Below are positions 1 to 64,000 of a DNA stretch of 64,000 bases, in pieces. Source of the stretch: an uncultured Thermoplasmatales archaeon (GTDB lineage Archaea; Thermoplasmatota; E2; DHVEG-1); contig CAZWZY010000001.1 in the NCBI GenBank assembly GCA_964638175.1, positions 62,257 to 126,256 of the forward strand, in the 5' to 3' direction. The notes beneath the pieces are model-generated. The model was not told where the DNA came from. It saw only the letters and a list, made by a program, of their open reading frames with translations, and made no database searches. Numbering within the stretch: position 1 is the stretch's first letter; each line of letters opens with the position of its first letter. The position numbers and the translations under genes were made by a program.

Positions 1-457
1 CTGTGCACTCTCGGCGGTCAATAAGCAGAAGGCCATAGTTTTCCTGCTCGGAGAGCATATCAGCCAATGGATCAAGGTAAAATTGTGAATCACATCGATA
101 GAGGAATGTAGAGATAGGCATGGGTGGTTCAATAGCATGGGCAACCATTTCAGTCTGATCGGCGCCTACGCTTTTGTGACCAACAAAAAAGATAACGCCG
201 TTTTCTGGTGGTTGTTTGAAAGTTTTTAATCTACTCATGATGGATTCAATAGCAGAAAGCACGTTTTTTCTCGTGGTTTTTGATTTAATATTTTGCGATT
301 GGGAAAACTCGTTTTTTAAGTAAGAGGTTACATCTGAAATCTGCTTTGACGGAGGGACGTATAAAGAAATGAGTTCGGTGTGGCGTCCCTTGCATGATTT
401 AAGCTCTTCAAGTTTTCGTTTTAAGTCATATCGTTGTCGCTGGGTCATTTCAGTCAT
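1..457 (-). CDS. prf1: Peptide chain release factor aRF1 (eRF1 homolog), N-terminal part; gene runs off the left edge
   Basis: Reverse-strand translation from the ATG at 455-457 reads [74 protein letters not shown]..., the characteristic aRF1/eRF1 N-terminus. Absent from the ORF track because the stop lies outside the window. Confidence 0.7.
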
Positions 458-535
458 ATCTTGTGTTCGCTCCACGGACTCTTGCTCATTTTTAAGCCAA
501 TACTCCTTGGAAGAATTTAAACTTTATCTAAATAT

Positions 536-1786
536 TTATACAGTAAAGGCCTCTCCATTTTTTGGTGTGTACACCTCTGCAATAGCCGAAAGAGAGTCAA
601 CAATCACTTCTCTATTGTCTCCATGAAATAAGACAATTTTTTCAGGATTGCATGCTTTAGCAAAGGCAATAAGCTCGCTGTGGCCTGCATGTGCTGAGAA
701 ATCGAAATATTGCACTTCACAAGATACCTTTTCTTTTACCCCATAGAAGTCCAGTTGCCCTTTTTCAACAAGCAAACGGCTGTTTGTACCCTCCACTTGA
801 TATCCTGTCAACAAAACAGCACTTTTAGGATCGTCTTTTAACTTATTCATGTAGCTGAGTACGGGGCCGCCGTCCATCATACCGCTAGAAGTAAGAATGA
901 CATCTGAGTTCAAGGCCAATTTTCTTCCGTGGTCGGAATGGATGAAATTAATCTTATTTAGGGCTTTTCTGAGATTTTCTGAAGAACGTAAGTGTCGCGG
1001 ATATTTTAAAAATATTTTTGATACTTTTCTCCCCATACCATCGTACCATACGTTATGACCTGCTTTTCGTAAGACAAGAGCAAGTTCCTGAGATCGTGAA
1101 ACGGCAAACGAAGGGATAACGACAACACCTCCTCTGCCAACTACTTCTTCAATTTTATCAAGAAAAACCTTTTCCAACTCATCCCGCTTAGGATGTTCTC
1201 GGCCAGCATAGGTCGTCTCTAAAAAGAGAATATCACAGGACACTGGTTTTGCTCCATATAAAAGCCGTGTGTCAGTTACATTGAAATCCCCAGTAAATAA
1301 CATCTTTTTTGAGCCGCTCACCTCAAACATGAGTGAACCGGGAATGTGTCCTGCTGAATGGAAGGTAACCTCGCAATCATCACCGATGGGGCGTTTTTGT
1401 CCGATGTCTACTGGTAAAACGCTGTGTTCTGCCTCTTTAATGTCTCGAGTGCTGTACGGTGGTGCATATCCTTCCATTTTTGCAATTTTGATAGAGTCCT
1501 TGTGTAAGAGATTGCTCAAAACACCAGTCAGTTTTGTGGTGATGATCGTTTGATCTTCTTGTGAGCAGAGCCAGGGTATCATACCAGAGTGGTCAAGGTG
1601 GGCATGAGTGAGAAGCGTCAGATCAACAGGTGGAGGAGGGAGAGGATATAAAGGTGGTTTTCCTGGAGACATTCCATATTCAAATAACAATTTCATCCCA
1701 TCTAATTCAAGGACCATAGCAAGTTTTCCAACTTCTTCGCCGCCACCAAGAAACTGACATGTGATTCCGTTATTCATTAAAATCAA
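536..1786 (-). CDS. Metallo-beta-lactamase / beta-CASP ribonuclease (aCPSF2 / RNase J-like)
   Basis: HAHLDHSG metallo-beta-lactamase motif near the N-terminus; ~416 aa with a beta-CASP-like C-terminal half (…FSAHAGHSEL…). Confidence 0.65.
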   Translation of the reverse strand: MILMNNGITCQFLGGGEEVGKLAMVLELDGMKLLFEYGMSPGKPPLYPLPPPPVDLTLLTHAHLDHSGMIPWLCSQEDQTIITTKLTGVLSNLLHKDSIKIAKMEGYAPPYSTRDIKEAEHSVLPVDIGQKRPIGDDCEVTFHSAGHIPGSLMFEVSGSKKMLFTGDFNVTDTRLLYGAKPVSCDILFLETTYAGREHPKRDELEKVFLDKIEEVVGRGGVVVIPSFAVSRSQELALVLRKAGHNVWYDGMGRKVSKIFLKYPRHLRSSENLRKALNKINFIHSDHGRKLALNSDVILTSSGMMDGGPVLSYMNKLKDDPKSAVLLTGYQVEGTNSRLLVEKGQLDFYGVKEKVSCEVQYFDFSAHAGHSELIAFAKACNPEKIVLFHGDNREVIVDSLSAIAEVYTPKNGEAFTV

Positions 1787-1835
1787 ACCTTTAAAATTAA
1801 CCTCCAGAAGAAAGAAGGTCTTGATTAATGTTTGG

Positions 1836-3161
1836 TCATTTCTCCAAAGGCTTTACAACAAGTGTAGTCTCATCTTTATCGACAATAACGACTTTAGTGT
1901 TTGGTTCAATGGTTGTTTTCGATGTTGCTTGCCAATATTCTCCTTTAAAACGAACATATCCTGGTTGCTGTGGAATGATTTTGTCAATAGTTTTTGCTGT
2001 TTCTCCAATAAAAGTACCAATCGCTGCCTTCTTCTTTCTAATTTGAATGACTTTGAAGAGTAAAAAGCCAAAAAAGATGGCAAAAAGAATGCCTGCTACT
2101 GCCAAGAGGATAATGATATCATTTAACGGGTCCATGGTTATCATCCATTTCTTGATGGAATGGGTCGAATAACTGGGGATAAAGAATATTGACCCCATCA
2201 CTAGACTGATCATTCCACCTATGCCTATCACACCAAATCCTGGAGTGACAAAGATTTCTATGACAAGCAATAAACAACCAATGATTATAAAAATTATTCC
2301 TAAGGTTGAAACTGCAAAGCCCGAGCCGATGAGAGAAAGAAGGATAGCAACGACACCAAAGACCTCTGCTCCATACCCTGGCGAAGAAATGCCAAAGATG
2401 AGAGAGAAAAGACCAAGCATAAACAACAAGGAAGTGATCATGGGATTTGATATCACCTGGAGAATTTGAACTTTTAATGATGGTGAATGATAAAGTTGTT
2501 CAGCAGTCGCTGTTTGGAGAGTTACGTTCCCTGCTGAAGTGGTGACAGTCCATCCATCAATTTGTTCGAGCAAATCACCAAGTGAAGAAGCAATAACTTC
2601 AATGACCTCTGCAGCAAGCGCTTCTGTTTCATTTACATTGAGATTCTCGGTGATAAATTGGGTGGCAATGGTTTGATTTCTCCCATACATGTTTGCTCGT
2701 GTTTCCATCCACTTGACAAGCGCATTGATGCGTTTTGAATCACTCACTAGTGTTGTTCCATCAATACCTATTTCTACGGGTTGACATGATCCAATAACGG
2801 TATAGTCTGCCATTGCCGCAATATGGGTGCTCATAAGGATGAAGGTCCCCGCAGACCAGGCAGCAGAACCACTAGGAGCAACGTAGCCAACAATAGGAAT
2901 GGTGCTTTCATTGATTATATCTGCAATATCAAAGGTCTCGGTCAGTCCCCCTCCGGGAGTATCTAACATCAAAACAAGTGCTGATGATTCTTCAAGTTCT
3001 GCATGGTGGATGCTCTCGGTAAGTAATTCGACCGTTGATTGGTCAATGGTACCAGCAATCTCAACAACTAATACATTTGACGTATCTGCTTGTACAGACG
3101 ATATGCTTACCAAACCAAGTGAAAGAAAAATAAAAAAAAGAAAGAAAGGTGTTAGTTTCAT
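1836..3161 (-). CDS. NfeD-family membrane-bound serine protease (stomatin operon partner)
   Basis: Signal peptide, ClpP-like N-terminal domain (…LDTPGGGL…), multi-TM middle region and a C-terminal OB-like domain. Overlaps the upstream stomatin gene by 4 nt. Confidence 0.75.
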   Translation of the reverse strand: MKLTPFFLFFIFLSLGLVSISSVQADTSNVLVVEIAGTIDQSTVELLTESIHHAELEESSALVLMLDTPGGGLTETFDIADIINESTIPIVGYVAPSGSAAWSAGTFILMSTHIAAMADYTVIGSCQPVEIGIDGTTLVSDSKRINALVKWMETRANMYGRNQTIATQFITENLNVNETEALAAEVIEVIASSLGDLLEQIDGWTVTTSAGNVTLQTATAEQLYHSPSLKVQILQVISNPMITSLLFMLGLFSLIFGISSPGYGAEVFGVVAILLSLIGSGFAVSTLGIIFIIIGCLLLVIEIFVTPGFGVIGIGGMISLVMGSIFFIPSYSTHSIKKWMITMDPLNDIIILLAVAGILFAIFFGFLLFKVIQIRKKKAAIGTFIGETAKTIDKIIPQQPGYVRFKGEYWQATSKTTIEPNTKVVIVDKDETTLVVKPLEK

Positions 3162-3925
3162 TCTACGTTTTTTGTAACTGCTTTGGCAATTCCTGCAACC
3201 TTTCCAATGTCTCCGCCAGGAACAACGATAAGGTTTTTCTCTCTAGCTATCTCTGCGAGGGTTTGTAGTTCACGAAGGCGAAGTGCTGTTGGTGTTTGTT
3301 CATATATTCGCGCAGCATCGGACATTTTTTGTGCTGCTTGAAATTCACCTTCGGCGATAATTATTCTTGATCTTTTTTCTCGTTCTGCTTCTGCCTGTTT
3401 TGCGAGAGCCCTCAACATTTCTTCAGGCAGTGAAACGTCTCGAATGGTAACTGCAGATACTTTTATCCCCCAGGGATCAGTACCGGCATCGATTATACTT
3501 TGCAGACTTTTATTTAGTTCATCTCGTTTTGATAATAATTCATCAAGACTTTGCTGCCCGAGAATATCACGTAAGGTTGTTTGCGCTAAAAGACCGGTTG
3601 CAACTTCATATCGTTGAACTTCTACAATTGCTTTTTGCGGATCAATAACTCGAAAATATACGATTGCATCAACATCAACAGTTACATTATCCTCGGTGAT
3701 GACTCGTTGTTTGGGCACATCAATAACTCTTGTACGCAAATCAAGTTTTATAATGCTATCAATAATCGGTATGACAAACACTAGGCCGGGACCTTTAATT
3801 CCTAATAACCGGCCCAACCGGAAGACGACAATTCGTTGATATTCAGCCATAATTTTTATTGCCGATGCGAGCAGCAGCACCAGAAATATTACTATGATGA
3901 GCACAATATACATGTATGGTATCAT
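3158..3925 (-). CDS. Stomatin/prohibitin (SPFH/band-7) membrane protein
   Basis: N-terminal TM then an SPFH domain (…VDVDAIVYFRVIDPQKAIVEV…RDILG…) and a coiled-coil tail. Confidence 0.85.
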   Translation of the reverse strand: MIPYMYIVLIIVIFLVLLLASAIKIMAEYQRIVVFRLGRLLGIKGPGLVFVIPIIDSIIKLDLRTRVIDVPKQRVITEDNVTVDVDAIVYFRVIDPQKAIVEVQRYEVATGLLAQTTLRDILGQQSLDELLSKRDELNKSLQSIIDAGTDPWGIKVSAVTIRDVSLPEEMLRALAKQAEAEREKRSRIIIAEGEFQAAQKMSDAARIYEQTPTALRLRELQTLAEIAREKNLIVVPGGDIGKVAGIAKAVTKNVE

Positions 3926-4030
3926 AAGTTACCCCCGGAACTAGAGAACCAACCGACATTCTTAAGTGTTTCTACTGTGAAAGACAAACAATTTATGAGA
4001 GAAACAGATACATGGTGGTGGAGATAACCT

Positions 4031-5320
4031 ATGTCTAAGATTATGAGCATACATGCCCGCGAAGTACTTGATTCCAGAGGGAACCCGACTGTTGAAGTCG
4101 ATGTGAAAACAGACCAAGGCATCTTTCGTGCCATGACGCCTAGCGGTGCCAGTGCAGGTCAACACGAAGCGTTAGAATTACGTGATAACGACAAAACAAG
4201 ATATCTTGGCAAAGGAACTTTAAAAGCAGTTGGGCATGTGAATAATGACCTTGTTCCTAAACTGATTGATCTTGATTGTGGTGCGCAAGAAACCATTGAC
4301 AATATTATGATTAAACTTGATGGTACCGAGAACAAAGAAACATTTGGTGCAAACGCTATTCTTCCAATATCAATGGCGGTAACAAAAGCAGGTGCCGCAT
4401 CAAAGGGTCTTTCCTTGTACGAATACATTGGCGAATTGTTTGGCGTGGTTCCACATAAGTTACCTGTACCCATGTGTAATGTTATTAATGGAGGAAAACA
4501 CGCAGGCCAAGAAAATTCTATCCAAGAACACATGCTTATGCCTACTGGTGCAAAAACTTTTACTGAAGGAATTAGGATGGTTTCAGAAACGTATCATCAT
4601 CTTGCCGCCTTATTAAAAAAGAAGTTTGGTGCCAGTGGCTTACTCATCGGTGATGAGGGGGGGTTTGCCCCTGCAAAACTCACCGAAGTGCATGATCGTC
4701 TGGAACTGATGCTGAAGGCCGTTGATCTTGCAGGCTATACCGATATGATGAACGTAGCGCTTGATCCTGCATCTAGCGAATTTTTTTATGATGGTACCTA
4801 CAAAATAGGGAAAAAGACATTCACTGGAAAAGAGATGGTTGATTTTTATGTTGACCTCTGTAAAACTTTTCCCATTGTCAGTATCGAAGATGGTCTTGCT
4901 GAAGATGATTGGGGCTCATGGGTAGAAATGACAAAAAAACTAGGGACAGAGGTGCAAATTGTCGGTGATGATTTGTTTGTCACTAACACCAAACGAATTG
5001 CGGAAGGCATTAAGCTCGATGCTGCTAATTCCGTGCTCATTAAATTGAATCAAATTGGAACCGTCACAGAGACATTAAATGCCATTAAGATGGCTCACGA
5101 TGCGGGATGGACAGCAGTAGTCAGTCACCGAAGTGGGGAAACAGAAGATAATTTTATCGCAGATTTAGTAGTCGGAACAAGTGCTGGACAGATTAAAACA
5201 GGGGCTCCTGCCAGAAGTGACCGTAATGCAAAATACAATCAACTGATTCGTATTGAAGAAGAATTAGAAGAACACGCAGAATATCCGGGCATCGATTTTC
5301 GGATGGATCACCTAGCGTAA
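4031..5320 (+). CDS. eno: Enolase
   Basis: Full-length match to the enolase pattern (MS..IHAREVLDSRGNPTVEV…SHRSGETED…). Confidence 0.95.
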   Translation: MSKIMSIHAREVLDSRGNPTVEVDVKTDQGIFRAMTPSGASAGQHEALELRDNDKTRYLGKGTLKAVGHVNNDLVPKLIDLDCGAQETIDNIMIKLDGTENKETFGANAILPISMAVTKAGAASKGLSLYEYIGELFGVVPHKLPVPMCNVINGGKHAGQENSIQEHMLMPTGAKTFTEGIRMVSETYHHLAALLKKKFGASGLLIGDEGGFAPAKLTEVHDRLELMLKAVDLAGYTDMMNVALDPASSEFFYDGTYKIGKKTFTGKEMVDFYVDLCKTFPIVSIEDGLAEDDWGSWVEMTKKLGTEVQIVGDDLFVTNTKRIAEGIKLDAANSVLIKLNQIGTVTETLNAIKMAHDAGWTAVVSHRSGETEDNFIADLVVGTSAGQIKTGAPARSDRNAKYNQLIRIEEELEEHAEYPGIDFRMDHLA

Positions 5321-5363
5321 ACATTTTTAGACCCTATCTGATATGGGCATTCGGGGTAGAATT

Positions 5364-6317
5364 ATGAAAGTATTAATTACTGATAAGATGGCAGAAGAAG
5401 CAATCCAATTGTTAAAAGATGCAGGTCACGAAGTTACCTATGAAGAAATGGATGCTCCCAAGCTTCTAAAGGAAATTTCCAACTATGATGCGTTAATGGT
5501 GCGTGGACGAACAAAAGCAGTAAAAGAAATTGTTGACGCGGGGGCAAAGGGACAGTTAAAAGTCATTGGTCGTGCTGGCATTGGAGTCGATAATATTGAT
5601 ATCAAAACTGCAGCAACTCATGGAATACCTGTGGTAAATGCACCTACGGGATCCACTATTAGTGTCGCTGAATTGACCATTGGTCATATGCTTTCGTTAT
5701 CCCGGCATCTCTACAAGGCAGATGCGACGATGAAGAAAGGAGAATGGGCAAAGAAGCAGTTGAAAGGTATCGAACTTCATGGTAAGACACTAGGACTCAT
5801 AGGGTGTGGAAATATCGGTAAAGTAACAGCAAAATTAGCCCAAGCCTTTGGCATGGATGTGATTGGATATGATCCTTTTCTTTCACAGGCAGAGCTGAAA
5901 AAAGACAACATCAAAAAAATTGAAGATCTCGGAGAGTTGATGGGCAAGACTGATTTTATCTCTCTTCACCTCCCCCATAATGAAAAAACACATCATATTG
6001 TCAATAAAGAAATGATTGGGGAAATGAAACCAAGTGCTTGTTTGATTAATTGTGCTCGTGGGGGAACAGTTGATGAACAAGCCTTGTATGATGCGTTAAA
6101 AAATGGAAAAATTGCAGGTGCAGGGCTTGATGTGTTTGAACAAGAGCCACCAACCAATAATCCACTTCTCTCCTTAGATAATGTCATGCTCACCCCACAT
6201 CTTGGCGCAAATACAAAAGAAGGGCAAATACGAGCGGGAACTGTTTGTGCTGAGCAAATTATTAAAGTATTAAACGGCAAAACCGCAGAGTATTGGATCA
6301 ATAAAAAATTCATGTAG
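5364..6317 (+). CDS. D-isomer-specific 2-hydroxyacid dehydrogenase (short D-3-phosphoglycerate dehydrogenase-like, no ACT domain)
   Basis: NAD-binding GxGxxG (GLIGCGNIG) and a catalytic-domain R/E/H pattern. Start set at MKVLITDK, preceded by GGGGT; the track ORF begins 21 nt earlier. Confidence 0.8.
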   Translation: MKVLITDKMAEEAIQLLKDAGHEVTYEEMDAPKLLKEISNYDALMVRGRTKAVKEIVDAGAKGQLKVIGRAGIGVDNIDIKTAATHGIPVVNAPTGSTISVAELTIGHMLSLSRHLYKADATMKKGEWAKKQLKGIELHGKTLGLIGCGNIGKVTAKLAQAFGMDVIGYDPFLSQAELKKDNIKKIEDLGELMGKTDFISLHLPHNEKTHHIVNKEMIGEMKPSACLINCARGGTVDEQALYDALKNGKIAGAGLDVFEQEPPTNNPLLSLDNVMLTPHLGANTKEGQIRAGTVCAEQIIKVLNGKTAEYWINKKFM

Positions 6318-6344
6318 CGGAAAGCATATAATAATAGAGAGCAG

Positions 6345-7061
6345 TTGTTAGATACCATGAAAAATTTAGGACAAATTGTTGATAAAATTGGAAAAAGTAT
6401 CGATGAAAAAGATAAAGCTCGGGAGCATGCTCTTCGCGCTTCTCGGGATATTATTATTGGGTGCCGAAAGGCAATTCAGTGTTTACATCAGGAGAAAATG
6501 AAAGACGCGAGCACTCATATTAAAAAGTCACATCGAGAGTTGTTGAAACTCTATGAAGTAACAAAAACATATAGTGATTTATCACATGCGGGCTTTGTAG
6601 AAAACGCAGCACAGGAAGTTGTAGAAGCACAATGCCTGATGAACATTATGCGAGGCAAAGAGCTACCTGACCCAGACGAAATGAAAACCACCTACAGTTC
6701 GTATCTGCTTGGTCTCTGTGATATAGTTGGTGAGCTCCGAAGACGGGCGTTGGATTTTATTCGGAAGGGGAAGGAGGAAAAAGCAAATGAGTGTCTTGAC
6801 ATGATGGAAGAAATCTACAATGCCCTCATTCATTTTGATTACCCTTCAACCCTTGTTCCTATCCGAAAAAAACAAGATATGGCACGAGGTCTTATCGAGC
6901 GGACACGAGGAGAACTTGCCATTGCCAGTTGTGAACGGCGGATCGAATATCGTACTGACGAATTTAGGGGCATTCTTGATCGTATGAACGGCAATGAGAA
7001 ACCAACAAAACAAAAAAAGAATGGAAAACCTTCTGATTTAGATATCGACAAAGTATGGTAA
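6345..7061 (+). CDS. Translin-family protein (putative)
   Basis: Pattern …REHALRASRDIII…YLLGLCDIVGELRRRALD… resembles archaeal translin-like proteins; recalled from memory, no search run. Confidence 0.45.
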   Translation: MLDTMKNLGQIVDKIGKSIDEKDKAREHALRASRDIIIGCRKAIQCLHQEKMKDASTHIKKSHRELLKLYEVTKTYSDLSHAGFVENAAQEVVEAQCLMNIMRGKELPDPDEMKTTYSSYLLGLCDIVGELRRRALDFIRKGKEEKANECLDMMEEIYNALIHFDYPSTLVPIRKKQDMARGLIERTRGELAIASCERRIEYRTDEFRGILDRMNGNEKPTKQKKNGKPSDLDIDKVW

Positions 7062-7097
7062 TGATCATCTAACAACCATACTGTTGTAAACAAAATG

Positions 7098-7120
7098 TTT
7101 ATATAAAGCCTTTATATACT
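7098..7120 (+). promoter_or_regulatory. TATA-box-like elements upstream of the first TBP gene
   Basis: tttatataaag and ctttatatact lie 26-48 nt upstream of the ATG at 7146. Confidence 0.35.
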
Positions 7121-7145
7121 TCAGGGAGGGAAGGCTGACCTTATT

Positions 7146-7691
7146 ATGGCAGAAATTACCATTGAAAATATAGTCGCTTCTGCACAACTTGCAGACAAAT
7201 TGGATATTCAGCAGATAGCAGATGCCATACCCGAATCAAAGTACAATCCTGACAGCTTTCCCGGTCTTGTTCTCCATTTTGAAGAACCGAAGACGGCAAC
7301 CCTACTATTCTCTAGTGGGAAATTTATCTGTACCGGTGCCAAGCGAATGGAAGATGTGGCTATCGCTTTACAAAAGCTCGTTAGTAAAATGCAGGCTATC
7401 GGCATCAGTGTTAAAGAACAACCGAAGATGAAGGTGCAAAATATTGTCGTTTCTGCAAATCTCGGAAAAGAGTTTGAGCTGAATGATGTTGCCAAGGGTC
7501 TCTTACAGCAAAATGTAGAATACGAACCAGAACAATTTCCAGGATTGATTTATCGAATGGATGGTGCTGGTACTGTAATATTGTTATTTAGCTCGGGGAA
7601 ATTAGTATGTACAGGGGCAAAAGCAATAGAAGAAGCAACAGCTGCCGTTGACCTGATGAAGGAAAAGCTAGCATCATTGGGAGTTTTATAA
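7146..7691 (+). CDS. tbp: TATA-box binding protein (paralog 1)
   Basis: Two TBP direct repeats, each with an …FPGL.YR…TALLF.SGK..CTGAK… motif. Confidence 0.95.
   Translation: MAEITIENIVASAQLADKLDIQQIADAIPESKYNPDSFPGLVLHFEEPKTATLLFSSGKFICTGAKRMEDVAIALQKLVSKMQAIGISVKEQPKMKVQNIVVSANLGKEFELNDVAKGLLQQNVEYEPEQFPGLIYRMDGAGTVILLFSSGKLVCTGAKAIEEATAAVDLMKEKLASLGVL
7518..7543 (+). repeat. 26-nt segment (GAATACGAACCAGAACAATTTCCAGG) shared with both halves of the second TBP gene
   Basis: Identical nucleotide string encoding EYEPEQFPG in the C-terminal repeat of TBP1. Confidence 0.8.
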
Positions 7692-7705
7692 AAGGAGGAA
7701 AAATT

Positions 7706-8257
7706 ATGCCAGAAGTAATTGTAGAAAATATCGTGGCATCAACGTCCTTTTCAGATAAATTGGATTTAGATGTCATAGCGCAATCGCTAGAAGAAGCAGA
7801 ATACGAACCAGAACAATTTCCAGGCCTTGTCTATCGGCTTGACGAACCGAAAACAGCAACCTTGCTCTTTAGAAGTGGAAAGGCAAACTGCACAGGTGCA
7901 AAGAATGTTCAAGATGTGAAAAAAACGGTAGATATTATTGCAGAAAAACTCAGAAAACTTGGTGTAGACGTCTATAAAGATCTCAAGATTGTCATTCAGA
8001 ATATTGTTGCCATTTCTGACCTTGGTACTGAGCTGAATCTGAATGAAGTGGCAATGGGGCTTGGGTTAGAAAATGTTGAATACGAACCGGAACAATTTCC
8101 AGGCCTTGTATACAGAATTAAAGAACCAAAAGTCGCGATGTTGCTCTTTGGTTCTGGAAAAATCGTCTGCACCGGCGCACGAAAAACTGAAGATGTGTCA
8201 CTTGCAGTCGATAAACTCTCAGCAGAACTGAGTTCGTTGGATCTCATTAGGAAGTAA
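7706..8257 (+). CDS. tbp: TATA-box binding protein (paralog 2), in tandem with paralog 1
   Basis: Same two-repeat TBP architecture, roughly half identical to paralog 1. Starts 14 nt after the paralog 1 stop. Confidence 0.95.
   Translation: MPEVIVENIVASTSFSDKLDLDVIAQSLEEAEYEPEQFPGLVYRLDEPKTATLLFRSGKANCTGAKNVQDVKKTVDIIAEKLRKLGVDVYKDLKIVIQNIVAISDLGTELNLNEVAMGLGLENVEYEPEQFPGLVYRIKEPKVAMLLFGSGKIVCTGARKTEDVSLAVDKLSAELSSLDLIRK
7799..7830 (+). repeat. 32-nt intragenic and intergenic TBP repeat copy (TBP2 N-terminal half)
   Basis: gaatacgaaccagaacaatttccaggccttgt. Confidence 0.8.
8078..8109 (+). repeat. 32-nt TBP repeat copy (TBP2 C-terminal half), one mismatch to the 7799-7830 copy
   Basis: gaatacgaaccGgaacaatttccaggccttgt. 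Confidence 0.8.
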
Positions 8258-8259
8258 GA

Positions 8260-8283
8260 TCCAATTCTTTTCTTTTTTTATTT
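8260..8283 (+). terminator. Oligo-T tract after the TBP2 stop (archaeal terminator-like)
   Basis: ttcttttctttttttatttg immediately downstream of the stop at 8255-8257. Confidence 0.3.
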
Positions 8284-9069
8284 GTAATAGATACAATCGC
8301 CACTTGTTATTTTTTTCATTTCACCAGTTGTTGTTTTCACCAACAAAAACCCAGATTCATCAACATCTGAGGCAACGCCTTCAATAGTTTCAGTTGATGA
8401 TTCGACGTGAACTCTTCTCCCTATGGTATCCGAGTGCGTTTTCCATTCCTGTAGTAACCGTGCATAATTTCCAGAAAGAAAATGTGTATAATAGGAATGC
8501 AAGTGTACTACTATTTCCTTGAGAAAGTGGTAACAATCAAGATTAATTCCTAGCTCATACGACAGAGAAGTCGCCTGAAAACTCTTTGGCAAAGTATCAA
8601 TGTCTATGTTGAGATTAATACCTATTCCCACGGCCACGTACTCCACTTTATCGCTGCTTGATTCTGACTCGATTAATATCCCTGATACTTTTTTATTATT
8701 GATACGAACATCGTTCGGCCATTTTATTGTTGGAGCAAGATCGCAGAAATCATCAATCGTCTTCCACACAGCCAGTGCCCCAACCAAGGGAAAAAGTGTT
8801 GCCTTATTTGGCTTACAAGAAGGGCGAAGAATAATTGAAAAATAGAGTCCTCCCTCAGGAGACACCCACGTTCTGTCAAATCGTCCTCTTCCTTGTTCTT
8901 GTATGCGAGATACTACGATTGTTCCTTCGGGTTCTCCTTGTTGCGCAAGTTCCTTTGCTTTTTCATTCGTTGATGAAAGACTATCAAAAACAAAGACATT
9001 GTGTGCTAGAGGATTATTTATTTCTTGAAAAAAAGTTTCCGTTTGCTTTATAAAGGAGGATTCAGACAT
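8278..9069 (-). CDS. birA: Biotin--[acetyl-CoA-carboxylase] ligase, catalytic module only
   Basis: …QGRGRFDRTWVSPEGGLYFS… biotin protein ligase signature. Lies 4 nt downstream of pycA. Confidence 0.85.
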   Translation of the reverse strand: MSESSFIKQTETFFQEINNPLAHNVFVFDSLSSTNEKAKELAQQGEPEGTIVVSRIQEQGRGRFDRTWVSPEGGLYFSIILRPSCKPNKATLFPLVGALAVWKTIDDFCDLAPTIKWPNDVRINNKKVSGILIESESSSDKVEYVAVGIGINLNIDIDTLPKSFQATSLSYELGINLDCYHFLKEIVVHLHSYYTHFLSGNYARLLQEWKTHSDTIGRRVHVESSTETIEGVASDVDESGFLLVKTTTGEMKKITSGDCIYYK

Positions 9070-9073
9070 ATTC

Positions 9074-10525
9074 TTATTTCGAACGATTTGCAGCCATGAT
9101 GACTGCCTGCACGGCAGCCGTAGCTGCTGCTGTTTTTGGTGCAGTTGATTGGGTTTTTGTTTCTTTTACATGGGCAATCACTTGATCAAGGATGTTGTAC
9201 CGAGGGATGAAACTCGTATCATAGATTCCTTTTTTCCACTGTAGATTATTCATTACTACCTGGTGGAAGGGTATGTTGTGTCGTACGCCGCCGATTTGGA
9301 ACTCCCACAATGCTCGTTTAGTTCGTTCTATGCATCGGCTTCTGTCTTCAGCCCAGACAATTAATTTGGCAATCATCGAATCGTAGAATGATGGAATAGT
9401 AAACCCTTGATATACTCCAGAGTCGATTCGAATACCTGGACCAGAGGGCTCTGCATATCTGATAATTTTACTTGGTGCCGGCATAAAGTTATTGAGAGGA
9501 TCTTCTGCATTTATTCGACATTCAATGGCATGACCTCGTGGATGAATGTCGTTCTGTTCGTACTCAAGCTTGAGCCCTGATGCAACTCGGATCTGTTCTC
9601 GTGCCAAATCAACTCCGGTGATTGCTTCAGTGATAGGGTGTTCTACTTGTAAACGGGTGTTCATTTCCAAAAAGTAATACTTGCCGTCTTTAAACATAAA
9701 TTCGCAGGTTCCTGCGTTGTAATATCCTGCTGTTTTTGCAGCAAGAACTGCTTGTTTTCCGATTTCTCTCCTAAGATCTGGAGTTAACGCGCAGGATGGG
9801 GTTTCCTCAATAAGTTTTTGATGTCGGCGTTGTACACTACACTCCCTTTCGTAACAATGAATAATGTGTCCTTTTTTATCGCCAATTATTTGGTATTCGA
9901 TATGACGAGGGTCTTGGATGAATTTTTCAATAAAAACAGCATCGTCGCCAAAGGAATTTTTTGCCAATTGGCGAACAGATGCAAGAGCTTTTTCCATTTT
10001 CTTTTCATCTTCAACCATTTGAATGCCGATACCGCCTCCACCGGCAGAGGCTTTTAACATAATTGGGTACCCGATATCATGAGCAATATCTTTCGCTCGT
10101 TCATGATCTTTGATGGCTTCAGTGACCCCTGGTACCACATGAACGCCTGCTTTCATCATGGACTTTTTTGAATCGATCTTTGATCCCATAAGTTTCATAG
10201 CAGAAACGGGCGGCCCGATGAATTCGATGCCATTTTTATGACAAAGTTCAGCAAATTCTGCGTTTTCAGCCATGAATCCATATCCTGGGTGAATGCCTTC
10301 TGCCTTTGTTTTTAAAGCAACATCAATAATTTTTTGTTTTTGTAGATAACTTTGACTTGCAGGCCCTGGGCCGATATTATATTTTTCATCAGCATATCTG
10401 ACAAAAAGAGCTTTGGCATCAGCATCAGAATAAACGGCGACGGTTGCTATGTCAAGTTCTTTGCATGCCCTCATGATACGGACGGCGATTTCGCCTCGAT
10501 TGGCAATCAGAATCTTGTTGATCAT
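9074..10525 (-). CDS. pycA: Pyruvate carboxylase subunit A (biotin carboxylase)
   Basis: ATP-grasp biotin carboxylase pattern (…GYGFMAENAEFA…EMNTRLQVEHPITE…), 483 aa. Confidence 0.9.
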   Translation of the reverse strand: MINKILIANRGEIAVRIMRACKELDIATVAVYSDADAKALFVRYADEKYNIGPGPASQSYLQKQKIIDVALKTKAEGIHPGYGFMAENAEFAELCHKNGIEFIGPPVSAMKLMGSKIDSKKSMMKAGVHVVPGVTEAIKDHERAKDIAHDIGYPIMLKASAGGGGIGIQMVEDEKKMEKALASVRQLAKNSFGDDAVFIEKFIQDPRHIEYQIIGDKKGHIIHCYERECSVQRRHQKLIEETPSCALTPDLRREIGKQAVLAAKTAGYYNAGTCEFMFKDGKYYFLEMNTRLQVEHPITEAITGVDLAREQIRVASGLKLEYEQNDIHPRGHAIECRINAEDPLNNFMPAPSKIIRYAEPSGPGIRIDSGVYQGFTIPSFYDSMIAKLIVWAEDRSRCIERTKRALWEFQIGGVRHNIPFHQVVMNNLQWKKGIYDTSFIPRYNILDQVIAHVKETKTQSTAPKTAAATAAVQAVIMAANRSK

Positions 10526-10536
10526 ATTAATTCCTC

Positions 10537-12360
10537 TTAAAGAATCTGCATAATAAGATCGCCACTATTAACAGAATCGCCTTCTTTGATGAAAATGTCT
10601 TTTACCTCCCCTTCCTTTTCCGTTTTAATTTCTTGCTCCATCTTCATAGCTTCAATAGTTGCAAGAACATCTCCTTTTTTTACCGTATCTCCTTTTTTTA
10701 CCTTCAACGAAAGGATAGTGCCCTGCATGTTTGATTTTACGCCACCTTCAACATCTTTTGGTTTTGCTTGAGACGAGGAACTACCTTCACCTGCAACGAC
10801 AAATCCGCCAGAAGGAATAACTTTAACTTCGTAAGGTTCTCCATCTACTTCAACCTCAAATTCGGTGGGAATTTGTGCGGGTCCTGCGCGTTCCTCTGGT
10901 GGAACGGTCTCAATCCATATCGCTTTATGCTCAGGGAACGACTGTTTTACCATTGCTCGAGTGAGTGGATGGTCAACGGGCAAAGGTAGTTGCTCCGAGG
11001 TAAATTCTGCTTTTGCCTCCCCTTTTAAGAACTTGAGGCCAACTTGTGGAAAGAGGATATATGTCATGATATCTTCTTCTTTTTTGATAAGTAAACCATC
11101 GTCCATCTCCTGCAATTCCTTCTTTTTTGCATCCCACATGGGCTTTATCATATCGGATGGTCTACAGTCAATGACTTCGTCTTTCCATTTGGGGCCCAAT
11201 ACTTTTTTCATGATTTCGGGTTTAATGGGGACTGGTGGTTTGCCATACATCCCTTTACAATAATCCTTAGTTTCTTTCGTAATAACTTTGTACCGACCGT
11301 GAAGTACATTCATCACTGCTTGCACGCCAACTACTTGACTTGATGGCGTAACAAGCGGAGGATATCCAAGCTCTTCACGGACACGTGCGGTCTCATCCAA
11401 AATTTCTCTATATTTTCCATGAGCGCCCTGCTCTTCAAGTTGGAAAATAAGATTTGAAAGCATACCGCCCGGAACCTGATGAACAGTAACACTGGGATCA
11501 ACCTTCAAGGCATTAAATCGATGGAGGTGCCGGTATTTTTCCCATACCTTAAGAAAATATTTTCTGATTTCGATGAGGTGTCCAAGATCATATCCTGTTT
11601 CCCATGGAGTACTTTGAAATGCTGCGACAACGCTTTCGGTTGCTGGTGCAGCAGTTCCCCCAGAAATCGGAGACATGGCCGTGTCCAGGACATCAATTCC
11701 TGCCTCTGCGGCCCGCTGATAGGCCATACCTGTCATACCACTCGTGCAGTGAGAATGAAGATTTATGGGAAGTTTTATTCCTGCGTCTTTGACTCCTTTA
11801 ACAATATCATAGACCCGTTGTGGTGAAATCATCCCAGCCATATCTTTTATACAAAGAGAATCTGCACCAATTTTTTCGAGTTTTTTAAATTTATCGACAA
11901 AATAGTCGACAGTATGTATTGGGGAGATGGTGTAACTCAAACAGGCCTGTACGTGGCCACCGTTTTCTCTTACAGCTTTCATAGGCACTTCCATGTTTCT
12001 GATATCGTTTAATGCATCAAAAATCCGGAAGTTGTCGACACCGTTCTTTTTTGCAAAATAAATAAATTTTTTTACGACATCATCAGGAAAATTCCAGTAT
12101 GCAACAATATTCATGGCACGTTCAAGCATTTGCATAGGTGTATTGGGCATCGCCTTTTTCAGCAAGCGAATGCGTTCCCAGGGATCCTGATTCAAATATC
12201 TAATAGAAACATCAAATGTTGCTCCTCCCCATACTTCAAGGGAAAAAAATCCCACTGCGTCAAGTTTATCGGCAATGGGCAGCATGTCTTCCGTCCGCAT
12301 TCTTGTGGCAAGCATTGATTGATGAGCATCTCTCAAAATCATTTCATGTAATTGAACCAT
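10537..12360 (-). CDS. pycB: Pyruvate carboxylase subunit B (carboxyltransferase plus biotin carboxyl-carrier domain)
   Basis: Pyruvate carboxyltransferase TIM-barrel region and a C-terminal biotinyl domain with the EAMKME attachment motif. Confidence 0.9.
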   Translation of the reverse strand: MVQLHEMILRDAHQSMLATRMRTEDMLPIADKLDAVGFFSLEVWGGATFDVSIRYLNQDPWERIRLLKKAMPNTPMQMLERAMNIVAYWNFPDDVVKKFIYFAKKNGVDNFRIFDALNDIRNMEVPMKAVRENGGHVQACLSYTISPIHTVDYFVDKFKKLEKIGADSLCIKDMAGMISPQRVYDIVKGVKDAGIKLPINLHSHCTSGMTGMAYQRAAEAGIDVLDTAMSPISGGTAAPATESVVAAFQSTPWETGYDLGHLIEIRKYFLKVWEKYRHLHRFNALKVDPSVTVHQVPGGMLSNLIFQLEEQGAHGKYREILDETARVREELGYPPLVTPSSQVVGVQAVMNVLHGRYKVITKETKDYCKGMYGKPPVPIKPEIMKKVLGPKWKDEVIDCRPSDMIKPMWDAKKKELQEMDDGLLIKKEEDIMTYILFPQVGLKFLKGEAKAEFTSEQLPLPVDHPLTRAMVKQSFPEHKAIWIETVPPEERAGPAQIPTEFEVEVDGEPYEVKVIPSGGFVVAGEGSSSSQAKPKDVEGGVKSNMQGTILSLKVKKGDTVKKGDVLATIEAMKMEQEIKTEKEGEVKDIFIKEGDSVNSGDLIMQIL

Positions 12361-12594
12361 GATGTTTCGCCTCCATATTTACATGCAATTCTTTTGACTT
12401 GAGCTTAGTATCTTAATATAAGAACCTCGGATGGGGAATGGTATCTTCTCCCCCTACTTAAGGATATTGGAATTAGATCCCATGCAGGGGAATTGTTAAT
12501 ATGTTTCGATGGTAATGATATTTTTCATCACTCAAAAAATTTAATATGTAAAAGATATACTGGCAATAGAAAAATTGACGTAGCGTGGTAAACA

Positions 12595-14676
12595 ATGTTT
12601 AAAAAAATCTCAGTAAGCATGCTTTGCGTTATCCTGTGCTGCTCACTTGTTGCCCCCTGGTCAGAAGCAACTACTACAGGGCACATCGACACTGGAGAAA
12701 TAACACTTAGTTATAGGAATGTAACCATATATGCTCCTGCCGTAGGAAAAACAGATACCGGCTATGTTGGTGTTATATCAACAATAACCGTTACTATCCA
12801 AGACAACGGCAGTGGACGGGTGTTTGTTGATACTCTTCCTCTCACTCAAATCGATATGCAGGGTTCTGCACGTCTTGCTGTAAAAGTTGCAAGCACTCTT
12901 GTTGAATGTGACAAGAATTGTAGCGTTGATCCTTCCACCCATGACTATTTCTTTGTGGTCAGAACGTCTGCTCCCATTATTGGTGGACCTTCGGCAGGCG
13001 GAATTATGACAGCGGCTACCATTGCACTGCTTGAAAACTGGCAGATGAGCAATTGGACCATGATGACTGGTATGATTAATCCAGATGGCAGTATTGGACC
13101 AGTTGGGGGCATCTTACAAAAGATAGACGCGGCATATTCTGTGGGTGCAACACGATTTCTAATACCAAAAGGACAGGGGGTGTACATGGAAACGGTAACA
13201 GAACGTGTAGAACAAAATGGATGGACACAGATTATTACCAAACAAGAACCCCGTTATGTCGCTGATTACGCAAAAGACAACTATGGAATGGAGGTTATTG
13301 AAGTCGGAGATATTAACGATGTTATCGGGTATTTCACAGGTTATAACTTTTCCCAAAAAGAAACTAATGGAAATATCACAACAGGAAACTACACCACATC
13401 TATGAAACCTCTTGCCGAAACACTACTTGAAGAGGCAACTGCCATTTATATGAATGCAAGTGATGCATTCAATGCCTCAGATATACCAAATTACTATCCG
13501 TTCCGTTACCAGAGTATTGTCGAAGATTTTCTCGTTGATGCAAAAAACGATCTAGACGGGGCACAATTGTGGCATGAGAGGGAACTATATTACTCAAGTA
13601 CAACCAAATCTTTTATATCGCTCATAAACTCGCGTTTTGTGTTATATGCTGCAGAATATTTTGAGGCAGACAACCGTGATAACTATATCGAGACGTTGCT
13701 GAGCGATGCAATAACCCTTTTTGAAGAGAATAGTGAACTTGCAAAAACAGCACATATTCATGGGGCGATTTCTCTGCAAACCGTCGGTGCCGCACAAAAG
13801 CGTGCCTTTGAAGCAGAAGAGCACATAAATGATGCGAGCGAAAGCTATGAAAATGATGTGTTAGGGGCACTCTATAGTATTGCACGAGCTATTGAACGAA
13901 GTAATAGTGTAAAGTGGTGGATTGGTATTGGCTCTTATTTCAACGATTCGGGGCATATCGATAATACAACATTAGAAAATCTTGCGGTTGAATATATTGA
14001 AGATACCCAACAAGCAGTTGCGTATTCAAGTATTATCCTCCAAGAGATTGGACAAACATCAACGTATCTCTCTGAAGCAGAGACGCTGTTAGAATCAGCA
14101 CGAGATGAACTAGAGAAGGGATATCCTGCTGCTTCGATGTTTGAAGCATTAGAAGCATTGGTAAAGGCAAACCTTGCTCTTGAGTTGGCAACAAGTACAA
14201 GCGAAGAAAAAATTACAAGGGCTCGGGAGAGTGCAAGCGGCAGCATCATTACGAGCAGGACACTAGGGATCGAGCCTGTTCTTGCAGTAAGTTATTATGA
14301 ACTAGCAACAACATACGAAAATGAATCAGATTTCGACGCGGCATTGGTATACTACAAATATAGTGATATTATTGCCGGTGCATTAAGATTTTCAAACTTT
14401 TCCTCAGACTCTTCATCATCTCGCTATGTAGGAATTCCTGAAGTAAATATACCTGCATTCACAACTACAAATCAATGCACGACATATCTTATATACATAG
14501 CAATATTTGGCGGAATTGCTGGTCTTGGCATCGGAATGATTGTTGCTGGTCTTGCAAGTAAAAAACAAGAAGAAAAAATAGTGAAAAAATGGGTACCGCG
14601 AAGTATCAATGACTACTATAATAAAAAACAAAAGAAGACTCGTAGTTTTGAACATCAAGTCCCCCCGAAGTATTGA
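12595..14676 (+). CDS. Secreted, C-terminally membrane-anchored protein with a Lon-type S16 protease domain and no AAA+ module
   Basis: Signal peptide. GGPSAGG…(43 residues)…GGILQK reproduces the Lon Ser-Lys dyad geometry of DGPSAG…GGLKEK. A ~400-aa uncharacterised domain carries many N-x-S/T sequons. One C-terminal TM helix is followed by a basic tail. Confidence 0.6.
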   Translation: MFKKISVSMLCVILCCSLVAPWSEATTTGHIDTGEITLSYRNVTIYAPAVGKTDTGYVGVISTITVTIQDNGSGRVFVDTLPLTQIDMQGSARLAVKVASTLVECDKNCSVDPSTHDYFFVVRTSAPIIGGPSAGGIMTAATIALLENWQMSNWTMMTGMINPDGSIGPVGGILQKIDAAYSVGATRFLIPKGQGVYMETVTERVEQNGWTQIITKQEPRYVADYAKDNYGMEVIEVGDINDVIGYFTGYNFSQKETNGNITTGNYTTSMKPLAETLLEEATAIYMNASDAFNASDIPNYYPFRYQSIVEDFLVDAKNDLDGAQLWHERELYYSSTTKSFISLINSRFVLYAAEYFEADNRDNYIETLLSDAITLFEENSELAKTAHIHGAISLQTVGAAQKRAFEAEEHINDASESYENDVLGALYSIARAIERSNSVKWWIGIGSYFNDSGHIDNTTLENLAVEYIEDTQQAVAYSSIILQEIGQTSTYLSEAETLLESARDELEKGYPAASMFEALEALVKANLALELATSTSEEKITRARESASGSIITSRTLGIEPVLAVSYYELATTYENESDFDAALVYYKYSDIIAGALRFSNFSSDSSSSRYVGIPEVNIPAFTTTNQCTTYLIYIAIFGGIAGLGIGMIVAGLASKKQEEKIVKKWVPRSINDYYNKKQKKTRSFEHQVPPKY

Positions 14677-14723
14677 AGATTACTACAAAAAAAACAAATA
14701 AGGCTTATCGTGTACATCTTTGA

Positions 14724-15779
14724 ATGCAACTTTCTGGAGAATTAATAGACACACACATTATCGTACGTAAAGCGAAAGACGTTGGCCGGCTCTATAATAA
14801 AAGTCATTTTGGAAAACTACTTACGGACAATATCTTACAACTAGATTTACTAGAGGGTGTCTTTCTTCTTGGGGAGCAGAAAATGCAGATTGTTGACGGG
14901 AAAAGAAACGTTACGTTTCAAGAACTGGTAATGCGTGCATCTCGACTGATTCCTTCATTCGAAATAAAGTATCTTCTTTTCAAGGGCCTGCGGAACAGAG
15001 GGCATGTAATACATCTTTGTGAAAAGGACGGGCCGGTCACTTTCCAGAAGAGAATGTCGTTTCAAGAACGAAAAACTGATAATGTATTTATTGTACCGTT
15101 TTCCGAAAGAGACATCTTTAATATTGAACAAACAAAGCAATTAGTAGCTGCGGCAAAAAAAAGGAAGGGGGTTCTTTGGTACGGCATCGTTGATGAAGAA
15201 GGGGACATCACATATTATGAAATTTCTGTAGTGACCCCAAGAGGGAAGGTACCGGCCCATGCATTTGCAAAGGGAAGTGGGTTATTACTTGAGAATCGAC
15301 TGGTTCTTTTTGAAACAAAATTAAGTAGAGATCTGCTAGAAAAAGAATTTTTTGGGAAGCTTTTTGGCAGTGGGCTGCAATTGTCTCTTGTAGAGGCGCT
15401 CTACCTTGCAAAGAATGATATTCTTACCATACATGACAAAAAAGGGGAAAAAATCTCCTTGAGGTCTTTTGAGAGAGATGTAACAGAAATACAACCGGAC
15501 ATAAACCTGCGGTTTATGGTATTTTCTGATTTGAAAAAACGAGGGTTGCTGGTCAAAACAGGGTTTAAATTTGGGGCTCATTTTCGTGCATATACACAAC
15601 AACCAGAGAGGGCTCATGCAGAATATCTTATTCATGTCGTTAACCAATCATTCTCAACCATCTGGGCAGAGATGAGCAGAGCGGTACGATTAGCACATTC
15701 TGTTAATAAGGAAATTCTTTTTGCTCAGACTGATGGAAAGAAAATAACATATGTCAAAATAGGGCGCCTTCGTCCATAA
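14724..15779 (+). CDS. endA: tRNA-splicing endonuclease, α2-type with duplicated domains
   Basis: C-terminal catalytic motif …KFGAHFRAY…HAEYLIHV… with a degenerate N-terminal repeat. The 351-aa length fits the euryarchaeal α2 type. Confidence 0.8.
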   Translation: MQLSGELIDTHIIVRKAKDVGRLYNKSHFGKLLTDNILQLDLLEGVFLLGEQKMQIVDGKRNVTFQELVMRASRLIPSFEIKYLLFKGLRNRGHVIHLCEKDGPVTFQKRMSFQERKTDNVFIVPFSERDIFNIEQTKQLVAAAKKRKGVLWYGIVDEEGDITYYEISVVTPRGKVPAHAFAKGSGLLLENRLVLFETKLSRDLLEKEFFGKLFGSGLQLSLVEALYLAKNDILTIHDKKGEKISLRSFERDVTEIQPDINLRFMVFSDLKKRGLLVKTGFKFGAHFRAYTQQPERAHAEYLIHVVNQSFSTIWAEMSRAVRLAHSVNKEILFAQTDGKKITYVKIGRLRP

Positions 15780-15829
15780 TTTTTTATAATCCTGTAGTCA
15801 TTAGGATGGTTTACCGGGGAGGAAAAAAT

Positions 15830-16468
15830 ATGTTACAAATACGATGGCATGGTCATGCTTGTTGGGAAATTACCGATGATATAACTGTTGTCACTGATCC
15901 GCACGATGGAAGATCTATCGGCATACCTGCGCCAAGTGTCGCAGGTGACATCATATTGATTTCGCATGATCACTATGATCATAATAGTGTGAAATCAGTT
16001 GAAAAAGAAGGGAGTAAAGTTGTTACCGATGAAAGAAAGCGAAATATCGAAAATGTAGAGATAAAAGGCATTCAAGCATTCCATGATGAATGTAGCGGCG
16101 AAAAGCGAGGGAAAAACATCATCTATAAGTTCGTTATAGATGGGGTTACTTTTTGCCATCTCGGTGATCTTGGCCACGACCTTGATGAGGGGCAAATCCA
16201 ACAGATTGGTGATGTTGATATTTTGTTTGTTCCTGTTGGAGGGACTTTTACTGTTGATGCTAAACAGGCATGGGATATTATCGAGAAGATAAGACCGAAA
16301 ATTACCATCCCTATGCACTACAAAATAGGAGGATTGTCACTACCTATTGCCAGTATTGATCCTTTTTTAGAAAAAAATAAACATCGACTTCTCAAAGTTG
16401 GCAATGAGATCGATATCGAAAAAGAAGATTTACCTACAGAACCAGAGGTCTGGACATTTACTCTTTAG
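15830..16468 (+). CDS. MBL-fold metal-dependent hydrolase (UPF0173-like)
   Basis: WHGHACWEI…ILISHDHYDHN motifs. GGGAGG lies 8 nt upstream of this ATG; the track ORF starts 24 nt earlier. Confidence 0.75.
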   Translation: MLQIRWHGHACWEITDDITVVTDPHDGRSIGIPAPSVAGDIILISHDHYDHNSVKSVEKEGSKVVTDERKRNIENVEIKGIQAFHDECSGEKRGKNIIYKFVIDGVTFCHLGDLGHDLDEGQIQQIGDVDILFVPVGGTFTVDAKQAWDIIEKIRPKITIPMHYKIGGLSLPIASIDPFLEKNKHRLLKVGNEIDIEKEDLPTEPEVWTFTL

Positions 16469-16669
16469 GCATACGATATTGAACAAGAGGAATACTTCCA
16501 AGATGTCTATCATACATCCAGGGGATTTGGAAAAACCAGATAAGTGTGCCGTTATTATACTCCTGTATAAACGGAAATTGTTTCATGTATATTACCTTCT
16601 TTAGTTTTCAGGTGATTATTATGTTTATATTTAAATATTTTTATATCGATGAGGAATATAATGATACAA

Positions 16670-17638
16670 TTAACGGTCAAACACCTCAGGGTTGACGCAG
16701 TTGCGAGGTTTTTTGGCTTCAAGTCCGTCCATCATATTCTCTGCTGCTATGAGGGCCATCTTCGTTCTTGTCTCAATTGTTGCTGAAGCGGAATGGGGTT
16801 GTAAAACGACATTATCAAGTTTTTTTAACTCTTCAGGGATGCGGGGTTCGTGTTCGTACACATCTAGTCCTGCTCCAAAAATCCATTGTTGGCGAAGTGC
16901 CTTAAGTAACGCTTTTTCATCAACAACAGGCCCTCGAGAGGTATTGATAAGAATGGCAGTGTTTTTCATCATCTTCAATTCATCTTGTCCAATCAGACGA
17001 TGTGTTGATTTCACCAAGGGGACATGAATGGAGATAAAATCAGATTTTCTAAGCAATTCATGTAGTGGTACTTTTTTTGCTCCTACTTCTTGTTCAAGAG
17101 ATACATTCTTTTTCCTATCAGTATACAACACAGGCATGTTGAATCCTCTACTCTTCAGGGCAACTGCTGTACCAATTCTCCCTGCGCCGACAATACCTAG
17201 GGTTTTGTTACTTACATCCTGCCCAAGCATGAGTAATGGGGCCCAACCTGAAAACTTACCGACTCTGGTGAAATTGTCTCCTTCAACAATACGTCTTGCG
17301 ACAGCAAACAAAAGCGCCCACGCCATTTCTGCTGTTGTATCAGTCAATACATCGGGCGTATTGCTCACCGGTATGCCTTGTTTTGTCGCAATATCGACAT
17401 CAATATTGTCGTATCCCACTGCATAGTTGGCAATCATTTTAAGATCTGGGTTTGAGGAAATGACCTCCTCATCAACGGTGTCAGTCAGCAGACAAAGCAA
17501 CCCCTGTTTTCCCTTAAGACCTTTCATAATTTCCTGCTTTGAAAGAACGCGATCGTGTGGATTGACTTCTAGCCCAACATGTCTCTTCAGTAAATCAAGT
17601 CCTGGCTGCGGAATTTTTCTTGTGACAAAAACGTTCAT
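16670..17638 (-). CDS. gyaR: Glyoxylate/hydroxypyruvate reductase (D-2-hydroxyacid dehydrogenase family)
   Basis: GIVGAGRIG NAD motif and a 2-hydroxyacid dehydrogenase catalytic region (…RG…E…H…). Confidence 0.8.
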   Translation of the reverse strand: MNVFVTRKIPQPGLDLLKRHVGLEVNPHDRVLSKQEIMKGLKGKQGLLCLLTDTVDEEVISSNPDLKMIANYAVGYDNIDVDIATKQGIPVSNTPDVLTDTTAEMAWALLFAVARRIVEGDNFTRVGKFSGWAPLLMLGQDVSNKTLGIVGAGRIGTAVALKSRGFNMPVLYTDRKKNVSLEQEVGAKKVPLHELLRKSDFISIHVPLVKSTHRLIGQDELKMMKNTAILINTSRGPVVDEKALLKALRQQWIFGAGLDVYEHEPRIPEELKKLDNVVLQPHSASATIETRTKMALIAAENMMDGLEAKKPRNCVNPEVFDR

Positions 17639-17684
17639 GTCTATCTTGATGATAGAACACTTATAAAGATGTTACGAGTGAATG

Positions 17685-18137
17685 CTATAGTTGCTCTTTA
17701 ATCGTTTCAAAACAGGCGAAGGTTACTGTTTTTCCTACTCCTTGAAGTTGACGGAGTTTGTCCACCACCAATTTTCCAATATCTTCCAACGATTTTCCCC
17801 TCACTTTTAATAAGAGGTCATACTCACCAGAAATGATATGGACTTCATAAACTCCAGGAAATTTTGTTATTCGTTTAGCAAGTTGACGTTGAGACACATC
17901 AGGATTAGGCAAGAAAGAAATAAAAATAAATACTTCTGAAGGAAAACCGATTTTTTGATAATCAATGGTGACATTAAATGATTTGATGACTCCTCGCTCC
18001 ATCAGCTTCTGAATGCGATCGTGGACAGTTACTCGCGGGATGTTAATATGTTTTGCTATGGATTTGGTTGATTGTCGTGCATTTTTTTTCAATTCTGAAA
18101 GGATCAATTCGTCTTTTTTATCTATCATGTTCGTCAT
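17685..18137 (-). CDS. asnC: Lrp/AsnC-family transcriptional regulator
   Basis: N-terminal HTH (…LSELKKNARQSTKSIAKHINIPRVTVHDRIQKL…) plus a C-terminal RAM domain. Divergent from asnA. Confidence 0.85.
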   Translation of the reverse strand: MTNMIDKKDELILSELKKNARQSTKSIAKHINIPRVTVHDRIQKLMERGVIKSFNVTIDYQKIGFPSEVFIFISFLPNPDVSQRQLAKRITKFPGVYEVHIISGEYDLLLKVRGKSLEDIGKLVVDKLRQLQGVGKTVTFACFETIKEQL

Positions 18138-18234
18138 TATGTCGATTTATATATTTATATTTTATCGTTTAACTGTATTATTGTCAATATATTAGACATA
18201 GTGTTTAAATAATGTTTTTTACAAATACGATACT

Positions 18235-19140
18235 ATGAAAACACAAGATGTGGAAAAAACCAAAGCTATTATGAAAATACAAAGTGAAATACGGCATGTT
18301 CTGGCTACAGAATTACGAAAGCGAGGGTTTATTGAACTTTCACCAGTGATATTATCCCCAATTACTGACCCGTTGAATCACCCTACAACGCCGATGCACA
18401 TTACATGCTATGGTAACAAATATAATCTTACTCAGAGTATGATCTTCCACAAACAGCTTGCATTACGATCATTGGATAAAATTTTCATTTTTTCCCCAAA
18501 TGTTCGCATTGAATCATTTGAACAGAAAGACACAGGAAGACATCTCTTTGAATTTTCTCAACTTGATTTGGAAGTAAAAGGAGCAACACGGGAGGAGATG
18601 ATGTCTTTGTGTGAAGAATTGTTAGTGACCATTATAACATCGCTAAAAAAACAATGCAAAAAAGAATTGGAATGGATAGGTCGGAAACTCCAGGTGCCAA
18701 AAATTCCTTTCAGAAGAGTTACCTATTGTAATGCACGTAAGCAATATGGTGATAAATTCGAAACGATGATTTCCCAAACACATGCAGAACCAGTATGGAT
18801 CATTGATATTCCTCTAAGTAAACGGGAATTTTATGATAGAGAAGACGAAAAGAATCCAGGATACCTCAGAGATATGGATTTAATTTATCCAGAAGGATAT
18901 GGAGAGGCGCTTTCTGGCGGAGAACGTGAATATGAATATACCCGAATTAAAAAACGAATTCATCAAAAAGGACAACGATTATCATTATTTGCTCCGTATC
19001 TTCAAGTAGCAAAAAACGGTTTACCTCCATCAGCAGGATTTGGTATTGGAATTGAGCGTTTGACACGATTTATTTGTGGGTTGCCCCATATAAAAGAAGC
19101 GTGCCTTTTTCCAAAAATACCTGGAGAAAGATGTCTTTAA
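18235..19140 (+). CDS. asnA: Archaeal AsnA-type asparagine synthetase (class II aaRS catalytic core without anticodon-binding domain)
   Basis: Class II synthetase motifs (…FEFSQLDLEV… motif 2; …GFGIGIERLTRFICG… motif 3) in a 301-aa protein. Confidence 0.7.
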   Translation: MKTQDVEKTKAIMKIQSEIRHVLATELRKRGFIELSPVILSPITDPLNHPTTPMHITCYGNKYNLTQSMIFHKQLALRSLDKIFIFSPNVRIESFEQKDTGRHLFEFSQLDLEVKGATREEMMSLCEELLVTIITSLKKQCKKELEWIGRKLQVPKIPFRRVTYCNARKQYGDKFETMISQTHAEPVWIIDIPLSKREFYDREDEKNPGYLRDMDLIYPEGYGEALSGGEREYEYTRIKKRIHQKGQRLSLFAPYLQVAKNGLPPSAGFGIGIERLTRFICGLPHIKEACLFPKIPGERCL

Positions 19141-20045
19141 ACAGGAGAAGACTTTGATCTGACAAGGTAGAGGAGAAGTTCATTTAACATCGTTTCTACA
19201 TGATGGTTTTTTCCCACTTCGACTAACTTTCCATTGATGGCGTCAATTTCTGTTCTCTTACCTTTCTGTATACTTTGCAGCATCGAGGATTGGTTATGTG
19301 CTGTTTTACGTATAACCTGTTTTGTTTTTTGTATTAGATCATTAGGAGAAAATGAAAAACCATTAGCCTGTGCAATGGCTGTTGATTCCTCGCATATTCT
19401 TTTAACAATAACTTCCAAGAGGGGATTTTGTAAGAGATATCCATTCTCACACCGAAAAAAAGCAGTAAGCGGGTTAATACTTGAATTGACGATGGTTTTT
19501 TCCCATAGCGCTGCGACAATATTTTTACTGATTGTTGTGGCAATTCCTACTTCATTAAAAATGTTGCAAATTTGTTGTACTCTCTCTGTCTTTTTACCGT
19601 GTAGTTCTCCAATAGTAGTATCTCCAAAACCAGTATGGTAAATGGTACCTGGCTTGGAAAAAATCGAACCGTGGGTGGTAATACCAGCAAATATCTGTTT
19701 CTTAGGGATAACTCGCCCGATGTTCTCGATATTCCCTAACCCGTTTTGGAGAGAAAGGACAATAGTATGTTTATCTATGTAAGAGGCAATTAGTCTACTA
19801 GTAAAAAAGGTATCAAATGATTTAACAGTAAATAAAAGAAGGTCTATTTGTGATTTAACGTCTATAATGGATTCTGCAGTAGAGGGGGTAACAACTGCTT
19901 CTGTCTTTCCATGAAGGTGCAAACCATTGGTCTTGATGGCCTGTACATGGCTATGACGGCCAATTAACGTAACCATATGCTTTTTTGAGAGAAAAGCACC
20001 AAACAGGGACCCAATGGCACCAGCACCCATAACGACAATGTTCAT
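19137..20045 (-). CDS. panE: 2-dehydropantoate 2-reductase
   Basis: MNIVVMGAGAIGSLFGA Rossmann start and ApbA/PanE-like length and C-terminus. Confidence 0.8.
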   Translation of the reverse strand: MNIVVMGAGAIGSLFGAFLSKKHMVTLIGRHSHVQAIKTNGLHLHGKTEAVVTPSTAESIIDVKSQIDLLLFTVKSFDTFFTSRLIASYIDKHTIVLSLQNGLGNIENIGRVIPKKQIFAGITTHGSIFSKPGTIYHTGFGDTTIGELHGKKTERVQQICNIFNEVGIATTISKNIVAALWEKTIVNSSINPLTAFFRCENGYLLQNPLLEVIVKRICEESTAIAQANGFSFSPNDLIQKTKQVIRKTAHNQSSMLQSIQKGKRTEIDAINGKLVEVGKNHHVETMLNELLLYLVRSKSSPV

Positions 20046-20956
20046 AGTGGTACCCCTCTTTCTTTACATTCTTGCTGGATGCTCTCTCGCTCCATAGATA
20101 TCAGAGGGGTGAGTATAGGAACGGGTAATTGTAACTTTAAAGCTGCTAGTTCCTGGACGGTTCTCTTTGGATTTTTGGAAAGAGTATGGTTTGTTGCTAC
20201 CGCAAGACATTTTTTTTCTATTGAGACATTGCGAATTTCTCTTACCTGCTTTTTCTCTGTTAAACTACTTGTGATGATATGAGGTTCTTGAAACCAATAA
20301 CGGAAAAAAGAGGTGATTTGTTCGGGGGCTAGATTTGTGGTACTAAAAATAAGAAGATTGCACCCTCTGTGCATCAGATACCATGCAGCCAAGAACGAAT
20401 AGAGATTATCAATCACTGCCAGGACAGCCCCTTGGGTTCCAAGCGGCATACCACCAACTCCAGATATCTTTTCAAAAAAAAGATATGCTTTATCGTTTCT
20501 AATTTCAATGAAGATGATGATGTCTGGCGTAGTAAGATCGACAGTGGCGTTTGTTTTGCATATCAACACATCTCCGATGTTTACTGCCACATCTTGACTG
20601 GAGAATGGATGTTTTCCTGTTCTTGTTACTCGAAGGGCAAAACTGGTATCTTTAGAGAGTTTTTTTTCTGAAATTTTCTGTGCAACAGCACCAATTTGAT
20701 CGAGAGTTGCTTTCGTCTCAAAAGCGGGACTGAAGGAGGTTATTCCAAATACTCGCGATAATGCATTCAATGATGGAGAGAGACGGCCGGTACGAACATA
20801 AATGCGGCCTCGGTCTTTATTTATACTACAAGCAATGTTATGATGAGTAAGGGCATTTCTGATATTTGCCACCAATTTTGATTCGAAACTCTTTCGCACG
20901 TAGGGGCTTTTTAACGAAAGTTCTCCATAGCGCACCAGTATAACATCGTAGTTCAT
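20042..20956 (-). CDS. ThiI-like THUMP-domain protein with a non-canonical PP-loop
   Basis: N-terminus …ILVRYGELSLKSPYVRKSFE… matches the ThiI ferredoxin-like/THUMP module. ThiI's PLGSxGK..LLSGGIDSPVA is replaced here by PLGTQGAVLAVIDNLYSFLA, so the SGGxDS motif is missing. Confidence 0.5.
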   Translation of the reverse strand: MNYDVILVRYGELSLKSPYVRKSFESKLVANIRNALTHHNIACSINKDRGRIYVRTGRLSPSLNALSRVFGITSFSPAFETKATLDQIGAVAQKISEKKLSKDTSFALRVTRTGKHPFSSQDVAVNIGDVLICKTNATVDLTTPDIIIFIEIRNDKAYLFFEKISGVGGMPLGTQGAVLAVIDNLYSFLAAWYLMHRGCNLLIFSTTNLAPEQITSFFRYWFQEPHIITSSLTEKKQVREIRNVSIEKKCLAVATNHTLSKNPKRTVQELAALKLQLPVPILTPLISMERESIQQECKERGVPL

Positions 20957-21065
20957 GTGAAATCAACATTCTCTATGTGCTACATTAGAGTTTTTACTAT
21001 AGGCCATACTATACTTGTCATTAAAAAATTTAGGTAGAGGTACATCATTCCTATTTAGAGTATGG

Positions 21066-21698
21066 TTAGAGACTTAATGTTGGAAGCCATTCAGCAATAC
21101 CTGTCAATGCAAATTGAACAGAAATGGCAACGGTCAGTAATCCCATAACTCTGGTGAGTGCATCCATGCCCTTTTTTCCCAGGATTTTGATAACAACAAT
21201 AGAGCTCATAAAAACAGCAAAGGTGATAATCATCGTAAGAATAATTGCAGGTATGACAAACCAGAGTGCATTATCGATGGTTTGCATGCTCACGATGGTG
21301 ACTGTTATTGCTCCCGGTCCTGAGAGAGATGGCAGCGCAAGAGGAACGAGTGCGTAATCATCAGCAGAGGGTTGTGTTTTATCTGGCGGTGCTTCTCCAA
21401 ATTGTTCTCCTCGGCGCAACATATCAAGCCCCACAAAGCCAAGCAAAATACCGCCTGCAATGCGTAATGCAGGAATAGAGACACCAAGATACTGAAGAAT
21501 GGAAGAACCAGCAAACGCAAAGATAAATAATAAAATTGCTGCATAGATTACTGCTTTTTTTGCAACAGAAAGGCGTTCCTTTTTTGTGCATTTGCTTGTA
21601 ACAATAGAAAAAAGAGCGAGTGTTGACGAGGGATTGACAATTATAAACAGAGGAATGAACACAGCGAGAAATGCCTGGAGCATAGCCGTGGTATTCAA
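21066..21698 (-). CDS. MarC-family (UPF0056) integral membrane protein
   Basis: Six-TM 210-aa protein with a MarC-like pattern. Confidence 0.7.
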   Translation of the reverse strand: MNTTAMLQAFLAVFIPLFIIVNPSSTLALFSIVTSKCTKKERLSVAKKAVIYAAILLFIFAFAGSSILQYLGVSIPALRIAGGILLGFVGLDMLRRGEQFGEAPPDKTQPSADDYALVPLALPSLSGPGAITVTIVSMQTIDNALWFVIPAIILTMIITFAVFMSSIVVIKILGKKGMDALTRVMGLLTVAISVQFALTGIAEWLPTLSL

Positions 21699-21905
21699 AA
21701 ATCGTTTTATTAATGTTTGGTGAGTGATGATAGAGAAGCAAAAGGAAAAATAAGTTGTGCCATTAAGATTTTATAGCAAAAACGCATTTCTTTCACTAAT
21801 TTGTAATGGATGGGTAATAGGTAGGGAATGTTACTATTCTTTCTTATTACCAGATGAAGAAGTGGATACAAGATAGGTAAGAGTATCCCATAGTATAATA
21901 GGGAT

Positions 21906-23213
21906 GTGCTAATGGAAACACCAGATGTTGTAAAAGAATTACGAGAAAGAGAACGACTTGGAAAACTTTCAACTGGAATGGCTTTTCCACAAATAACTTC
22001 TAATGAAGTCGTAGAGAGAGAGACGAAACAAATAAGTAAACATCAATTTCCCATTACTACTACCGTTCCATTAGCATATGTCGCTAAGCGCAAAACAAAA
22101 GAAGAAGAGTTGAAAATTAAAGATAGTGCTATTGAATCTTCCATCAATGCCATTGCCATTACTGATATGAATGGAAACATCTCATACGTAAACCGTTCTT
22201 TTTTAGAGATGTGGGGGTATGCTGATAAACAAGAAGTATTAGGTCGACCTGCAGTAAAATTCTGGCAGATGAAGGGACAGTATGTAGAGATTATGGATAG
22301 ACTTATGGCAAAAGGCGGATGGGTTGGCGAACTTGTTGCAGAACGGAAAAATGGCACACCATTTGATGTACATCTTTCCTCAACTATGGTAAAAGATGCC
22401 CAAGGTGAATCATTGTGCATGATGGCATCTTTTGTTGACATTACAGAAGGAAAACGGGCAAAAAAAGCGTTGGCAGACTTGAACAAAAATCTTGAAGAAA
22501 AAGTAAAAGAGCGGACTGATCAAGTAGAAAAATTATTGAGACAAAAAGATGAGTTTATTGGACAGCTTGGTCACGATATAAAAACGCCGTTAACGCCCTT
22601 GGTAACATTACTGCCAATTATCAAGAAAAAAGAACAAGATCCTAAATTGAGGGAACTTCTTGATGTAACAATTAACAATGTCTCTACCATGAAAGAATTG
22701 GTGGTAAAGACCCTTGAACTAGCTCGACTGAATTCAGAAAAAACAACGTTTGATCTTCAGGGAATCGACCTCTTAACAATTATTAAAGACTGTATTACTA
22801 CTCAGCAGTCGCTCTATGAATCCCATAATATTATTATCCAAAATAATATTGTCGAACCTCTGATAGCCAAGGCAGAAAAACTACATATACAGGCACTTAT
22901 AGATAATCTGTTGAAAAATGCCATTAAGTTTACTCCCATCCAGGGAAAAATTACTATCGATGCTGATGAAGATGAAAATACGGTAACTATTTCAATCAGA
23001 GATACGGGCATCGGCCTTACAAAAGAACAATTGGAGCGTGTGTTTGATGAATTCTATAAAGCCGATAATTCTCGTCATGACATAGACGGTAGTGGACTTG
23101 GTCTTGCCATTTGTAAACGCATCGTTGAAAGATATGGTGGTAAGATATGGGCTGAAAGTCCAGGACTGGGGAAAGGATCAATATTTTCGTTTATGTTACA
23201 AAAAGCCGTATGA
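21906..23213 (+). CDS. PAS-domain sensor histidine kinase
   Basis: PAS region (…AIAITDMNGNISYVNRSFLEMWGY…), H-box (LGHDIKTPL) and HATPase_c (…DTGIGL…GSGLGLAI…). Confidence 0.85.
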   Translation: MLMETPDVVKELRERERLGKLSTGMAFPQITSNEVVERETKQISKHQFPITTTVPLAYVAKRKTKEEELKIKDSAIESSINAIAITDMNGNISYVNRSFLEMWGYADKQEVLGRPAVKFWQMKGQYVEIMDRLMAKGGWVGELVAERKNGTPFDVHLSSTMVKDAQGESLCMMASFVDITEGKRAKKALADLNKNLEEKVKERTDQVEKLLRQKDEFIGQLGHDIKTPLTPLVTLLPIIKKKEQDPKLRELLDVTINNVSTMKELVVKTLELARLNSEKTTFDLQGIDLLTIIKDCITTQQSLYESHNIIIQNNIVEPLIAKAEKLHIQALIDNLLKNAIKFTPIQGKITIDADEDENTVTISIRDTGIGLTKEQLERVFDEFYKADNSRHDIDGSGLGLAICKRIVERYGGKIWAESPGLGKGSIFSFMLQKAV

Positions 23214-23261
23214 GTGTGAGAAAATATAGGTATTTTAAGTCACGAATTTTTGAATAAATAG

Positions 23262-23347
23262 TGCAGGGGAGGAGATTCGAACTCCCGAACCTCTACAGGA
23301 ACAGATCTTGAGTCTGCCGCCGTTGACCTGGCTTGGCTACCCCTGCA
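23262..23347 (-). tRNA. tRNA-Leu (anticodon CAA), class II with a long variable arm
   Basis: Reverse complement GCAGGGGTAGCCAAGCCAGGTCAACGGCGGCAGACTCAAGATCTGTTCCTGTAGAGGTTCGGGAGTTCGAATCTCCTCCCCTGCA. It has a 7-bp acceptor stem, anticodon stem GCAGA/TCTGT with loop CTCAAGA, a long extra arm and a GTTCGAATC T-loop. Confidence 0.85.
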
Positions 23348-23469
23348 GATGAGAAAGACAAAAACAAATGGAGCATAATAAATATTTAGGTTATTTGTAT
23401 GAAAAGATGCTTTTTACCTATATATTTATTTAATTCAAATATATTTATATAATTATAGCAAATATCTTT

Positions 23470-24963
23470 TTGTGGGAGGCAGATATTATCCCAAAACAGG
23501 AACACTGGAGTTCGCGGTTCGCTTTTATTATGGCAGCGGTTGGTTCAGCAGTAGGTCTTGGTAACGTTTGGAGATTTCCGTATGTCTGCTATGAAAATGG
23601 CGGGGGTGCCTTCCTAATTCCGTATTTTGTAGCGTTATTTACCGCTGGAATTCCGTTATTGATTCTTGAATTTACGGTTGGCCATTGGGCGCGAGCCGCA
23701 CCACCTGAAGCATTCAAAAAAATTGGTAAAAAATGGGAATGGATGGGGTGGTGGACCGTGCTAATTCCCTTTGCTGTAGCAACATACTATGTCGCAGTAA
23801 TGGCATGGTGTTTCTCGTATATGATTTATTCAATAGATCTGCGGTGGGGAGCACAGGCTGGATCCTTTTTTACCAGATTTCTTGGAGACACGGGCAGTCC
23901 AATGGAGATAGGGGGAATTAGTTTACCAATTCTATTGGGGCTTGTTGTTGTGTGGTTTTCGATCTTTTTCATTCTCTATAAAGGAGTGAAGCGCATTAGT
24001 AAAATAGTTGCGTTAACTGTTCCAATCCCTACAATTTTATTAATAATTTTGACTATCCGGGGGTTAACTCTCCCTGGAGCAATGGAGGGAATAAGTTATT
24101 ATCTTACACCTAACTTTGCTAGCCTTGGAGACGTGAACGTTTGGACAGCTGCATTTGCACAGGTGTTCTTTTCGTTAAGTCTTGCCCAAGGGATCATGAT
24201 CACCTATGCAAGTTTTCTTAAGAAAAAATCAGATTTAACAAATAACGCATTTATTGTTGCTCTTGCAGATGCGGGAACTGCCTTTCTTGCGGGTTTTGCA
24301 GTGTTCAGTGTCGTTGGGTATCTAACAGTATCACAAGACATAGGTATGGCTGATTTAAATATCGTTGGTCCCGGGCTTACTTTTATTACCTATCCAACTG
24401 CCATATCACTATTACCTTTTGCCGCATCCATATTTGGGATTATCTTTTTCATAGCATTGCTTACCTTTGGCATTGATTCAGCATTTTCCATGATGGAACC
24501 TATTGCAGCAAGTGTAAATGAAAAATGGAGAATATCAAAAGCAAAAGCAACGGGCATGATGTGTATCTTTGGCTTTTTTTTAAGTTTACTATTTGCTACG
24601 GGCGGTGGCATACATTGGTTAAAAATATTGGACCATTTCATAAATAATTTTGGATTAGTAGTGATAGGTTTAGCTGAATGTATCATATTAGGATGGATGT
24701 ATCAGATTTATCGTCTGCGTGAACATGCAAACGAAACATCAGAGATACTGCTGGGGAAATGGTGGGATGTACTCATAAAGTTTGTAATACCTGGAATATT
24801 AATTGTACTTCTTAGTGTAACGATTTTCAATAATATCATTGCAAATCCCTATCCTGAGTATTCACCATGGGCGTTAGTGATTGGTGGCATGCTTCCAGTT
24901 ATTGTATTGTTTACGCTGTCGTTTTTATTGATGAAAATCAAAGGCACGGGGGTGAAAACATAG
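23470..24963 (+). CDS. Sodium-dependent transporter, NSS/SNF family
   Basis: …WSSRFAFIMAAVGSAVGLGNVWRFPY… NSS signature in a 12-TM 497-aa protein. Confidence 0.9.
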   Translation: MWEADIIPKQEHWSSRFAFIMAAVGSAVGLGNVWRFPYVCYENGGGAFLIPYFVALFTAGIPLLILEFTVGHWARAAPPEAFKKIGKKWEWMGWWTVLIPFAVATYYVAVMAWCFSYMIYSIDLRWGAQAGSFFTRFLGDTGSPMEIGGISLPILLGLVVVWFSIFFILYKGVKRISKIVALTVPIPTILLIILTIRGLTLPGAMEGISYYLTPNFASLGDVNVWTAAFAQVFFSLSLAQGIMITYASFLKKKSDLTNNAFIVALADAGTAFLAGFAVFSVVGYLTVSQDIGMADLNIVGPGLTFITYPTAISLLPFAASIFGIIFFIALLTFGIDSAFSMMEPIAASVNEKWRISKAKATGMMCIFGFFLSLLFATGGGIHWLKILDHFINNFGLVVIGLAECIILGWMYQIYRLREHANETSEILLGKWWDVLIKFVIPGILIVLLSVTIFNNIIANPYPEYSPWALVIGGMLPVIVLFTLSFLLMKIKGTGVKT

Positions 24964-24986
24964 GGTTATCGCCTTCAGCTATTGTT

Positions 24987-25064
24987 ATGCTACTCTTTGG
25001 TTCTGTTGTACTCTATGGTGGACTTTCCTATTTTTTATATAGAGCGCTCAAGAGAAAAAGATAG
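24987..25064 (+). CDS. Possible single-TM micro-subunit of the NSS transporter (25 aa)
   Basis: MLLFGSVVLYGGLSYFLYRALKRKR is one hydrophobic helix plus a basic tail. It starts 24 nt after the transporter stop and resembles the small NSS partner subunits described in bacteria. Confidence 0.3.
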   Translation: MLLFGSVVLYGGLSYFLYRALKRKR

Positions 25065-25068
25065 ATGA

Positions 25069-25824
25069 TTACAATCGTGAAACAATACGCTGTTCTAACT
25101 CATTTACTTGTTTTCTCATATCAGTATCATAATCAAATATAACATCGTAGACAATATTCGTCAAGATGAGTGGTTCAGGAGGCGCAAGGCCAAAATCCAC
25201 TGTTTTTTCAGGATTATGAAGTGCTTCAACAAGATGTTCTTTTGCTAACTCTCCACGTGCAGCTTTTTCGGTAGCTGCTAGTATTCGTCTAATTTGGTGC
25301 CATAAGAACGTCTGTGCATAAAAATCGAAAACAAAAAATGAATCTGTTTCAGTAATCACGACATTGCCAATGGTGCGGACTGGTTCTTTAAATGGTTCCA
25401 CTCGTGCAAAATTACTGAGATTGTGTTCTCCAGTAAACAATGAGGATGAAGAGAGTAGCACATCAGGATCGATAGAATGCTTCTTTAGATAGTAACGGTA
25501 CGATCTTGTCTGTGCATGGCGTGGATAAAAAGAAGTATCAACCTGGGCTATCCCATAAAAAATAATATCAGACGATTCTTTAGAAAGGGTTCGTAAAAGA
25601 TTGCTTGCTGATGCAATGGTATTAAAAGCAACCACATTACAGAGTGCGGAAACTCCTTTATCAGTTCGACTTGCTGAACGGAACATCGATTCTGCCGTGT
25701 CTTCGATAAATCCATGTTTGATTAACAAAGAGACAATATCTCCTTCTACTGTTTTTACCTGAGGTTGGCGTGCATAGCCATGAAACGGTTTTCCATCGTA
25801 AGCAAATTGTAAGGCAAGACGCAT
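25069..25824 (-). CDS. truA: tRNA pseudouridine(38-40) synthase
   Basis: MRLALQFAYDGKPFHGYARQP… N-terminus and catalytic …RTDKGVSA… motif. Confidence 0.85.
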   Translation of the reverse strand: MRLALQFAYDGKPFHGYARQPQVKTVEGDIVSLLIKHGFIEDTAESMFRSASRTDKGVSALCNVVAFNTIASASNLLRTLSKESSDIIFYGIAQVDTSFYPRHAQTRSYRYYLKKHSIDPDVLLSSSSLFTGEHNLSNFARVEPFKEPVRTIGNVVITETDSFFVFDFYAQTFLWHQIRRILAATEKAARGELAKEHLVEALHNPEKTVDFGLAPPEPLILTNIVYDVIFDYDTDMRKQVNELEQRIVSRL

Positions 25825-25917
25825 TGTCTTCTAAAGTAGGTGAAGACATAAAAGAATTATGATGGTGTAAGTAAGATAACTCTTTAAAAAGATGAGTTAT
25901 ATTACCTGTGAACGCGA

Positions 25918-27207
25918 ATGCCACGAAAAACATCCATCGCCAAAAAATTGAAACAAGCGGGAGCAGAGGAGGGAGACAGAATACGAGTGGAAACACAAAC
26001 AGCAACAAAGGAAGGTGTGCTCATGCCTCACCACCAGTTCAGTGACGAGGATATCGTTACTATCAAACTAGACAATGGCTATAACATTGGTCTTGCCGTC
26101 GATAAAAACACAAAGATTGTGCTGCTGAAAAAACATAAAGCAAAGGAGAAAAAGGCAAAAACAATACCATTTGATAGCAAGAAACCAACAGTTTCTATTA
26201 TTGGGACTGGAGGGACTATTGCTTGTTATGTTGATTATCGGACTGGGGCTGTACACCCCGCAAGTTCTGCAGAAGATTTGGCATTTTCAGTACCTGAAAT
26301 TTTTGATATCTGTAATGTAAAAACACAAGTAGCGTTTCAGATTCTCAGTGAAAATATTGAAGTAGATCATTGGAGAACGCTTGCAAAAACGATAGCAAAA
26401 GAATTGAATGGGGGTGCACGCGGAGTTATTATTCCTCATGGTACTGATACACTGGGATATACTGCTGCTGCGTTGTCATTCATGTTGAAGGGACTTACTG
26501 GTCCTGTGGTACTCGTTGGCGCACAACGATCAAGTGATCGGCCGTCTTCAGATGCTGCTCAAAACCTTATTGCGGCAGCAACCGTCGCAGCCACGTCAGA
26601 TATTGGAGAAGTTGTTGTGGTTATGCACGAAGAAATATCAGATTCATATTCTGCTATTCATCGGGGGACAAAAGTTCGGAAGTTTCACACCTCACGCAGA
26701 GACGCATTCAAGACAGTAAACGACGTTCCTTTGGGACGGGTTGAAAACGGAAAGATTACTTTTAACAAAGAGTACCGGAAAAAAACGAAAGGAAAGGTTA
26801 CCGTAGACGACGGTATGGAAGAGAGCATAAGTATGGTCTTTTCTCGGCCGGGATTAAAACCTGAAGATCTGCCCACAAAAAAAGGGATAGTGTTAATTGG
26901 TACCGGTTTAGGACACATCCCTCAAAAAATAATTCCGAAAATTAAAGACTTAGGAAAGAAAGGATCAATTATCGTTATGTCTTCCCAATGTCTCTTTGGG
27001 CGGATAAACATGAGAGTATATTCAACCGGAAGAGATTTGCTTAAGGCCGGGGTGATTTCTTGTGAAGATATGCTGCCTGAGACCGCTTACGTAAAGCTGA
27101 TGTGGGCCCTCGCACATGGAAAGAATAGAGAGGATATCAAACGCATCATGACTAAAAATATAGCGGGGGAACTTTCCGAACGAACTCGCAGCGATGCATA
27201 TCTATAA
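25918..27207 (+). CDS. gatD: Glutamyl-tRNA(Gln) amidotransferase subunit D
   Basis: N-terminal GatD-specific domain followed by an asparaginase-like domain (…IIGTGGTIA…HGTDT…). Confidence 0.85.
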   Translation: MPRKTSIAKKLKQAGAEEGDRIRVETQTATKEGVLMPHHQFSDEDIVTIKLDNGYNIGLAVDKNTKIVLLKKHKAKEKKAKTIPFDSKKPTVSIIGTGGTIACYVDYRTGAVHPASSAEDLAFSVPEIFDICNVKTQVAFQILSENIEVDHWRTLAKTIAKELNGGARGVIIPHGTDTLGYTAAALSFMLKGLTGPVVLVGAQRSSDRPSSDAAQNLIAAATVAATSDIGEVVVVMHEEISDSYSAIHRGTKVRKFHTSRRDAFKTVNDVPLGRVENGKITFNKEYRKKTKGKVTVDDGMEESISMVFSRPGLKPEDLPTKKGIVLIGTGLGHIPQKIIPKIKDLGKKGSIIVMSSQCLFGRINMRVYSTGRDLLKAGVISCEDMLPETAYVKLMWALAHGKNREDIKRIMTKNIAGELSERTRSDAYL

Positions 27208-27215
27208 TTTAGTTT

Positions 27216-27605
27216 TTAGGCGTGTTTTTCTGCGATATCGCCGATGATTGGTAATTTAAATTTTTCTCCCTGGTATGCTTTGATTATAAATATAACCCAT
27301 AGTATGGCAGTGATTGCCCAAATTGCCCACGACAGCCAAATTAAGGCGGGGATACCAGGATTATAACCAGTTGGAACAGTATACCCCATGTAACTACTGT
27401 AGGTAACACTAGGCGATCCTATCCAAATGAATATCCATCCAAGTATCATCAAAGGCAAAAAAGTTAAAAAAGATTGTAATGCGTGAAATCTTACTGTTTT
27501 GTTCTTCTTTTCGACCAAATACATAACTATTCCTGTTATCCATACCAAAACATAACACAAAACACTTGCGACGTTTTCCTCTAAACCAAAGGTTGCTTTT
27601 GCCAT
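27216..27605 (-). CDS. Small membrane protein, DUF4870-like
   Basis: …RFHALQSFLTF… motif flanked by TM helices. Confidence 0.45.
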   Translation of the reverse strand: MAKATFGLEENVASVLCYVLVWITGIVMYLVEKKNKTVRFHALQSFLTFLPLMILGWIFIWIGSPSVTYSSYMGYTVPTGYNPGIPALIWLSWAIWAITAILWVIFIIKAYQGEKFKLPIIGDIAEKHA

Positions 27606-27637
27606 AACTTCTTCTCTCCCATTTGGTTCTAGAATAT

Positions 27638-28696
27638 CTATTTGCTGTATTTATCTATTGCGTTTTGTTTCATTGGAAAAATAAAAAGTTTACTATTGGT
27701 TTTTACTATTGATATTTTTTCGGTATTAAATCTAACTTTTTTTGGTTTTATGACTTCCAATGTCTCAAACGTATCTGGATTCATAACCTGTATTTCCTGT
27801 TCAGATTGGCTAACAAGAATCATCTCTTTGATAAGTTCTTTTCCTCCAAGAAGACGAGCCTGCTGAAGATCGTTACTAGTGAAAGTTTGTGTTTGCCATG
27901 TTGAGAGTTCATACGTGTGTATTTTATTTCCTGCGACGCTTGAAACACAATATATTAAATTGTTGAGAGAGAAGAAATCGTCTTTTTTGAAAAAAGGAAG
28001 GCGGACAAGGTAGGTCATCCGATAGACTTGTCTGCTGTCTTTCATCCCCACATTTTTGGAGGATTGTTTGATGTTACCGCCATATTCTTCTTGAATTTTT
28101 TTTGCGATCACTTGTCCCGTGCTTCTATCACTAAGATAAAAATCAAGGCCACCGTGTTGTTCATCAACATCAGTAATAAACAATGCACGATTTCCCTTTG
28201 CTTGTAGCTGCTCAACAAAACTCTCTATAGAAAGACTGATATTGTTGAGTTCTTTTTTTGTCAGAGGGCGTTTATCTGCTCTGATTTGCAGAATGGCTTC
28301 GTGATAACCACCAAACCGTTTCGAGCAGACATCACATACTGTCTTTTGAAAGCGAATGAGGATGTCGTGTTCTTCAGTAATCGTTGTTTTGTCTATGTCT
28401 CCAGAAATAAATGCTTTACAAAATGCCTCATTTTTTTTCATATTACATGAGGTAGTAATGGTCACGTTGGTTAATTCAGGACTGATGGTAAAGACATGTT
28501 TGATGTATCGCCTGACTACATCATCAAAGAGTTCTGAGGTCCATGTATTCTTATACTTATATGATTGGCAATGGGAGCAAACAGGAATATCAATTATTTT
28601 AGGGGCTTTGGTAAACTGGTGTGTTTTAAGATAACACTCGATGCAAACACCGTCCCGAAAGACAGTTGTTTCTTTGCCGCATTCTACGCAGAACAT
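27638..28696 (-). CDS. NMD3-family protein (archaeal homolog of the 60S export adaptor)
   Basis: N-terminal Cys4 clusters (CVECGKE…CIECY…CSHCQSY…) and a ~350-aa length typical of archaeal NMD3 domain proteins. Confidence 0.55.
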   Translation of the reverse strand: MFCVECGKETTVFRDGVCIECYLKTHQFTKAPKIIDIPVCSHCQSYKYKNTWTSELFDDVVRRYIKHVFTISPELTNVTITTSCNMKKNEAFCKAFISGDIDKTTITEEHDILIRFQKTVCDVCSKRFGGYHEAILQIRADKRPLTKKELNNISLSIESFVEQLQAKGNRALFITDVDEQHGGLDFYLSDRSTGQVIAKKIQEEYGGNIKQSSKNVGMKDSRQVYRMTYLVRLPFFKKDDFFSLNNLIYCVSSVAGNKIHTYELSTWQTQTFTSNDLQQARLLGGKELIKEMILVSQSEQEIQVMNPDTFETLEVIKPKKVRFNTEKISIVKTNSKLFIFPMKQNAIDKYSK

Positions 28697-28792
28697 GACG
28701 CGCCTCTAGATGGGGATTTTTCTTAAGGAGATAAAACACGATGTGTTATAAGCGTTGAGGTTATTTATGAGCAAATGATTACATAACAACTG

Positions 28793-29293
28793 GTGTTCGT
28801 GGTGGTAACAATACGGCCTGCTCGATTAGACGATCTGCCATCCATTACTGAGATCTATAACAACGCGATTGAAAAAACGGTTACCACCTTTGATACAGAA
28901 CCGAAGAGCAGAGATGAACAAAAGCACTGGTTTTTTACTCATGGAAAGAAAAATCCTATACTTATAGCGGAGCAGGGTGGGATATTGATTGGATGGGGGG
29001 CACTCAGTAAATACTCTAATCGAAGTGCGTATGACGATACCGCAGAGCTTTCTGTATACGTAAAGGAACAATGGCAAGGAAAAGGGATTGGAAAAGCATT
29101 AATTGAAGCGGTTCTGAAGAAAGGAAAGAGCGCAGGACTTCATGCGGTTATCGCAAGAATAACCGAGGGGAACGAAAAAAGCATCCACATCCATGAGTCA
29201 ATGGGATTTGAGCATGTTGGTATTCTAAAGGAAGTAGGATTCAAATTTAACAAACGGTTAGACGTCTATATTTTGGAAAAAATATTGGAATGA
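28793..29293 (+). CDS. GNAT-family N-acetyltransferase
   Basis: …QWQGKGIGKALIEAV… acetyl-CoA-binding motif. Confidence 0.8.
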   Translation: MFVVVTIRPARLDDLPSITEIYNNAIEKTVTTFDTEPKSRDEQKHWFFTHGKKNPILIAEQGGILIGWGALSKYSNRSAYDDTAELSVYVKEQWQGKGIGKALIEAVLKKGKSAGLHAVIARITEGNEKSIHIHESMGFEHVGILKEVGFKFNKRLDVYILEKILE

Positions 29294-29299
29294 TGCATA

Positions 29300-29887
29300 T
29301 TATTTGATCGCTTGTACGCCACCTTCAAATGCTTTTTTATTGATTTGTTTAAACTTAGCAGGTACATTTTCAAGAATGGTTTCTAAAAGAGTCTGTGATT
29401 TGAAGGGAAGAATGTCAATTGCAGTAAGCGCACCCAACATGACAATATTTTTAGTAATCGATGCTCCGGCCTCGGTAGCAATGCTCACGGCATTGACTTT
29501 GAATAGTTTGCCGTACTGTTCAAGTTCATAAAACACCTCATCAAGCTCAGGGTAATTTTCTGAGCCGACAGAGACAGTAAACGGTACTACAGGATTTATA
29601 TCAGTTACAATAATGCTCTTTTTATTTGTATATGAGATATTTCTTAGGGCTTCAATTGGTTCTAAGCTAATAAGGGCATCAGCAGTACCAGAGGCAACAA
29701 GAGGTCCAGAAACGTCTCCTAGGCGTACGGTACAATTGACGGAGCCGCCACGCTGTGCCATACCATGAACTTCAGAGACAAAGACAGGTACTTTTGCCTT
29801 TACCGCAGCTTTTCCAAGGATATCAGCAGCAGTAATCACGCCTTGACCACCGACACCTGCTAGCACAATGTTTGTTTTCTTGTTCAT
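29300..29887 (-). CDS. iorB: Indolepyruvate:ferredoxin oxidoreductase, beta subunit
   Basis: …NIVLAGVGGQGVITAADILGKAA… gamma-domain pattern. Overlaps iorA by 4 nt. Confidence 0.85.
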   Translation of the reverse strand: MNKKTNIVLAGVGGQGVITAADILGKAAVKAKVPVFVSEVHGMAQRGGSVNCTVRLGDVSGPLVASGTADALISLEPIEALRNISYTNKKSIIVTDINPVVPFTVSVGSENYPELDEVFYELEQYGKLFKVNAVSIATEAGASITKNIVMLGALTAIDILPFKSQTLLETILENVPAKFKQINKKAFEGGVQAIK

Positions 29888-31761
29888 TTTTTTGCCCCCT
29901 TTTTATGAATGGCATCAAACGGACAAATGGTTGCACAATTGCCACACCCATTGCACTGCTGCTCATCTATCAAAATGATTCCATCCTCACCATAATAAAT
30001 AGCTGGGCATCCAAACTGTCCAATACATATCTTACACTGCTTACATTTTTCTTGATCGATTTCGTAAACTGCTAGTTCTTTACCGCGTTTCTTTTTATCT
30101 CTATTTTCGAGCAGAATGCATGGTGATTTGCTGATGACAACAGCAGGCCCCTTGAATGCCAATGCACGCTTGAAAGCCTCTGTCGTTTCCTTAACGTTAT
30201 TGGGATCAGTGATTTCAACATGCTCAACACCACATCCTTTGACAACGTCCTCAACCAGTATTTTTTTTGCCGGTCGACCCATGCCGTCAAATTCTGTACC
30301 GGGGTGCGGCTGATGACCGGTCATAGCTGTAGTTCGGTTGTCTAGTACAGTGATGACGACGTCGTGGTTATGGTGTACTGCATCAATAATGGGAGGGATG
30401 CCAGAATGAAAGAAGGTGGAGTCGCCCATAAACGACACGACTTTCTCATCAGTTGCAACAGCAAGACCACAGGCCGTCCCTGCGTTACTTCCCATGCAAA
30501 GGAGCAAATCTGCCATTTCAAGGGGTTTTGCTCTTCCCAGCGTATAACAGCCAATGTCTGTGGGATAAATGACTCCTTTCGGCTGTGCCTTTTTACATGC
30601 ATAATAAGTAGCTCGATGGGGGCATCCTGGACATAACGCAGGCGGTCTGCTTGGTAAGACAATACTGCTTTCTTTTGGTTTCTTCAGGGGATTGCTCTTC
30701 TTCAGAATGCTACATAATGCCTCCATCACAATATCGGGGGTGTATTCAAAAAGCCGGGAAAAATGCCCGGTTGATTTTCCATACAACTTAGTTCCACAGC
30801 CGGTCTCATAAATTAATTGTTTAAATTGATTTTCAAGAATGGGCTCAAGTTCCTCAACAACAATAATATTTTTACAGGACACAATGAACTCTTTACATAA
30901 TTTCTTTGGTAGAGGGTGAGTCATACCGAGTTTTAAAATAGTAACATCCAGATGAAGGTCTTTTGCTACCTCCTTAACATAATTATATGATACGCCCGAA
31001 GTAACAATACCCCATCCCTTTGGTTTTCCAATCGTTACCGTGTGATTAAATGGCGATCGTTCGGAGATGGCTTCTGCCTTTTCAAGCATTCTTAAAAGTT
31101 CAGGGTGTCTGGCACGTGCAATAGCTGGCGTGGTAACCCACATAGGGTTTCGTTCAAATGTTCCTTTTTTTCTAGGGTTTTTCAAAGGTTTTAGCGTAAT
31201 GGGCCCTCGTACATGATTGAGCCTTGTGGTAGTTCTCAAGAGAATGGGAGACTGAAGTTTTTCTGAGATACCAAATCCCTGACGAGTCATTTCTTTTGCT
31301 TCTTCAGGGGTCGATGGCTCAAGCATGGGAGCGCCGCCAAATAAGGCATAATATCGGTTATCCTGTTCATTTTGGGAGGAATGACAGGATGGATCGTCCG
31401 CTGAGATAATAACATGTCCTCCCCGACAACCGATGTACATATAGGTCATAAAGGTATCACTTGCGACATTCAGACCGACATGCTTCATACAGGTAAGAGC
31501 GCGTAGCCCAGAGATGGCTGCTGCACCAGCTACTTCCAAAGCTACTTTTTCATTGGTAGAATATTCGAAATAATACCTCGGTTCTTTTCCTTGCTTTGTA
31601 ACGTGTTTTGCAATAAAAGAGAAGGTATCTGCAATTTCTGAAGAGGGGGTTCCAGGATAGGTAGTTGCAACATCAACACCTGCTTCCAGCGCACCTCGTG
31701 TTATTGCTTCATTTCCCAATAGAAGTATACTATCTCCAGATTTTTCCTTTAGAATCTCCAT
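29884..31761 (-). CDS. iorA: Indolepyruvate:ferredoxin oxidoreductase, alpha subunit
   Basis: 625 aa with a TPP-binding region (…GDSTFFHSG…) and two C-terminal CxxCxxCxxxCP ferredoxin motifs. Confidence 0.85.
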   Translation of the reverse strand: MEILKEKSGDSILLLGNEAITRGALEAGVDVATTYPGTPSSEIADTFSFIAKHVTKQGKEPRYYFEYSTNEKVALEVAGAAAISGLRALTCMKHVGLNVASDTFMTYMYIGCRGGHVIISADDPSCHSSQNEQDNRYYALFGGAPMLEPSTPEEAKEMTRQGFGISEKLQSPILLRTTTRLNHVRGPITLKPLKNPRKKGTFERNPMWVTTPAIARARHPELLRMLEKAEAISERSPFNHTVTIGKPKGWGIVTSGVSYNYVKEVAKDLHLDVTILKLGMTHPLPKKLCKEFIVSCKNIIVVEELEPILENQFKQLIYETGCGTKLYGKSTGHFSRLFEYTPDIVMEALCSILKKSNPLKKPKESSIVLPSRPPALCPGCPHRATYYACKKAQPKGVIYPTDIGCYTLGRAKPLEMADLLLCMGSNAGTACGLAVATDEKVVSFMGDSTFFHSGIPPIIDAVHHNHDVVITVLDNRTTAMTGHQPHPGTEFDGMGRPAKKILVEDVVKGCGVEHVEITDPNNVKETTEAFKRALAFKGPAVVISKSPCILLENRDKKKRGKELAVYEIDQEKCKQCKICIGQFGCPAIYYGEDGIILIDEQQCNGCGNCATICPFDAIHKKGAKK

Positions 31762-31969
31762 GACAAATAATCCCCCTACAAAGTAAGAGCGTTCTCTGCT
31801 TTCAGAGAGAGGAAATTAAGAAAAGCATATAAATCTAACTACCTGCTCTTTACAAAAAGATCTTTTTTGTAGGATATGTTAAAAAAAAAATAACCTGTAG
31901 AAAGCTTTATAAATAACAAAATTGTTGATAGAGGACCCAAAGACAAGGAAGTAACAGGGAGGAAGAAGT

Positions 31970-32263
31970 ATGACAGAAAAAGGAACGGCAGATGAAAACA
32001 CCATATATGTTGGAAACAAACCCCCAATGAGCTATGTTTTGGCAGTTGTGACGCAATTCAATGGTGGGTCAGAAGAAGTAACCATTAAAGCACGAGGGCG
32101 CGCCATTAGCCGAGCGGTCGACACCGCAGAAATTACTAGAAATCGATTTGTCACCAACGCAAAAATCAAAGACATAAAAATCGGAACCGAAAGTATTACT
32201 AACGAAGAGGGGAGAAGTTCTAACGTTTCCTCAATAGAAATATCATTGACCACAAAGAAATAA
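31970..32263 (+). CDS. albA: DNA/RNA-binding protein Alba
   Basis: …[46 protein letters not shown]… canonical Alba fold sequence. Confidence 0.9.
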
Positions 32264-32453
32264 AGACATTCTAAAAGTTAAAAGTGAAAGTACAAAAAAG
32301 TGGACCAATATTTTCGCAGGGTTGTCAGGTAATGCAATCCTTCTTTTATTTTTATTTTATTATTTTAATATCATAATAACCATTTATATTTATGACAAAA
32401 GAAAGCAAAATGATTTAAATGCCATAATCTATTCTCATTGCCTGTTGATAGGG

Positions 32454-34070
32454 ATGGTAAATTATATTATTATCACTGGGGGCGTTGTTTCTGGATTAGG
32501 AAAGGGAATAACTACTGCCTCAATTGGAAAAATATTGCAGCTACATGGGTACAGTGTCACTGCCATGAAGATCGACCCGTATATTAATTATGATGCGGGA
32601 ACGCTTCGGCCGACTGAGCATGGTGAGGTGTGGGTTACTGAAGACGGCGGCGAAATCGATCAAGATCTTGGTCATTACGAGCGTTTTTTGGACATAAACA
32701 TCCCAAAATATCACAACATTACCACTGGCCAAGTATTTAACACCGTCATCGAAAAAGAACGAAATGGTAAGTATCTTGGAAAGACGGTGCAGCCAATACC
32801 TCATGTCACTGATGTAATTAAACAACGGATTAAACGTCCTGCAAAGGAGGCGAAATATGACTTTATTTTGGTTGAAATTGGCGGTACGGTCGGTGACTAT
32901 GAAAATGTGTTATTTTTAGAAGCAGTTCGTCAAATGAAACAAGAAGGGGAGCGGGTTGTTTTTGTCCATGTCACCTATGTTCCAATGCTTGATGCTTTGG
33001 GTGAAGCAAAAACAAAACCAACACAACATTCGGTAAAATTGTTGAGAGAGATAGGTATCCAACCTGATTTTATTATTACCCGTTCTGAAAAAACTCTTGA
33101 CGGTGTTCGCCGTGAAAAGATTGCTATGTTTTGTAATGTTCATGAAGATGATGTAATTTCAAATGAAGATGTAGACAACGTATATGCGGTTTCGCTGTTA
33201 TTTGAAAAGCAAGATTTTTGTAAAAAAATCCTTCGCAAATTAAACTTACGAAAAGATAGGAACAACCTAGCAAGTTGGGAAAAATTTATTAAAAAAATTA
33301 GAAGGCTAAAAAATCCTGTTACTATTGGAATTGTAGGGAAATATTTTGACATTGGAACCTCTCAACTATCTGATTCATACATCTCTGTTATCGAAGCAGT
33401 GAAACACGCTGCCTGGAACAACAACATGAAGCCGGATATCAAATGGATCGATTCAAAAATATTTGAAAAAGACGAAAGGAAACTCAAAGAGTTGGAAAAA
33501 TTAGATGGGATTATCGTTCCTGGTGGTTTTGGGTTATCAGGAATTGAAGGGAAAATTGCCACTATACACTACGCCAGAGAGCACGATATCCCCTATCTAG
33601 GGTTATGTTTAGGAATGCAGCTTGCCGTGGTAGAATATGCAAGGAATGTGTGTGGAATGAAAGGAGCAAATACCACAGAAGTTGATAAAAAAACACCATA
33701 TCCTGTCATTGATTTTATTCCAGAGCAAGTGAAAGTAATTCGTGAATCGCGGTATGGCGCAACCATGCGATTGGGGGCATATCCTGCGTTGCTCAAAAAA
33801 GGATCAGTTATTCAAAAGTTATATAATAAAAACAAGGTATTTGAACGGCATAGACACCGATACGAGGTTAACCCGGAATTTGTTGGAGCTTTGGAGGAAA
33901 GAGGGTTAGTATTTAGTGGCAAATCTCCAGATGGAGTTTTAATGGAATTTATGGAGTTACCGAATCATCCGTATTTTGTTGGAACGCAAGCACACCCGGA
34001 ATTTAAATCACGGCCTCTGAAACCTGCGCCTCTCTTTCATGGTCTTATCCGGGCCGCTGCAAAACGTTGA
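32454..34070 (+). CDS. pyrG: CTP synthase
   Basis: MVNYIIITGGVVSGLGKG… start and a C-terminal GATase domain (…GLCLGMQ…). The track ORF's extra 44 N-terminal codons are low-complexity and probably untranslated. Confidence 0.95.
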   Translation: MVNYIIITGGVVSGLGKGITTASIGKILQLHGYSVTAMKIDPYINYDAGTLRPTEHGEVWVTEDGGEIDQDLGHYERFLDINIPKYHNITTGQVFNTVIEKERNGKYLGKTVQPIPHVTDVIKQRIKRPAKEAKYDFILVEIGGTVGDYENVLFLEAVRQMKQEGERVVFVHVTYVPMLDALGEAKTKPTQHSVKLLREIGIQPDFIITRSEKTLDGVRREKIAMFCNVHEDDVISNEDVDNVYAVSLLFEKQDFCKKILRKLNLRKDRNNLASWEKFIKKIRRLKNPVTIGIVGKYFDIGTSQLSDSYISVIEAVKHAAWNNNMKPDIKWIDSKIFEKDERKLKELEKLDGIIVPGGFGLSGIEGKIATIHYAREHDIPYLGLCLGMQLAVVEYARNVCGMKGANTTEVDKKTPYPVIDFIPEQVKVIRESRYGATMRLGAYPALLKKGSVIQKLYNKNKVFERHRHRYEVNPEFVGALEERGLVFSGKSPDGVLMEFMELPNHPYFVGTQAHPEFKSRPLKPAPLFHGLIRAAAKR

Positions 34071-34136
34071 GAGCTAGATAATCAGGCCCGATATGTTTTT
34101 ACAATCAGAGATATTTTATAAGATGTATACCAGATA

Positions 34137-35507
34137 ATGTTAGGAAAGCATATGAAGAATACCGTCGATGGAATTGTCGTGGGCATGAATGTTGCTGGCG
34201 CAACGATATCCAAGGAACTTGCATCTTTAGGGCTAGACGTTCTTGTTGTTGAACGACTATCTCAAAAGAGAATTGGGAGAAAGACATGTGGCGATGGATT
34301 GGAAAAACATGAATTCAAACGATTAGGAATACCAATCCCTGAAGGAGATTTTGTTATCCGTGAAATTACCAAAGGAGAACTTGTCGCTCCAGATTTAAAA
34401 TCAAGTATAACTGCCCAAGCAGAGGGGCGTGGGATTAATAGATATCAATTTAATCAACATCTTGTATCATTAGCTCTCAAAGAAGGAGTAACCCTTTTAG
34501 ATGAAACCGTAGCAATTTCTCCCATCTTTGACGGTCAGGGTGCGTCAAGAAAGGTATCTGGGGTCACAGCACGAAACAACCAAGGAGATATCAAAAGAAT
34601 TAACGGGGAAATAGTAATTGATTGCTCTGGTGTATTTGCGAGGATACGCAACCAGTTGCCAGCATCCTGGTGGGTTTCAGAAAAAGTGGATAACGGAGAC
34701 ACTGCTGTTTGTTATCGGGAAACGCGTAAATTTGGGTTTGAATTAGATGGATTATTTGTTCGTGCGTATTTCTCAAAGGAAGTTGCCCCTGGCGCATTTT
34801 ATTGGATTGGGTGCCGAGATCTCCGAACGGTAAACATTGGCATCGGTATTCTTCGTACTCCGGGTTACCCTAACCCAAAAAAACAATTTTATGAAAAACT
34901 TCTCCCGCGTCATCCGTATCTTAAAAAGGGAAAGATTACATGGAAAAGTGGTGGGGTCGTACCGGCAAGAAGGCCTTTGGATTGTATGGTGGCAAACGGA
35001 TTTCTTGCACTCGGTGATGCTGCCTGCCAGGTAAATCCCATAAGCGGCGGAGGCATCGGTCCTTCCATGTTCGCAGGCAAACTTGGTGCCACCGTTATTC
35101 GTGAAGCACTTGAAAGCAAGGACACCAGCATTGTATCTCTATGGGGCTATAATAAAAAATATAATGACAGATATGGCTTTGTTCAGGCAGGGGGACAGAT
35201 TTTTCGAGAATTTTTATCATCTCTGAGCGATGAAGACATGAACAAAATATTGGGTGTGCAGATCCTTTCGGATGAGGATATTCTCTATGCCCTTGAACAT
35301 GGCAAACTTGATGCGGGATTTGCTACCAAACTGAGGTTGGCAAGAAAATTATTACGCTATCCGAGACTTTTGTTGTCATTACGAAAAATGCAAGCTCGTA
35401 TGGAGAAAGCGCGTTCTCTCTATTTAGCATACCCAGAAACACCTCAGGATTTCTTGTCATGGAAAAAAAAGTCCATAGTTTTTTCATGGACCTTAGTGAA
35501 TGATTGA
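34137..35507 (+). CDS. FAD-dependent geranylgeranyl-reductase-family oxidoreductase (atypical, C-terminally extended paralog)
   Basis: N-terminal FAD dinucleotide fold (…IVVGMNVAGATISKELASLGLDVLVVER…) with a …CGDG… motif as in GGR-family enzymes. About 60 aa longer than the canonical GGR at 60822. Confidence 0.65.
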   Translation: MLGKHMKNTVDGIVVGMNVAGATISKELASLGLDVLVVERLSQKRIGRKTCGDGLEKHEFKRLGIPIPEGDFVIREITKGELVAPDLKSSITAQAEGRGINRYQFNQHLVSLALKEGVTLLDETVAISPIFDGQGASRKVSGVTARNNQGDIKRINGEIVIDCSGVFARIRNQLPASWWVSEKVDNGDTAVCYRETRKFGFELDGLFVRAYFSKEVAPGAFYWIGCRDLRTVNIGIGILRTPGYPNPKKQFYEKLLPRHPYLKKGKITWKSGGVVPARRPLDCMVANGFLALGDAACQVNPISGGGIGPSMFAGKLGATVIREALESKDTSIVSLWGYNKKYNDRYGFVQAGGQIFREFLSSLSDEDMNKILGVQILSDEDILYALEHGKLDAGFATKLRLARKLLRYPRLLLSLRKMQARMEKARSLYLAYPETPQDFLSWKKKSIVFSWTLVND

Positions 35508-35554
35508 TGCGAAGTCGCGTGATTCTATGGCTGTTATCTTTTCCTGCTATGATG

Positions 35555-35908
35555 TTATGTACTTGTTTTTGGTTCTGCGGTTTTGTTCTTTTTCAGAAGT
35601 CGTTTATACATTTGTTCAGCCATCATATATCCAAGACAAACCCACCCAGGATCTTCAACCAGTGCCACAAATATATATACAACGGCAACATCTTGGGAAT
35701 ATTCGCGCATACCGGTAACAAGGCCAATGCCTTCAATCAGTGCCCATATCACCATAGCAAAAAGAAACATTTTCACTGCCCGTTTGTTCTTTGTGTATAG
35801 TGCAATACCAAGAACGGTGAGTGTAATACCAAGTACGATGAAAAAATACAAATAATTGACATGCCGGCAGACTTCTGCCGGCGACAGGACCCACTCAATG
35901 GGACTCAT
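35555..35908 (-). CDS. Small polytopic membrane protein (117 aa), unknown function
   Basis: Three predicted TM helices. Overlaps the upstream 121-aa membrane ORF by ATGA. Confidence 0.4.
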   Translation of the reverse strand: MSPIEWVLSPAEVCRHVNYLYFFIVLGITLTVLGIALYTKNKRAVKMFLFAMVIWALIEGIGLVTGMREYSQDVAVVYIFVALVEDPGWVCLGYMMAEQMYKRLLKKNKTAEPKTST

Positions 35909-36270
35909 GATTTTTCCTCCTCTTTGTATTCGGACAGGTCAATTAATCCTACCTTGTCGGCAAAAATAGCCATAACAATAAGTCCCGGTCCGCCCTCAGT
36001 TATTGCATGGTATAAAAGTTCAAGGCCTGAAAGAAAGCTATAGTGTCGCGATCCTGAACTGAATAAAACAACTTCCCATGCAAGGCCGATGAGTGCGGCA
36101 CTTAACCACAAAAACAAGGAAAATTTGAGCAGCCGATAACGTTTTGCTAAACACACAGCAAAGAGGGCAAAGAACAACATGAATAGATAGAATACTTGTG
36201 TTTGAAAGTGTCGTGATATGACAATGTCATCTATTAGCCAGCCAATATCCATAGGAATCCTCCAAATCAA
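35905..36270 (-). CDS. Small polytopic membrane protein (121 aa), unknown function
   Basis: Three predicted TM helices and an acidic C-terminal tail. Directly downstream of the UbiA paralogs. Confidence 0.4.
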   Translation of the reverse strand: MIWRIPMDIGWLIDDIVISRHFQTQVFYLFMLFFALFAVCLAKRYRLLKFSLFLWLSAALIGLAWEVVLFSSGSRHYSFLSGLELLYHAITEGGPGLIVMAIFADKVGLIDLSEYKEEEKS

Positions 36271-36331
36271 AGAGATATACTAGAGAGAATATTCGATATT
36301 GTGTATAAAGGTGTGTCGTTTTTTCAACCCA

Positions 36332-37345
36332 CTATACTTGTGGTTGAAGTAACTTTCCATAAAGAATAACGTTGAGCGCGAGATACCAACAAGTGGGGAT
36401 GATAATAAGAATAAGTGTGATAACTAAACCAAAGAGGGGAGACAACACAACCAATACTAAGAAATACGACGTCATTTCATGGACACTAAACAATCGTTTT
36501 AACTGCCCTCGATGAAAGAGGAAAGATCGCATAAAAAGATACGATGTTGCAACTATAGCAAGACCTAGCAAGATGACAATAAATTGTACGAAAATATTGC
36601 TTTTCCAGAAGGAAAGCTCTGGCTGCATTGCTAGAACAATAAGCGTTCCAAAAAAAGCCAGTTGCGTGGTGTAAGCAAAAATCCTGAAAGGGAGGGGTGC
36701 CTGCAACACGCCGTTATTGATGTGCACGCCCATTCTCGTTGCTATTGTCTTTGCACCACCAAGTGCATCGTGATCGATGTCTTTTAATCCTCCTTCAACC
36801 GCATTGTTAAAGACGATTTGAAAAAAGTATAGTAGACAGACAAGATACACCAACAAGGGGAAGGAAAACGACACTGTACTTGCACCCGTAAGACAAAGGA
36901 AGAAAAAACCGCCAGCCAATATAAAATCGAATCCGGGCATTTTTTTCCCGTATGTGTCATACAATGCGCCTAAAAGAAGTGCAACAAGAAAAAAAATGAA
37001 AGGAAAAACCGATTGAAAGAATGTAAGCAGAGCACAGGCACCTACTAGAGAAATCACGACAACAGAGAGGGCAGTATTTTTTGTTATTGCACCGCTCACC
37101 AGTGGTTTTTCCTTCAAATCAGCAGATTTTTTATCGACTTCAATATCAATATATTCGTTTAAAACAAACCCAAAAATATGATACAGGAGCCCCACCAAAA
37201 ACAACACAAGTAACGGGAATGGTTCTCGTTGATTCATAACCAATCCGCCAATGACTGGTGTAGTTGCAGTAACCGCTGCAGTTTGAAGTCTGAAGAGTTG
37301 CAGAAAAGAGATGGTTTTGCTTTTTATCGAGCTCATGACCTTCAC
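36332..37345 (-). CDS. UbiA-family prenyltransferase (paralog 1)
   Basis: Asp-rich motifs NEYIDIEVD and GLKDIDHDALGG in a ~9-TM protein. Confidence 0.75.
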   Translation of the reverse strand: MKVMSSIKSKTISFLQLFRLQTAAVTATTPVIGGLVMNQREPFPLLVLFLVGLLYHIFGFVLNEYIDIEVDKKSADLKEKPLVSGAITKNTALSVVVISLVGACALLTFFQSVFPFIFFLVALLLGALYDTYGKKMPGFDFILAGGFFFLCLTGASTVSFSFPLLVYLVCLLYFFQIVFNNAVEGGLKDIDHDALGGAKTIATRMGVHINNGVLQAPLPFRIFAYTTQLAFFGTLIVLAMQPELSFWKSNIFVQFIVILLGLAIVATSYLFMRSFLFHRGQLKRLFSVHEMTSYFLVLVVLSPLFGLVITLILIIIPTCWYLALNVILYGKLLQPQV

Positions 37346-37375
37346 ATAGATACTGTGTTTTTATTTAAAGGTAGG

Positions 37376-38371
37376 TTAGATGGTGGGCATAAGCCTTCCA
37401 TACATAAGAATGAGAAAGACCCCGAGCCAAATAACTGGAAAGATGAGCAAGAAGAGAGCTGCAACAGGCCCAATAAAACCAAACAACAATATCGGTACTA
37501 CTATAAAGGAAAACATTTCATGAAAGCCAATTGCTCTCATCAGGGCTTCCCGGTTAAAGGTTTTCATAGTAAGAAAGCGTATCAGAAAACACACCGAAAC
37601 GCCGATGACAAGTATGGCAGCATAGAGCTGCCAAGTCTGGAAGGGTATCATCACGTACGTAAACGGAACAAGAGTAAGCGCAATGTGTATTCCTTTCAAT
37701 ATTACAACATAGCCAGCAAATGATCGAGAGATGTGTAATTTCCCTTTTTCAATCCCAACATGCATTCGCAGCGGTGTGCTTAATCCCCCCGCAAGAGCAT
37801 CATGGTCCACATCCTTTAACCCCGCGATGATGTTATTGATAAGCATCTGTGTAAACGCAAGAAGGGCAATAATGCACACAAAGGGAGGTAACGATGAAGT
37901 TACAGAAAAGCCTCCATACAGCGCCACAAGTAAAAGCATGACAGCAATAAAATAATCTGCATGGGGAATACGTTTTCCAAAAGCATCATACAATCCACCA
38001 AACAAAAAGGCTAAGAGACTTAGGGGGACCAGCATAAGGGCTCGGTCGAAGAAAAAAACAAGAGTAAAAAGAAAGACAAAGATGATAGCTGAGAGGACAA
38101 TAACTTTTGCTTTCTTTTCTGAGATGTATCCTTCTACCAGGGGCTTGTGTGTGAGATCTTTTGAGGTTTTGTCGATGCCGACATCTCTTACTTCATTATA
38201 GATAAAGAGAAAGAGATGAAAAAGGATACCTATGAAAAACAGTTCGACATAATGAATGAGAGGGAGGGGCATCCCTACTGCTGCAGCAGTGACTACGGGA
38301 GCAAACCCTGTTAATACCGCAGAATGTACTCTTCCAAGTCTAAGATACGCCGGTATTGTTTTCCCAATCAT
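37376..38371 (-). CDS. UbiA-family prenyltransferase (paralog 2)
   Basis: NEVRDVGID and GLKDVDHDALAGG motifs; tandem with paralog 1. Confidence 0.75.
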   Translation of the reverse strand: MIGKTIPAYLRLGRVHSAVLTGFAPVVTAAAVGMPLPLIHYVELFFIGILFHLFLFIYNEVRDVGIDKTSKDLTHKPLVEGYISEKKAKVIVLSAIIFVFLFTLVFFFDRALMLVPLSLLAFLFGGLYDAFGKRIPHADYFIAVMLLLVALYGGFSVTSSLPPFVCIIALLAFTQMLINNIIAGLKDVDHDALAGGLSTPLRMHVGIEKGKLHISRSFAGYVVILKGIHIALTLVPFTYVMIPFQTWQLYAAILVIGVSVCFLIRFLTMKTFNREALMRAIGFHEMFSFIVVPILLFGFIGPVAALFLLIFPVIWLGVFLILMYGRLMPTI

Positions 38372-38410
38372 ATTTTCACATATCCTCAGGAGTGAAATAG
38401 AGAGTAGGTA

Positions 38411-40625
<2,215 letters not shown>

Positions 40626-40772
40626 GTGAGATACACCATCGATATTTCTTCTGGCTAACTGTATTTAAAAGGCTTTTTAATAGTTTACTTGTGAGTGTAA
40701 ATCGGTAATTATTAAAGGAGGAGGGAGCATACAGAATAATGCTCTGTTTTATGGTGCTTTGGAGGTGAAAGG

Positions 40773-42110
40773 GTGGTTGTTTCTACGAAATCAAAAAATG
40801 AAGTGTTGGATGTCGTAAAAGAAAAGGAAATTATCTTTATTCGTTTACAATTTATCGATATTTTGGGTTTTCCAAAAAATATTGTTATTCCTGCAAATAG
40901 ATTAGAAGAAGCATTTGACGAGGGGATGCCTTTTGATGGATCTTCAATAGCGGGATATGCTACTATCGAAGAATCAGATAAAATAGCTAAACCAGACCCT
41001 CATAGCTTTGTTATTCTTCCAGAAGTTGTGGAAAAGCGGAAGACTGCAAAAATAAACTGTGACATCTATGAACCAAATGGCCGACGTTTTGTCGGGGACA
41101 CAAAATATGTATTAGAATTGGTGGTAGATAAGGCAAAAAAATTGGGCTATACTTATTATACTGGACCGGAATGCGAATTTTTTCTATTCAAAAAAAATGG
41201 CGAAGAGACAACATTAACTCCCAATGATTATGCAGGTTATTTTGACCTCTCTCACCGAGATCTTGCAGAGGGGGTCCGCGCAGCTATTTCTCTTGCGCTA
41301 GGAGAGATGGGGGTACAGACGTATACGTCTCATCATGAAGTTGGATCTGGGCAGCATGAAATTAATTTTCATTATGACGATGCCATTACCACAGCCGATC
41401 GTGTCATTACGTTGAAATATGTAACTAAAGTTATTGCAACGCAACACGGGTTGCATGCTTCCTTTATGCCTAAACCGTTGTATGGGATTGCTGGATCAGG
41501 AATGCACACCCATCAGTCACTGTTTACAGAAAAAGGTAAAAATGCATTTTATGGCCCTGACGAAAAGAATCAATTGAGTCGTACCGCGCACTATTTTATT
41601 GCAGGGCTACTAGAATATATTAAAGAGATTTGTGTGTTATTAAATCCAACAGTAAACTCTTATAAGCGGCTTGTGCCTGGATACGAAGCTCCTACATACA
41701 TCTCGTGGGCAAATAGAAATCGCAGTGCTCTTATCAGGATACCTATGAGAAAGGGGAAAGGCACGCGGTGTGAACTACGAAATCCTGATTTATCCGGCAA
41801 TCCCTATTTGCAGTTTGCCGTCATGCTTGCGGCAGGACTAAAGGGAATAGAAGATAAATTAGAACCACCGGCCCCTGTTGAAAAAAACATTTATGCATTG
41901 TCTGACAAAGAGAGGCAGAAATACGGAATAGAACATTTGCCTGAAAGTCTTGGGCATGCGCTTTCTTTTATGGAAGAGAGTGAATTAGCAAAAGAAACGT
42001 TAGGGGAACACATCTTCAATAATTTTATTCATGTTAAACGCAAGGAATGGGAAGATTACCGAACACAAGTAACAAAATGGGAGACAGACAAATATCTTTC
42101 GATTATCTAA
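40773..42110 (+). CDS. glnA: Glutamine synthetase type I
   Basis: GS beta-grasp and catalytic domains, 445 aa. Confidence 0.95.
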   Translation: MVVSTKSKNEVLDVVKEKEIIFIRLQFIDILGFPKNIVIPANRLEEAFDEGMPFDGSSIAGYATIEESDKIAKPDPHSFVILPEVVEKRKTAKINCDIYEPNGRRFVGDTKYVLELVVDKAKKLGYTYYTGPECEFFLFKKNGEETTLTPNDYAGYFDLSHRDLAEGVRAAISLALGEMGVQTYTSHHEVGSGQHEINFHYDDAITTADRVITLKYVTKVIATQHGLHASFMPKPLYGIAGSGMHTHQSLFTEKGKNAFYGPDEKNQLSRTAHYFIAGLLEYIKEICVLLNPTVNSYKRLVPGYEAPTYISWANRNRSALIRIPMRKGKGTRCELRNPDLSGNPYLQFAVMLAAGLKGIEDKLEPPAPVEKNIYALSDKERQKYGIEHLPESLGHALSFMEESELAKETLGEHIFNNFIHVKRKEWEDYRTQVTKWETDKYLSII

Positions 42111-42194
42111 ACACATTGTCTTCCCTCCTTTTTTGTTCACAGAGTAAACAAATATTATAAATCGGTTGTTACATTCAGTCTTGAGGGGAAAAGT

Positions 42195-42644
42195 ATGGTC
42201 TTTGAAATGCAGGTGGTGAGCAATACTCCATTGATTGGAGATGAAGATTTAGACAGTGTCGCAAAAAAATTTTTTGAGCAGATTGGCTACCTTTCACGGG
42301 GTTCTGACCCAGAGATACCCTACAAAATCTTTGCAGATTTTTTTCTGAAACGCCCCACAAAGGCGTGGCTTGTTGATGAGATTGCTGCAGAGCTAAAAAC
42401 ATCGCGGCCAACGGTCTATCGTCACCTGAACAAGCTTAAGGGGTTTGATATCCTTGAGGAAGTGCAAATCGTGGATGAAATTTCACAGCAACAAAAAAAA
42501 GCATACCGATTACGATACGGGAATATCCAAAAGGCATGGAATTTTGTCGAAGCGCATCTCAAAGTGGCCATCGAAAACTATGGGAAAACCGTAGAGCACA
42601 TACAAAAATTAATCGAGAATCAAAGGAAGGGTACACATGAATAA
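42195..42644 (+). CDS. Putative winged-HTH transcriptional regulator
   Basis: …LVDEIAAELKTSRPTVYRHLNKLKGF… HTH-like segment; the rest of the protein is unassigned. Confidence 0.4.
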   Translation: MVFEMQVVSNTPLIGDEDLDSVAKKFFEQIGYLSRGSDPEIPYKIFADFFLKRPTKAWLVDEIAAELKTSRPTVYRHLNKLKGFDILEEVQIVDEISQQQKKAYRLRYGNIQKAWNFVEAHLKVAIENYGKTVEHIQKLIENQRKGTHE

Positions 42645-42921
42645 AAAATTAGAGGTGGAGTTAACGGAGGGATCTGAATATAAAATCACTTCATTGGGTT
42701 CAAGAGATAGTTTATTTGAAACAGAAGGGACGTTCAAGGGATTTGTCTCTATCGGTATGGATGAAACGGGGCTCCTCATACAACTAAATTATAAGCATGG
42801 AGACATGGCAGGAAAGATGAGGATTATTCCGCTTCATGTGCTTCTAGCTATTGATGTGCTTGAAGCAAAACCAAATCAGAAGAAAGACGATAACAAAGAA
42901 ATGTCCCATTATGTTGGGTAA
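42637..42921 (+). CDS. Hypothetical 94-aa protein, overlaps the upstream gene by 8 nt
   Basis: ORF only; no recognisable motif. Confidence 0.35.
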   Translation: MNKKLEVELTEGSEYKITSLGSRDSLFETEGTFKGFVSIGMDETGLLIQLNYKHGDMAGKMRIIPLHVLLAIDVLEAKPNQKKDDNKEMSHYVG

Positions 42922-42998
42922 AACGCCTCTTTTGTCCGACGGGTAGTTTTATTTTATCACCAATTATTTATATTAGTTTCTCCTTATTAAAAAAGAGC

Positions 42999-43763
42999 AT
43001 GGCGAAACGTAAGAAGCCCATTATTAAACTCAAGAATGTAACGAAAAGGTATAATGAGTATGGGGTCAGTGTCACCGCCTTGGGTGGTGTCTCTCTAGAA
43101 ATTTATCGTGGTGAGTTTGTATCAATTATCGGAGCCTCTGGTTGCGGAAAATCGACCATGCTACACTGTATGGGTCTCTTGGATCGCCCATCCTCTGGGC
43201 AGGTTTTTATCGCAGGAAAAGATACAACAAAGATTAGTGGCAAAGAGATTGCCTTATTCCGTGGAGAGAGACTTGGTTTTGTGTTTCAAAATTATAATCT
43301 TATTCCTCGGTTGACTGTATTAGAAAATGTTGTACTTCCTGGATTGATTATGGAAAAAGATCCTGTCGCATTGGAAAAAAAAGCCCGTGTTCTTCTCAAA
43401 GAAGTGGGGATTGCTCATCGAACCGATCATAAAGGCATTCATCTCTCTGGCGGGGAACAACAAAAAGTTGCTATCGCACGGGCGTTGATTAATGATCCCG
43501 TGGTGGTGCTTGCTGACGAACCAACGGGGGCGTTAGATTCGGAAAGCAGTATGGAAATAATGAATCTTTTAGTGAAAATGAATAAAACGAAACATGCCAC
43601 CTTTGTTTTTGTTTCACATGATATGAATATTGCGAGTTACGGAAAGAGAACGATTGTACTTACTGATGGGAAGATTGTTGATGATACTAAAGGAAAAACA
43701 AATGCATTCGACCAAGTAGTTCAATGTCTAACAAATAACACCACAAATAACAGGAGAAAGTGA
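42999..43763 (+). CDS. ABC transporter ATP-binding protein (MacB/LolD-type)
   Basis: Walker [13 protein letters not shown] signature [15 protein letters not shown] and Walker B VVLADEPT. Confidence 0.9.
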
Positions 43764-43767
43764 TAAG

Positions 43768-45201
43768 TTGGGTGTTAGTGGTAGGCTGGCAATTGGGGAG
43801 TTGCGGGAGCACAAACGGATCTATGCCATTATTGTTCTCGTTATTGCCTTAACAATGACTTCCTTTATGCTAGAAAACGCATATCTCAATTACATGATGC
43901 AAGTAGTTGATGACACCACAAAAATTATCACTTCTGATGCCATCGTAGTCGACCAAAGCTGCAATATCAGAGATCTCTATGGAACACAAAAAGAGTTACC
44001 AAACGCAGGGGCAATCGCTAAACATATAGAGAGGGGATTTAGCGGATATGAAACAAGCATACGAGTGACTGGACAGGGAACCTATGGGTTGGGAGCTAAG
44101 GGGGAAGCAGTTGATGCATGTACCCTGCAGGGCATCGATCCTTCTGATGATGTTGCCGATGTTGCAGAAAAGGTGGTAAAAGGAAGATTTTTTCAGAGTG
44201 ATGACCCCATATTACGAGGGCACACCCCATTGTATATTCACATCGAGGGCCCTGGGAATCTCCCTGATTTTACATACGGATCTGGACAACGATTACTGAA
44301 AGATGAGGAGCCTTACCCTATTATTGTTGGTGCAACCGCTACAAAAATTCATCCTTCTATCGATGTGGGAAAAACGATTCATCTCACCCTAAGCGTATCC
44401 GGCAGAGAGACAAGTTATGCTGGTGTGACAGTGAAAGTTATTGGATTGTATGAAAGTGGAACCCCCACCCTTGACGCATTGATGTGGTTCATGCACGCTG
44501 ATTCCTTGCGAGAGGTCAAAGGCTATGGGGAGACTACAGGTAATGATTGGTATATACCTGGTGTTGGGACCTTTAAGGGTTTCAAGCCGATCACTGTTGA
44601 TAAAGATCGTGGAGATGCTATATTGGTAAAAGCACCAGAGTCGTTTCATCAATTAAATCCTGTTGGTCATTCCGAACATGTGCGAGAGAAGATCGGTGAT
44701 CTTGTGGCGCCTCAGCAGGCGTTTAGTTGGCATGATTTTCTCGTGTACATCGCCGGCTCAATGCAGGATGTGGTCACAATTATGCTGTGGGGGAGTATTG
44801 CTGTGACCCTTTTTCTCTGCGGAGCTGCTATCAAATATGTCATGGATTCTATTGTTCTCCGTAAAACAAGAGAAATAGGATCGTTAAAGGCCTTTGGCGC
44901 TCGTGATCGGGTCATTTTCAAGATATTCCTTTACCAAGGAATCATAATTGGTTGCGTAGCTGGGTTGCTAGGTATCGTTCTTTCAGTTATTGTCATGAAT
45001 TTGGTAAATTGGTATGGTATCCGTGTAGAATTTATCGCAGGGACTCAATTAAATATTGGATTTATTGTCAATTGGTTTACGGTGCTAGTTGCGATGTTGC
45101 TTCCAGTTTCCTTATCTGTTTTGGCTGCTGCTATCCCCGCGAAAAAAGCATCATTACTTTCCCCTGTTGAAGCATTACGAAAGGGGGAACTCTCCTTATA
45201 A
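43768..45201 (+). CDS. ABC transporter permease, FtsX/MacB-type with a large extracytoplasmic domain
   Basis: N-terminal TM, ~300-aa extracytoplasmic domain and a C-terminal 3-TM FtsX-like bundle. TTG start 5 nt after the ATPase stop. Confidence 0.75.
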   Translation: MGVSGRLAIGELREHKRIYAIIVLVIALTMTSFMLENAYLNYMMQVVDDTTKIITSDAIVVDQSCNIRDLYGTQKELPNAGAIAKHIERGFSGYETSIRVTGQGTYGLGAKGEAVDACTLQGIDPSDDVADVAEKVVKGRFFQSDDPILRGHTPLYIHIEGPGNLPDFTYGSGQRLLKDEEPYPIIVGATATKIHPSIDVGKTIHLTLSVSGRETSYAGVTVKVIGLYESGTPTLDALMWFMHADSLREVKGYGETTGNDWYIPGVGTFKGFKPITVDKDRGDAILVKAPESFHQLNPVGHSEHVREKIGDLVAPQQAFSWHDFLVYIAGSMQDVVTIMLWGSIAVTLFLCGAAIKYVMDSIVLRKTREIGSLKAFGARDRVIFKIFLYQGIIIGCVAGLLGIVLSVIVMNLVNWYGIRVEFIAGTQLNIGFIVNWFTVLVAMLLPVSLSVLAAAIPAKKASLLSPVEALRKGELSL

Positions 45202-45331
45202 AAACCATAAAGTATTAATATGATTTCTTTGTTTGCAAGCCTCTGCTATTTTGACAAAATGTCACGGCAGCTTTAAATATAATCAAAAACTAACATACAA
45301 TCTACTGGCGAATATACAAGACGAGAGGATG

Positions 45332-46120
45332 TGGATGAGCTGGATGTTTCGTATAAATAAGGAGGTTTCACAATCTTGTTCTTCTACTCGGTTTATCGAA
45401 TTAGATGTGCTTAGAGGATTTGCCATCGTGGGCATGGTTTTACTTCATCTTCTTTGGGATTTAGATTATTTTCATCTTCTACCCCTGAACAGAAATCTGT
45501 ACCAAATACAGCCTGCCATACCTGCGTTGTTCTTCATATTAGTTGGTGTGTGTCTCATTGTTAGTAAAAATAAAAAATACCACCAGACAAGACAAGAAGA
45601 AGATCAATATCACAAACACCTCGTTTTGCGGGGATTGAAAATCTTTAGCCTCGGAATGGTTATCACGGCAGTGACTTTGTTGGTTATGCCCGGGAGGCCC
45701 GTTGTCTTTGGTATATTGCATTGTATTGGCTTATCGATTGTGTTAAGTGTTCCTTTTCTCAGATTTAAATCTATAAACTTTGTGTTTGCGGCTGTCATTG
45801 TATCAGCAGGTTTTGCTATGGGGCTATTCACTATAGAAAACCCAACGGCTTTGCATCTGGCCTTTGGCATTCACCAGGCAAATGTATGGCAGCATACCAT
45901 CGATTATTTTCCTTTGCTTCCATGGTTTGGTGTTTGCTTATTTGGTATTGCTTTGGGGAATGTTCTCTATAAAGACAATAAGCGACAATTTCCCGTTCCT
46001 GATCTATCTCGGTTCGCCCCTATGCGGGCGTGTTCATGGTTAGGAAGACATTCCCTTGCCATCTACCTGCTGCACCAACCAGTTATTGCCGGTGTACTTT
46101 CGGTATATCTTATTTTATAG
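45332..46120 (+). CDS. DUF1624-type (HGSNAT-like) integral membrane acyltransferase-fold protein
   Basis: …RFIELDVLRGFAIVGMVLLHL… start motif plus multiple TM helices. The start codon is uncertain; the track ORF begins at 45233. Confidence 0.5.
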   Translation, partial: WMSWMFRINKEVSQSCSSTRFIELDVLRGFAIVGMVLLHLLWDLDYFHLLPLNRNLYQIQPAIPALFFILVGVCLIVSKNKKYHQTRQEEDQYHKHLVLRGLKIFSLGMVITAVTLLVMPGRPVVFGILHCIGLSIVLSVPFLRFKSINFVFAAVIVSAGFAMGLFTIENPTALHLAFGIHQANVWQHTIDYFPLLPWFGVCLFGIALGNVLYKDNKRQFPVPDLSRFAPMRACSWLGRHSLAIYLLHQPVIAGVLSVYLIL

Positions 46121-46161
46121 ATTTATAAAGTCTGCTAATATGGTGTTTGTTTTCGTGTGTT

Positions 46162-46873
46162 GGTGGTTGTCAACTTTAGCACCTCGTTAAGTGATACATG
46201 CTTACAAAACAGTTCAACCAACTCTGCACAGTCCCAATTTTTGTATTATAAGGCCAATTCCGATAAAACCGTTTTATCCTATGTTTCAATAAGAAAAACC
46301 ACTGTTCTATCGGATTGCGCAAACCGAAAGTGATATGTTCCCATTCAACACCCAAACGTTGTAGTGCTGGTTTATACCAAGGACCACCATCAACCAATAT
46401 CTTTGGTTGATTAACACATTTTTTAAGGATATATTTTAAGAAACTATATGCTTCTATAGATGCACGACCACGTGTTACCCATATACCTAGTACTTCCCAG
46501 TTTGTTGTATCTATTGCAGCCCAGACAATATAGAGTTTTCCATTGATCTTTAGTTTGGTTTCATCAACTGCAACAACGGGTCTGTAGGTTTTACCTACTG
46601 AGAATATGGTATCAACTCTGTGATACCATTTACGAATACTTTCATGACTGATATCTTCAAAACCAGAGAGTATATTTTTACATTGTCTAAGAGAAAGCCC
46701 GTAATGATACATCAGTCTTCCAAGTGCTCTGGTCTTTCTTTGTTTTCGGTTTCGTACAAAAATATTTCTAGCTTCTAACAATTCCTCTAAGTGTGATAGC
46801 ATCCCATCCATTTGTTTTCACCAAAAAACAAGGATGGTTGCTATCATATTAAATTCTTAAGTTGACAACCACG
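46162..46873 (-). mobile_element. IS6-family-like insertion sequence (~710 bp) with 14-bp perfect terminal inverted repeats
   Basis: GTGGTTGTCAACTT at 46163-46176 and its reverse complement AAGTTGACAACCAC at 46859-46872 bracket a single DDE transposase gene. Confidence 0.7.
46176..46811 (-). CDS. IS6-family DDE transposase
   Basis: …VAVDETKLKINGKLYIVWAAID…ILVDGGPWY…NPIEQWF… fits the IS6-family D, D and E blocks. Confidence 0.8.
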   Translation of the reverse strand: MDGMLSHLEELLEARNIFVRNRKQRKTRALGRLMYHYGLSLRQCKNILSGFEDISHESIRKWYHRVDTIFSVGKTYRPVVAVDETKLKINGKLYIVWAAIDTTNWEVLGIWVTRGRASIEAYSFLKYILKKCVNQPKILVDGGPWYKPALQRLGVEWEHITFGLRNPIEQWFFLLKHRIKRFYRNWPYNTKIGTVQSWLNCFVSMYHLTRC

Positions 46874-47083
46874 TTGAATAATTCTAAAACTTTATGTATG
46901 CAAAAATCATTACCCTGTTTGTTGGGGGAATTGGCTAAAATTGATGGGCCTTCCATTACTAACTCGATTCCTCGATAAATTGGTACTTTGAGTGTGAGGG
47001 GAACCAAAAGATACCATTTACTGAGAGTAGGTGTCCGATTCCCCCTTCCACCAAAAGTTTTTTAAAAACCATGCGTAAAACGT

Positions 47084-48262
47084 TTATATGAGGCGAGATT
47101 GGCCTCGAACTTTATAATGTGCAAGTTCTTTGAATACTTCGTCTTCCTGTAAGATATTCATAATTTCCTCCGAAGAGGAGGATATTTTAATCTCTCGTGT
47201 TCGGCCGTATCTTCCCTTTGAAATAACACGTGCGGTGATAACTCCGAGCATGTCTAATTCAGAGACAAGGTCTGTAACCCTGCGCTGTGTTAATGTATCG
47301 GTTCGTGTTTTTTTGCATAGATCTTTGTATACCTCATATACCTCCCCCGTAGTGATTGCTCCTGCGATTTCTGCCTTTTTATTGTGTTTATCTTGCAACA
47401 GAATTGCAAAGAGAATGAGTTTTGATTGGGTTGGCAACGTTCTAACAACTTCAATAATACGATCAATTTCGATTTTGTTTTGGGCAAGTTTAACATACTT
47501 TTTAGTGATTTTTGGTGCTCCGTTTCGTTCTGCAAGTTCAGCAGATATCCGTAAGAGATCCAGTGCACGCCGGGCATCTCCGTGTTCTTGTGCGGCAAGC
47601 GCAGAACAAAGGGGAACGACATCATCATCGATGCTGCCTGGTTTGAGCGCAATATTAATTCGTTGTTTTAAAATATCTTGCAGTTCCCCGGCGTCATAGG
47701 GGGGGAAAATCATGTTTTCTTCGCCAAGACTGGATTTAACGCGTGGGTCAAGAAATTCGGTGAACTTAAGATCATTCGAAATACCGACGATAGATACTTT
47801 AGCGTTTGAAAGATTGCTATTTATACGAGAGAGATTGTAGAGTGCTTCGTCCCCTTTGAGCTTGTCAACCTCGTCAAGAATAATAACCGTTACACCACCA
47901 GCCCGGTCTATTGCTTCTCGTAACTTTGCATAAACCTCATCGGTTGGCCAACCAGTAAAGGGAATACGCTCAGACCACTCACTGATAAAATGATTGGCGA
48001 TGTTTTGAAGAAGGCGGTATTGAGTATCGACAACTTCACAGTTTATATAGATAAAATTTACATGTTTTCCAGTTTCTGTTCCTTTTCTCAAGAGTTCTTT
48101 GCCTACGAATTTAGTGACCGCGGTTTTTCCTGTCCCTGTTTTTCCATAAATAAAAACATTTGATGGTGTTTCGCCTCGCAACGCGGTGACAAGAACCGAG
48201 GCGAGGTCATTAATTTCCCTTCCTCTGTGCGGCAGTATTTCTGGCATGTAGGTAGGGCGCAT
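47084..48262 (-). CDS. cdc6: Orc1/Cdc6 replication initiator
   Basis: AAA+ motifs (Walker A GKTGTGKT, Walker B IILDEVD) and a C-terminal winged helix. Confidence 0.95.
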   Translation of the reverse strand: MRPTYMPEILPHRGREINDLASVLVTALRGETPSNVFIYGKTGTGKTAVTKFVGKELLRKGTETGKHVNFIYINCEVVDTQYRLLQNIANHFISEWSERIPFTGWPTDEVYAKLREAIDRAGGVTVIILDEVDKLKGDEALYNLSRINSNLSNAKVSIVGISNDLKFTEFLDPRVKSSLGEENMIFPPYDAGELQDILKQRINIALKPGSIDDDVVPLCSALAAQEHGDARRALDLLRISAELAERNGAPKITKKYVKLAQNKIEIDRIIEVVRTLPTQSKLILFAILLQDKHNKKAEIAGAITTGEVYEVYKDLCKKTRTDTLTQRRVTDLVSELDMLGVITARVISKGRYGRTREIKISSSSEEIMNILQEDEVFKELAHYKVRGQSRLI

Positions 48263-48434
48263 TGCCTCCCTATTAGTAAAAAGTCCTTCTGACTTCAGTA
48301 GTCTACCAAAAATATCACTGTTTACTGTATTTTTGTTCGTAAAATGTTCCTCCGGGGGCCTTCATAATCAACGACGCCATATTAAAAAGTTGTGTATTAA
48401 TTTTCTCCTTATTCCCTCCTGTTCAAAAAGGAAA

Positions 48435-48460
48435 GGGGGAGGCCTTTGTTTCCTATGGAA
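48435..48460 (-). promoter_or_regulatory. Origin recognition box (ORB) element 1
   Basis: Reverse complement TTCCATAGGAAACAAAGGCCTCCCCC has a TTCC-N3-GGAAAC dyad plus a G/C string, as in archaeal ORBs. Confidence 0.6.
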
Positions 48461-48608
48461 GTTGTAACATTCCATATATTCATCTTATAATTTTTCTATA
48501 TTTATAATTTTAAAAATCGAATTATTGAAATACTACTAAAAACATAAAGTTCTGGAGATACTCACGTCATACTTCTAATATCACTTTCTACCACTCCCTC
48601 CTTTTATG
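48461..48608. promoter_or_regulatory. AT-rich candidate duplex-unwinding element between the two ORBs
   Basis: ~148 bp, very AT-rich (…tataatttttctatatttataattttaaaaatcgaattattgaaatactactaaaaacataaag…). Confidence 0.5.
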
Positions 48609-48634
48609 TTCCATAGGAAACAAAGGGGTCCCCC
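48609..48634 (+). promoter_or_regulatory. Origin recognition box (ORB) element 2, inverted relative to element 1
   Basis: TTCCATAGGAAACAAAGGGGTCCCCC shares an 18-nt perfect match with ORB1 in inverted orientation. Confidence 0.6.
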
Positions 48635-48639
48635 ACCAA

Positions 48640-48689
48640 AAATAATCACATTTAAAAAATCACATAACACAGGTTATCTATGACCTGTG
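48640..48689 (-). terminator. Hairpin plus T-tract downstream of the PRC-barrel/cdc48 transcription unit
   Basis: cacaggt-N8-acctgtg inverted repeat at 48668-48689, followed on the minus strand by a T-run. Confidence 0.35.
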
Positions 48690-48711
48690 TCTCTGTGTTC
48701 CTGTTAGTTAT

Positions 48712-48948
48712 TTAACTACCGATGATGATAACATCTTTTACTGATTTTATTGAACCAAATGAAAACAGCAAGTGCCCCCGCTCATCTAAATGATAAAGCC
48801 GAGGATCAACATCATCTGACGGCTCAACAAGGATATTCTCTAATTCTCCTGTTTTACTGTCGACGGTTGAATTACGTAATATGCCTAAGTACAATCCCTC
48901 TTCGCTCATTACTGATTTCCCTCTCAGTTCATTTTCAAGGATCTTCAT
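48712..48948 (-). CDS. PRC-barrel domain protein (78 aa)
   Basis: …LRGKSVMSEEGLYLGILRNSTVDSKTGELENILVE… fits the small archaeal PRC-barrel pattern. Confidence 0.5.
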   Translation of the reverse strand: MKILENELRGKSVMSEEGLYLGILRNSTVDSKTGELENILVEPSDDVDPRLYHLDERGHLLFSFGSIKSVKDVIIIGS

Positions 48949-48975
48949 TCTTTCCCTCCTTTTTATTATATATCC

Positions 48976-51186
48976 TTATAAATATTGAATATCTTTTTCG
49001 CTTTTATCCTTTTTGGCGATCCCGCTCCCCAACCCTTTGGACATTTTTGCGTAGAAATCCATAATTTCTGGTGTGAGGGAAGGATGGACACTATTCATTG
49101 CGGTGTCAAAATCTTGTTTTGTAACCTTTTTCGTTTTTTCGTTTTTTCTAACGGCAATCATTGCTGCCTCCCGGCATAACGCTTCTATATCAGCACCGGA
49201 ATAGTTATCACAAATTTTTGCTAGTTCTTTGATGTCAACGTCTTTATCAAGAGGCATTTCTTTGGTATGAATCTTAAATATTTCATGACGTGCCTTTTTG
49301 TCGGGGGCTGGAGTCAATATCAAACGATCAAATCGTCCTGGGCGCAACAAACCCTGATCTATAATGTCAGGTCTGTTTGTTGCTCCTATGACGATGACGC
49401 CCGTCATGCTTTCTAACCCATCGATACTGGTTAGCATTTGGTTAACAACACTGTCGGTAACATGCGACCCGCTGTAGGCCCCCCTCTTGGGGGCAATGGC
49501 ATCTAGTTCATCCAAAAAGACAATTGTGGGTGCGACTTGCCGAGCTTTTTTAAACAATTCGCGAACTGCCTTTTCACTTTCGCCAACCCACTTACTCATT
49601 ACTTCTGGGCCTTTTATAGAGATGAAGTTAGCTTTTGACTCATGCGCGACTGCTTTTGCAAGCAACGTTTTTCCCGTTCCGGGCGGGCCATAGAGAAGTA
49701 TGCCTCGGGGCGCTTGGATGCCCATTCGTTTGAACACCTCAGGCTTTGTTAGAGGCCATTCTACTGCCTCTCGTAAGTTTTGTTTTACATCTTCAAGACC
49801 CCCCACCTGCTCCCAAGTAATTTTTGGCACCTCAACAAAGAACTCTCTCATAGCAGATGGTTCTATCCCCCGATGTGCGTTTTCAAAGTCTTCTTTTGTT
49901 ACTTCCATTTTTTCAAGGACGTCTACTGGAATGGGTTTTTCTAGGTCGATTTCTGGGAGATATCTTCTAAGTGCATTCATGGCAGCTTCACGAGCAAGTG
50001 CCGCAAGATCAGCACCAACAAAACCATATGTTATGTCTGCCAGTTCATCTAAATTGCAATCGTCGCTCAGAGGCATCCCTCTGGTATGGATTTGTAAAAT
50101 TTCCTTCCTTCCTTTGCGGTCGGGTACTCCAATTCTAATCTCTCTATCAAATCTTCCTGGTCTTCGCAGCGCAGGGTCAACAGCATCAGGGATGTTAGTG
50201 GCCCCGATAACTATAAGTTTGCCTCTTCCCTTCAGACCATCCATCAAGGTCAGCATTTGGGAAACGACACGACGTTCAACCTCTCCATGGACTTCACTTC
50301 GCTTTGGAGCTATTGCATCAATTTCGTCGATGAAAATAATGGAGGGTGCATTTTTCTCAGCCTCCTCAAATATTTTCCGCAGATTCTCTTCTGATTGCCC
50401 ATAAAATTTACTCATGATTTCAGGACCATTGATTGTATAGAAATTCGCACCAGATTCATTGGCGACTGCTTTTGCAATTAGCGTCTTACCTGTTCCGGGG
50501 GGGCCATGTAACAAAACTCCTTTTGGAGGATCAATTCCTAAACGATCAAAAATATTAGGGTGCTTGATAGGCAGCTGAATCATTTCCTTTACTCGTTCAA
50601 GTTCTTCTTTGAGTCCCCCGATGTCTTCATAACTTACCCGTGGCCCTTCAACTTCTGTTGTTTGTACTGCTTCTTCCTTTACTTTGATAATTGTTTCTTC
50701 TCCTATCGAAACAATGCCTGACGGAACGGTGTTAGTGATAAGAAAGGGAAGAGCACTACCAAACAGCGCAATACCTGGAATGATGACACTATCGCCTTTC
50801 GTCAGCGGGCGCTTTAGCAGTCCTTTTTTTATGAGGACATCAATACCACTGCCGAACTGAATTTGTTGTCCTTTTGAGATTAGTGGAGCAAGGGTTACTT
50901 CACGAGCACTTTTTACTTCAGCGCCTCGTATTTTCACCCGATCTCCCAGACCAATGCCTGCATTTTTTCTTGTTAAATTGTCGATTCGAATAATCTGTTT
51001 TCCTTCATCAGTAGGATGTGCTCTCCATACTACTGCAGAGGTGGTTTTTGTACCCTCAATTTCTATAACATCTCCTATAGATAAATCTAAATCAATTCTT
51101 GCTTGGTGATCAATACGAGCTCGCCCATAACCAACATCTTGCTGGAATGCTTCAGATACTTTGAGTATTATTTCCTTTTGTTTCAT
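48976..51186 (-). CDS. cdc48: Cdc48/VCP-type AAA+ ATPase
   Basis: N domain plus two AAA modules, each with GPPGTGKT Walker A and DEID/DELD Walker B. Confidence 0.95.
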
Positions 51187-51311
51187 ATGCTCCCACCAAA
51201 TAGAATAGAGATGATTTTAGCAAGAAGAAAGACTCTCATATAAATGTTTCTATATATAAATAAGATAAGATATATTTAAATAATGATATAATTATATACT
51301 CTGGAAGGGCA

Positions 51312-51965
51312 ATGGACCTAAAATATTATTCCCTATTCCTTTCCATCGTTGGCATTCTTATTTTGTATGGTTTGTCCCTGCTCGCTCAACCAACCGTCGT
51401 AACACTTGCAGAGCTTCCGCACTACGAAGGAAAACAGGTTATTACTAAGGGGATTGTTGTCGAAAAGTATCAAACAAAATACGATAGCAACCTCATTGTA
51501 TTGAAAGAAAACAACACTACTGCAACAGTCTTTGTGGAAGGGACGCTCTCTTTTGTTATAGAATATGGCGATCTTCTTCAGGCAGAAGGGACAGTACAAC
51601 AATATAAAAATGAATGGGAGGTCGTTGTCGATGACGAAAAACAAGTAACCCTTCTTAAAAAGTGGCAAAACACCTCATTTCCTCTTTGGCAACTTGCAGA
51701 AGATCCAGAACGATATAAGGATACAAACGTCAATGTTACCGGTTATGTGGATGTTATTTATGACACCTATTTTTATCTCATAGACGAAGGAGAATTACAC
51801 TCCCTTGTTGTTTTTTGTACGACGACACAATATGACGCCCTTTTTCCAGGTGAGAAGGTCAGTGTTGCTGCCACCTTTCTCTTTGATGAACGCACTTTCC
51901 GTTATGGGCTAGATATTAACAAAGACGCTCATGGCATTACATCTATTAAAGGGGAGGATATATGA
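51312..51965 (+). CDS. Membrane-anchored protein with tandem OB-fold (BOF/YgiW-like) domains
   Basis: N-terminal TM (LFLSIVGILILYGLSLLA) then two …G.V…vidD….G…V… OB-like segments. Overlaps the downstream TctA-like gene by 4 nt. Confidence 0.4.
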   Translation: MDLKYYSLFLSIVGILILYGLSLLAQPTVVTLAELPHYEGKQVITKGIVVEKYQTKYDSNLIVLKENNTTATVFVEGTLSFVIEYGDLLQAEGTVQQYKNEWEVVVDDEKQVTLLKKWQNTSFPLWQLAEDPERYKDTNVNVTGYVDVIYDTYFYLIDEGELHSLVVFCTTTQYDALFPGEKVSVAATFLFDERTFRYGLDINKDAHGITSIKGEDI

Positions 51966-53302
51966 TAGATCTTCTATTATTGGTCCTTTTTTGCCTGATG
52001 GGTGTTATTACTGGAATTGCAACGGGGCTTCTCCCAGGATTGCATGTGAATAATATTGCACTCATCTTACTTTCTTTGTCAGGGGTTATCATTGGCGCGT
52101 TTAGTTTTTTATTTGAATTTGGCGTGTCAGAACAATTTATATTAGTTCTCATTGCAGTCTATATCATCTCCACTTCTATTAGTCACACCTTTCACGACGT
52201 CATTCCTTCCACGTTCCTCGGAGCACCTGATGAAGATACCGCACTTACTGTTCTCCCGGCACATTCTCTGTTGCTTGAAGGAAAAGGATACGAGGCTGTA
52301 GCACTTTCTGCACTAGGAAGCTATGGGGCAATTGTATTTTGCTTTCTTTTGTTAATTCCCCTTCGCCTCCTCATTGGAACGCCAATACAGCTATATGCAA
52401 CGTTACGCGAAATCATGCTTTGGGTGCTTATTGCCATTTCCATTCTTATGATAGCAACAGAAAAAGGAAAAATACATGCATTTCATGCAAAACCACCTCT
52501 CCCTTCATTTATAGGGATGTTATTTGCACTTTTTCTTTTTGTATTGTCAGGTATCTTTGGATTAATTATTTTTGATTTTTCTGTCGATTCCCCCATAGGT
52601 CTCTCATCACCAGTTTTATTTCCTGCTCTTGCTGGACTTTTTGGTACACCAACTCTTTTAACTTCCCTTCTTACAAAACCCACTATCCCCAAGCAAGATC
52701 TTACATTTCCCTCTCTTGATAAAAAAACCAAAAATTCCTCGGTATTATCTGTTATTACTGGAAGTTTTGGAGGTATTCTCGTATCTATCATTCCTGGCAT
52801 TACTTCTGCAACAGGAACCATTCTTGCAATGACCGCTAGGGGAGAGTCGGATAAGAGACAAACCATCATTACCCTTTCTGCAGTAAATACAGCATGTGCG
52901 TTCTTTGTCGTCGTTGTACTCTTTATTATCCTTCGGTCAAGGAGCGGGGCGACACTTGCAGTAAAACAACTTATTGCAGTAGAAGAATGGACGATGTTAC
53001 TTATGCCAGCACATTTAACATATTTTTTGATTGCGTTACTTCTGGGTGGCACATTGTCTTATTTTTTCACTCTTTTCATTGGCAAACTCTTTGCTAAATA
53101 TTTTGCCAACATCCCCTATACAAAACTTGTTCTGTTTACCCTTGCTATCATAACCCTTTTAGTTTTTCTTTTTACAGGGCTGGCGGGGCTACTAATCCTC
53201 ATTGTTGCAACCTGTATTGGGCTCCTCCCAGTCAATTGGGGAGTGCGGCGGAGCCATTGTATGGGCATTCTCCTTCTTCCTATCATTCTTTATTTTGTTT
53301 GA
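51962..53302 (+). CDS. TctA-family / DUF112 integral membrane protein
   Basis: …GIATGLLPGLHVNNIALIL… repeated DUF112-type segments across ~12 TM helices. Confidence 0.6.
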   Translation: MIDLLLLVLFCLMGVITGIATGLLPGLHVNNIALILLSLSGVIIGAFSFLFEFGVSEQFILVLIAVYIISTSISHTFHDVIPSTFLGAPDEDTALTVLPAHSLLLEGKGYEAVALSALGSYGAIVFCFLLLIPLRLLIGTPIQLYATLREIMLWVLIAISILMIATEKGKIHAFHAKPPLPSFIGMLFALFLFVLSGIFGLIIFDFSVDSPIGLSSPVLFPALAGLFGTPTLLTSLLTKPTIPKQDLTFPSLDKKTKNSSVLSVITGSFGGILVSIIPGITSATGTILAMTARGESDKRQTIITLSAVNTACAFFVVVVLFIILRSRSGATLAVKQLIAVEEWTMLLMPAHLTYFLIALLLGGTLSYFFTLFIGKLFAKYFANIPYTKLVLFTLAIITLLVFLFTGLAGLLILIVATCIGLLPVNWGVRRSHCMGILLLPIILYFV

Positions 53303-53786
53303 TCACGATCTGATTTACTGATGCAAAAAATTCAGAAAGAGAAACCCCTGTTGCTTTACCAAAAAGCAGGGCAGCAACCTCAGAGGAGATGTGTTTTTTC
53401 TTTGCCAATTCCCGTACCTTCTCATGCACCCCCCCCTCTTTCATTGCACGTTCTTTGGCGATTTTTTGTATTATTGATCGTAACACAGATTCACTTATTT
53501 GTCCACTCTTTTTCACGTCCTCTCCCTCATCTTGTATGGTGGCTTGAGATGGTTGAAAACCGACAGGAACAGATACCGAGTCAATATTGAAGGTAGGTGA
53601 TAAAGCGTCATCTCGTTTCGTCAACAACTTTTTTGTTATCGCCTTTTCCACAAAATTTTTTGCTTGTGTTGGAGAAAACCAGTTAAGATCCATGGATAGT
53701 GAGAGGCAAAAATCAGAAACCGAAATCTTTGTTTCCCCCTCTCGTTTAAAAAGAAAAGTGATGACAATTTCTTCTTCAGAGGCCAT
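53283..53786 (-). CDS. Hypothetical protein (167 aa)
   Basis: ORF only. Overlaps the 5' neighbour by 11 nt, so probably co-transcribed with it. Confidence 0.35.
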   Translation of the reverse strand: MASEEEIVITFLFKREGETKISVSDFCLSLSMDLNWFSPTQAKNFVEKAITKKLLTKRDDALSPTFNIDSVSVPVGFQPSQATIQDEGEDVKKSGQISESVLRSIIQKIAKERAMKEGGVHEKVRELAKKKHISSEVAALLFGKATGVSLSEFFASVNQIVIKQNKE

Positions 53787-54375
53787 TCCCCTTCACCTTC
53801 TTCCAATAGGGCAAATCAGTAATCAACCCGGTTATGTCCTTGTTTTTCCAGTATTTGAAATGATCAAGAGAACCATCATAAACAAATACTTTATATCCTT
53901 TTTTTCCAGTATGTAGGAGGTGTTGGTATCTTCGCGAATCCATTTGCGCATCACTACTAAACAAAACAACACCCGCTTCTTGTCCCAATTGTTCTGTGGA
54001 TGGACTGATTACCGTGTTGTTGAAAATACCGGCGAAGAGAAACACCTCATTTTCTGTTAATTCTTTGATGGTAGAAAGATCTATACTTCTCCACACCGTT
54101 TGCCTCACGGTTAATGTTGTTATACCAGTCATGAGCATATCGACAACATCACCAGACGTTCTCGGTCCTCCGTCAACCCAAAGGGTGTACCGCTCTGATA
54201 ACTTCTGATAGAGACAAAGATTTGGCTTATCTTTTTCTATACCATCGTGGTCATAGAGATACACTTTTTCGTCAGAAGGAACGGCATCAAAAAGATCACT
54301 AAGAGAGAGCACAGCTCCTATCATACTGTTGTATGTCCTTCTTTTATGCAGATGGATGGCAGGAAGTATCTCCAT
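53776..54375 (-). CDS. HisA/HisF-related TIM-barrel-like protein (COG1411-like)
   Basis: MEILPAIHLHK… parallels the HisA start IIPAIDLKDG… with Asp replaced by His. …WVDGGPRTSGDVVDMLMTGITTL… parallels the HisA GGGIRS…G motif. Only 199 aa long. Confidence 0.4.
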   Translation of the reverse strand: MEILPAIHLHKRRTYNSMIGAVLSLSDLFDAVPSDEKVYLYDHDGIEKDKPNLCLYQKLSERYTLWVDGGPRTSGDVVDMLMTGITTLTVRQTVWRSIDLSTIKELTENEVFLFAGIFNNTVISPSTEQLGQEAGVVLFSSDAQMDSRRYQHLLHTGKKGYKVFVYDGSLDHFKYWKNKDITGLITDLPYWKKVKGNGL

Positions 54376-54441
54376 AGATGGATAAACCCCTTAGCATACT
54401 AAAAATTTTTTGAAGAAAACAGAAAAAATAAATGTAACGCC

Positions 54442-56853
54442 CTATCTATTAAACCGTTTTTCTGCCTCAGCAATGGTCAAACGTGTCTTAATAACCGTGT
54501 CTGGATTGAGAGATATACTGTCGATGCCACATTCTACAAGATATTCTGCAAACTCAGGAAAATCTGAAGGCGCTTGGCCACATATTCCTACTTTCCTTCG
54601 TGGTTGGTGCTCGTGGGCAACATCAATAGCTTGTTTAACAAGCCGTTTTACCGCATCATTTCGTTCATCAAAAATGTGAGCAACAAGATCAGAATCTCGA
54701 TCAAGTCCTAGAGTCAGTTGAGTAAGATCATTTGATCCGATACTAAATCCATCAAAAATATCTGCAAATTGATCGGCAACAACAACATTTGAAGGTATCT
54801 CACACATAACATAAATCTCTAGACCATTTTCTCCCTGTTTTAAACCAAATTCTTGCATTATTTCTACTACCTTTCGACCTTCATCAGGCGTTCTACAAAA
54901 CGGTATCATCGGTTTAATATTCGTTAGTCCCATCTCATCTCTTGCTTTTTTTAACGCTCTACATTCCAATCCAAAAGCTGGTTTAAACTTTTCATCGTAG
55001 TACCTAGAAGCACCTCTCCATCCAATCATTGGATTGTGCTCTTCAGGTTCATAAAGATATCCACCTATTAAATTTGCATATTCATTTGTTTTAAAATCAG
55101 ACATTCTAACTATGACATCATTTGGATAAAACCCAGCAGCAATTTTTGCAATACCTCTGGCAAGCGTATCTACAAAAAATTCAACCTTATCTTCATAACC
55201 TACACTTTTTTCATCAATTTTTTTGATAACATCTGCAATTTTTTCATCGGACTTTTCCTTCAACTCCTCATATTCAAGAAGCGCGAGAGGGTGAATCCCG
55301 ATGTGAGAGTTAATAATGAATTCTTCTCTTGCAAGACCAACACCATCATTTGGTATTTGTCCCTGAGAAAATGCCTTTTCTGGCACCCCCACATTCATCA
55401 TGACTTGTGTTTTCGTCTCAGGGACGTTGTCTAATTTCAACTCATCAACTCTGAACTTTAAAAGCCCTTCATAGATTCTTCCCACTCCTTCTGAACAGTC
55501 TACCGTTACTTCTTGTTCATTTTTCAATAAGGTTGTTCCATTTCCTGTTCCAATAACACAAGGGATGCCCAATTCACGGCTTATGATGGCGGCATGGCAC
55601 GTCCGGCCTCCGCTATTCGTAATAATCGCACCCGCGACCTTCATAATCGGCTCCCAATCAGGATCAGTCATATCGGTGACGAGAACCTGTCCTTTTTTGA
55701 ATTGATCAATGTTTTCAGCTTTTTCAATAACGTTTACTTTTCCTTGCCCGATTTTGCTCCCCACTGCTTCTCCTTCAACCAGGATGCTTCCTTTTTCTTC
55801 AAGAACATATGTTTTTAATAAGGCAACATCTTTTTGAGAATGAACTGTTTCAGGTCTTGCTTGGACTATAAATAGTTCTTCAGTTTTCCCATCTTTTGCC
55901 CATTCAATATCCATAGGTTTTTGATAATGGTCTTCAATCACACTTGCCCAATGAGCAAGTTTTAGTACCTCATCATCACTGATAACAAATTTATTCCTCT
56001 CTTCTTCTTTTACGTTTTGTTGGGAGGTCCCCCCTTCACTATAGATCATGCGCTTTTCCTTTGATCCTAGCTTTTTTTCCAATATTGGTCTTAACCCGGG
56101 GTTAAGCGTTGGCTTAAATACATAAAACTGATCAGGGTTAACAGTACCTTGAACCACATTTTCTCCAAGGCCATATGCACCAGTGATATATACCGCATCT
56201 TTAAATCCACTTTCAGTATCAATAGAGAACATGACTCCTGATGAGGCAAGGTCAGAGCGAACCATTTTTTGCACTCCAACAGACAAATAGACACTAAAAT
56301 GATCAAAGCCCTTGTCCACCCGATAGGATATTGCTCTGTTCGTAAAGAGAGAGGCGAAACACTCTCTCACTTTTTCAACAAGGGCATCTTCGCCCCTAAC
56401 ATTGAGATACGTCTCTTGTTGACCAGCAAAACTTGCATCAGGCAAATCCTCAGCAGTTGCACTACTTCGAACGGCCACGTCACAATTTTTACCATACTTT
56501 TCTTCCATCTCTCGGTAATGTTTTCTAATATCCTCTTCGAGCTCAGGGGGGAGTGGCGTGTTTTTTATTAAATCTCTGACTTTCTTTCCCCGCTCAGCGA
56601 GGTTTTTTACATCATGGGTGTCAAGATCATCTAAGATTTTCTTAATTTTCTTATCAATCCCTGCTTTCTCAATGGTATATTTGTAAGCATATGCAGTGAC
56701 TGCAAAACCAGAGGGAACATTCACTCCCTTTTCTCCAAGATTGCGGATCATCTCACCAAGGGATGCATTTTTTCCCCCAACTGAAGCGACATCTTGTATT
56801 GTCAACTCTTCAAACCATTTATTAAATTCTTCAATCATTGAACTCTCTCCCAA
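54442..56853 (-). CDS. ppsA: Phosphoenolpyruvate synthase
   Basis: ATP-grasp N-terminus, central phospho-histidine domain (…GGRTCHAAIISRELGIP…) and a C-terminal PEP-utilising TIM barrel. Confidence 0.9.
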   Translation of the reverse strand: MGESSMIEEFNKWFEELTIQDVASVGGKNASLGEMIRNLGEKGVNVPSGFAVTAYAYKYTIEKAGIDKKIKKILDDLDTHDVKNLAERGKKVRDLIKNTPLPPELEEDIRKHYREMEEKYGKNCDVAVRSSATAEDLPDASFAGQQETYLNVRGEDALVEKVRECFASLFTNRAISYRVDKGFDHFSVYLSVGVQKMVRSDLASSGVMFSIDTESGFKDAVYITGAYGLGENVVQGTVNPDQFYVFKPTLNPGLRPILEKKLGSKEKRMIYSEGGTSQQNVKEEERNKFVISDDEVLKLAHWASVIEDHYQKPMDIEWAKDGKTEELFIVQARPETVHSQKDVALLKTYVLEEKGSILVEGEAVGSKIGQGKVNVIEKAENIDQFKKGQVLVTDMTDPDWEPIMKVAGAIITNSGGRTCHAAIISRELGIPCVIGTGNGTTLLKNEQEVTVDCSEGVGRIYEGLLKFRVDELKLDNVPETKTQVMMNVGVPEKAFSQGQIPNDGVGLAREEFIINSHIGIHPLALLEYEELKEKSDEKIADVIKKIDEKSVGYEDKVEFFVDTLARGIAKIAAGFYPNDVIVRMSDFKTNEYANLIGGYLYEPEEHNPMIGWRGASRYYDEKFKPAFGLECRALKKARDEMGLTNIKPMIPFCRTPDEGRKVVEIMQEFGLKQGENGLEIYVMCEIPSNVVVADQFADIFDGFSIGSNDLTQLTLGLDRDSDLVAHIFDERNDAVKRLVKQAIDVAHEHQPRRKVGICGQAPSDFPEFAEYLVECGIDSISLNPDTVIKTRLTIAEAEKRFNR

Positions 56854-56941
56854 AGGGTAAAGGTAATAATATAAGCCTATTTATAAACTCTCTTTCAAAA
56901 TAGATACATATGGCCTAAAAAACAATTTCAATTATCGCTCT

Positions 56942-57487
56942 TCACTCTTCTAAAAAGACAGCAGCAGCAAGAACAGTTGTCCACAGCCCGTGTTTATCTC
57001 CTTGTGCTGTTTGTACGATGCTCTGCGTCCGAACGAATTGTCCACTCATTTTGTATTCTTGTTTCCGCTCATCCCATGCTTTATCAACATCGAATTCTAG
57101 TCCCAGGGTAGTCGCAAGCATACTTGCTGCAAGATCTTCAGCATGATCTCCTACAATTTTTGCAACTTGCCCAAAGCTGTGATGTTCTGAAATATAGCCA
57201 TAGGTATTTTCTTCCTTTGGAGTGGCAACGCCTATTGCAGCACCCACCAGCCTGTTCGGCTCATTTGTTTTATTCCTTGACATGACACAGTAAGTAATTT
57301 GTCCAGGTCTGAGCGATTCAACGCCCTTTTCTTTTGAAATAATTCTACACCTTGGAGGCACAATACTAGAAACATTTACAAGATTACATTTTTCTATTCC
57401 TGCATTGCGAAGGGCAAGTTCAAAAGACTGCAATTCGTGTTTATGCCTCCCTACGCCTTTGGTGAAAAAAACTCGTTTTGGTACCAT
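56942..57487 (-). CDS. pdaD: Pyruvoyl-dependent arginine decarboxylase
   Basis: [45 protein letters not shown]… including the Ser-Ser self-cleavage site. Confidence 0.9.
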
Positions 57488-57534
57488 ACTTTCTCGGGAA
57501 TAATTTTTGTCTTATAAAGATATCTATGGAGCAA

Positions 57535-58434
57535 TTACAATTCTCCCTCTTCTTTTGTGTCTTCGTCTTCACCTTCTACCTCTGTTTGCCTTTTAAGAAG
57601 ATCCCTCATTTGCTTTTGTATATCAACCTGCTCTTTCTGGAAGGCCACTTGTTCTTGCTGATAAGGAGTAATAACACTTCCCTGCACCATGCTTTCAACC
57701 AACTTCCGAATTTCTTTATAGGGATAGACGCCGTGCAATTCGTAATAACTTCTTGCTCGAGGGGTCTGTACGTCTTTTCCTCCACCAAAAAATCCAAGGA
57801 TCCCTCCTCCTTTTTTCCCTCCAAGTTCTACACCACCACCAGCAAACGATTTATCACTACCGAGTCCAAATCCTGATTGACTGATGGGAATAATAGTGCC
57901 AAAGCTAAAAATTTGGCCAAGAACCCCTTGCTTGGCATTAATATCGGTAATTTTATCATACCGCAACGTCCTTTCTTGTTTTGTGATAATTCCCCCTTTG
58001 AAAATTATCCGAAGATTAGAAATGATGTATTTATGGGAACGTCGATATAGTTCAACAAGTAAAAAACCAATAACAGATACAGCAATGGAAAAGAATGGGA
58101 CAAAGAGTGCTGCTTCAGGCACCCAACTCTGCCAAACCATCAAACCCACGCCACCAAGAAATATGCCAATGAAGAGCAAAAAAATTCTCCATCTAATGGT
58201 AACGAGGGATGCAAAAATACCAACAACAACCAACACAGAACCCCAGACAAGAACAGGTAACCATTCATTTGAAGAAAAGAGCCCTCTAAATTCAGAAAAG
58301 TTAACCAACCATCCAACAAGAACGCCCCACACAATTAAAAAAATACATAAAGCTTGCAACCTCATAAACGACAAAGGATGAGGAGAAAGTACTTTCTCCA
58401 CCTTTTCATCATTCAGCAGATCATCCTGATTCAT
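57535..58434 (-). CDS. Membrane protein with a bacterial-PH (bPH_2, YdbS/YdbT-like) domain
   Basis: …LRIIFKGGIITKQERTLRYDKITDINAKQGVLGQIFSFGTIIPIS… flanked by TM helices, with a Glu-rich C-terminal tail. Confidence 0.55.
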   Translation of the reverse strand: MNQDDLLNDEKVEKVLSPHPLSFMRLQALCIFLIVWGVLVGWLVNFSEFRGLFSSNEWLPVLVWGSVLVVVGIFASLVTIRWRIFLLFIGIFLGGVGLMVWQSWVPEAALFVPFFSIAVSVIGFLLVELYRRSHKYIISNLRIIFKGGIITKQERTLRYDKITDINAKQGVLGQIFSFGTIIPISQSGFGLGSDKSFAGGGVELGGKKGGGILGFFGGGKDVQTPRARSYYELHGVYPYKEIRKLVESMVQGSVITPYQQEQVAFQKEQVDIQKQMRDLLKRQTEVEGEDEDTKEEGEL

Positions 58435-59521
58435 CTGTCTCGTCCTCGATACTTGGTAGTGCCTTCATATCAATTTTAGCTTTAAAGGTATTGCTCTTCT
58501 TCTTTTTCTTTTTTCTTACTAACAGATAGATTACGAGCGTTGTAATTCCTATCATGACGACTAACGATATGCTTTTTTCCCAGGGGGTTTGAATAAAGAG
58601 AAACACCGTTCGCGTAAGAATATAAGAGAGCGGGAGCGTAATATAGGGGAGGAATTTTTTATATCCTTGGATGGTATCGGTGGTTTTTATCAGCAATAAA
58701 AGAAGATGGGTTATTAGTAGAGAGACAATAGAAATAATAGATAGCCACCCAAAGATGGCAAACAGGCCCACATACCATTGTTGACCGAGCGCAAGAGAGA
58801 TGTAAAACAACACGTATGCAAGTAAAAACAAGAGAACGACATACAATGGTCGATGGACAACGTGTGACCAGATGTTCTTTAAATCATAAAGCATGTCCAC
58901 TTTTTCTTGCTTTTTTTCTCCGATATAGCTTGGTCGTATCCCGAGACCAAGAAAGAGGAGCAACAGAAAAAACCCAAGATGCCCCGGATGTAAAAGATCA
59001 ATTGACGCCAAGAACCCAAAAAAATGCTGAGCAAAGATATGCAAACTTCTACCAAACGTAACAATTTGTTCAGTAAAGGTATACTGAAGGTTGATAAGTT
59101 CGGGAGGAGTCGCAATCTCAAAGCCTCTAGGTGTTGAGGCATAGATAGAAGAGATGTAGAGACAAACAAGAAGAAGCGATGCAGGAACAAAAAAAGGACC
59201 TAAGAAAAGAAAAGAATTCGAAATCCACTCAAACACTCCTTTTCTCTCTTTTTTTGGAGAAACTTTACCATAATCCACACTTACATAAAACTCTGAGATG
59301 CCGCTTTTTGTTACCGTATATCCAAGGGCGTGACAAATCGTCTGAAATAAAATTCCAAGAAAATTAGTAAACCGACAGAGCGGTTCGTGTTTTGGCCGAA
59401 TTTTTTCTAGTAGATACTTCTGACTTTCAATAAACAATAGTTGTATAAACCACAGCAACAACACACCCAATATCGGTGCAAGTGGCGCAAATATCAGAAT
59501 ATCTACAAGCGAGCCTGCCAT
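58421..59521 (-). CDS. Polytopic integral membrane protein, unknown function
   Basis: About 9 predicted TM helices and a Lys-rich loop (RKKKKKKS). Overlaps the downstream bPH_2 gene by 14 nt. Confidence 0.4.
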   Translation of the reverse strand: MAGSLVDILIFAPLAPILGVLLLWFIQLLFIESQKYLLEKIRPKHEPLCRFTNFLGILFQTICHALGYTVTKSGISEFYVSVDYGKVSPKKERKGVFEWISNSFLFLGPFFVPASLLLVCLYISSIYASTPRGFEIATPPELINLQYTFTEQIVTFGRSLHIFAQHFFGFLASIDLLHPGHLGFFLLLLFLGLGIRPSYIGEKKQEKVDMLYDLKNIWSHVVHRPLYVVLLFLLAYVLFYISLALGQQWYVGLFAIFGWLSIISIVSLLITHLLLLLIKTTDTIQGYKKFLPYITLPLSYILTRTVFLFIQTPWEKSISLVVMIGITTLVIYLLVRKKKKKKSNTFKAKIDMKALPSIEDETDESG

Positions 59522-59568
59522 CTCTCTCCACTACATGATAGTGAGTGCGTTGTATAAAATCTTATCTT

Positions 59569-59991
59569 TTACACCACGCGCATCTCTATTGGGTCTCCGG
59601 TGTGGTCAAATGCTTTCCATGATGTTTCATTATACGGAGTCGCAACAATGATGTGCACCCGTCCATGTTTCCGAAACAACTCGAGATCAGCATCTGAAGG
59701 TCGGGGTACGCCCAACGGATGACTATGCACCGTCCCTACAATACTAAAATCGACTGGCATCATATGTAACTGGAAAATGGCATGAGAGTCACCCGATATC
59801 GTCCCTGGGAGTAGCATCACTTCTGTTATCGTCTGTTTTGTTGTTTCATCAACCCGAAGTAACCCTCCAAATTCTTTTGGATATGTTGACTTCGCAGATT
59901 CCAAAATAAGCCGTAAACACCGTTTGGTAATTTGCCATTCTCTCTTAGAGTTTGGCCTACCCGTCTTATTCTTTTTCTTAAAAAAAGGCAT
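59569..59991 (-). CDS. JAMM/MPN+ metalloprotease (candidate SAMP/ubiquitin-like deconjugase)
   Basis: E…HSHP-x7-SDAD reproduces the E-x(n)-HxH-x7-S-xxD JAMM motif in a 140-aa protein. Confidence 0.75.
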   Translation of the reverse strand: MPFFKKKNKTGRPNSKREWQITKRCLRLILESAKSTYPKEFGGLLRVDETTKQTITEVMLLPGTISGDSHAIFQLHMMPVDFSIVGTVHSHPLGVPRPSDADLELFRKHGRVHIIVATPYNETSWKAFDHTGDPIEMRVV

Positions 59992-59996
59992 TGCCC

Positions 59997-60809
59997 TTAA
60001 CGCACCAGTTTTAATCGAACCATTTGATAAAATGTTTCCCCAAATCGTACAAATCGTGCTTTTCTCTCAGAATAAGTAACCAAGATTTCACTATCTTTAG
60101 TGACTGGCTGAGCAGATTCTCCATCGATAACTATCTTTGATTCCTTGCTTTTTGGCAATAACTTGATACCCACCTTTTTTTCCAAAGGGACTATCCATGG
60201 TCGCGCTGAGAGTTTGAAAGGCGCTAACGGCGCAATAACCATTGCCTTTACCGCAGGATCAAGGATAGGCCCCCCTGCACTTAATGCATAACTTGTCGAG
60301 CCTGTTGGTGTTGCAATAATCACACCATCCGCTCCTAACGTTTCAATCAATTCTCCCTCAACAAATAATTGTAAGTAAATGATTTTTGCAATACGTGCGG
60401 TTTGTACGGTTACTTCATTTGCAGCATCTGGTAGTCTCTTATTATCGACTGTTGTTTTCAACTTGGCACGCTCTTCAACATTATAATTACCAGCAATAAC
60501 TTTTTTCAATCCTTCAACTGCGTATTTTGATTCCACTTCGGCAAGAAACCCCATACCGCCAGAATTGATGGCAAAAATTGGTTTTTCCACTACTTCGAGT
60601 GCACGAAGGATGGTCCCGTCGCCACCGACGGTAACTACAATATCAGCATTCTTATTCATCTCTTTCAATGAATACGATTTACTCTCAACCTGCTTTGCTA
60701 TACTTTCTTCAGCAAATACCTCGTGCGATTCATCGAGGAACTGATACACATCAACAGCAGTAGATAATGTCTTTTTCACATATGAATTGCACACAAGTCC
60801 CCATTTCAT
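59997..60809 (-). CDS. nadK: NAD kinase
   Basis: GGDGT motif (…VVTVGGDGTILRA…) and the NAD kinase C-terminal beta domain. Confidence 0.9.
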   Translation of the reverse strand: MKWGLVCNSYVKKTLSTAVDVYQFLDESHEVFAEESIAKQVESKSYSLKEMNKNADIVVTVGGDGTILRALEVVEKPIFAINSGGMGFLAEVESKYAVEGLKKVIAGNYNVEERAKLKTTVDNKRLPDAANEVTVQTARIAKIIYLQLFVEGELIETLGADGVIIATPTGSTSYALSAGGPILDPAVKAMVIAPLAPFKLSARPWIVPLEKKVGIKLLPKSKESKIVIDGESAQPVTKDSEILVTYSERKARFVRFGETFYQMVRLKLVR

Positions 60810-60821
60810 AGACTGCCTCTC

Positions 60822-62009
60822 TTATTCAGATATCTTCATCAACGGTCGCAATTTCATCAATAGTGTAGGATGTTTTAATACTAATGCCTTGATGAGACTT
60901 AGGGTACTTAACTCCTCAAATTTGTAGTCTTTCAGTGAATCGGCAAGCATATTGAACGTTTTATCATCCATATCAAGCATAATTTCTTTCACTTTATAGT
61001 TGCGTTTCATTTTCTTACTAATAACCTCTTTCCAGTGCGTCTCATATTCTATTAGAAATTCTTTGCTAAAATCTTGTGCACGGACTGCCTTTCCTATTAT
61101 CTCACCTGCTATTTTGCCAATTTCAAGGCAGTGCGTGAGCCCCCCGCCGGTGATAGGGTCGACATGTCTTGCGGCATCACCAACTAAGATAAGATTGTCT
61201 CTTACAGTTTCAATTGGGTTTGCGACAGGGACTGCTCCTGCAAGAAAACGAATTGGTTCTGCATGAGCAAATCGAGGGTCCTTTGCAATAAACTCATCGA
61301 GCAGTTTCTTTGCCATTCCCCCTTCACTGAGACTTGCTAGAATGCCAATGCCAACATTAGCCGTGTCCTTCCCTTTGGGAAATACCCACACATATCCCCC
61401 TGGAGCTATTTTTTTCCCTAGATAGAAATCACAATACGCATCCTTACAATCAACATTTGTTAACGTATATTGTGCGCACGTCTCCAAATCTTTCGGTTTG
61501 AGTGTGGTGTCGATACCAGCCCATTTACCTACTTTTGACTCAACCCCATCTGCGCCAACAACAATATCTGCTTCAATATCTATCTGCTCAACGAAATGGC
61601 ATGCTTTAATTCCCTTTATTTTTTCCCCATCTTTCAGAAGCCCAACCGCCTGGGTATTCATCATAATCTTGACACCTGCTTTTGCTGCCCTTCTTGCTAA
61701 CTCCTGATCAAAAACATCACGATAAACGACATAACCAGTCTCATTGCCTGCCATATCGGCAGAAAGTTTTACCATGGTCCCATCAGGAGAATAGATACGT
61801 GCGCCTTCCATTCTTCCTGCAATCCACCGTGTGCCTTCAAGCATATCCCAGTCATCTATCTTGCGACTGATGCCTTCACCGCAAAGAACAGGGACTCCAA
61901 TTTCTTTCCTTCGTTCTATCATTAGTACGTTTGCACCTGCTTCTGCGGCAAACCGCGCGGTGACACTCCCCGCAGGTCCACTTCCTACCACCACAACATC
62001 GTGTTTCAT
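60822..62009 (-). CDS. Geranylgeranyl reductase (digeranylgeranylglycerophospholipid reductase-type)
   Basis: MKHDVVVVGSGPAGS… FAD fold and the GGR-typical …PVLCGEGIS… motif, 395 aa. Confidence 0.85.
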   Translation of the reverse strand: MKHDVVVVGSGPAGSVTARFAAEAGANVLMIERRKEIGVPVLCGEGISRKIDDWDMLEGTRWIAGRMEGARIYSPDGTMVKLSADMAGNETGYVVYRDVFDQELARRAAKAGVKIMMNTQAVGLLKDGEKIKGIKACHFVEQIDIEADIVVGADGVESKVGKWAGIDTTLKPKDLETCAQYTLTNVDCKDAYCDFYLGKKIAPGGYVWVFPKGKDTANVGIGILASLSEGGMAKKLLDEFIAKDPRFAHAEPIRFLAGAVPVANPIETVRDNLILVGDAARHVDPITGGGLTHCLEIGKIAGEIIGKAVRAQDFSKEFLIEYETHWKEVISKKMKRNYKVKEIMLDMDDKTFNMLADSLKDYKFEELSTLSLIKALVLKHPTLLMKLRPLMKISE

Positions 62010-62011
62010 TG

Positions 62012-62203
62012 TTACAACGCTCCATCTCCACTAATAGCTCCAACAGGACATGTTCTAATGCAAATCGCACAGCTAATACACATTTCCTCGTCAACCAATG
62101 CCTTGTTAGCGTACCAAGATATTGCATTTTGAGGACATATTGATATGCACCCGCCACACACTAAACATTTCTTTGTATCTACCTTTGCTTTAGGCTTTCC
62201 CAT
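62012..62203 (-). CDS. 2x[4Fe-4S] ferredoxin (63 aa), likely GGR electron donor
   Basis: Two CxxCxxCxxxCP motifs. Sits 2 nt downstream of GGR. Confidence 0.85.
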   Translation of the reverse strand: MGKPKAKVDTKKCLVCGGCISICPQNAISWYANKALVDEEMCISCAICIRTCPVGAISGDGAL

Positions 62204-62762
62204 ATGATTCTCCTCTTGTTATTCCAGATGCAATTAAATGTGCAACTCTGATCGGCTCTGGTATGGCACCTCGTATCGTAGAAAGCGTTATTATTTCTTT
62301 TGCCTCTTCTAGAGAGCATCCAATATGTTTAATGAAAATAGGATTGTGAGACGTTTTAATTCTGTGCAGTCCTCCCTGTTGCACGAGCCGCAATCGTTCT
62401 TCCCAATCGCTAAAATGGTGAGTTAATGCGTTTTGTATCGCATGGAAGTCAGGCGCATCTCTTGTGATAGTTATCAGAGGGAGACTAGTTTCACGATACA
62501 CCGCCTCGATATCGACAATATTGAATCCTCCAAGAGCAATACCGTCCAGTAGCATCGCTCTAAGCTGCTGACGATGTTTCGTATTGTTTATTAATTCTAT
62601 ACAAACCTCTGTTGCATCAGTCCCATCAATAGTAACCTGCCTTCGTAACACACATTCAAGGTACTCCCCCCCTCGCATTACCGCCCCGATAACTGGCGTA
62701 TAAGTATCATTGAAGGTGAAAGGAGCATCATCAAGCCCCAACAAACGTATCTGCTGTTTCAT
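62190..62762 (-). CDS. DUF99 / UPF0215-family protein
   Basis: …IRLLGLDDAPF… N-terminal signature; family assignment recalled from memory. Confidence 0.5.
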   Translation of the reverse strand: MKQQIRLLGLDDAPFTFNDTYTPVIGAVMRGGEYLECVLRRQVTIDGTDATEVCIELINNTKHRQQLRAMLLDGIALGGFNIVDIEAVYRETSLPLITITRDAPDFHAIQNALTHHFSDWEERLRLVQQGGLHRIKTSHNPIFIKHIGCSLEEAKEIITLSTIRGAIPEPIRVAHLIASGITRGESYGKA

Positions 62763-62814
62763 CTACAAAATAAATAGAGATATACTACTAAATCTTTTAC
62801 CGCTTACATTTTCC

Positions 62815-62863
62815 GATATATTTATAAAAAAAAAGCTATTGTTTTTATATGGTTTTGAGGAGG
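62815..62863 (+). promoter_or_regulatory. TATA-like box and Shine-Dalgarno sequence upstream of the PGF-CTERM protein gene
   Basis: gatatatttataaaa at 62815-62829 and GAGGAGG at 62857-62863, 7 nt before the ATG. Confidence 0.4.
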
Positions 62864-62870
62864 AAAACTT

Positions 62871-63533
62871 ATGAAAGTATGGAAGATAAGCATACTATTT
62901 TTAGGAGCAGTCATTGTATTAGGAATGGCAAACGTTCCCGTTTTGGCAGAATCTGATGAGACAGGGGATTTATGGCATTGGTATTATTCTGAGACTAATT
63001 GGGGCTGGGGCGAAGCCACAGGCCATCCAAATATAGATATTACAGACGTATCCTATTCAAAGAATGGATTGGAAGTTACCCTATCAATGACTGTTGCAGG
63101 GTCCATACAAGACAGCGAAACCATCATATACTACATATACTCAGGAGAGCCTGAAGAAAATTACTACTGGGTGATGTATATGAATGGTGTTTGTACCTGG
63201 GGCGCAACTGGTTTTGGAGGGTATTCAGGCGGGATGATAAACGATCCCCTCTCTGGCGACGGAAAAACACTAACAGCTACTTTCAATCTTACAGAGGATA
63301 CAACAATTTCACCACATGCTAACACTATCGAATATTCACAGTTAGGAGACATTTCAACATCAGAATGGTGGCAGGATTGGTATCCAAACGAATACTTCCA
63401 GGAAGCTCTGAATGGTGATGATGGTACAGAGAATGGAGATGGAACACCACCCACCGGGACACCCGGATTTGAACTGGTAGCATTAGTTATTGCTGCCGCA
63501 ATATCGCTCATTGTATACAAGAGAAGAAGGTAA
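62871..63533 (+). CDS. Secreted acidic Trp/Tyr-rich protein with a PGF-CTERM archaeosortase sorting signal
   Basis: Signal peptide, then …DGTPPTGTPGFELVALVIAAAISLIVYKRRR at the C-terminus: a Thr/Pro-rich linker, a PGF motif, a TM helix and a basic tail. Confidence 0.6.
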   Translation: MKVWKISILFLGAVIVLGMANVPVLAESDETGDLWHWYYSETNWGWGEATGHPNIDITDVSYSKNGLEVTLSMTVAGSIQDSETIIYYIYSGEPEENYYWVMYMNGVCTWGATGFGGYSGGMINDPLSGDGKTLTATFNLTEDTTISPHANTIEYSQLGDISTSEWWQDWYPNEYFQEALNGDDGTENGDGTPPTGTPGFELVALVIAAAISLIVYKRRR

Positions 63534-63547
63534 TTTCTTCTCTATTT

Positions 63548-63907
63548 TTATAGAAGAGGAAGCTCTCCTGTTACTTGATCAATAATGTTAGTAGGTGCGG
63601 GTCCAAGCCCTAATGCTGTTTTAGTGCCTGCTAGAATTTCAGTGTGCCCCGCATCTTCAATTAATGATGTTGAGATTTTCAACATCTCAGCTTTTTCTTT
63701 CAGAGAAAAAAAATCTTCAAGACATTCAACTTTCACTACTGCTTTTTTCGCTCCTTCTGCTTGCCAGTTTTTAAACCATTTAGCATTACTTTTTTTTGTC
63801 GAAAGAGCACAATTGACTGCTGCATGAGCAACCTGAGCTGCCAGTTTTCCAGGAGATAATTTTAAATCACTTCGTGTGACAATGACCATTTTATATTCAA
63901 AATCCAT
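63548..63907 (-). CDS. pth2: Peptidyl-tRNA hydrolase, archaeal PTH2 type
   Basis: …KMVIVTRSDLKLSPGKLAAQVAHAAV… PTH2 signature in a 119-aa protein. Confidence 0.85.
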   Translation of the reverse strand: MDFEYKMVIVTRSDLKLSPGKLAAQVAHAAVNCALSTKKSNAKWFKNWQAEGAKKAVVKVECLEDFFSLKEKAEMLKISTSLIEDAGHTEILAGTKTALGLGPAPTNIIDQVTGELPLL

Positions 63908-64000
63908 CAGAGCGTTCTCCTGCGTTATCTTGTTTACAGAGAGACTCTATCCGCCATTTTTCTCCAAGTTCTTGGGCCTTATCGCGATCGACAAGCCCTT

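Follow-up and report, generated by a model that had tools for sequence, protein, structure and literature searches.

The locus described here raises the question of what a TctA-family membrane protein does when its only genetic partner is a small membrane-anchored OB-fold protein. The window that we analysed is the whole stretch of 64,000 nucleotides from an uncultured Thermoplasmatales archaeon. A first-pass annotation of this DNA had described reading frames for proteins of 217 and 446 amino acids that overlap by 4 nt, and this overlap is present as ATGA, in which the TctA start is joined with the OB stop. The gene pair and its immediate surroundings are listed below, with the basis of each assignment in brackets where one applies.

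48976..51186, divergent: Cdc48 AAA ATPase gene, upstream neighbour
51187..51311, + strand: AT-rich intergenic region common to the divergent Cdc48 gene and the two-gene operon, presumed promoter (sequence)
51312..51965, + strand: OB gene, 217 aa, membrane-anchored tandem OB-fold protein (ORF, homologues, AlphaFold2 model)
51951..51965, + strand: coupling junction, Shine-Dalgarno-like run GGGGAGGA followed by ATGA (sequence)
51962..53302, + strand: TctA-like gene, 446 aa, polytopic membrane protein of PF01970, arCOG04469-type (Pfam match, homologues)
53283..53786, convergent: DUF2240 gene, downstream neighbour

As the divergent Cdc48 gene and the convergent DUF2240 gene bound the pair, the OB and TctA genes form a self-contained two-gene unit. 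The region presumed to be their promoter contains TATA-like runs, and GGAAGGG lies 3 nt 5' of the ATG of the OB gene. Scans of the operon for bacterial-type promoters and terminators were uninformative here. At the junction, the GGGGAGGA run is located 4 nt upstream of the TctA ATG. No 4-TM TctB is encoded in the operon, which has two genes only and in which the sole partner has one TM helix. A TctC/Bug solute-binding protein was likewise not found in the operon; across the remainder of the window, 10 ORFs have the size of a TctC, and all fall into other families.

Assignment of the 446-aa protein to TctA/DUF112 was upheld by a full-length match to the PF01970 TctA profile (positions 2-422 of 423; E=4.2e-53; 180.9 bits, cut-off 28.9). 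This was the only Pfam family matched, and the PF03772 Competence domain was absent from the Pfam matches of the protein. Homologues of the TctA-like protein numbered 938 at E<=1e-10, the best 120 of them at 73-90% identity. An AlphaFold2 model built on a shallow 23-sequence alignment reached a mean pLDDT of 50.5, too poor for fold comparison, and no PDB entry related to TctA in sequence was found. The family motif in the first TM helix is intact:

52001..52039, + strand: TM1 motif G-x3-G-x3-G-x2-P-G, GVITGIATGLLPG, residues 14-26 (translation; invariant in alignment A2)

A G-Hy3-G-Hy3-G-Hy2-P-G motif in TM1 is conserved in the TctA family, which is catalogued as PF01970, COG1784 and arCOG04469 (motif from Winnen 2003, as quoted in PMC5812351). 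Archaeal TctA homologues without TctB and TctC have been described previously (Winnen et al. 2003, as cited in PMC5812351 and PMC5898192), and arCOG04469 comprises mostly stand-alone genes with a predicted role in carboxylate transport (Makarova et al. 2015, PMC5898192).

The partner was modelled with AlphaFold2 on an alignment of 36 homologues, giving a mean pLDDT of 86.8 and a single helix (residues 3-25) followed by two beta-barrel domains. The model confirms a tandem OB fold with confidence, as well as the N-terminal anchor and the two OB-like segments that had been read from the translation alone. The parts of the protein are as follows.

51318..51386, + strand: N-terminal TM helix, residues 3-25, N-in/C-out signal anchor (AlphaFold2 model, charge, conservation)
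51393..51659, + strand: first OB domain, residues ~28-116
51660..51716, + strand: inter-domain linker, clade-specific motif KWQNTSFPLWQLAEDPERY with a conserved N-x-S/T sequon (alignment A1)
51726..51944, + strand: second OB domain, residues ~139-211, with a conserved N-V-T sequon at its start (AlphaFold2 strands 139-211)

Foldseek comparison with the PDB returned tandem-OB nucleic-acid binders as top matches (Teb1 AB at 3.6e-8, then POT1 and HIN-200), and further matches included LEF-3 and the OB domains of Asp/Asn-tRNA synthetases. For the window protein itself, the OB-type Pfam matches were all below the gathering threshold; among these, DUF4131 scored E=0.022, under its cut-off. Across the family, DUF4131 matches that span the TM helix and first OB domain occurred in 19 of 36 members, ranging from sub-threshold to moderate with a best E of 8.9e-7. 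In the bacterial DNA-uptake protein ComEC, the OB domain is DUF4131 (PMC6299819). At this level of profile similarity the likeness of the OB family to DUF4131 is a resemblance, short of membership. The protein had also been called BOF-like, and this identity was not supported: only one family member matched the BOF profile (PF04076), and the nearest folds and Pfam families were nucleic-acid-binding OB types.

Several features point to an extracytoplasmic location for the two OB domains. Net charge is +1.4 before the TM helix and -1.9 after it, signals that point to an N-in/C-out orientation. N-x-S/T sequons are enriched 2.4-fold over shuffles and keep their position at three sites; the linker sequon was retained in 39 of 54 members and the N-V-T sequon of the second OB domain in 46 of 54. 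The ectodomain is probably N-glycosylated and surface-exposed, as judged from these sequons. It is acidic, with a net charge of about -9. The linker forms the lowest-entropy block of alignment A1, with W118, L125, P132 and Y135 invariant, and the TM-helix pattern S..GI..LY..S....P is among the two most conserved segments even in a family alignment at ~25% identity. Conservation of this kind within the helix would suggest specific intramembrane packing.

We found 38 close homologues of the OB protein. When the OB profile was run in full with HMMER against 1.84 billion representatives, 1,439 proteins scored E<=1e-3, and 236 reached E<=1e-10. Almost all of these matches have the layout of an N-terminal TM helix followed by OB. 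A third homologue search, with a profile of divergent OB members only, returned 9 proteins. By profile similarity, some 1,400 representatives make up the family of the OB partner, a large one in which the TM helix is conserved.

Linkage between the two genes was surveyed with the TctA alignment, which was run against a single genome for each GTDB species and yielded 80 loci; all ORFs in these loci were then searched with the OB and TctA HMMs. An OB gene lies directly upstream of TctA in all 49 of 49 loci of the Thermoplasmatota clade in which TctA is at least 57% identical, counting one (L015) whose OB gene had been missed by an artefact of ORF calling. The same order was present in Hadarchaeota (3/3) and, with a single-OB version, in Hydrothermarchaeota (1/1). 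The first-pass annotation had proposed the partner for archaeal DUF112 proteins in general, a claim that was too broad: no OB gene lies directly upstream of TctA in any of 22 loci from Methanosarcinales, MGII-like Thermoplasmata, DPANN and other groups (including Nanohaloarchaeota, Altiarchaeota, Undinarchaeota and Woesearchaeota), and no downstream OB partner was found in the lineages that lack an upstream one. In 52 related loci, the OB stop and TctA start overlap in 19, are separated by 0-30 nt in 32 and by 42 nt in one, so that 51 of the 52 have genes overlapping or at most 30 nt apart.

Among close relatives, the whole block Cdc6 / PRC-barrel / Cdc48 / OB / TctA / DUF2240 / PEP synthase is syntenic. 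Because the entire block is shared, adjacency in the close clade alone could be mere synteny, and the two genes could be neighbours through inherited gene order only, with no joint work. This explanation is highly improbable and effectively refuted, as the order and tight spacing of the pair recur amid entirely different neighbours, and both genes give one phenotype in Methanococcus (below). In each of four divergent OB members (P0206, P0309, P0308 and P0307), TctA directly follows the OB gene in an unrelated neighbourhood containing either HhH-GPD/integrase or TBP/methylase genes. A fifth divergent member, P0310, is a partial match and is followed by a PLD-type nuclease-family gene instead of TctA. 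The OB homologue P0299 appears to be on the same 53.8-kb Methanomassiliicoccales contig as the TctA locus L063, more than 4 kb from TctA. At L004, an OB gene that seemed to lack TctA was rejected as such a case, since TctA is there as a stub, the gene having been interrupted by an insertion. Conservation of the 217-aa gene beside DUF112 genes thus extends well beyond local synteny. Since OB-TctA order and tight spacing recur in Hadarchaeota, Hydrothermarchaeota and divergent members with different neighbours, we regard the linkage, on gene order, as functional and lineage-restricted, with an OB homologue located elsewhere in some genomes. Together with the confidently predicted OB fold, this linkage bears out the earlier view in which an archaeal TctA without TctB or TctC has the OB protein as its extracytoplasmic partner.

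Novelty of the arrangement, which had also been suggested, was not sustained, as an adjacent OB and TctA-like pair has been reported in Methanococcus maripaludis (PMC10133366). A transposon screen of that organism picked out MMJJ_13020 and MMJJ_13030 (Fonseca et al. 2023, PMC10133366), adjacent genes for a single-TM OB-fold protein and for one that is TctA-like and has 11 TM helices, respectively. Natural transformation was lost when either gene was deleted in frame, and complementation succeeded for each of the two; deletion of the TctA homologue in Methanoculleus thermophilus likewise abolished transformation, and the authors found no clear OB homologue in that species (PMC10133366). They proposed that the TctA-like protein is the archaeal DNA transporter, and their screen also recovered pilus, archaeosortase and peptidase genes (PMC10133366). 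We found no follow-up work on the Methanococcus pair in the literature.

The termini of the Methanococcus proteins were reconstructed from the published primers. MMJJ_13020 reads M(ttg)SSLILNDKKI…SYCEERD, in which the N-terminus MSSLILNDKKI is uninformative, and its TAA abuts the ATG of MMJJ_13030. The termini of MMJJ_13030 (MINNLFFLIFG…TILYFLKI) are collinear with those of the window TctA (MIDLLLLVLFC…PIILYFV) and share ILYF. An exact 26-mer from the M. maripaludis primers was absent from metagenomes, a wobble-degenerate primer pattern gave 14 chance matches with no TctA or OB gene among them, and none of the fetched proteins ended in SYCEERD. The common architecture and Pfam families, with about 20 residues at the termini, strongly suggest, short of proof, that the window pair is orthologous to MMJJ_13020/13030. 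Judged by its architecture, the module belongs to a known, poorly understood two-gene kind, that of MMJJ_13020/13030; what had gone undescribed is how broad the OB family is, and its linkage to TctA.

Like MMJJ_13020/13030, the window pair has a single-TM OB protein immediately upstream of a TctA-like protein, stop and start codons that adjoin (ATGA in the window, TAAATG in M. maripaludis) and no TctB or TctC. The two pairs differ in phylum (uncultivated Thermoplasmatota versus Methanococcales). In the window protein, a clade-specific KWQNxSFPLWQLAENP linker accompanies two OB domains; for MMJJ_13020, the paper gives no domain count. TctABC (TTT family, TC 2.A.80) shares a full-length PF01970 subunit, the G-x3-G-x3-G-x2-P-G motif and an extracytoplasmic partner. 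In contrast to TctABC, the window has neither the 4-TM TctB nor TctC/Bug, the partner is a membrane-tethered tandem OB protein, the archaeal TctA, at 446 aa, is the shorter protein, and what has been published for the archaeal pair is lost DNA transformation rather than lost carboxylate uptake. With ComEC (DUF4131, Competence channel and Lactamase_B) and its receptor ComEA there is a possible functional analogy, that of an exposed membrane-attached OB and a polytopic uptake protein. Unlike ComEC, the window pair lacks both the PF03772 Competence domain and a nuclease domain, its OB and membrane parts are separate polypeptides, and TctA is an unrelated family. The BOF / YgiW-YdeI periplasmic proteins (PF04076) resemble the OB protein as small extracytoplasmic OB-fold proteins.

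To our knowledge, archaea lack ComEC and the M. maripaludis OB/TctA-like pair is the only genetic lead on archaeal DNA import. Our best explanation of the locus, which we hold with about even confidence for and against, is that the pair makes up a membrane module of two subunits, the counterpart in Thermoplasmatota of the transformation module, and handles incoming DNA. The 217-aa protein would present two nucleic-acid-type OB domains outside the cell on one N-terminal helix anchor, probably N-glycosylated, and the 446-aa TctA-like protein would be its polytopic partner, co-produced by way of the stop/start codon overlap. The OB ectodomain, downstream of type IV-like pili, may capture incoming DNA at the membrane surface and pass it to, or gate, the TctA-like protein. 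The module would then be a functional analogue of bacterial ComEC, which combines an OB (DUF4131) domain with a channel. This analysis supplies the gene structure, the fold, the topology signals and the cross-phylum linkage, and the literature supplies the transformation phenotype; from these we infer that the Methanococcus pair is orthologous, that DNA is bound directly and that it is translocated through TctA. An alternative substrate-capture or regulatory partner had been proposed for TctA at the outset. The partner role stands, and the ligand is likely DNA rather than a carboxylate, because of the Methanococcus transformation result and the nucleic-acid-binding OB type; DNA uptake is the best-supported function ahead of carboxylate capture.

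Some observations count against DNA uptake. The acidic ectodomain (about -9) is unusual for a non-specific DNA binder and argues against simple electrostatic DNA binding, the Pfam OB matches of the window protein are all sub-threshold, the pair is non-adjacent in many TctA-bearing archaea including the M. thermophilus group, and the Methanococcus phenotype could be indirect. TctA also belongs to a superfamily of small-solute secondary transporters, of which we know of no member shown to move a polymer. Membership in this family and the acidic ectodomain would instead suit a two-component secondary transporter of small solutes, with an ion-coupled TctA and with OB replacing TctB and TctC, its TM helix as a TctB-like scaffold and its ectodomain as a TctC-like tethered substrate-binding module. 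Such a transporter, with an indirect Methanococcus defect, is a serious contender that we consider somewhat unlikely: both genes were needed for transformation in a clean genetic test, and TctA in a second genus as well; the nearest folds and Pfam families of the OB protein are nucleic-acid binders, not solute-binding OB types; and none of the examined neighbourhoods shows a metabolic gene linked to the pair, with HhH-GPD, integrase, methylase and TBP genes occurring there instead.

An indirect dependence of transformation could also arise if the pair formed a membrane complex with a different task at the envelope: it might help to assemble or anchor pili or surface structures, take part in signalling, or be a receptor that viruses or mobile elements exploit. 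Recovery of pilus, archaeosortase and peptidase genes in the same Methanococcus screen and a probably glycosylated, surface-exposed ectodomain are compatible with this, and the mobile island that targets TctA in many relatives (below) would fit a receptor or exclusion scenario. We nonetheless consider an envelope role improbable, as none of the examined loci links the pair to genes for pili or envelope biogenesis, the OB type points to nucleic acids, and nothing gives such a role positive support. Returning to DNA handling, the large OB family, its tight coupling to TctA in several phyla and the outward-facing nucleic-acid-type tandem OB provide a comparative basis for testing the DNA-import lead. 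They suggest that abundant uncultivated sediment archaea may be competent.

About a dozen of the surveyed loci matched TctA residues 1-86 only. These stubs trace to one site, which is intact in the window:

52215..52219, + strand: empty target site TCCTC at the end of codon 86 (window ACG TTC CTC|GGA GCA)

A census of this junction in 48 related loci showed 34 intact, 11 interrupted and 3 on contigs that end precisely there. All 11 interruptions are at one exact nucleotide and in one orientation, with …TF[L/I] followed by CAGTAG…, giving Q-stop. Examples of interrupted lineages are DAOVGR01, JAUWYM01, JAUXAU01, DAOWIZ01 and Ga0068714_10000003. The inserted DNA opens with the terminal repeat CAGTAGTTCCGAA. 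In most interrupted loci, a DDE transposase of ~530 aa (PF01609 + DUF772) follows the repeat on the opposite strand, and then a small Zn-ribbon ORF and variable cargo, such as HxlR-type regulators and a methylase. In L106 the cargo includes a type IIG restriction-modification enzyme of 1,088 aa, together with a PD-(D/E)XK protein. TctA residues 87-446 were not found within 10 kb in L106 or within about 4 kb in other long loci; both scan patterns lie inside residues 1-86, and a separate C-terminal gene would escape them. A simple 2-kb insertion sequence was rejected, as five long loci showed no right terminal repeat and no TctA 87-446 within 4-10 kb. L047 alone has a small deleted copy (625 bp) with both inverted repeats and a flanking 5-bp TCCTC duplication; its TctA has a frameshift further down. 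No copy of the island repeat or transposase was present within the window, and the collection of viral contigs yielded no relative of the transposase.

Interrupted loci are scattered among intact ones. L074 and L075 adjoin intact L010 at 90% OB identity, the nearest relative of L068 is the window locus, and L079, L080 and L081 form an all-interrupted clade. In this clade, dN/dS was 0.04-0.08 for the 86-codon stub (at dS 0.8-3.7, the upper end being saturated), 0.05-0.15 for the OB gene and 0.05-0.09 for the transposase. Between L079 and L080, the transposase dS of 0.81 was similar to that of host genes (0.83 and 0.53). Judged by these ratios, stub, OB gene and transposase are evidently under purifying selection. 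Low dN/dS together with host-like dS indicates that the interruption in this clade is old, vertically inherited and kept under selection. An interrupted TctA might be split into two genes, might be restored by excision, or might leave a 3-TM stub that works alone.

Insertion of mobile elements into bacterial competence genes is well documented (PMC4774983, PMC11441513, PMC12378983), and the parallel with the island is suggestive only. In its fullest form, the DNA-handling reading would make the pair the machine, long sought, by which archaea import DNA, one that is analogous but not homologous to ComEA/ComEC and extends well beyond methanogens, with the Thermoplasmatota TctA as a fixed island target at codon 86, stably inherited under selection, so that competence is either disabled or governed by an excision switch. 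We put this forward tentatively and think it unlikely as a whole. If true, it would establish a DNA import machine in uncultivated Thermoplasmatota, Hadarchaeota and Hydrothermarchaeota, and either an archaeal case of mobile elements that put their host's competence out of action or a competence gene under a genetic switch of the excision type. That TctA is repeatedly interrupted at one codon, under selection, is the most surprising item of this analysis and gives an independent, unexpected handle on how the gene works. Three metagenome-assembled genomes have assembly branch points at the site (L038/L082, L039/L083 and L022/L087), which is consistent with a mixture of intact and interrupted alleles.

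Among 48 related archaeal loci, the TctA gene was interrupted in 11 by a transposase-bearing island, inserted at the identical nucleotide and in the identical orientation. Three further contigs of this set terminated at the island junction in TctA.

L004/L106, L047, L067, L068, L070, L074, L075 and L078-L081: interrupted TctA loci, junction after TctA codon 86
Window 52215-52219: empty site equivalent to the island junction

The TIR of the island is CAGTAGTTCCGAA. Most interrupted loci encode a DDE transposase of ~530 aa within the island, and the cargo, which includes a type IIG RM enzyme, differs between loci. Purifying selection was detected alike on the stub (TctA residues 1-86, left 5' of the insertion), the OB gene and the transposase, with dN/dS of 0.02-0.15, and the stub, OB gene and island transposase have co-diverged. 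No remainder of TctA was found within 10 kb in L106; for the other long interrupted loci, none lay within a distance of about 4 kb. At the same insertion site, one locus carries a different protein in place of the usual transposase:

L078:3950-6754, minus strand: 934-aa protein combining RNase_H_2 and IS66-type DDE domains

As this protein replaces the ~530-aa enzyme, its presence suggests that elements at the L078 site were nested or exchanged.

The window itself contains a transposase ORF between an HGSNAT-like acyltransferase gene and Orc1/Cdc6, and this transposase is unrelated to the element targeting TctA.

Window 46176-46811, minus strand: IS6/IS240-family DDE transposase ORF (PF13610, E=1e-12)

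In the related locus L005, which has both the acyltransferase gene and Orc1/Cdc6, no transposase gene was called in between, so the ORF appears to be an IS insertion specific to one lineage.

The intergenic region upstream of Orc1/Cdc6 contains an inverted pair of 26-nt sequences enclosing a 148-nt AT-rich stretch, an arrangement reminiscent of a DNA-unwinding element flanked by origin recognition boxes.

Window 47084..48262, minus strand: Orc1/Cdc6 gene
Window 48435-48634: inverted pair GGGGGAGGCCTTTGTTTCCTATGGAA / TTCCATAGGAAACAAAGGGGTCCCCC, 92% complementary

The window's cumulative GC skew peaks at about 44-46 kb. Judged on these sequence features, the region probably serves as a replication origin; it lies about 2.7 kb away from the OB/TctA pair.

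On its other side, the pair is followed by a gene convergent with TctA, overlapping its 3' end by 20 nt. Among the close relatives examined, this gene likewise adjoins the pair or lies nearby.

Window 53283-53786, minus strand: DUF2240 gene

Against NCBIfam, the DUF2240 protein weakly matches the N-terminal part of replication factor A (E=1.3e-4).

The number of OB domains varied across the family. In a Hydrothermarchaeota locus, the partner of TctA consists of a TM helix and a single OB domain only.

L055:3612-3986: short OB partner of ~125 aa, upstream of TctA

A second OB domain is thus not universal in the family. In some profile hits the OB unit is repeated 3 to 11 times within one long protein (P0255, 1074 aa; P0286, 1197 aa; P0293, 1352 aa; P0161, P0205 and P0221), and the domain has evidently been amplified in other architectures.

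Other neighbours were also encountered. Several DPANN or unclassified archaeal loci encode a conserved basic protein just upstream of TctA; it is not an OB protein and resembles the chromatin protein MC1.

L057:3620-3916, L060:3467-3763, L065:1925-2221 and L077:2346-2633: ~98-aa basic protein (MAEKKYYVLRKGGKDTNHVYTGKGPHQAALKAATDG...)

Finally, P0310 (280 aa), which matches the OB family in part, has after it not TctA but a gene of the phospholipase D/nuclease family; the two may represent another surface OB plus nuclease arrangement.

L107:1570-3060: P0310 match and the PLDc_2 gene after it

Follow-up and report, generated by a model that had tools for sequence, protein, structure and literature searches.

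A putative cell-surface protein with a PGF-type C-terminal tail and a variable head domain in an uncultured archaeon

Results

Gene and Local Signals

The open reading frame at positions 62871–63533 on the plus strand, as given in the list of open reading frames, is a complete coding sequence with an ATG start and encodes 220 amino acids followed by a stop codon. A public protein collection contains an entry (P0001), encoded on a 266,507-bp NCBI contig, with 100% identity to its product. It is a real gene, kept in position. The window, by which we mean the whole 64-kb stretch of DNA that was analysed, has a GC content of 40% and carries archaeal housekeeping genes, including those for PTH2, Endo_dU/DUF99, a geranylgeranyl reductase (GGR) with ferredoxin, and CTP synthase.

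The initial annotation of this gene had proposed a Shine-Dalgarno sequence and a TATA-like box, and inspection of the sequence located both on the plus strand. The Shine-Dalgarno-like GAGGAGG occupies positions 62857–62863, 7 nt 5' of the ATG, and the TATA-like box (TTTATAAA) positions 62821–62828, about 46 nt 5' of the ATG. The TATA-like box is also found in the syntenic orthologous loci L005 and L008, which have purine-rich counterparts of the ribosome-binding site as well. It is the final element of a conserved upstream frame, where DNA identity to L005 is about 90% and falls just 3' of the box. At its other end the gene is convergent with PTH2, the stop codon of which lies at 63548. A terminator-like hairpin followed by a T-run (ATTTTTATAG) was called at 63520–63553 on the plus strand, overlapping the stop codon; this call comes from a consensus scan alone, in which one hairpin was found against 0.6 expected.

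Layout and Composition of the Protein

The protein is composed, in this order, of a signal peptide, an all-β domain of about 150 aa, an acidic D/G/T linker, the TPGFE motif, a hydrophobic span and KRRR; the coordinates that follow are all on the plus strand. The predicted Sec-type signal peptide (aa 1–26; 62871–62948) consists of MKVWK and a hydrophobic core, and ends in VLA before a mature N-terminus of ESD. Its MKxWKSS n-region, its h-region and its cleavage site, SA followed by E(S/T)D, are all conserved in the family, and AlphaFold places a helix at residues 2–19. By sequence inspection it contains no twin-arginine motif, lipobox Cys or class III motif. The all-β head domain (aa 27–178; 62949–63404) represents an unannotated family. 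It is followed by an acidic low-complexity linker or stalk, ALNGDDGTENGDGTPPTGT (aa 179–197; 63405–63461), modelled by AlphaFold with a pLDDT of 52–55. The signature motif P198-G199-F200-E201, preceded by G-T, was assigned from family conservation and model NF045529 (63462–63473). The hydrophobic membrane span ELVALVIAAAISLIVY (63471–63518) covers the 16 residues that separate PGF from the first basic one, E and 15 hydrophobic residues; AlphaFold predicts a helix at residues 201–219. The basic, presumably cytoplasmic stub KRRR (63519–63530) was recognized by sequence inspection, and the stop codon follows at 63531–63533.

The product had been described as acidic, rich in Trp and Tyr, and about 160 aa long when mature, and its composition agrees with this. 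Trp makes up 5.9% and Tyr 8.6% of the head (aa 27–178), whereas the 58 other proteins of the window contain 1.0 and 3.05%, respectively; the W+Y content of the protein is the highest in the window, and its pI of 4.06 the lowest. The head of 152 aa together with the 19-aa linker comes near the proposed mature size. The excess of Trp and Tyr is largely particular to the subtype to which this protein belongs.

Other parts of the description need correction. Where several N-x-T sequons had been reported, the protein has exactly one N-x-S/T sequon, N139-L-T. Across the family no position keeps a sequon, the best column having one in 19 of 53 members, and glycosylation as deduced from multiple sequons is wrong for this protein. 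The linker had been called Thr/Pro-rich, but family linkers are acidic and rich in D, G, T and N (D 18%, G 16%, T 12.5%, P 4.8%).

A Conserved Tail Around PGF

The C-terminus had been quoted correctly: the protein ends exactly ...GDGTPPTGTPGFELVALVIAAAISLIVYKRRR, and its C-terminal peptide is ELVALVIAAAISLIVYKRRR. The PGF motif, hydrophobic helix and basic tail that had been recognized in it are found as PGF198–200, the 16-residue span and KRRR before the stop codon, and no other ORF of the window has such a tail. Among 150 family tails, PGF and the first K/R are separated by 16.0 ± 0.4 residues; the residue after PGF is E in 142 of them, and the residue before it is T in 125. The resulting pattern is G(-2), T(-1), P-G-F, E, with a stop after about four basic residues; the basic stub of the family has a mean length of 4.3 residues, 3.8 of which are K/R. 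The segment between the W.D..P motif and PGF is rich in D, G, T, N and S and ranges from 17 to 301 aa (median 36). PGF itself is kept in 49 of the 53 homologs of alignment A2, with PGY in one more; the loss of PGF in homologs with an ordinary transmembrane anchor, which the initial annotation had named as grounds for rejecting its reading, is not borne out. In the larger alignment A5, 101 of 140 representatives have PGF, a hydrophobic stretch and a basic tail; the remainder are mostly contig-end fragments, multidomain proteins, or PGY, PAF, SGF and RGF variants.

The same tail is attached to unrelated cargos, namely a 472-aa BNR/sialidase-like protein in the tandem array of locus L001, P0055 and P0056. 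Tails within L001 share up to 88% protein identity while third positions of their conserved codons are only 47–78% identical. This combination of a conserved tail peptide with diverged third codon positions implies purifying selection on the peptide, and the same divergence rules out recent gene conversion as the source of the likeness among tails. A rigid tail geometry, unrelated cargos and a peptide under selection are what would be expected of a motif read by a shared enzyme, and they argue against a generic anchor.

Searches with curated models gave a more differentiated result. Residues 196–220 match Heimdall-CTERM (NF045529) with 25.4 bits in the full-length protein and 30.3 bits as tail alone, passing the cutoff of 24. 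This model ranked first for all nine family tails submitted, which scored between 21.8 and 32.5 bits, eight of them above the cutoff. Loki-CTERM (NF033507; cutoff 19.9) ranked second for all nine; it scored the window protein at 17.7 bits when full length, below the cutoff, and at 22.4 bits, above it, when only the tail was scanned. The PGF-CTERM model TIGR04126 (cutoff 24.5 bits) gave no match at E ≤ 10 to the complete window protein or to its tail, and among the nine tails it passes in one, that of P0002, with 29.4 bits; P0005 and P0007 score 24.3 and 22.5 bits. The P0002 tail passes Heimdall-CTERM, Loki-CTERM and TIGR04126 alike. Pfam returned no family match above cutoff for the window protein. 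Judged from its sequence and that of its homologs, the tail appears to be a true sorting signal in three parts, with an invariant PGF at its centre; by the curated models it is a "TPGFE" variant and not classical PGF-CTERM. The proposal that the tail marks an archaeosortase A substrate thus stands as far as the tripartite PGF architecture goes, and has to be qualified because TIGR04126 does not match and Heimdall-CTERM matches best.

Search for a Sorting Enzyme

No archaeosortase or exosortase (PF09721, TIGR04124) was found with NCBIfam and Pfam among the multi-pass membrane ORFs of the 64-kb window, nor did any turn up in the Pfam lists and ORFs of related loci totalling about 190 kb. The membrane proteins encountered in this search were UbiA, TctA, SNF, MarC, FtsX, NfeD, HGSNAT, DUF8036 and a family-less protein of 365 aa. 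The absence from the window and from about 190 kb of loci neither supports nor refutes a dependence on ArtA; the ArtA-dependent surface proteome deduced in the initial annotation is to be read as a conjecture. A literature search returned nothing on Heimdall-CTERM, Loki-CTERM or archaeosortases in Thermoplasmatota, and no paper that treats PGF-CTERM in the context of Asgard archaea or Thermoplasmatota. To our knowledge, no sorting enzyme has been demonstrated for Heimdall-CTERM or Loki-CTERM.

The Head Domain Family

An AlphaFold2 model based on the 53-sequence alignment has a mean pLDDT of 87.4, with values of 88–98 in core blocks, and shows an all-beta head of about 12 strands (residues ~24–171) followed by a disordered linker. 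Structure prediction had been suggested, with a carbohydrate-binding beta-sandwich as a possible outcome. The all-beta head is modelled with confidence; no match to CBM9 or DOMON was obtained, by sequence profile or by structure. The head has no match in Pfam, NCBIfam, PHROGs or PADLOC, a Pfam scan of 31 family members gave no consistent match, a Foldseek search against PDB and BFVD returned nothing significant, and a PDB sequence-profile search returned no match. Two apparent relationships were discarded. SAVED matched weakly in 6 of the 31 members (best E 0.0014), below cutoff, and as an intracellular sensor domain was regarded as spurious; the LapA-type adhesin repeat (PF20579)/BIg reached an hhalign probability of 3.3%. 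Giant LapA-repeat proteins that appear in the profile search are sums of many weak stretches, and one of them, P0078, is LapA by Pfam.

Relatives are numerous. A word-indexed search found nine, and a profile built on these found 55, all unannotated and mostly 215–240 aa long. With a domain-only profile, HMMER retrieved 574 clusters (50% identity) at E ≤ 1e-3 and 238 at E ≤ 1e-10, and a metagenome scan with alignment A1 yielded four loci. In the A2 alignment of 53 sequences, D33, D56, I57, Y87, Y99, W167 and D169 are invariant, and D29, I55, T70, G77, T133, P198, G199, F200 and E201 are conserved in at least 90%; among the 140 representatives of A5, at least 90% conservation is retained by D29, D33, D56, I57, Y87 and Y99. 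The conserved residues of the head are chiefly Asp (D29, D33, D56, D169) and core aromatics (Y87, Y99, W167). Every family architecture places the head N-terminally, distal to the membrane, be it alone on a stalk or tandem-duplicated (P0011, P0043). It also precedes PKD, fn3, cohesin, right-handed beta-helix/NosD or InlB-type repeats, fusion architectures that, from their predicted domains, look typical of archaeal surface proteins. The head family is large, unannotated and, as its sequences indicate, surface-associated.

Among species-representative genomes, a search with a single peptide pattern found relatives of the protein solely in two MAGs, both titled "Thermoplasmatota archaeon." Since these are the sole reference-genome relatives, the Asgard name of the Heimdall-CTERM model is probably an accident of naming that reflects the source from which the model was initially built.

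Two Genomic Slots and a Variable Cassette

Members of the family occupy two genomic positions. Slot A, which holds the window gene, lies between the Endo_dU-ferredoxin-GGR genes and PTH2-DUF5749, and is also occupied in L005–L007, L008 and L015. Slot B, between ArsR-type HTH/DUF8036 and HhH-GPD-EarA-PurP-...-FEN1, is occupied by the family in L010 and L011 and has grown to an array of five genes in L001. An STT3/AglB oligosaccharyltransferase is encoded about 5 kb downstream of the slot-A gene in L005–L008.

Six neighbouring genes show 79–90% protein identity between the window and L005, against 44% for the whole window protein and its L005 counterpart, with 37% in the head and 80% in the tail. 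At the DNA level, the left flank (Endo_dU and the promoter to the TATA box) is 80–90% identical to L005, and the right flank about 80% identical from the start of the sorting-tail coding sequence through PTH2. Between them lies a variable cassette of about 600 bp (62830–63435, ± 30 nt, plus strand; 5'UTR/SD, signal peptide, head and most of the linker), in which DNA identity is 30–58%. Conserved flanks around a divergent centre were found in all six pairs of slot-A loci, and four slot-A loci hold four different subtypes. P0029, from slot A of L008, is 59% identical to P0031, from slot B of L010, and only 31–37% identical to other slot-A heads. Likewise, L015 carries in slot A the subtype known from slot B of L001. 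The window gene and its flanks do not differ in GC content, which rules out a foreign origin as judged by composition. Neither a recombinase nor a silent cassette archive was seen nearby.

Synonymous divergence close to random is impossible alongside flanks at about 85% identity, so the head has been replaced by recombination and is not merely fast-evolving. Seen across the population, divergent subtypes of the head are exchanged as a cassette, also between the two fixed slots, inside a frame formed by the conserved promoter and sorting tail.

Discussion

We consider it reasonably probable that this gene, from an archaeon that most likely belongs to Thermoplasmatota, encodes a cell-surface display protein that is exported by Sec, processed at its PGF-type tail, and equipped with a stalked head that is swapped as a cassette. 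The Sec signal peptide would drive export and would be cleaved after VLA26. The C-terminal span would at first retain the protein in the membrane, with KRRR on the cytoplasmic side. At the outer face of the membrane, TPGFE could then be read by a dedicated processing enzyme, for which an archaeosortase like ArtA, or closely akin to it, is the likeliest candidate. The enzyme would remove the membrane span and leave the protein covalently anchored to lipid. The flexible, acidic D/G/T stalk, variable in length, would keep the beta-sandwich head of about 150 aa off the membrane.

In Haloferax volcanii, the processing of PGF-CTERM substrates by ArtA depends on PGF and removes the C-terminal span, with covalent attachment to lipid (PMC6098224). 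C-terminal cleavage and lipid attachment are established solely for substrates of H. volcanii and of methanogens (PMC6098224), and ArtA-type cleavage and lipid anchoring of the protein described here are suggested by analogy with them. The likeness extends to the low-complexity linker, the invariant PGF, the hydrophobic span, the basic stub at the extreme C-terminus and the N-terminal signal peptide, which the window protein is predicted to possess. There are also many unrelated cargos per genome, and the close homolog P0002 passes TIGR04126. In contrast to PGF-CTERM proteins, the window protein has no TIGR04126 match, its family has a near-invariant Glu after PGF and an acidic D/G/T linker that is not Thr/Pro-rich, no ArtA was seen in the window or in related loci, and the lineage of the family is apparently Thermoplasmatota. 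For all nine tails Heimdall-CTERM scores best among the curated models and Loki-CTERM next, yet these two are named for Asgard archaea, whereas the reference relatives of this family are Thermoplasmatota MAGs. A small exported domain with a tripartite C-terminal signal and a dedicated membrane enzyme is also the plan of MAST-domain proteins (TIGR04204) and of PEP-CTERM/exosortase and LPXTG/sortase substrates. Unlike in those systems, MAST matches here are weak and confined to the tail (12–14 bits against a cutoff of 150) with an unrelated head, and LPXTG models (PF00746/TIGR01167) match tails with 11.8–15.8 bits, below cutoff (11.8 against 20; 13.1 against 15.9), with no LPXTG motif in the window protein sequence.

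Two other accounts of the tail have to be considered. The protein could be an ordinary bitopic (type I) membrane protein with a permanent, uncleaved anchor, in which PGF is a conserved juxtamembrane turn, and both the lack of an archaeosortase in 64 kb plus about 190 kb of loci and the lack of a TIGR04126 match of the window protein would fit. We regard this as unlikely, because a plain anchor has no need for an invariant PGFE, for a spacing held at 16.0 ± 0.4 residues, or for an end four residues past the span in 150 proteins, nor for a tail that stays nearly unchanged on unrelated cargos despite diverged synonymous sites and that passes a curated sorting-signal model. Somewhat less probable still is that the TPGFE tail defines a system apart from ArtA/PGF-CTERM, with another enzyme and maybe another fate, such as release or another kind of envelope attachment. 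The ranking of Heimdall-CTERM and Loki-CTERM above TIGR04126, which passes in one of nine tails, speaks for such a system, as do the Glu found directly after PGF in 142 of 150 tails and the fact that the literature searched ties no enzyme to either Asgard-named model. The three models nevertheless overlap strongly: the P0002 tail passes all of them, and P0005 scores 24.3 bits against the TIGR04126 cutoff of 24.5. The motif, span and basic stub also match those of ArtA substrates (PMC6098224). With such overlap and such likeness, the difference may be lineage drift captured in a short HMM.

For the head, a carbohydrate-binding module of the CBM9/DOMON-like beta-sandwich kind, which would make the protein a surface lectin or glycan-capture protein, seems doubtful to us. 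Likeness to CBM9/DOMON-like and Ig-like beta-sandwiches is in general architecture only, with no sequence, profile or Foldseek relation. Low identity to the syntenic orthologs might also reflect very fast divergence in place under positive selection, not replacement of a cassette. Surface proteins often evolve fast, and the gene has the same GC content as its flanks. This explanation is nonetheless highly improbable, because identity falls to 30–58% within about 30 nt of the boundaries between flanks at 80–90%, and synonymous sites could not diverge so far in place. Nor would it account for P0029 in slot A being nearer to P0031 in slot B of another genome (59%) than to other slot-A genes (31–37%), or for slot A of L015 holding the slot-B subtype of L001.

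Variable cell-surface gene cassettes are known from flexible genomic islands, for example in haloarchaea and in the "metagenomic islands" of marine microbes. They share with the locus described here the conserved flanks, the sharply bounded divergent surface segment and the different subtypes per slot in close relatives. Unlike in those islands, a single head cassette of about 600 bp is found here within one small gene, with the promoter and the tail kept as part of the conserved frame. A more speculative extension of the cassette-bearing display protein, and one we consider unlikely, is that the family works as a dedicated surface-variation system of uncultured Thermoplasmatota, in which the promoter/TATA region and the TPGFE tail serve as homology arms and head cassettes of about 600 bp are swapped among many subtypes and between the two slots. 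If true, it would provide head switching at the population level or within a lineage, for instance as an escape from viruses that use the head as receptor, and would make the family a small-scale archaeal counterpart to the surface-antigen cassette systems of bacteria, tied to a PGF-type signal.

On the most economical reading, the head behaves as an exposed, diversifying surface determinant, be it an adhesin, a recognition module or a virus-exposed coat protein. Its behaviour is unlike that of a housekeeping enzyme, and it is the sharp replacement of the cassette amid a conserved housekeeping neighbourhood that marks the protein in this way.

The type of sorting signal is already known, and the head domain family is unannotated. 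Current knowledge is not overturned by these results; the protein is of an ordinary kind, and its interest lies in its population genetics. A curated model named after Heimdallarchaeota appears to capture proteins outside Asgard archaea, which affects automatic annotation. With some 574 clusters at 50% identity and an invariably membrane-distal position, the head domain could reasonably be given a family entry of its own and be taken up in work on structure and binding. Should the tail undergo the processing that we suggest, lipid anchoring of the PGF type would reach an uncultured lineage of Thermoplasmatota. The slot itself may provide a simple marker locus for strain-level population studies and virus-host studies of sediment archaea.

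Head Domains in Arrays and on Putative Regulators

The family of unannotated all-beta head-domain proteins to which the window gene with the TPGFE sorting tail belongs is also found as a tandem array. At L001:200-4574 (JGI 3300017527, Ga0186782_1210464), five successive genes on one strand each end in TPGFE, a hydrophobic stretch and a basic tail. Four of the five are divergent family paralogs with a mutual identity of 27-35%, and the remaining one encodes a 472-aa BNR/sialidase-like protein with no relation to the family.

The family profile search also recovered P0116 (609 aa) and P0128 (418 aa), two proteins in which the head domain is N-terminal. The C-terminus of P0116 is a winged-helix DNA-binding domain (HTH_24/MarR/TrmB-like, Pfam); that of P0128 is near-identical to it by sequence likeness, the Pfam scan having covered P0116 only. 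Both proteins may act as transmembrane one-component regulators, with the family head serving as their extracellular sensor.

Genomic Surroundings

The STT3/AglB oligosaccharyltransferase encoded downstream of slot A, the site of the window gene, in L005 and L008 (L005:15929-19786 and L008:15985-19968) is very large, at 1285-1327 aa, and contains additional CarboxypepD_reg-like domains. By synteny, this region would lie ~5 kb past the right end of the window. Between slot A and STT3/AglB, both loci encode a 727-729-aa protein without annotation. In both L010 (6907-9890) and L011 (8934-9890), slot B, the second family site, comes directly after a gene for an ArsR-type HTH protein and one for a DUF8036 membrane protein, for which five TM segments are predicted in L011. 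L010 also has a LAGLIDADG_3 homing-endonuclease-like gene (11426-12460), directly behind the HhH-GPD gene that adjoins slot B.

Within the window, Pfam and NCBIfam scans gave no match for a protein of 365 aa (58421-59521, minus strand) for which 6-7 TM segments are predicted. Its gene overlaps that of a bPH_2-domain membrane protein (57535-58434, minus strand), and synteny of the pair is kept in L005 and L015. A 693-aa protein (12595-14676, plus strand) starts with a hydrophobic leader and has a further hydrophobic segment near residue 628; its Lon_C (S16) protease domain lies at the N-terminal end. It resembles a Lon-like protease that lacks an ATPase domain and is exported or tethered to the membrane. 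Two adjoining paralogous genes of ~180 aa (7146-7691 and 7706-8257, both plus strand) have N-termini (MAEITIENIVAS... and MPEVIVENIVAS...) that, judged by eye only, look like TATA-box-binding protein. An IS240-type DDE transposase domain protein (46176-46811, minus strand; PF13610, E 1e-12) is encoded by the sole mobile-element gene noticed, and tRNA-Leu(CAA) (23261-23346, minus strand) is the only tRNA gene.

Naming of the Sorting Signal

The NCBIfam Heimdall-CTERM model, NF045529, is the best match for a family whose only reference-genome members, on MAG contigs JAZKSG010000011 and JAWOAW010000108 (L002/L003), are labelled Thermoplasmatota. Automatic annotation via this model would put an Asgard-flavoured name on these Thermoplasmatota-labelled proteins.
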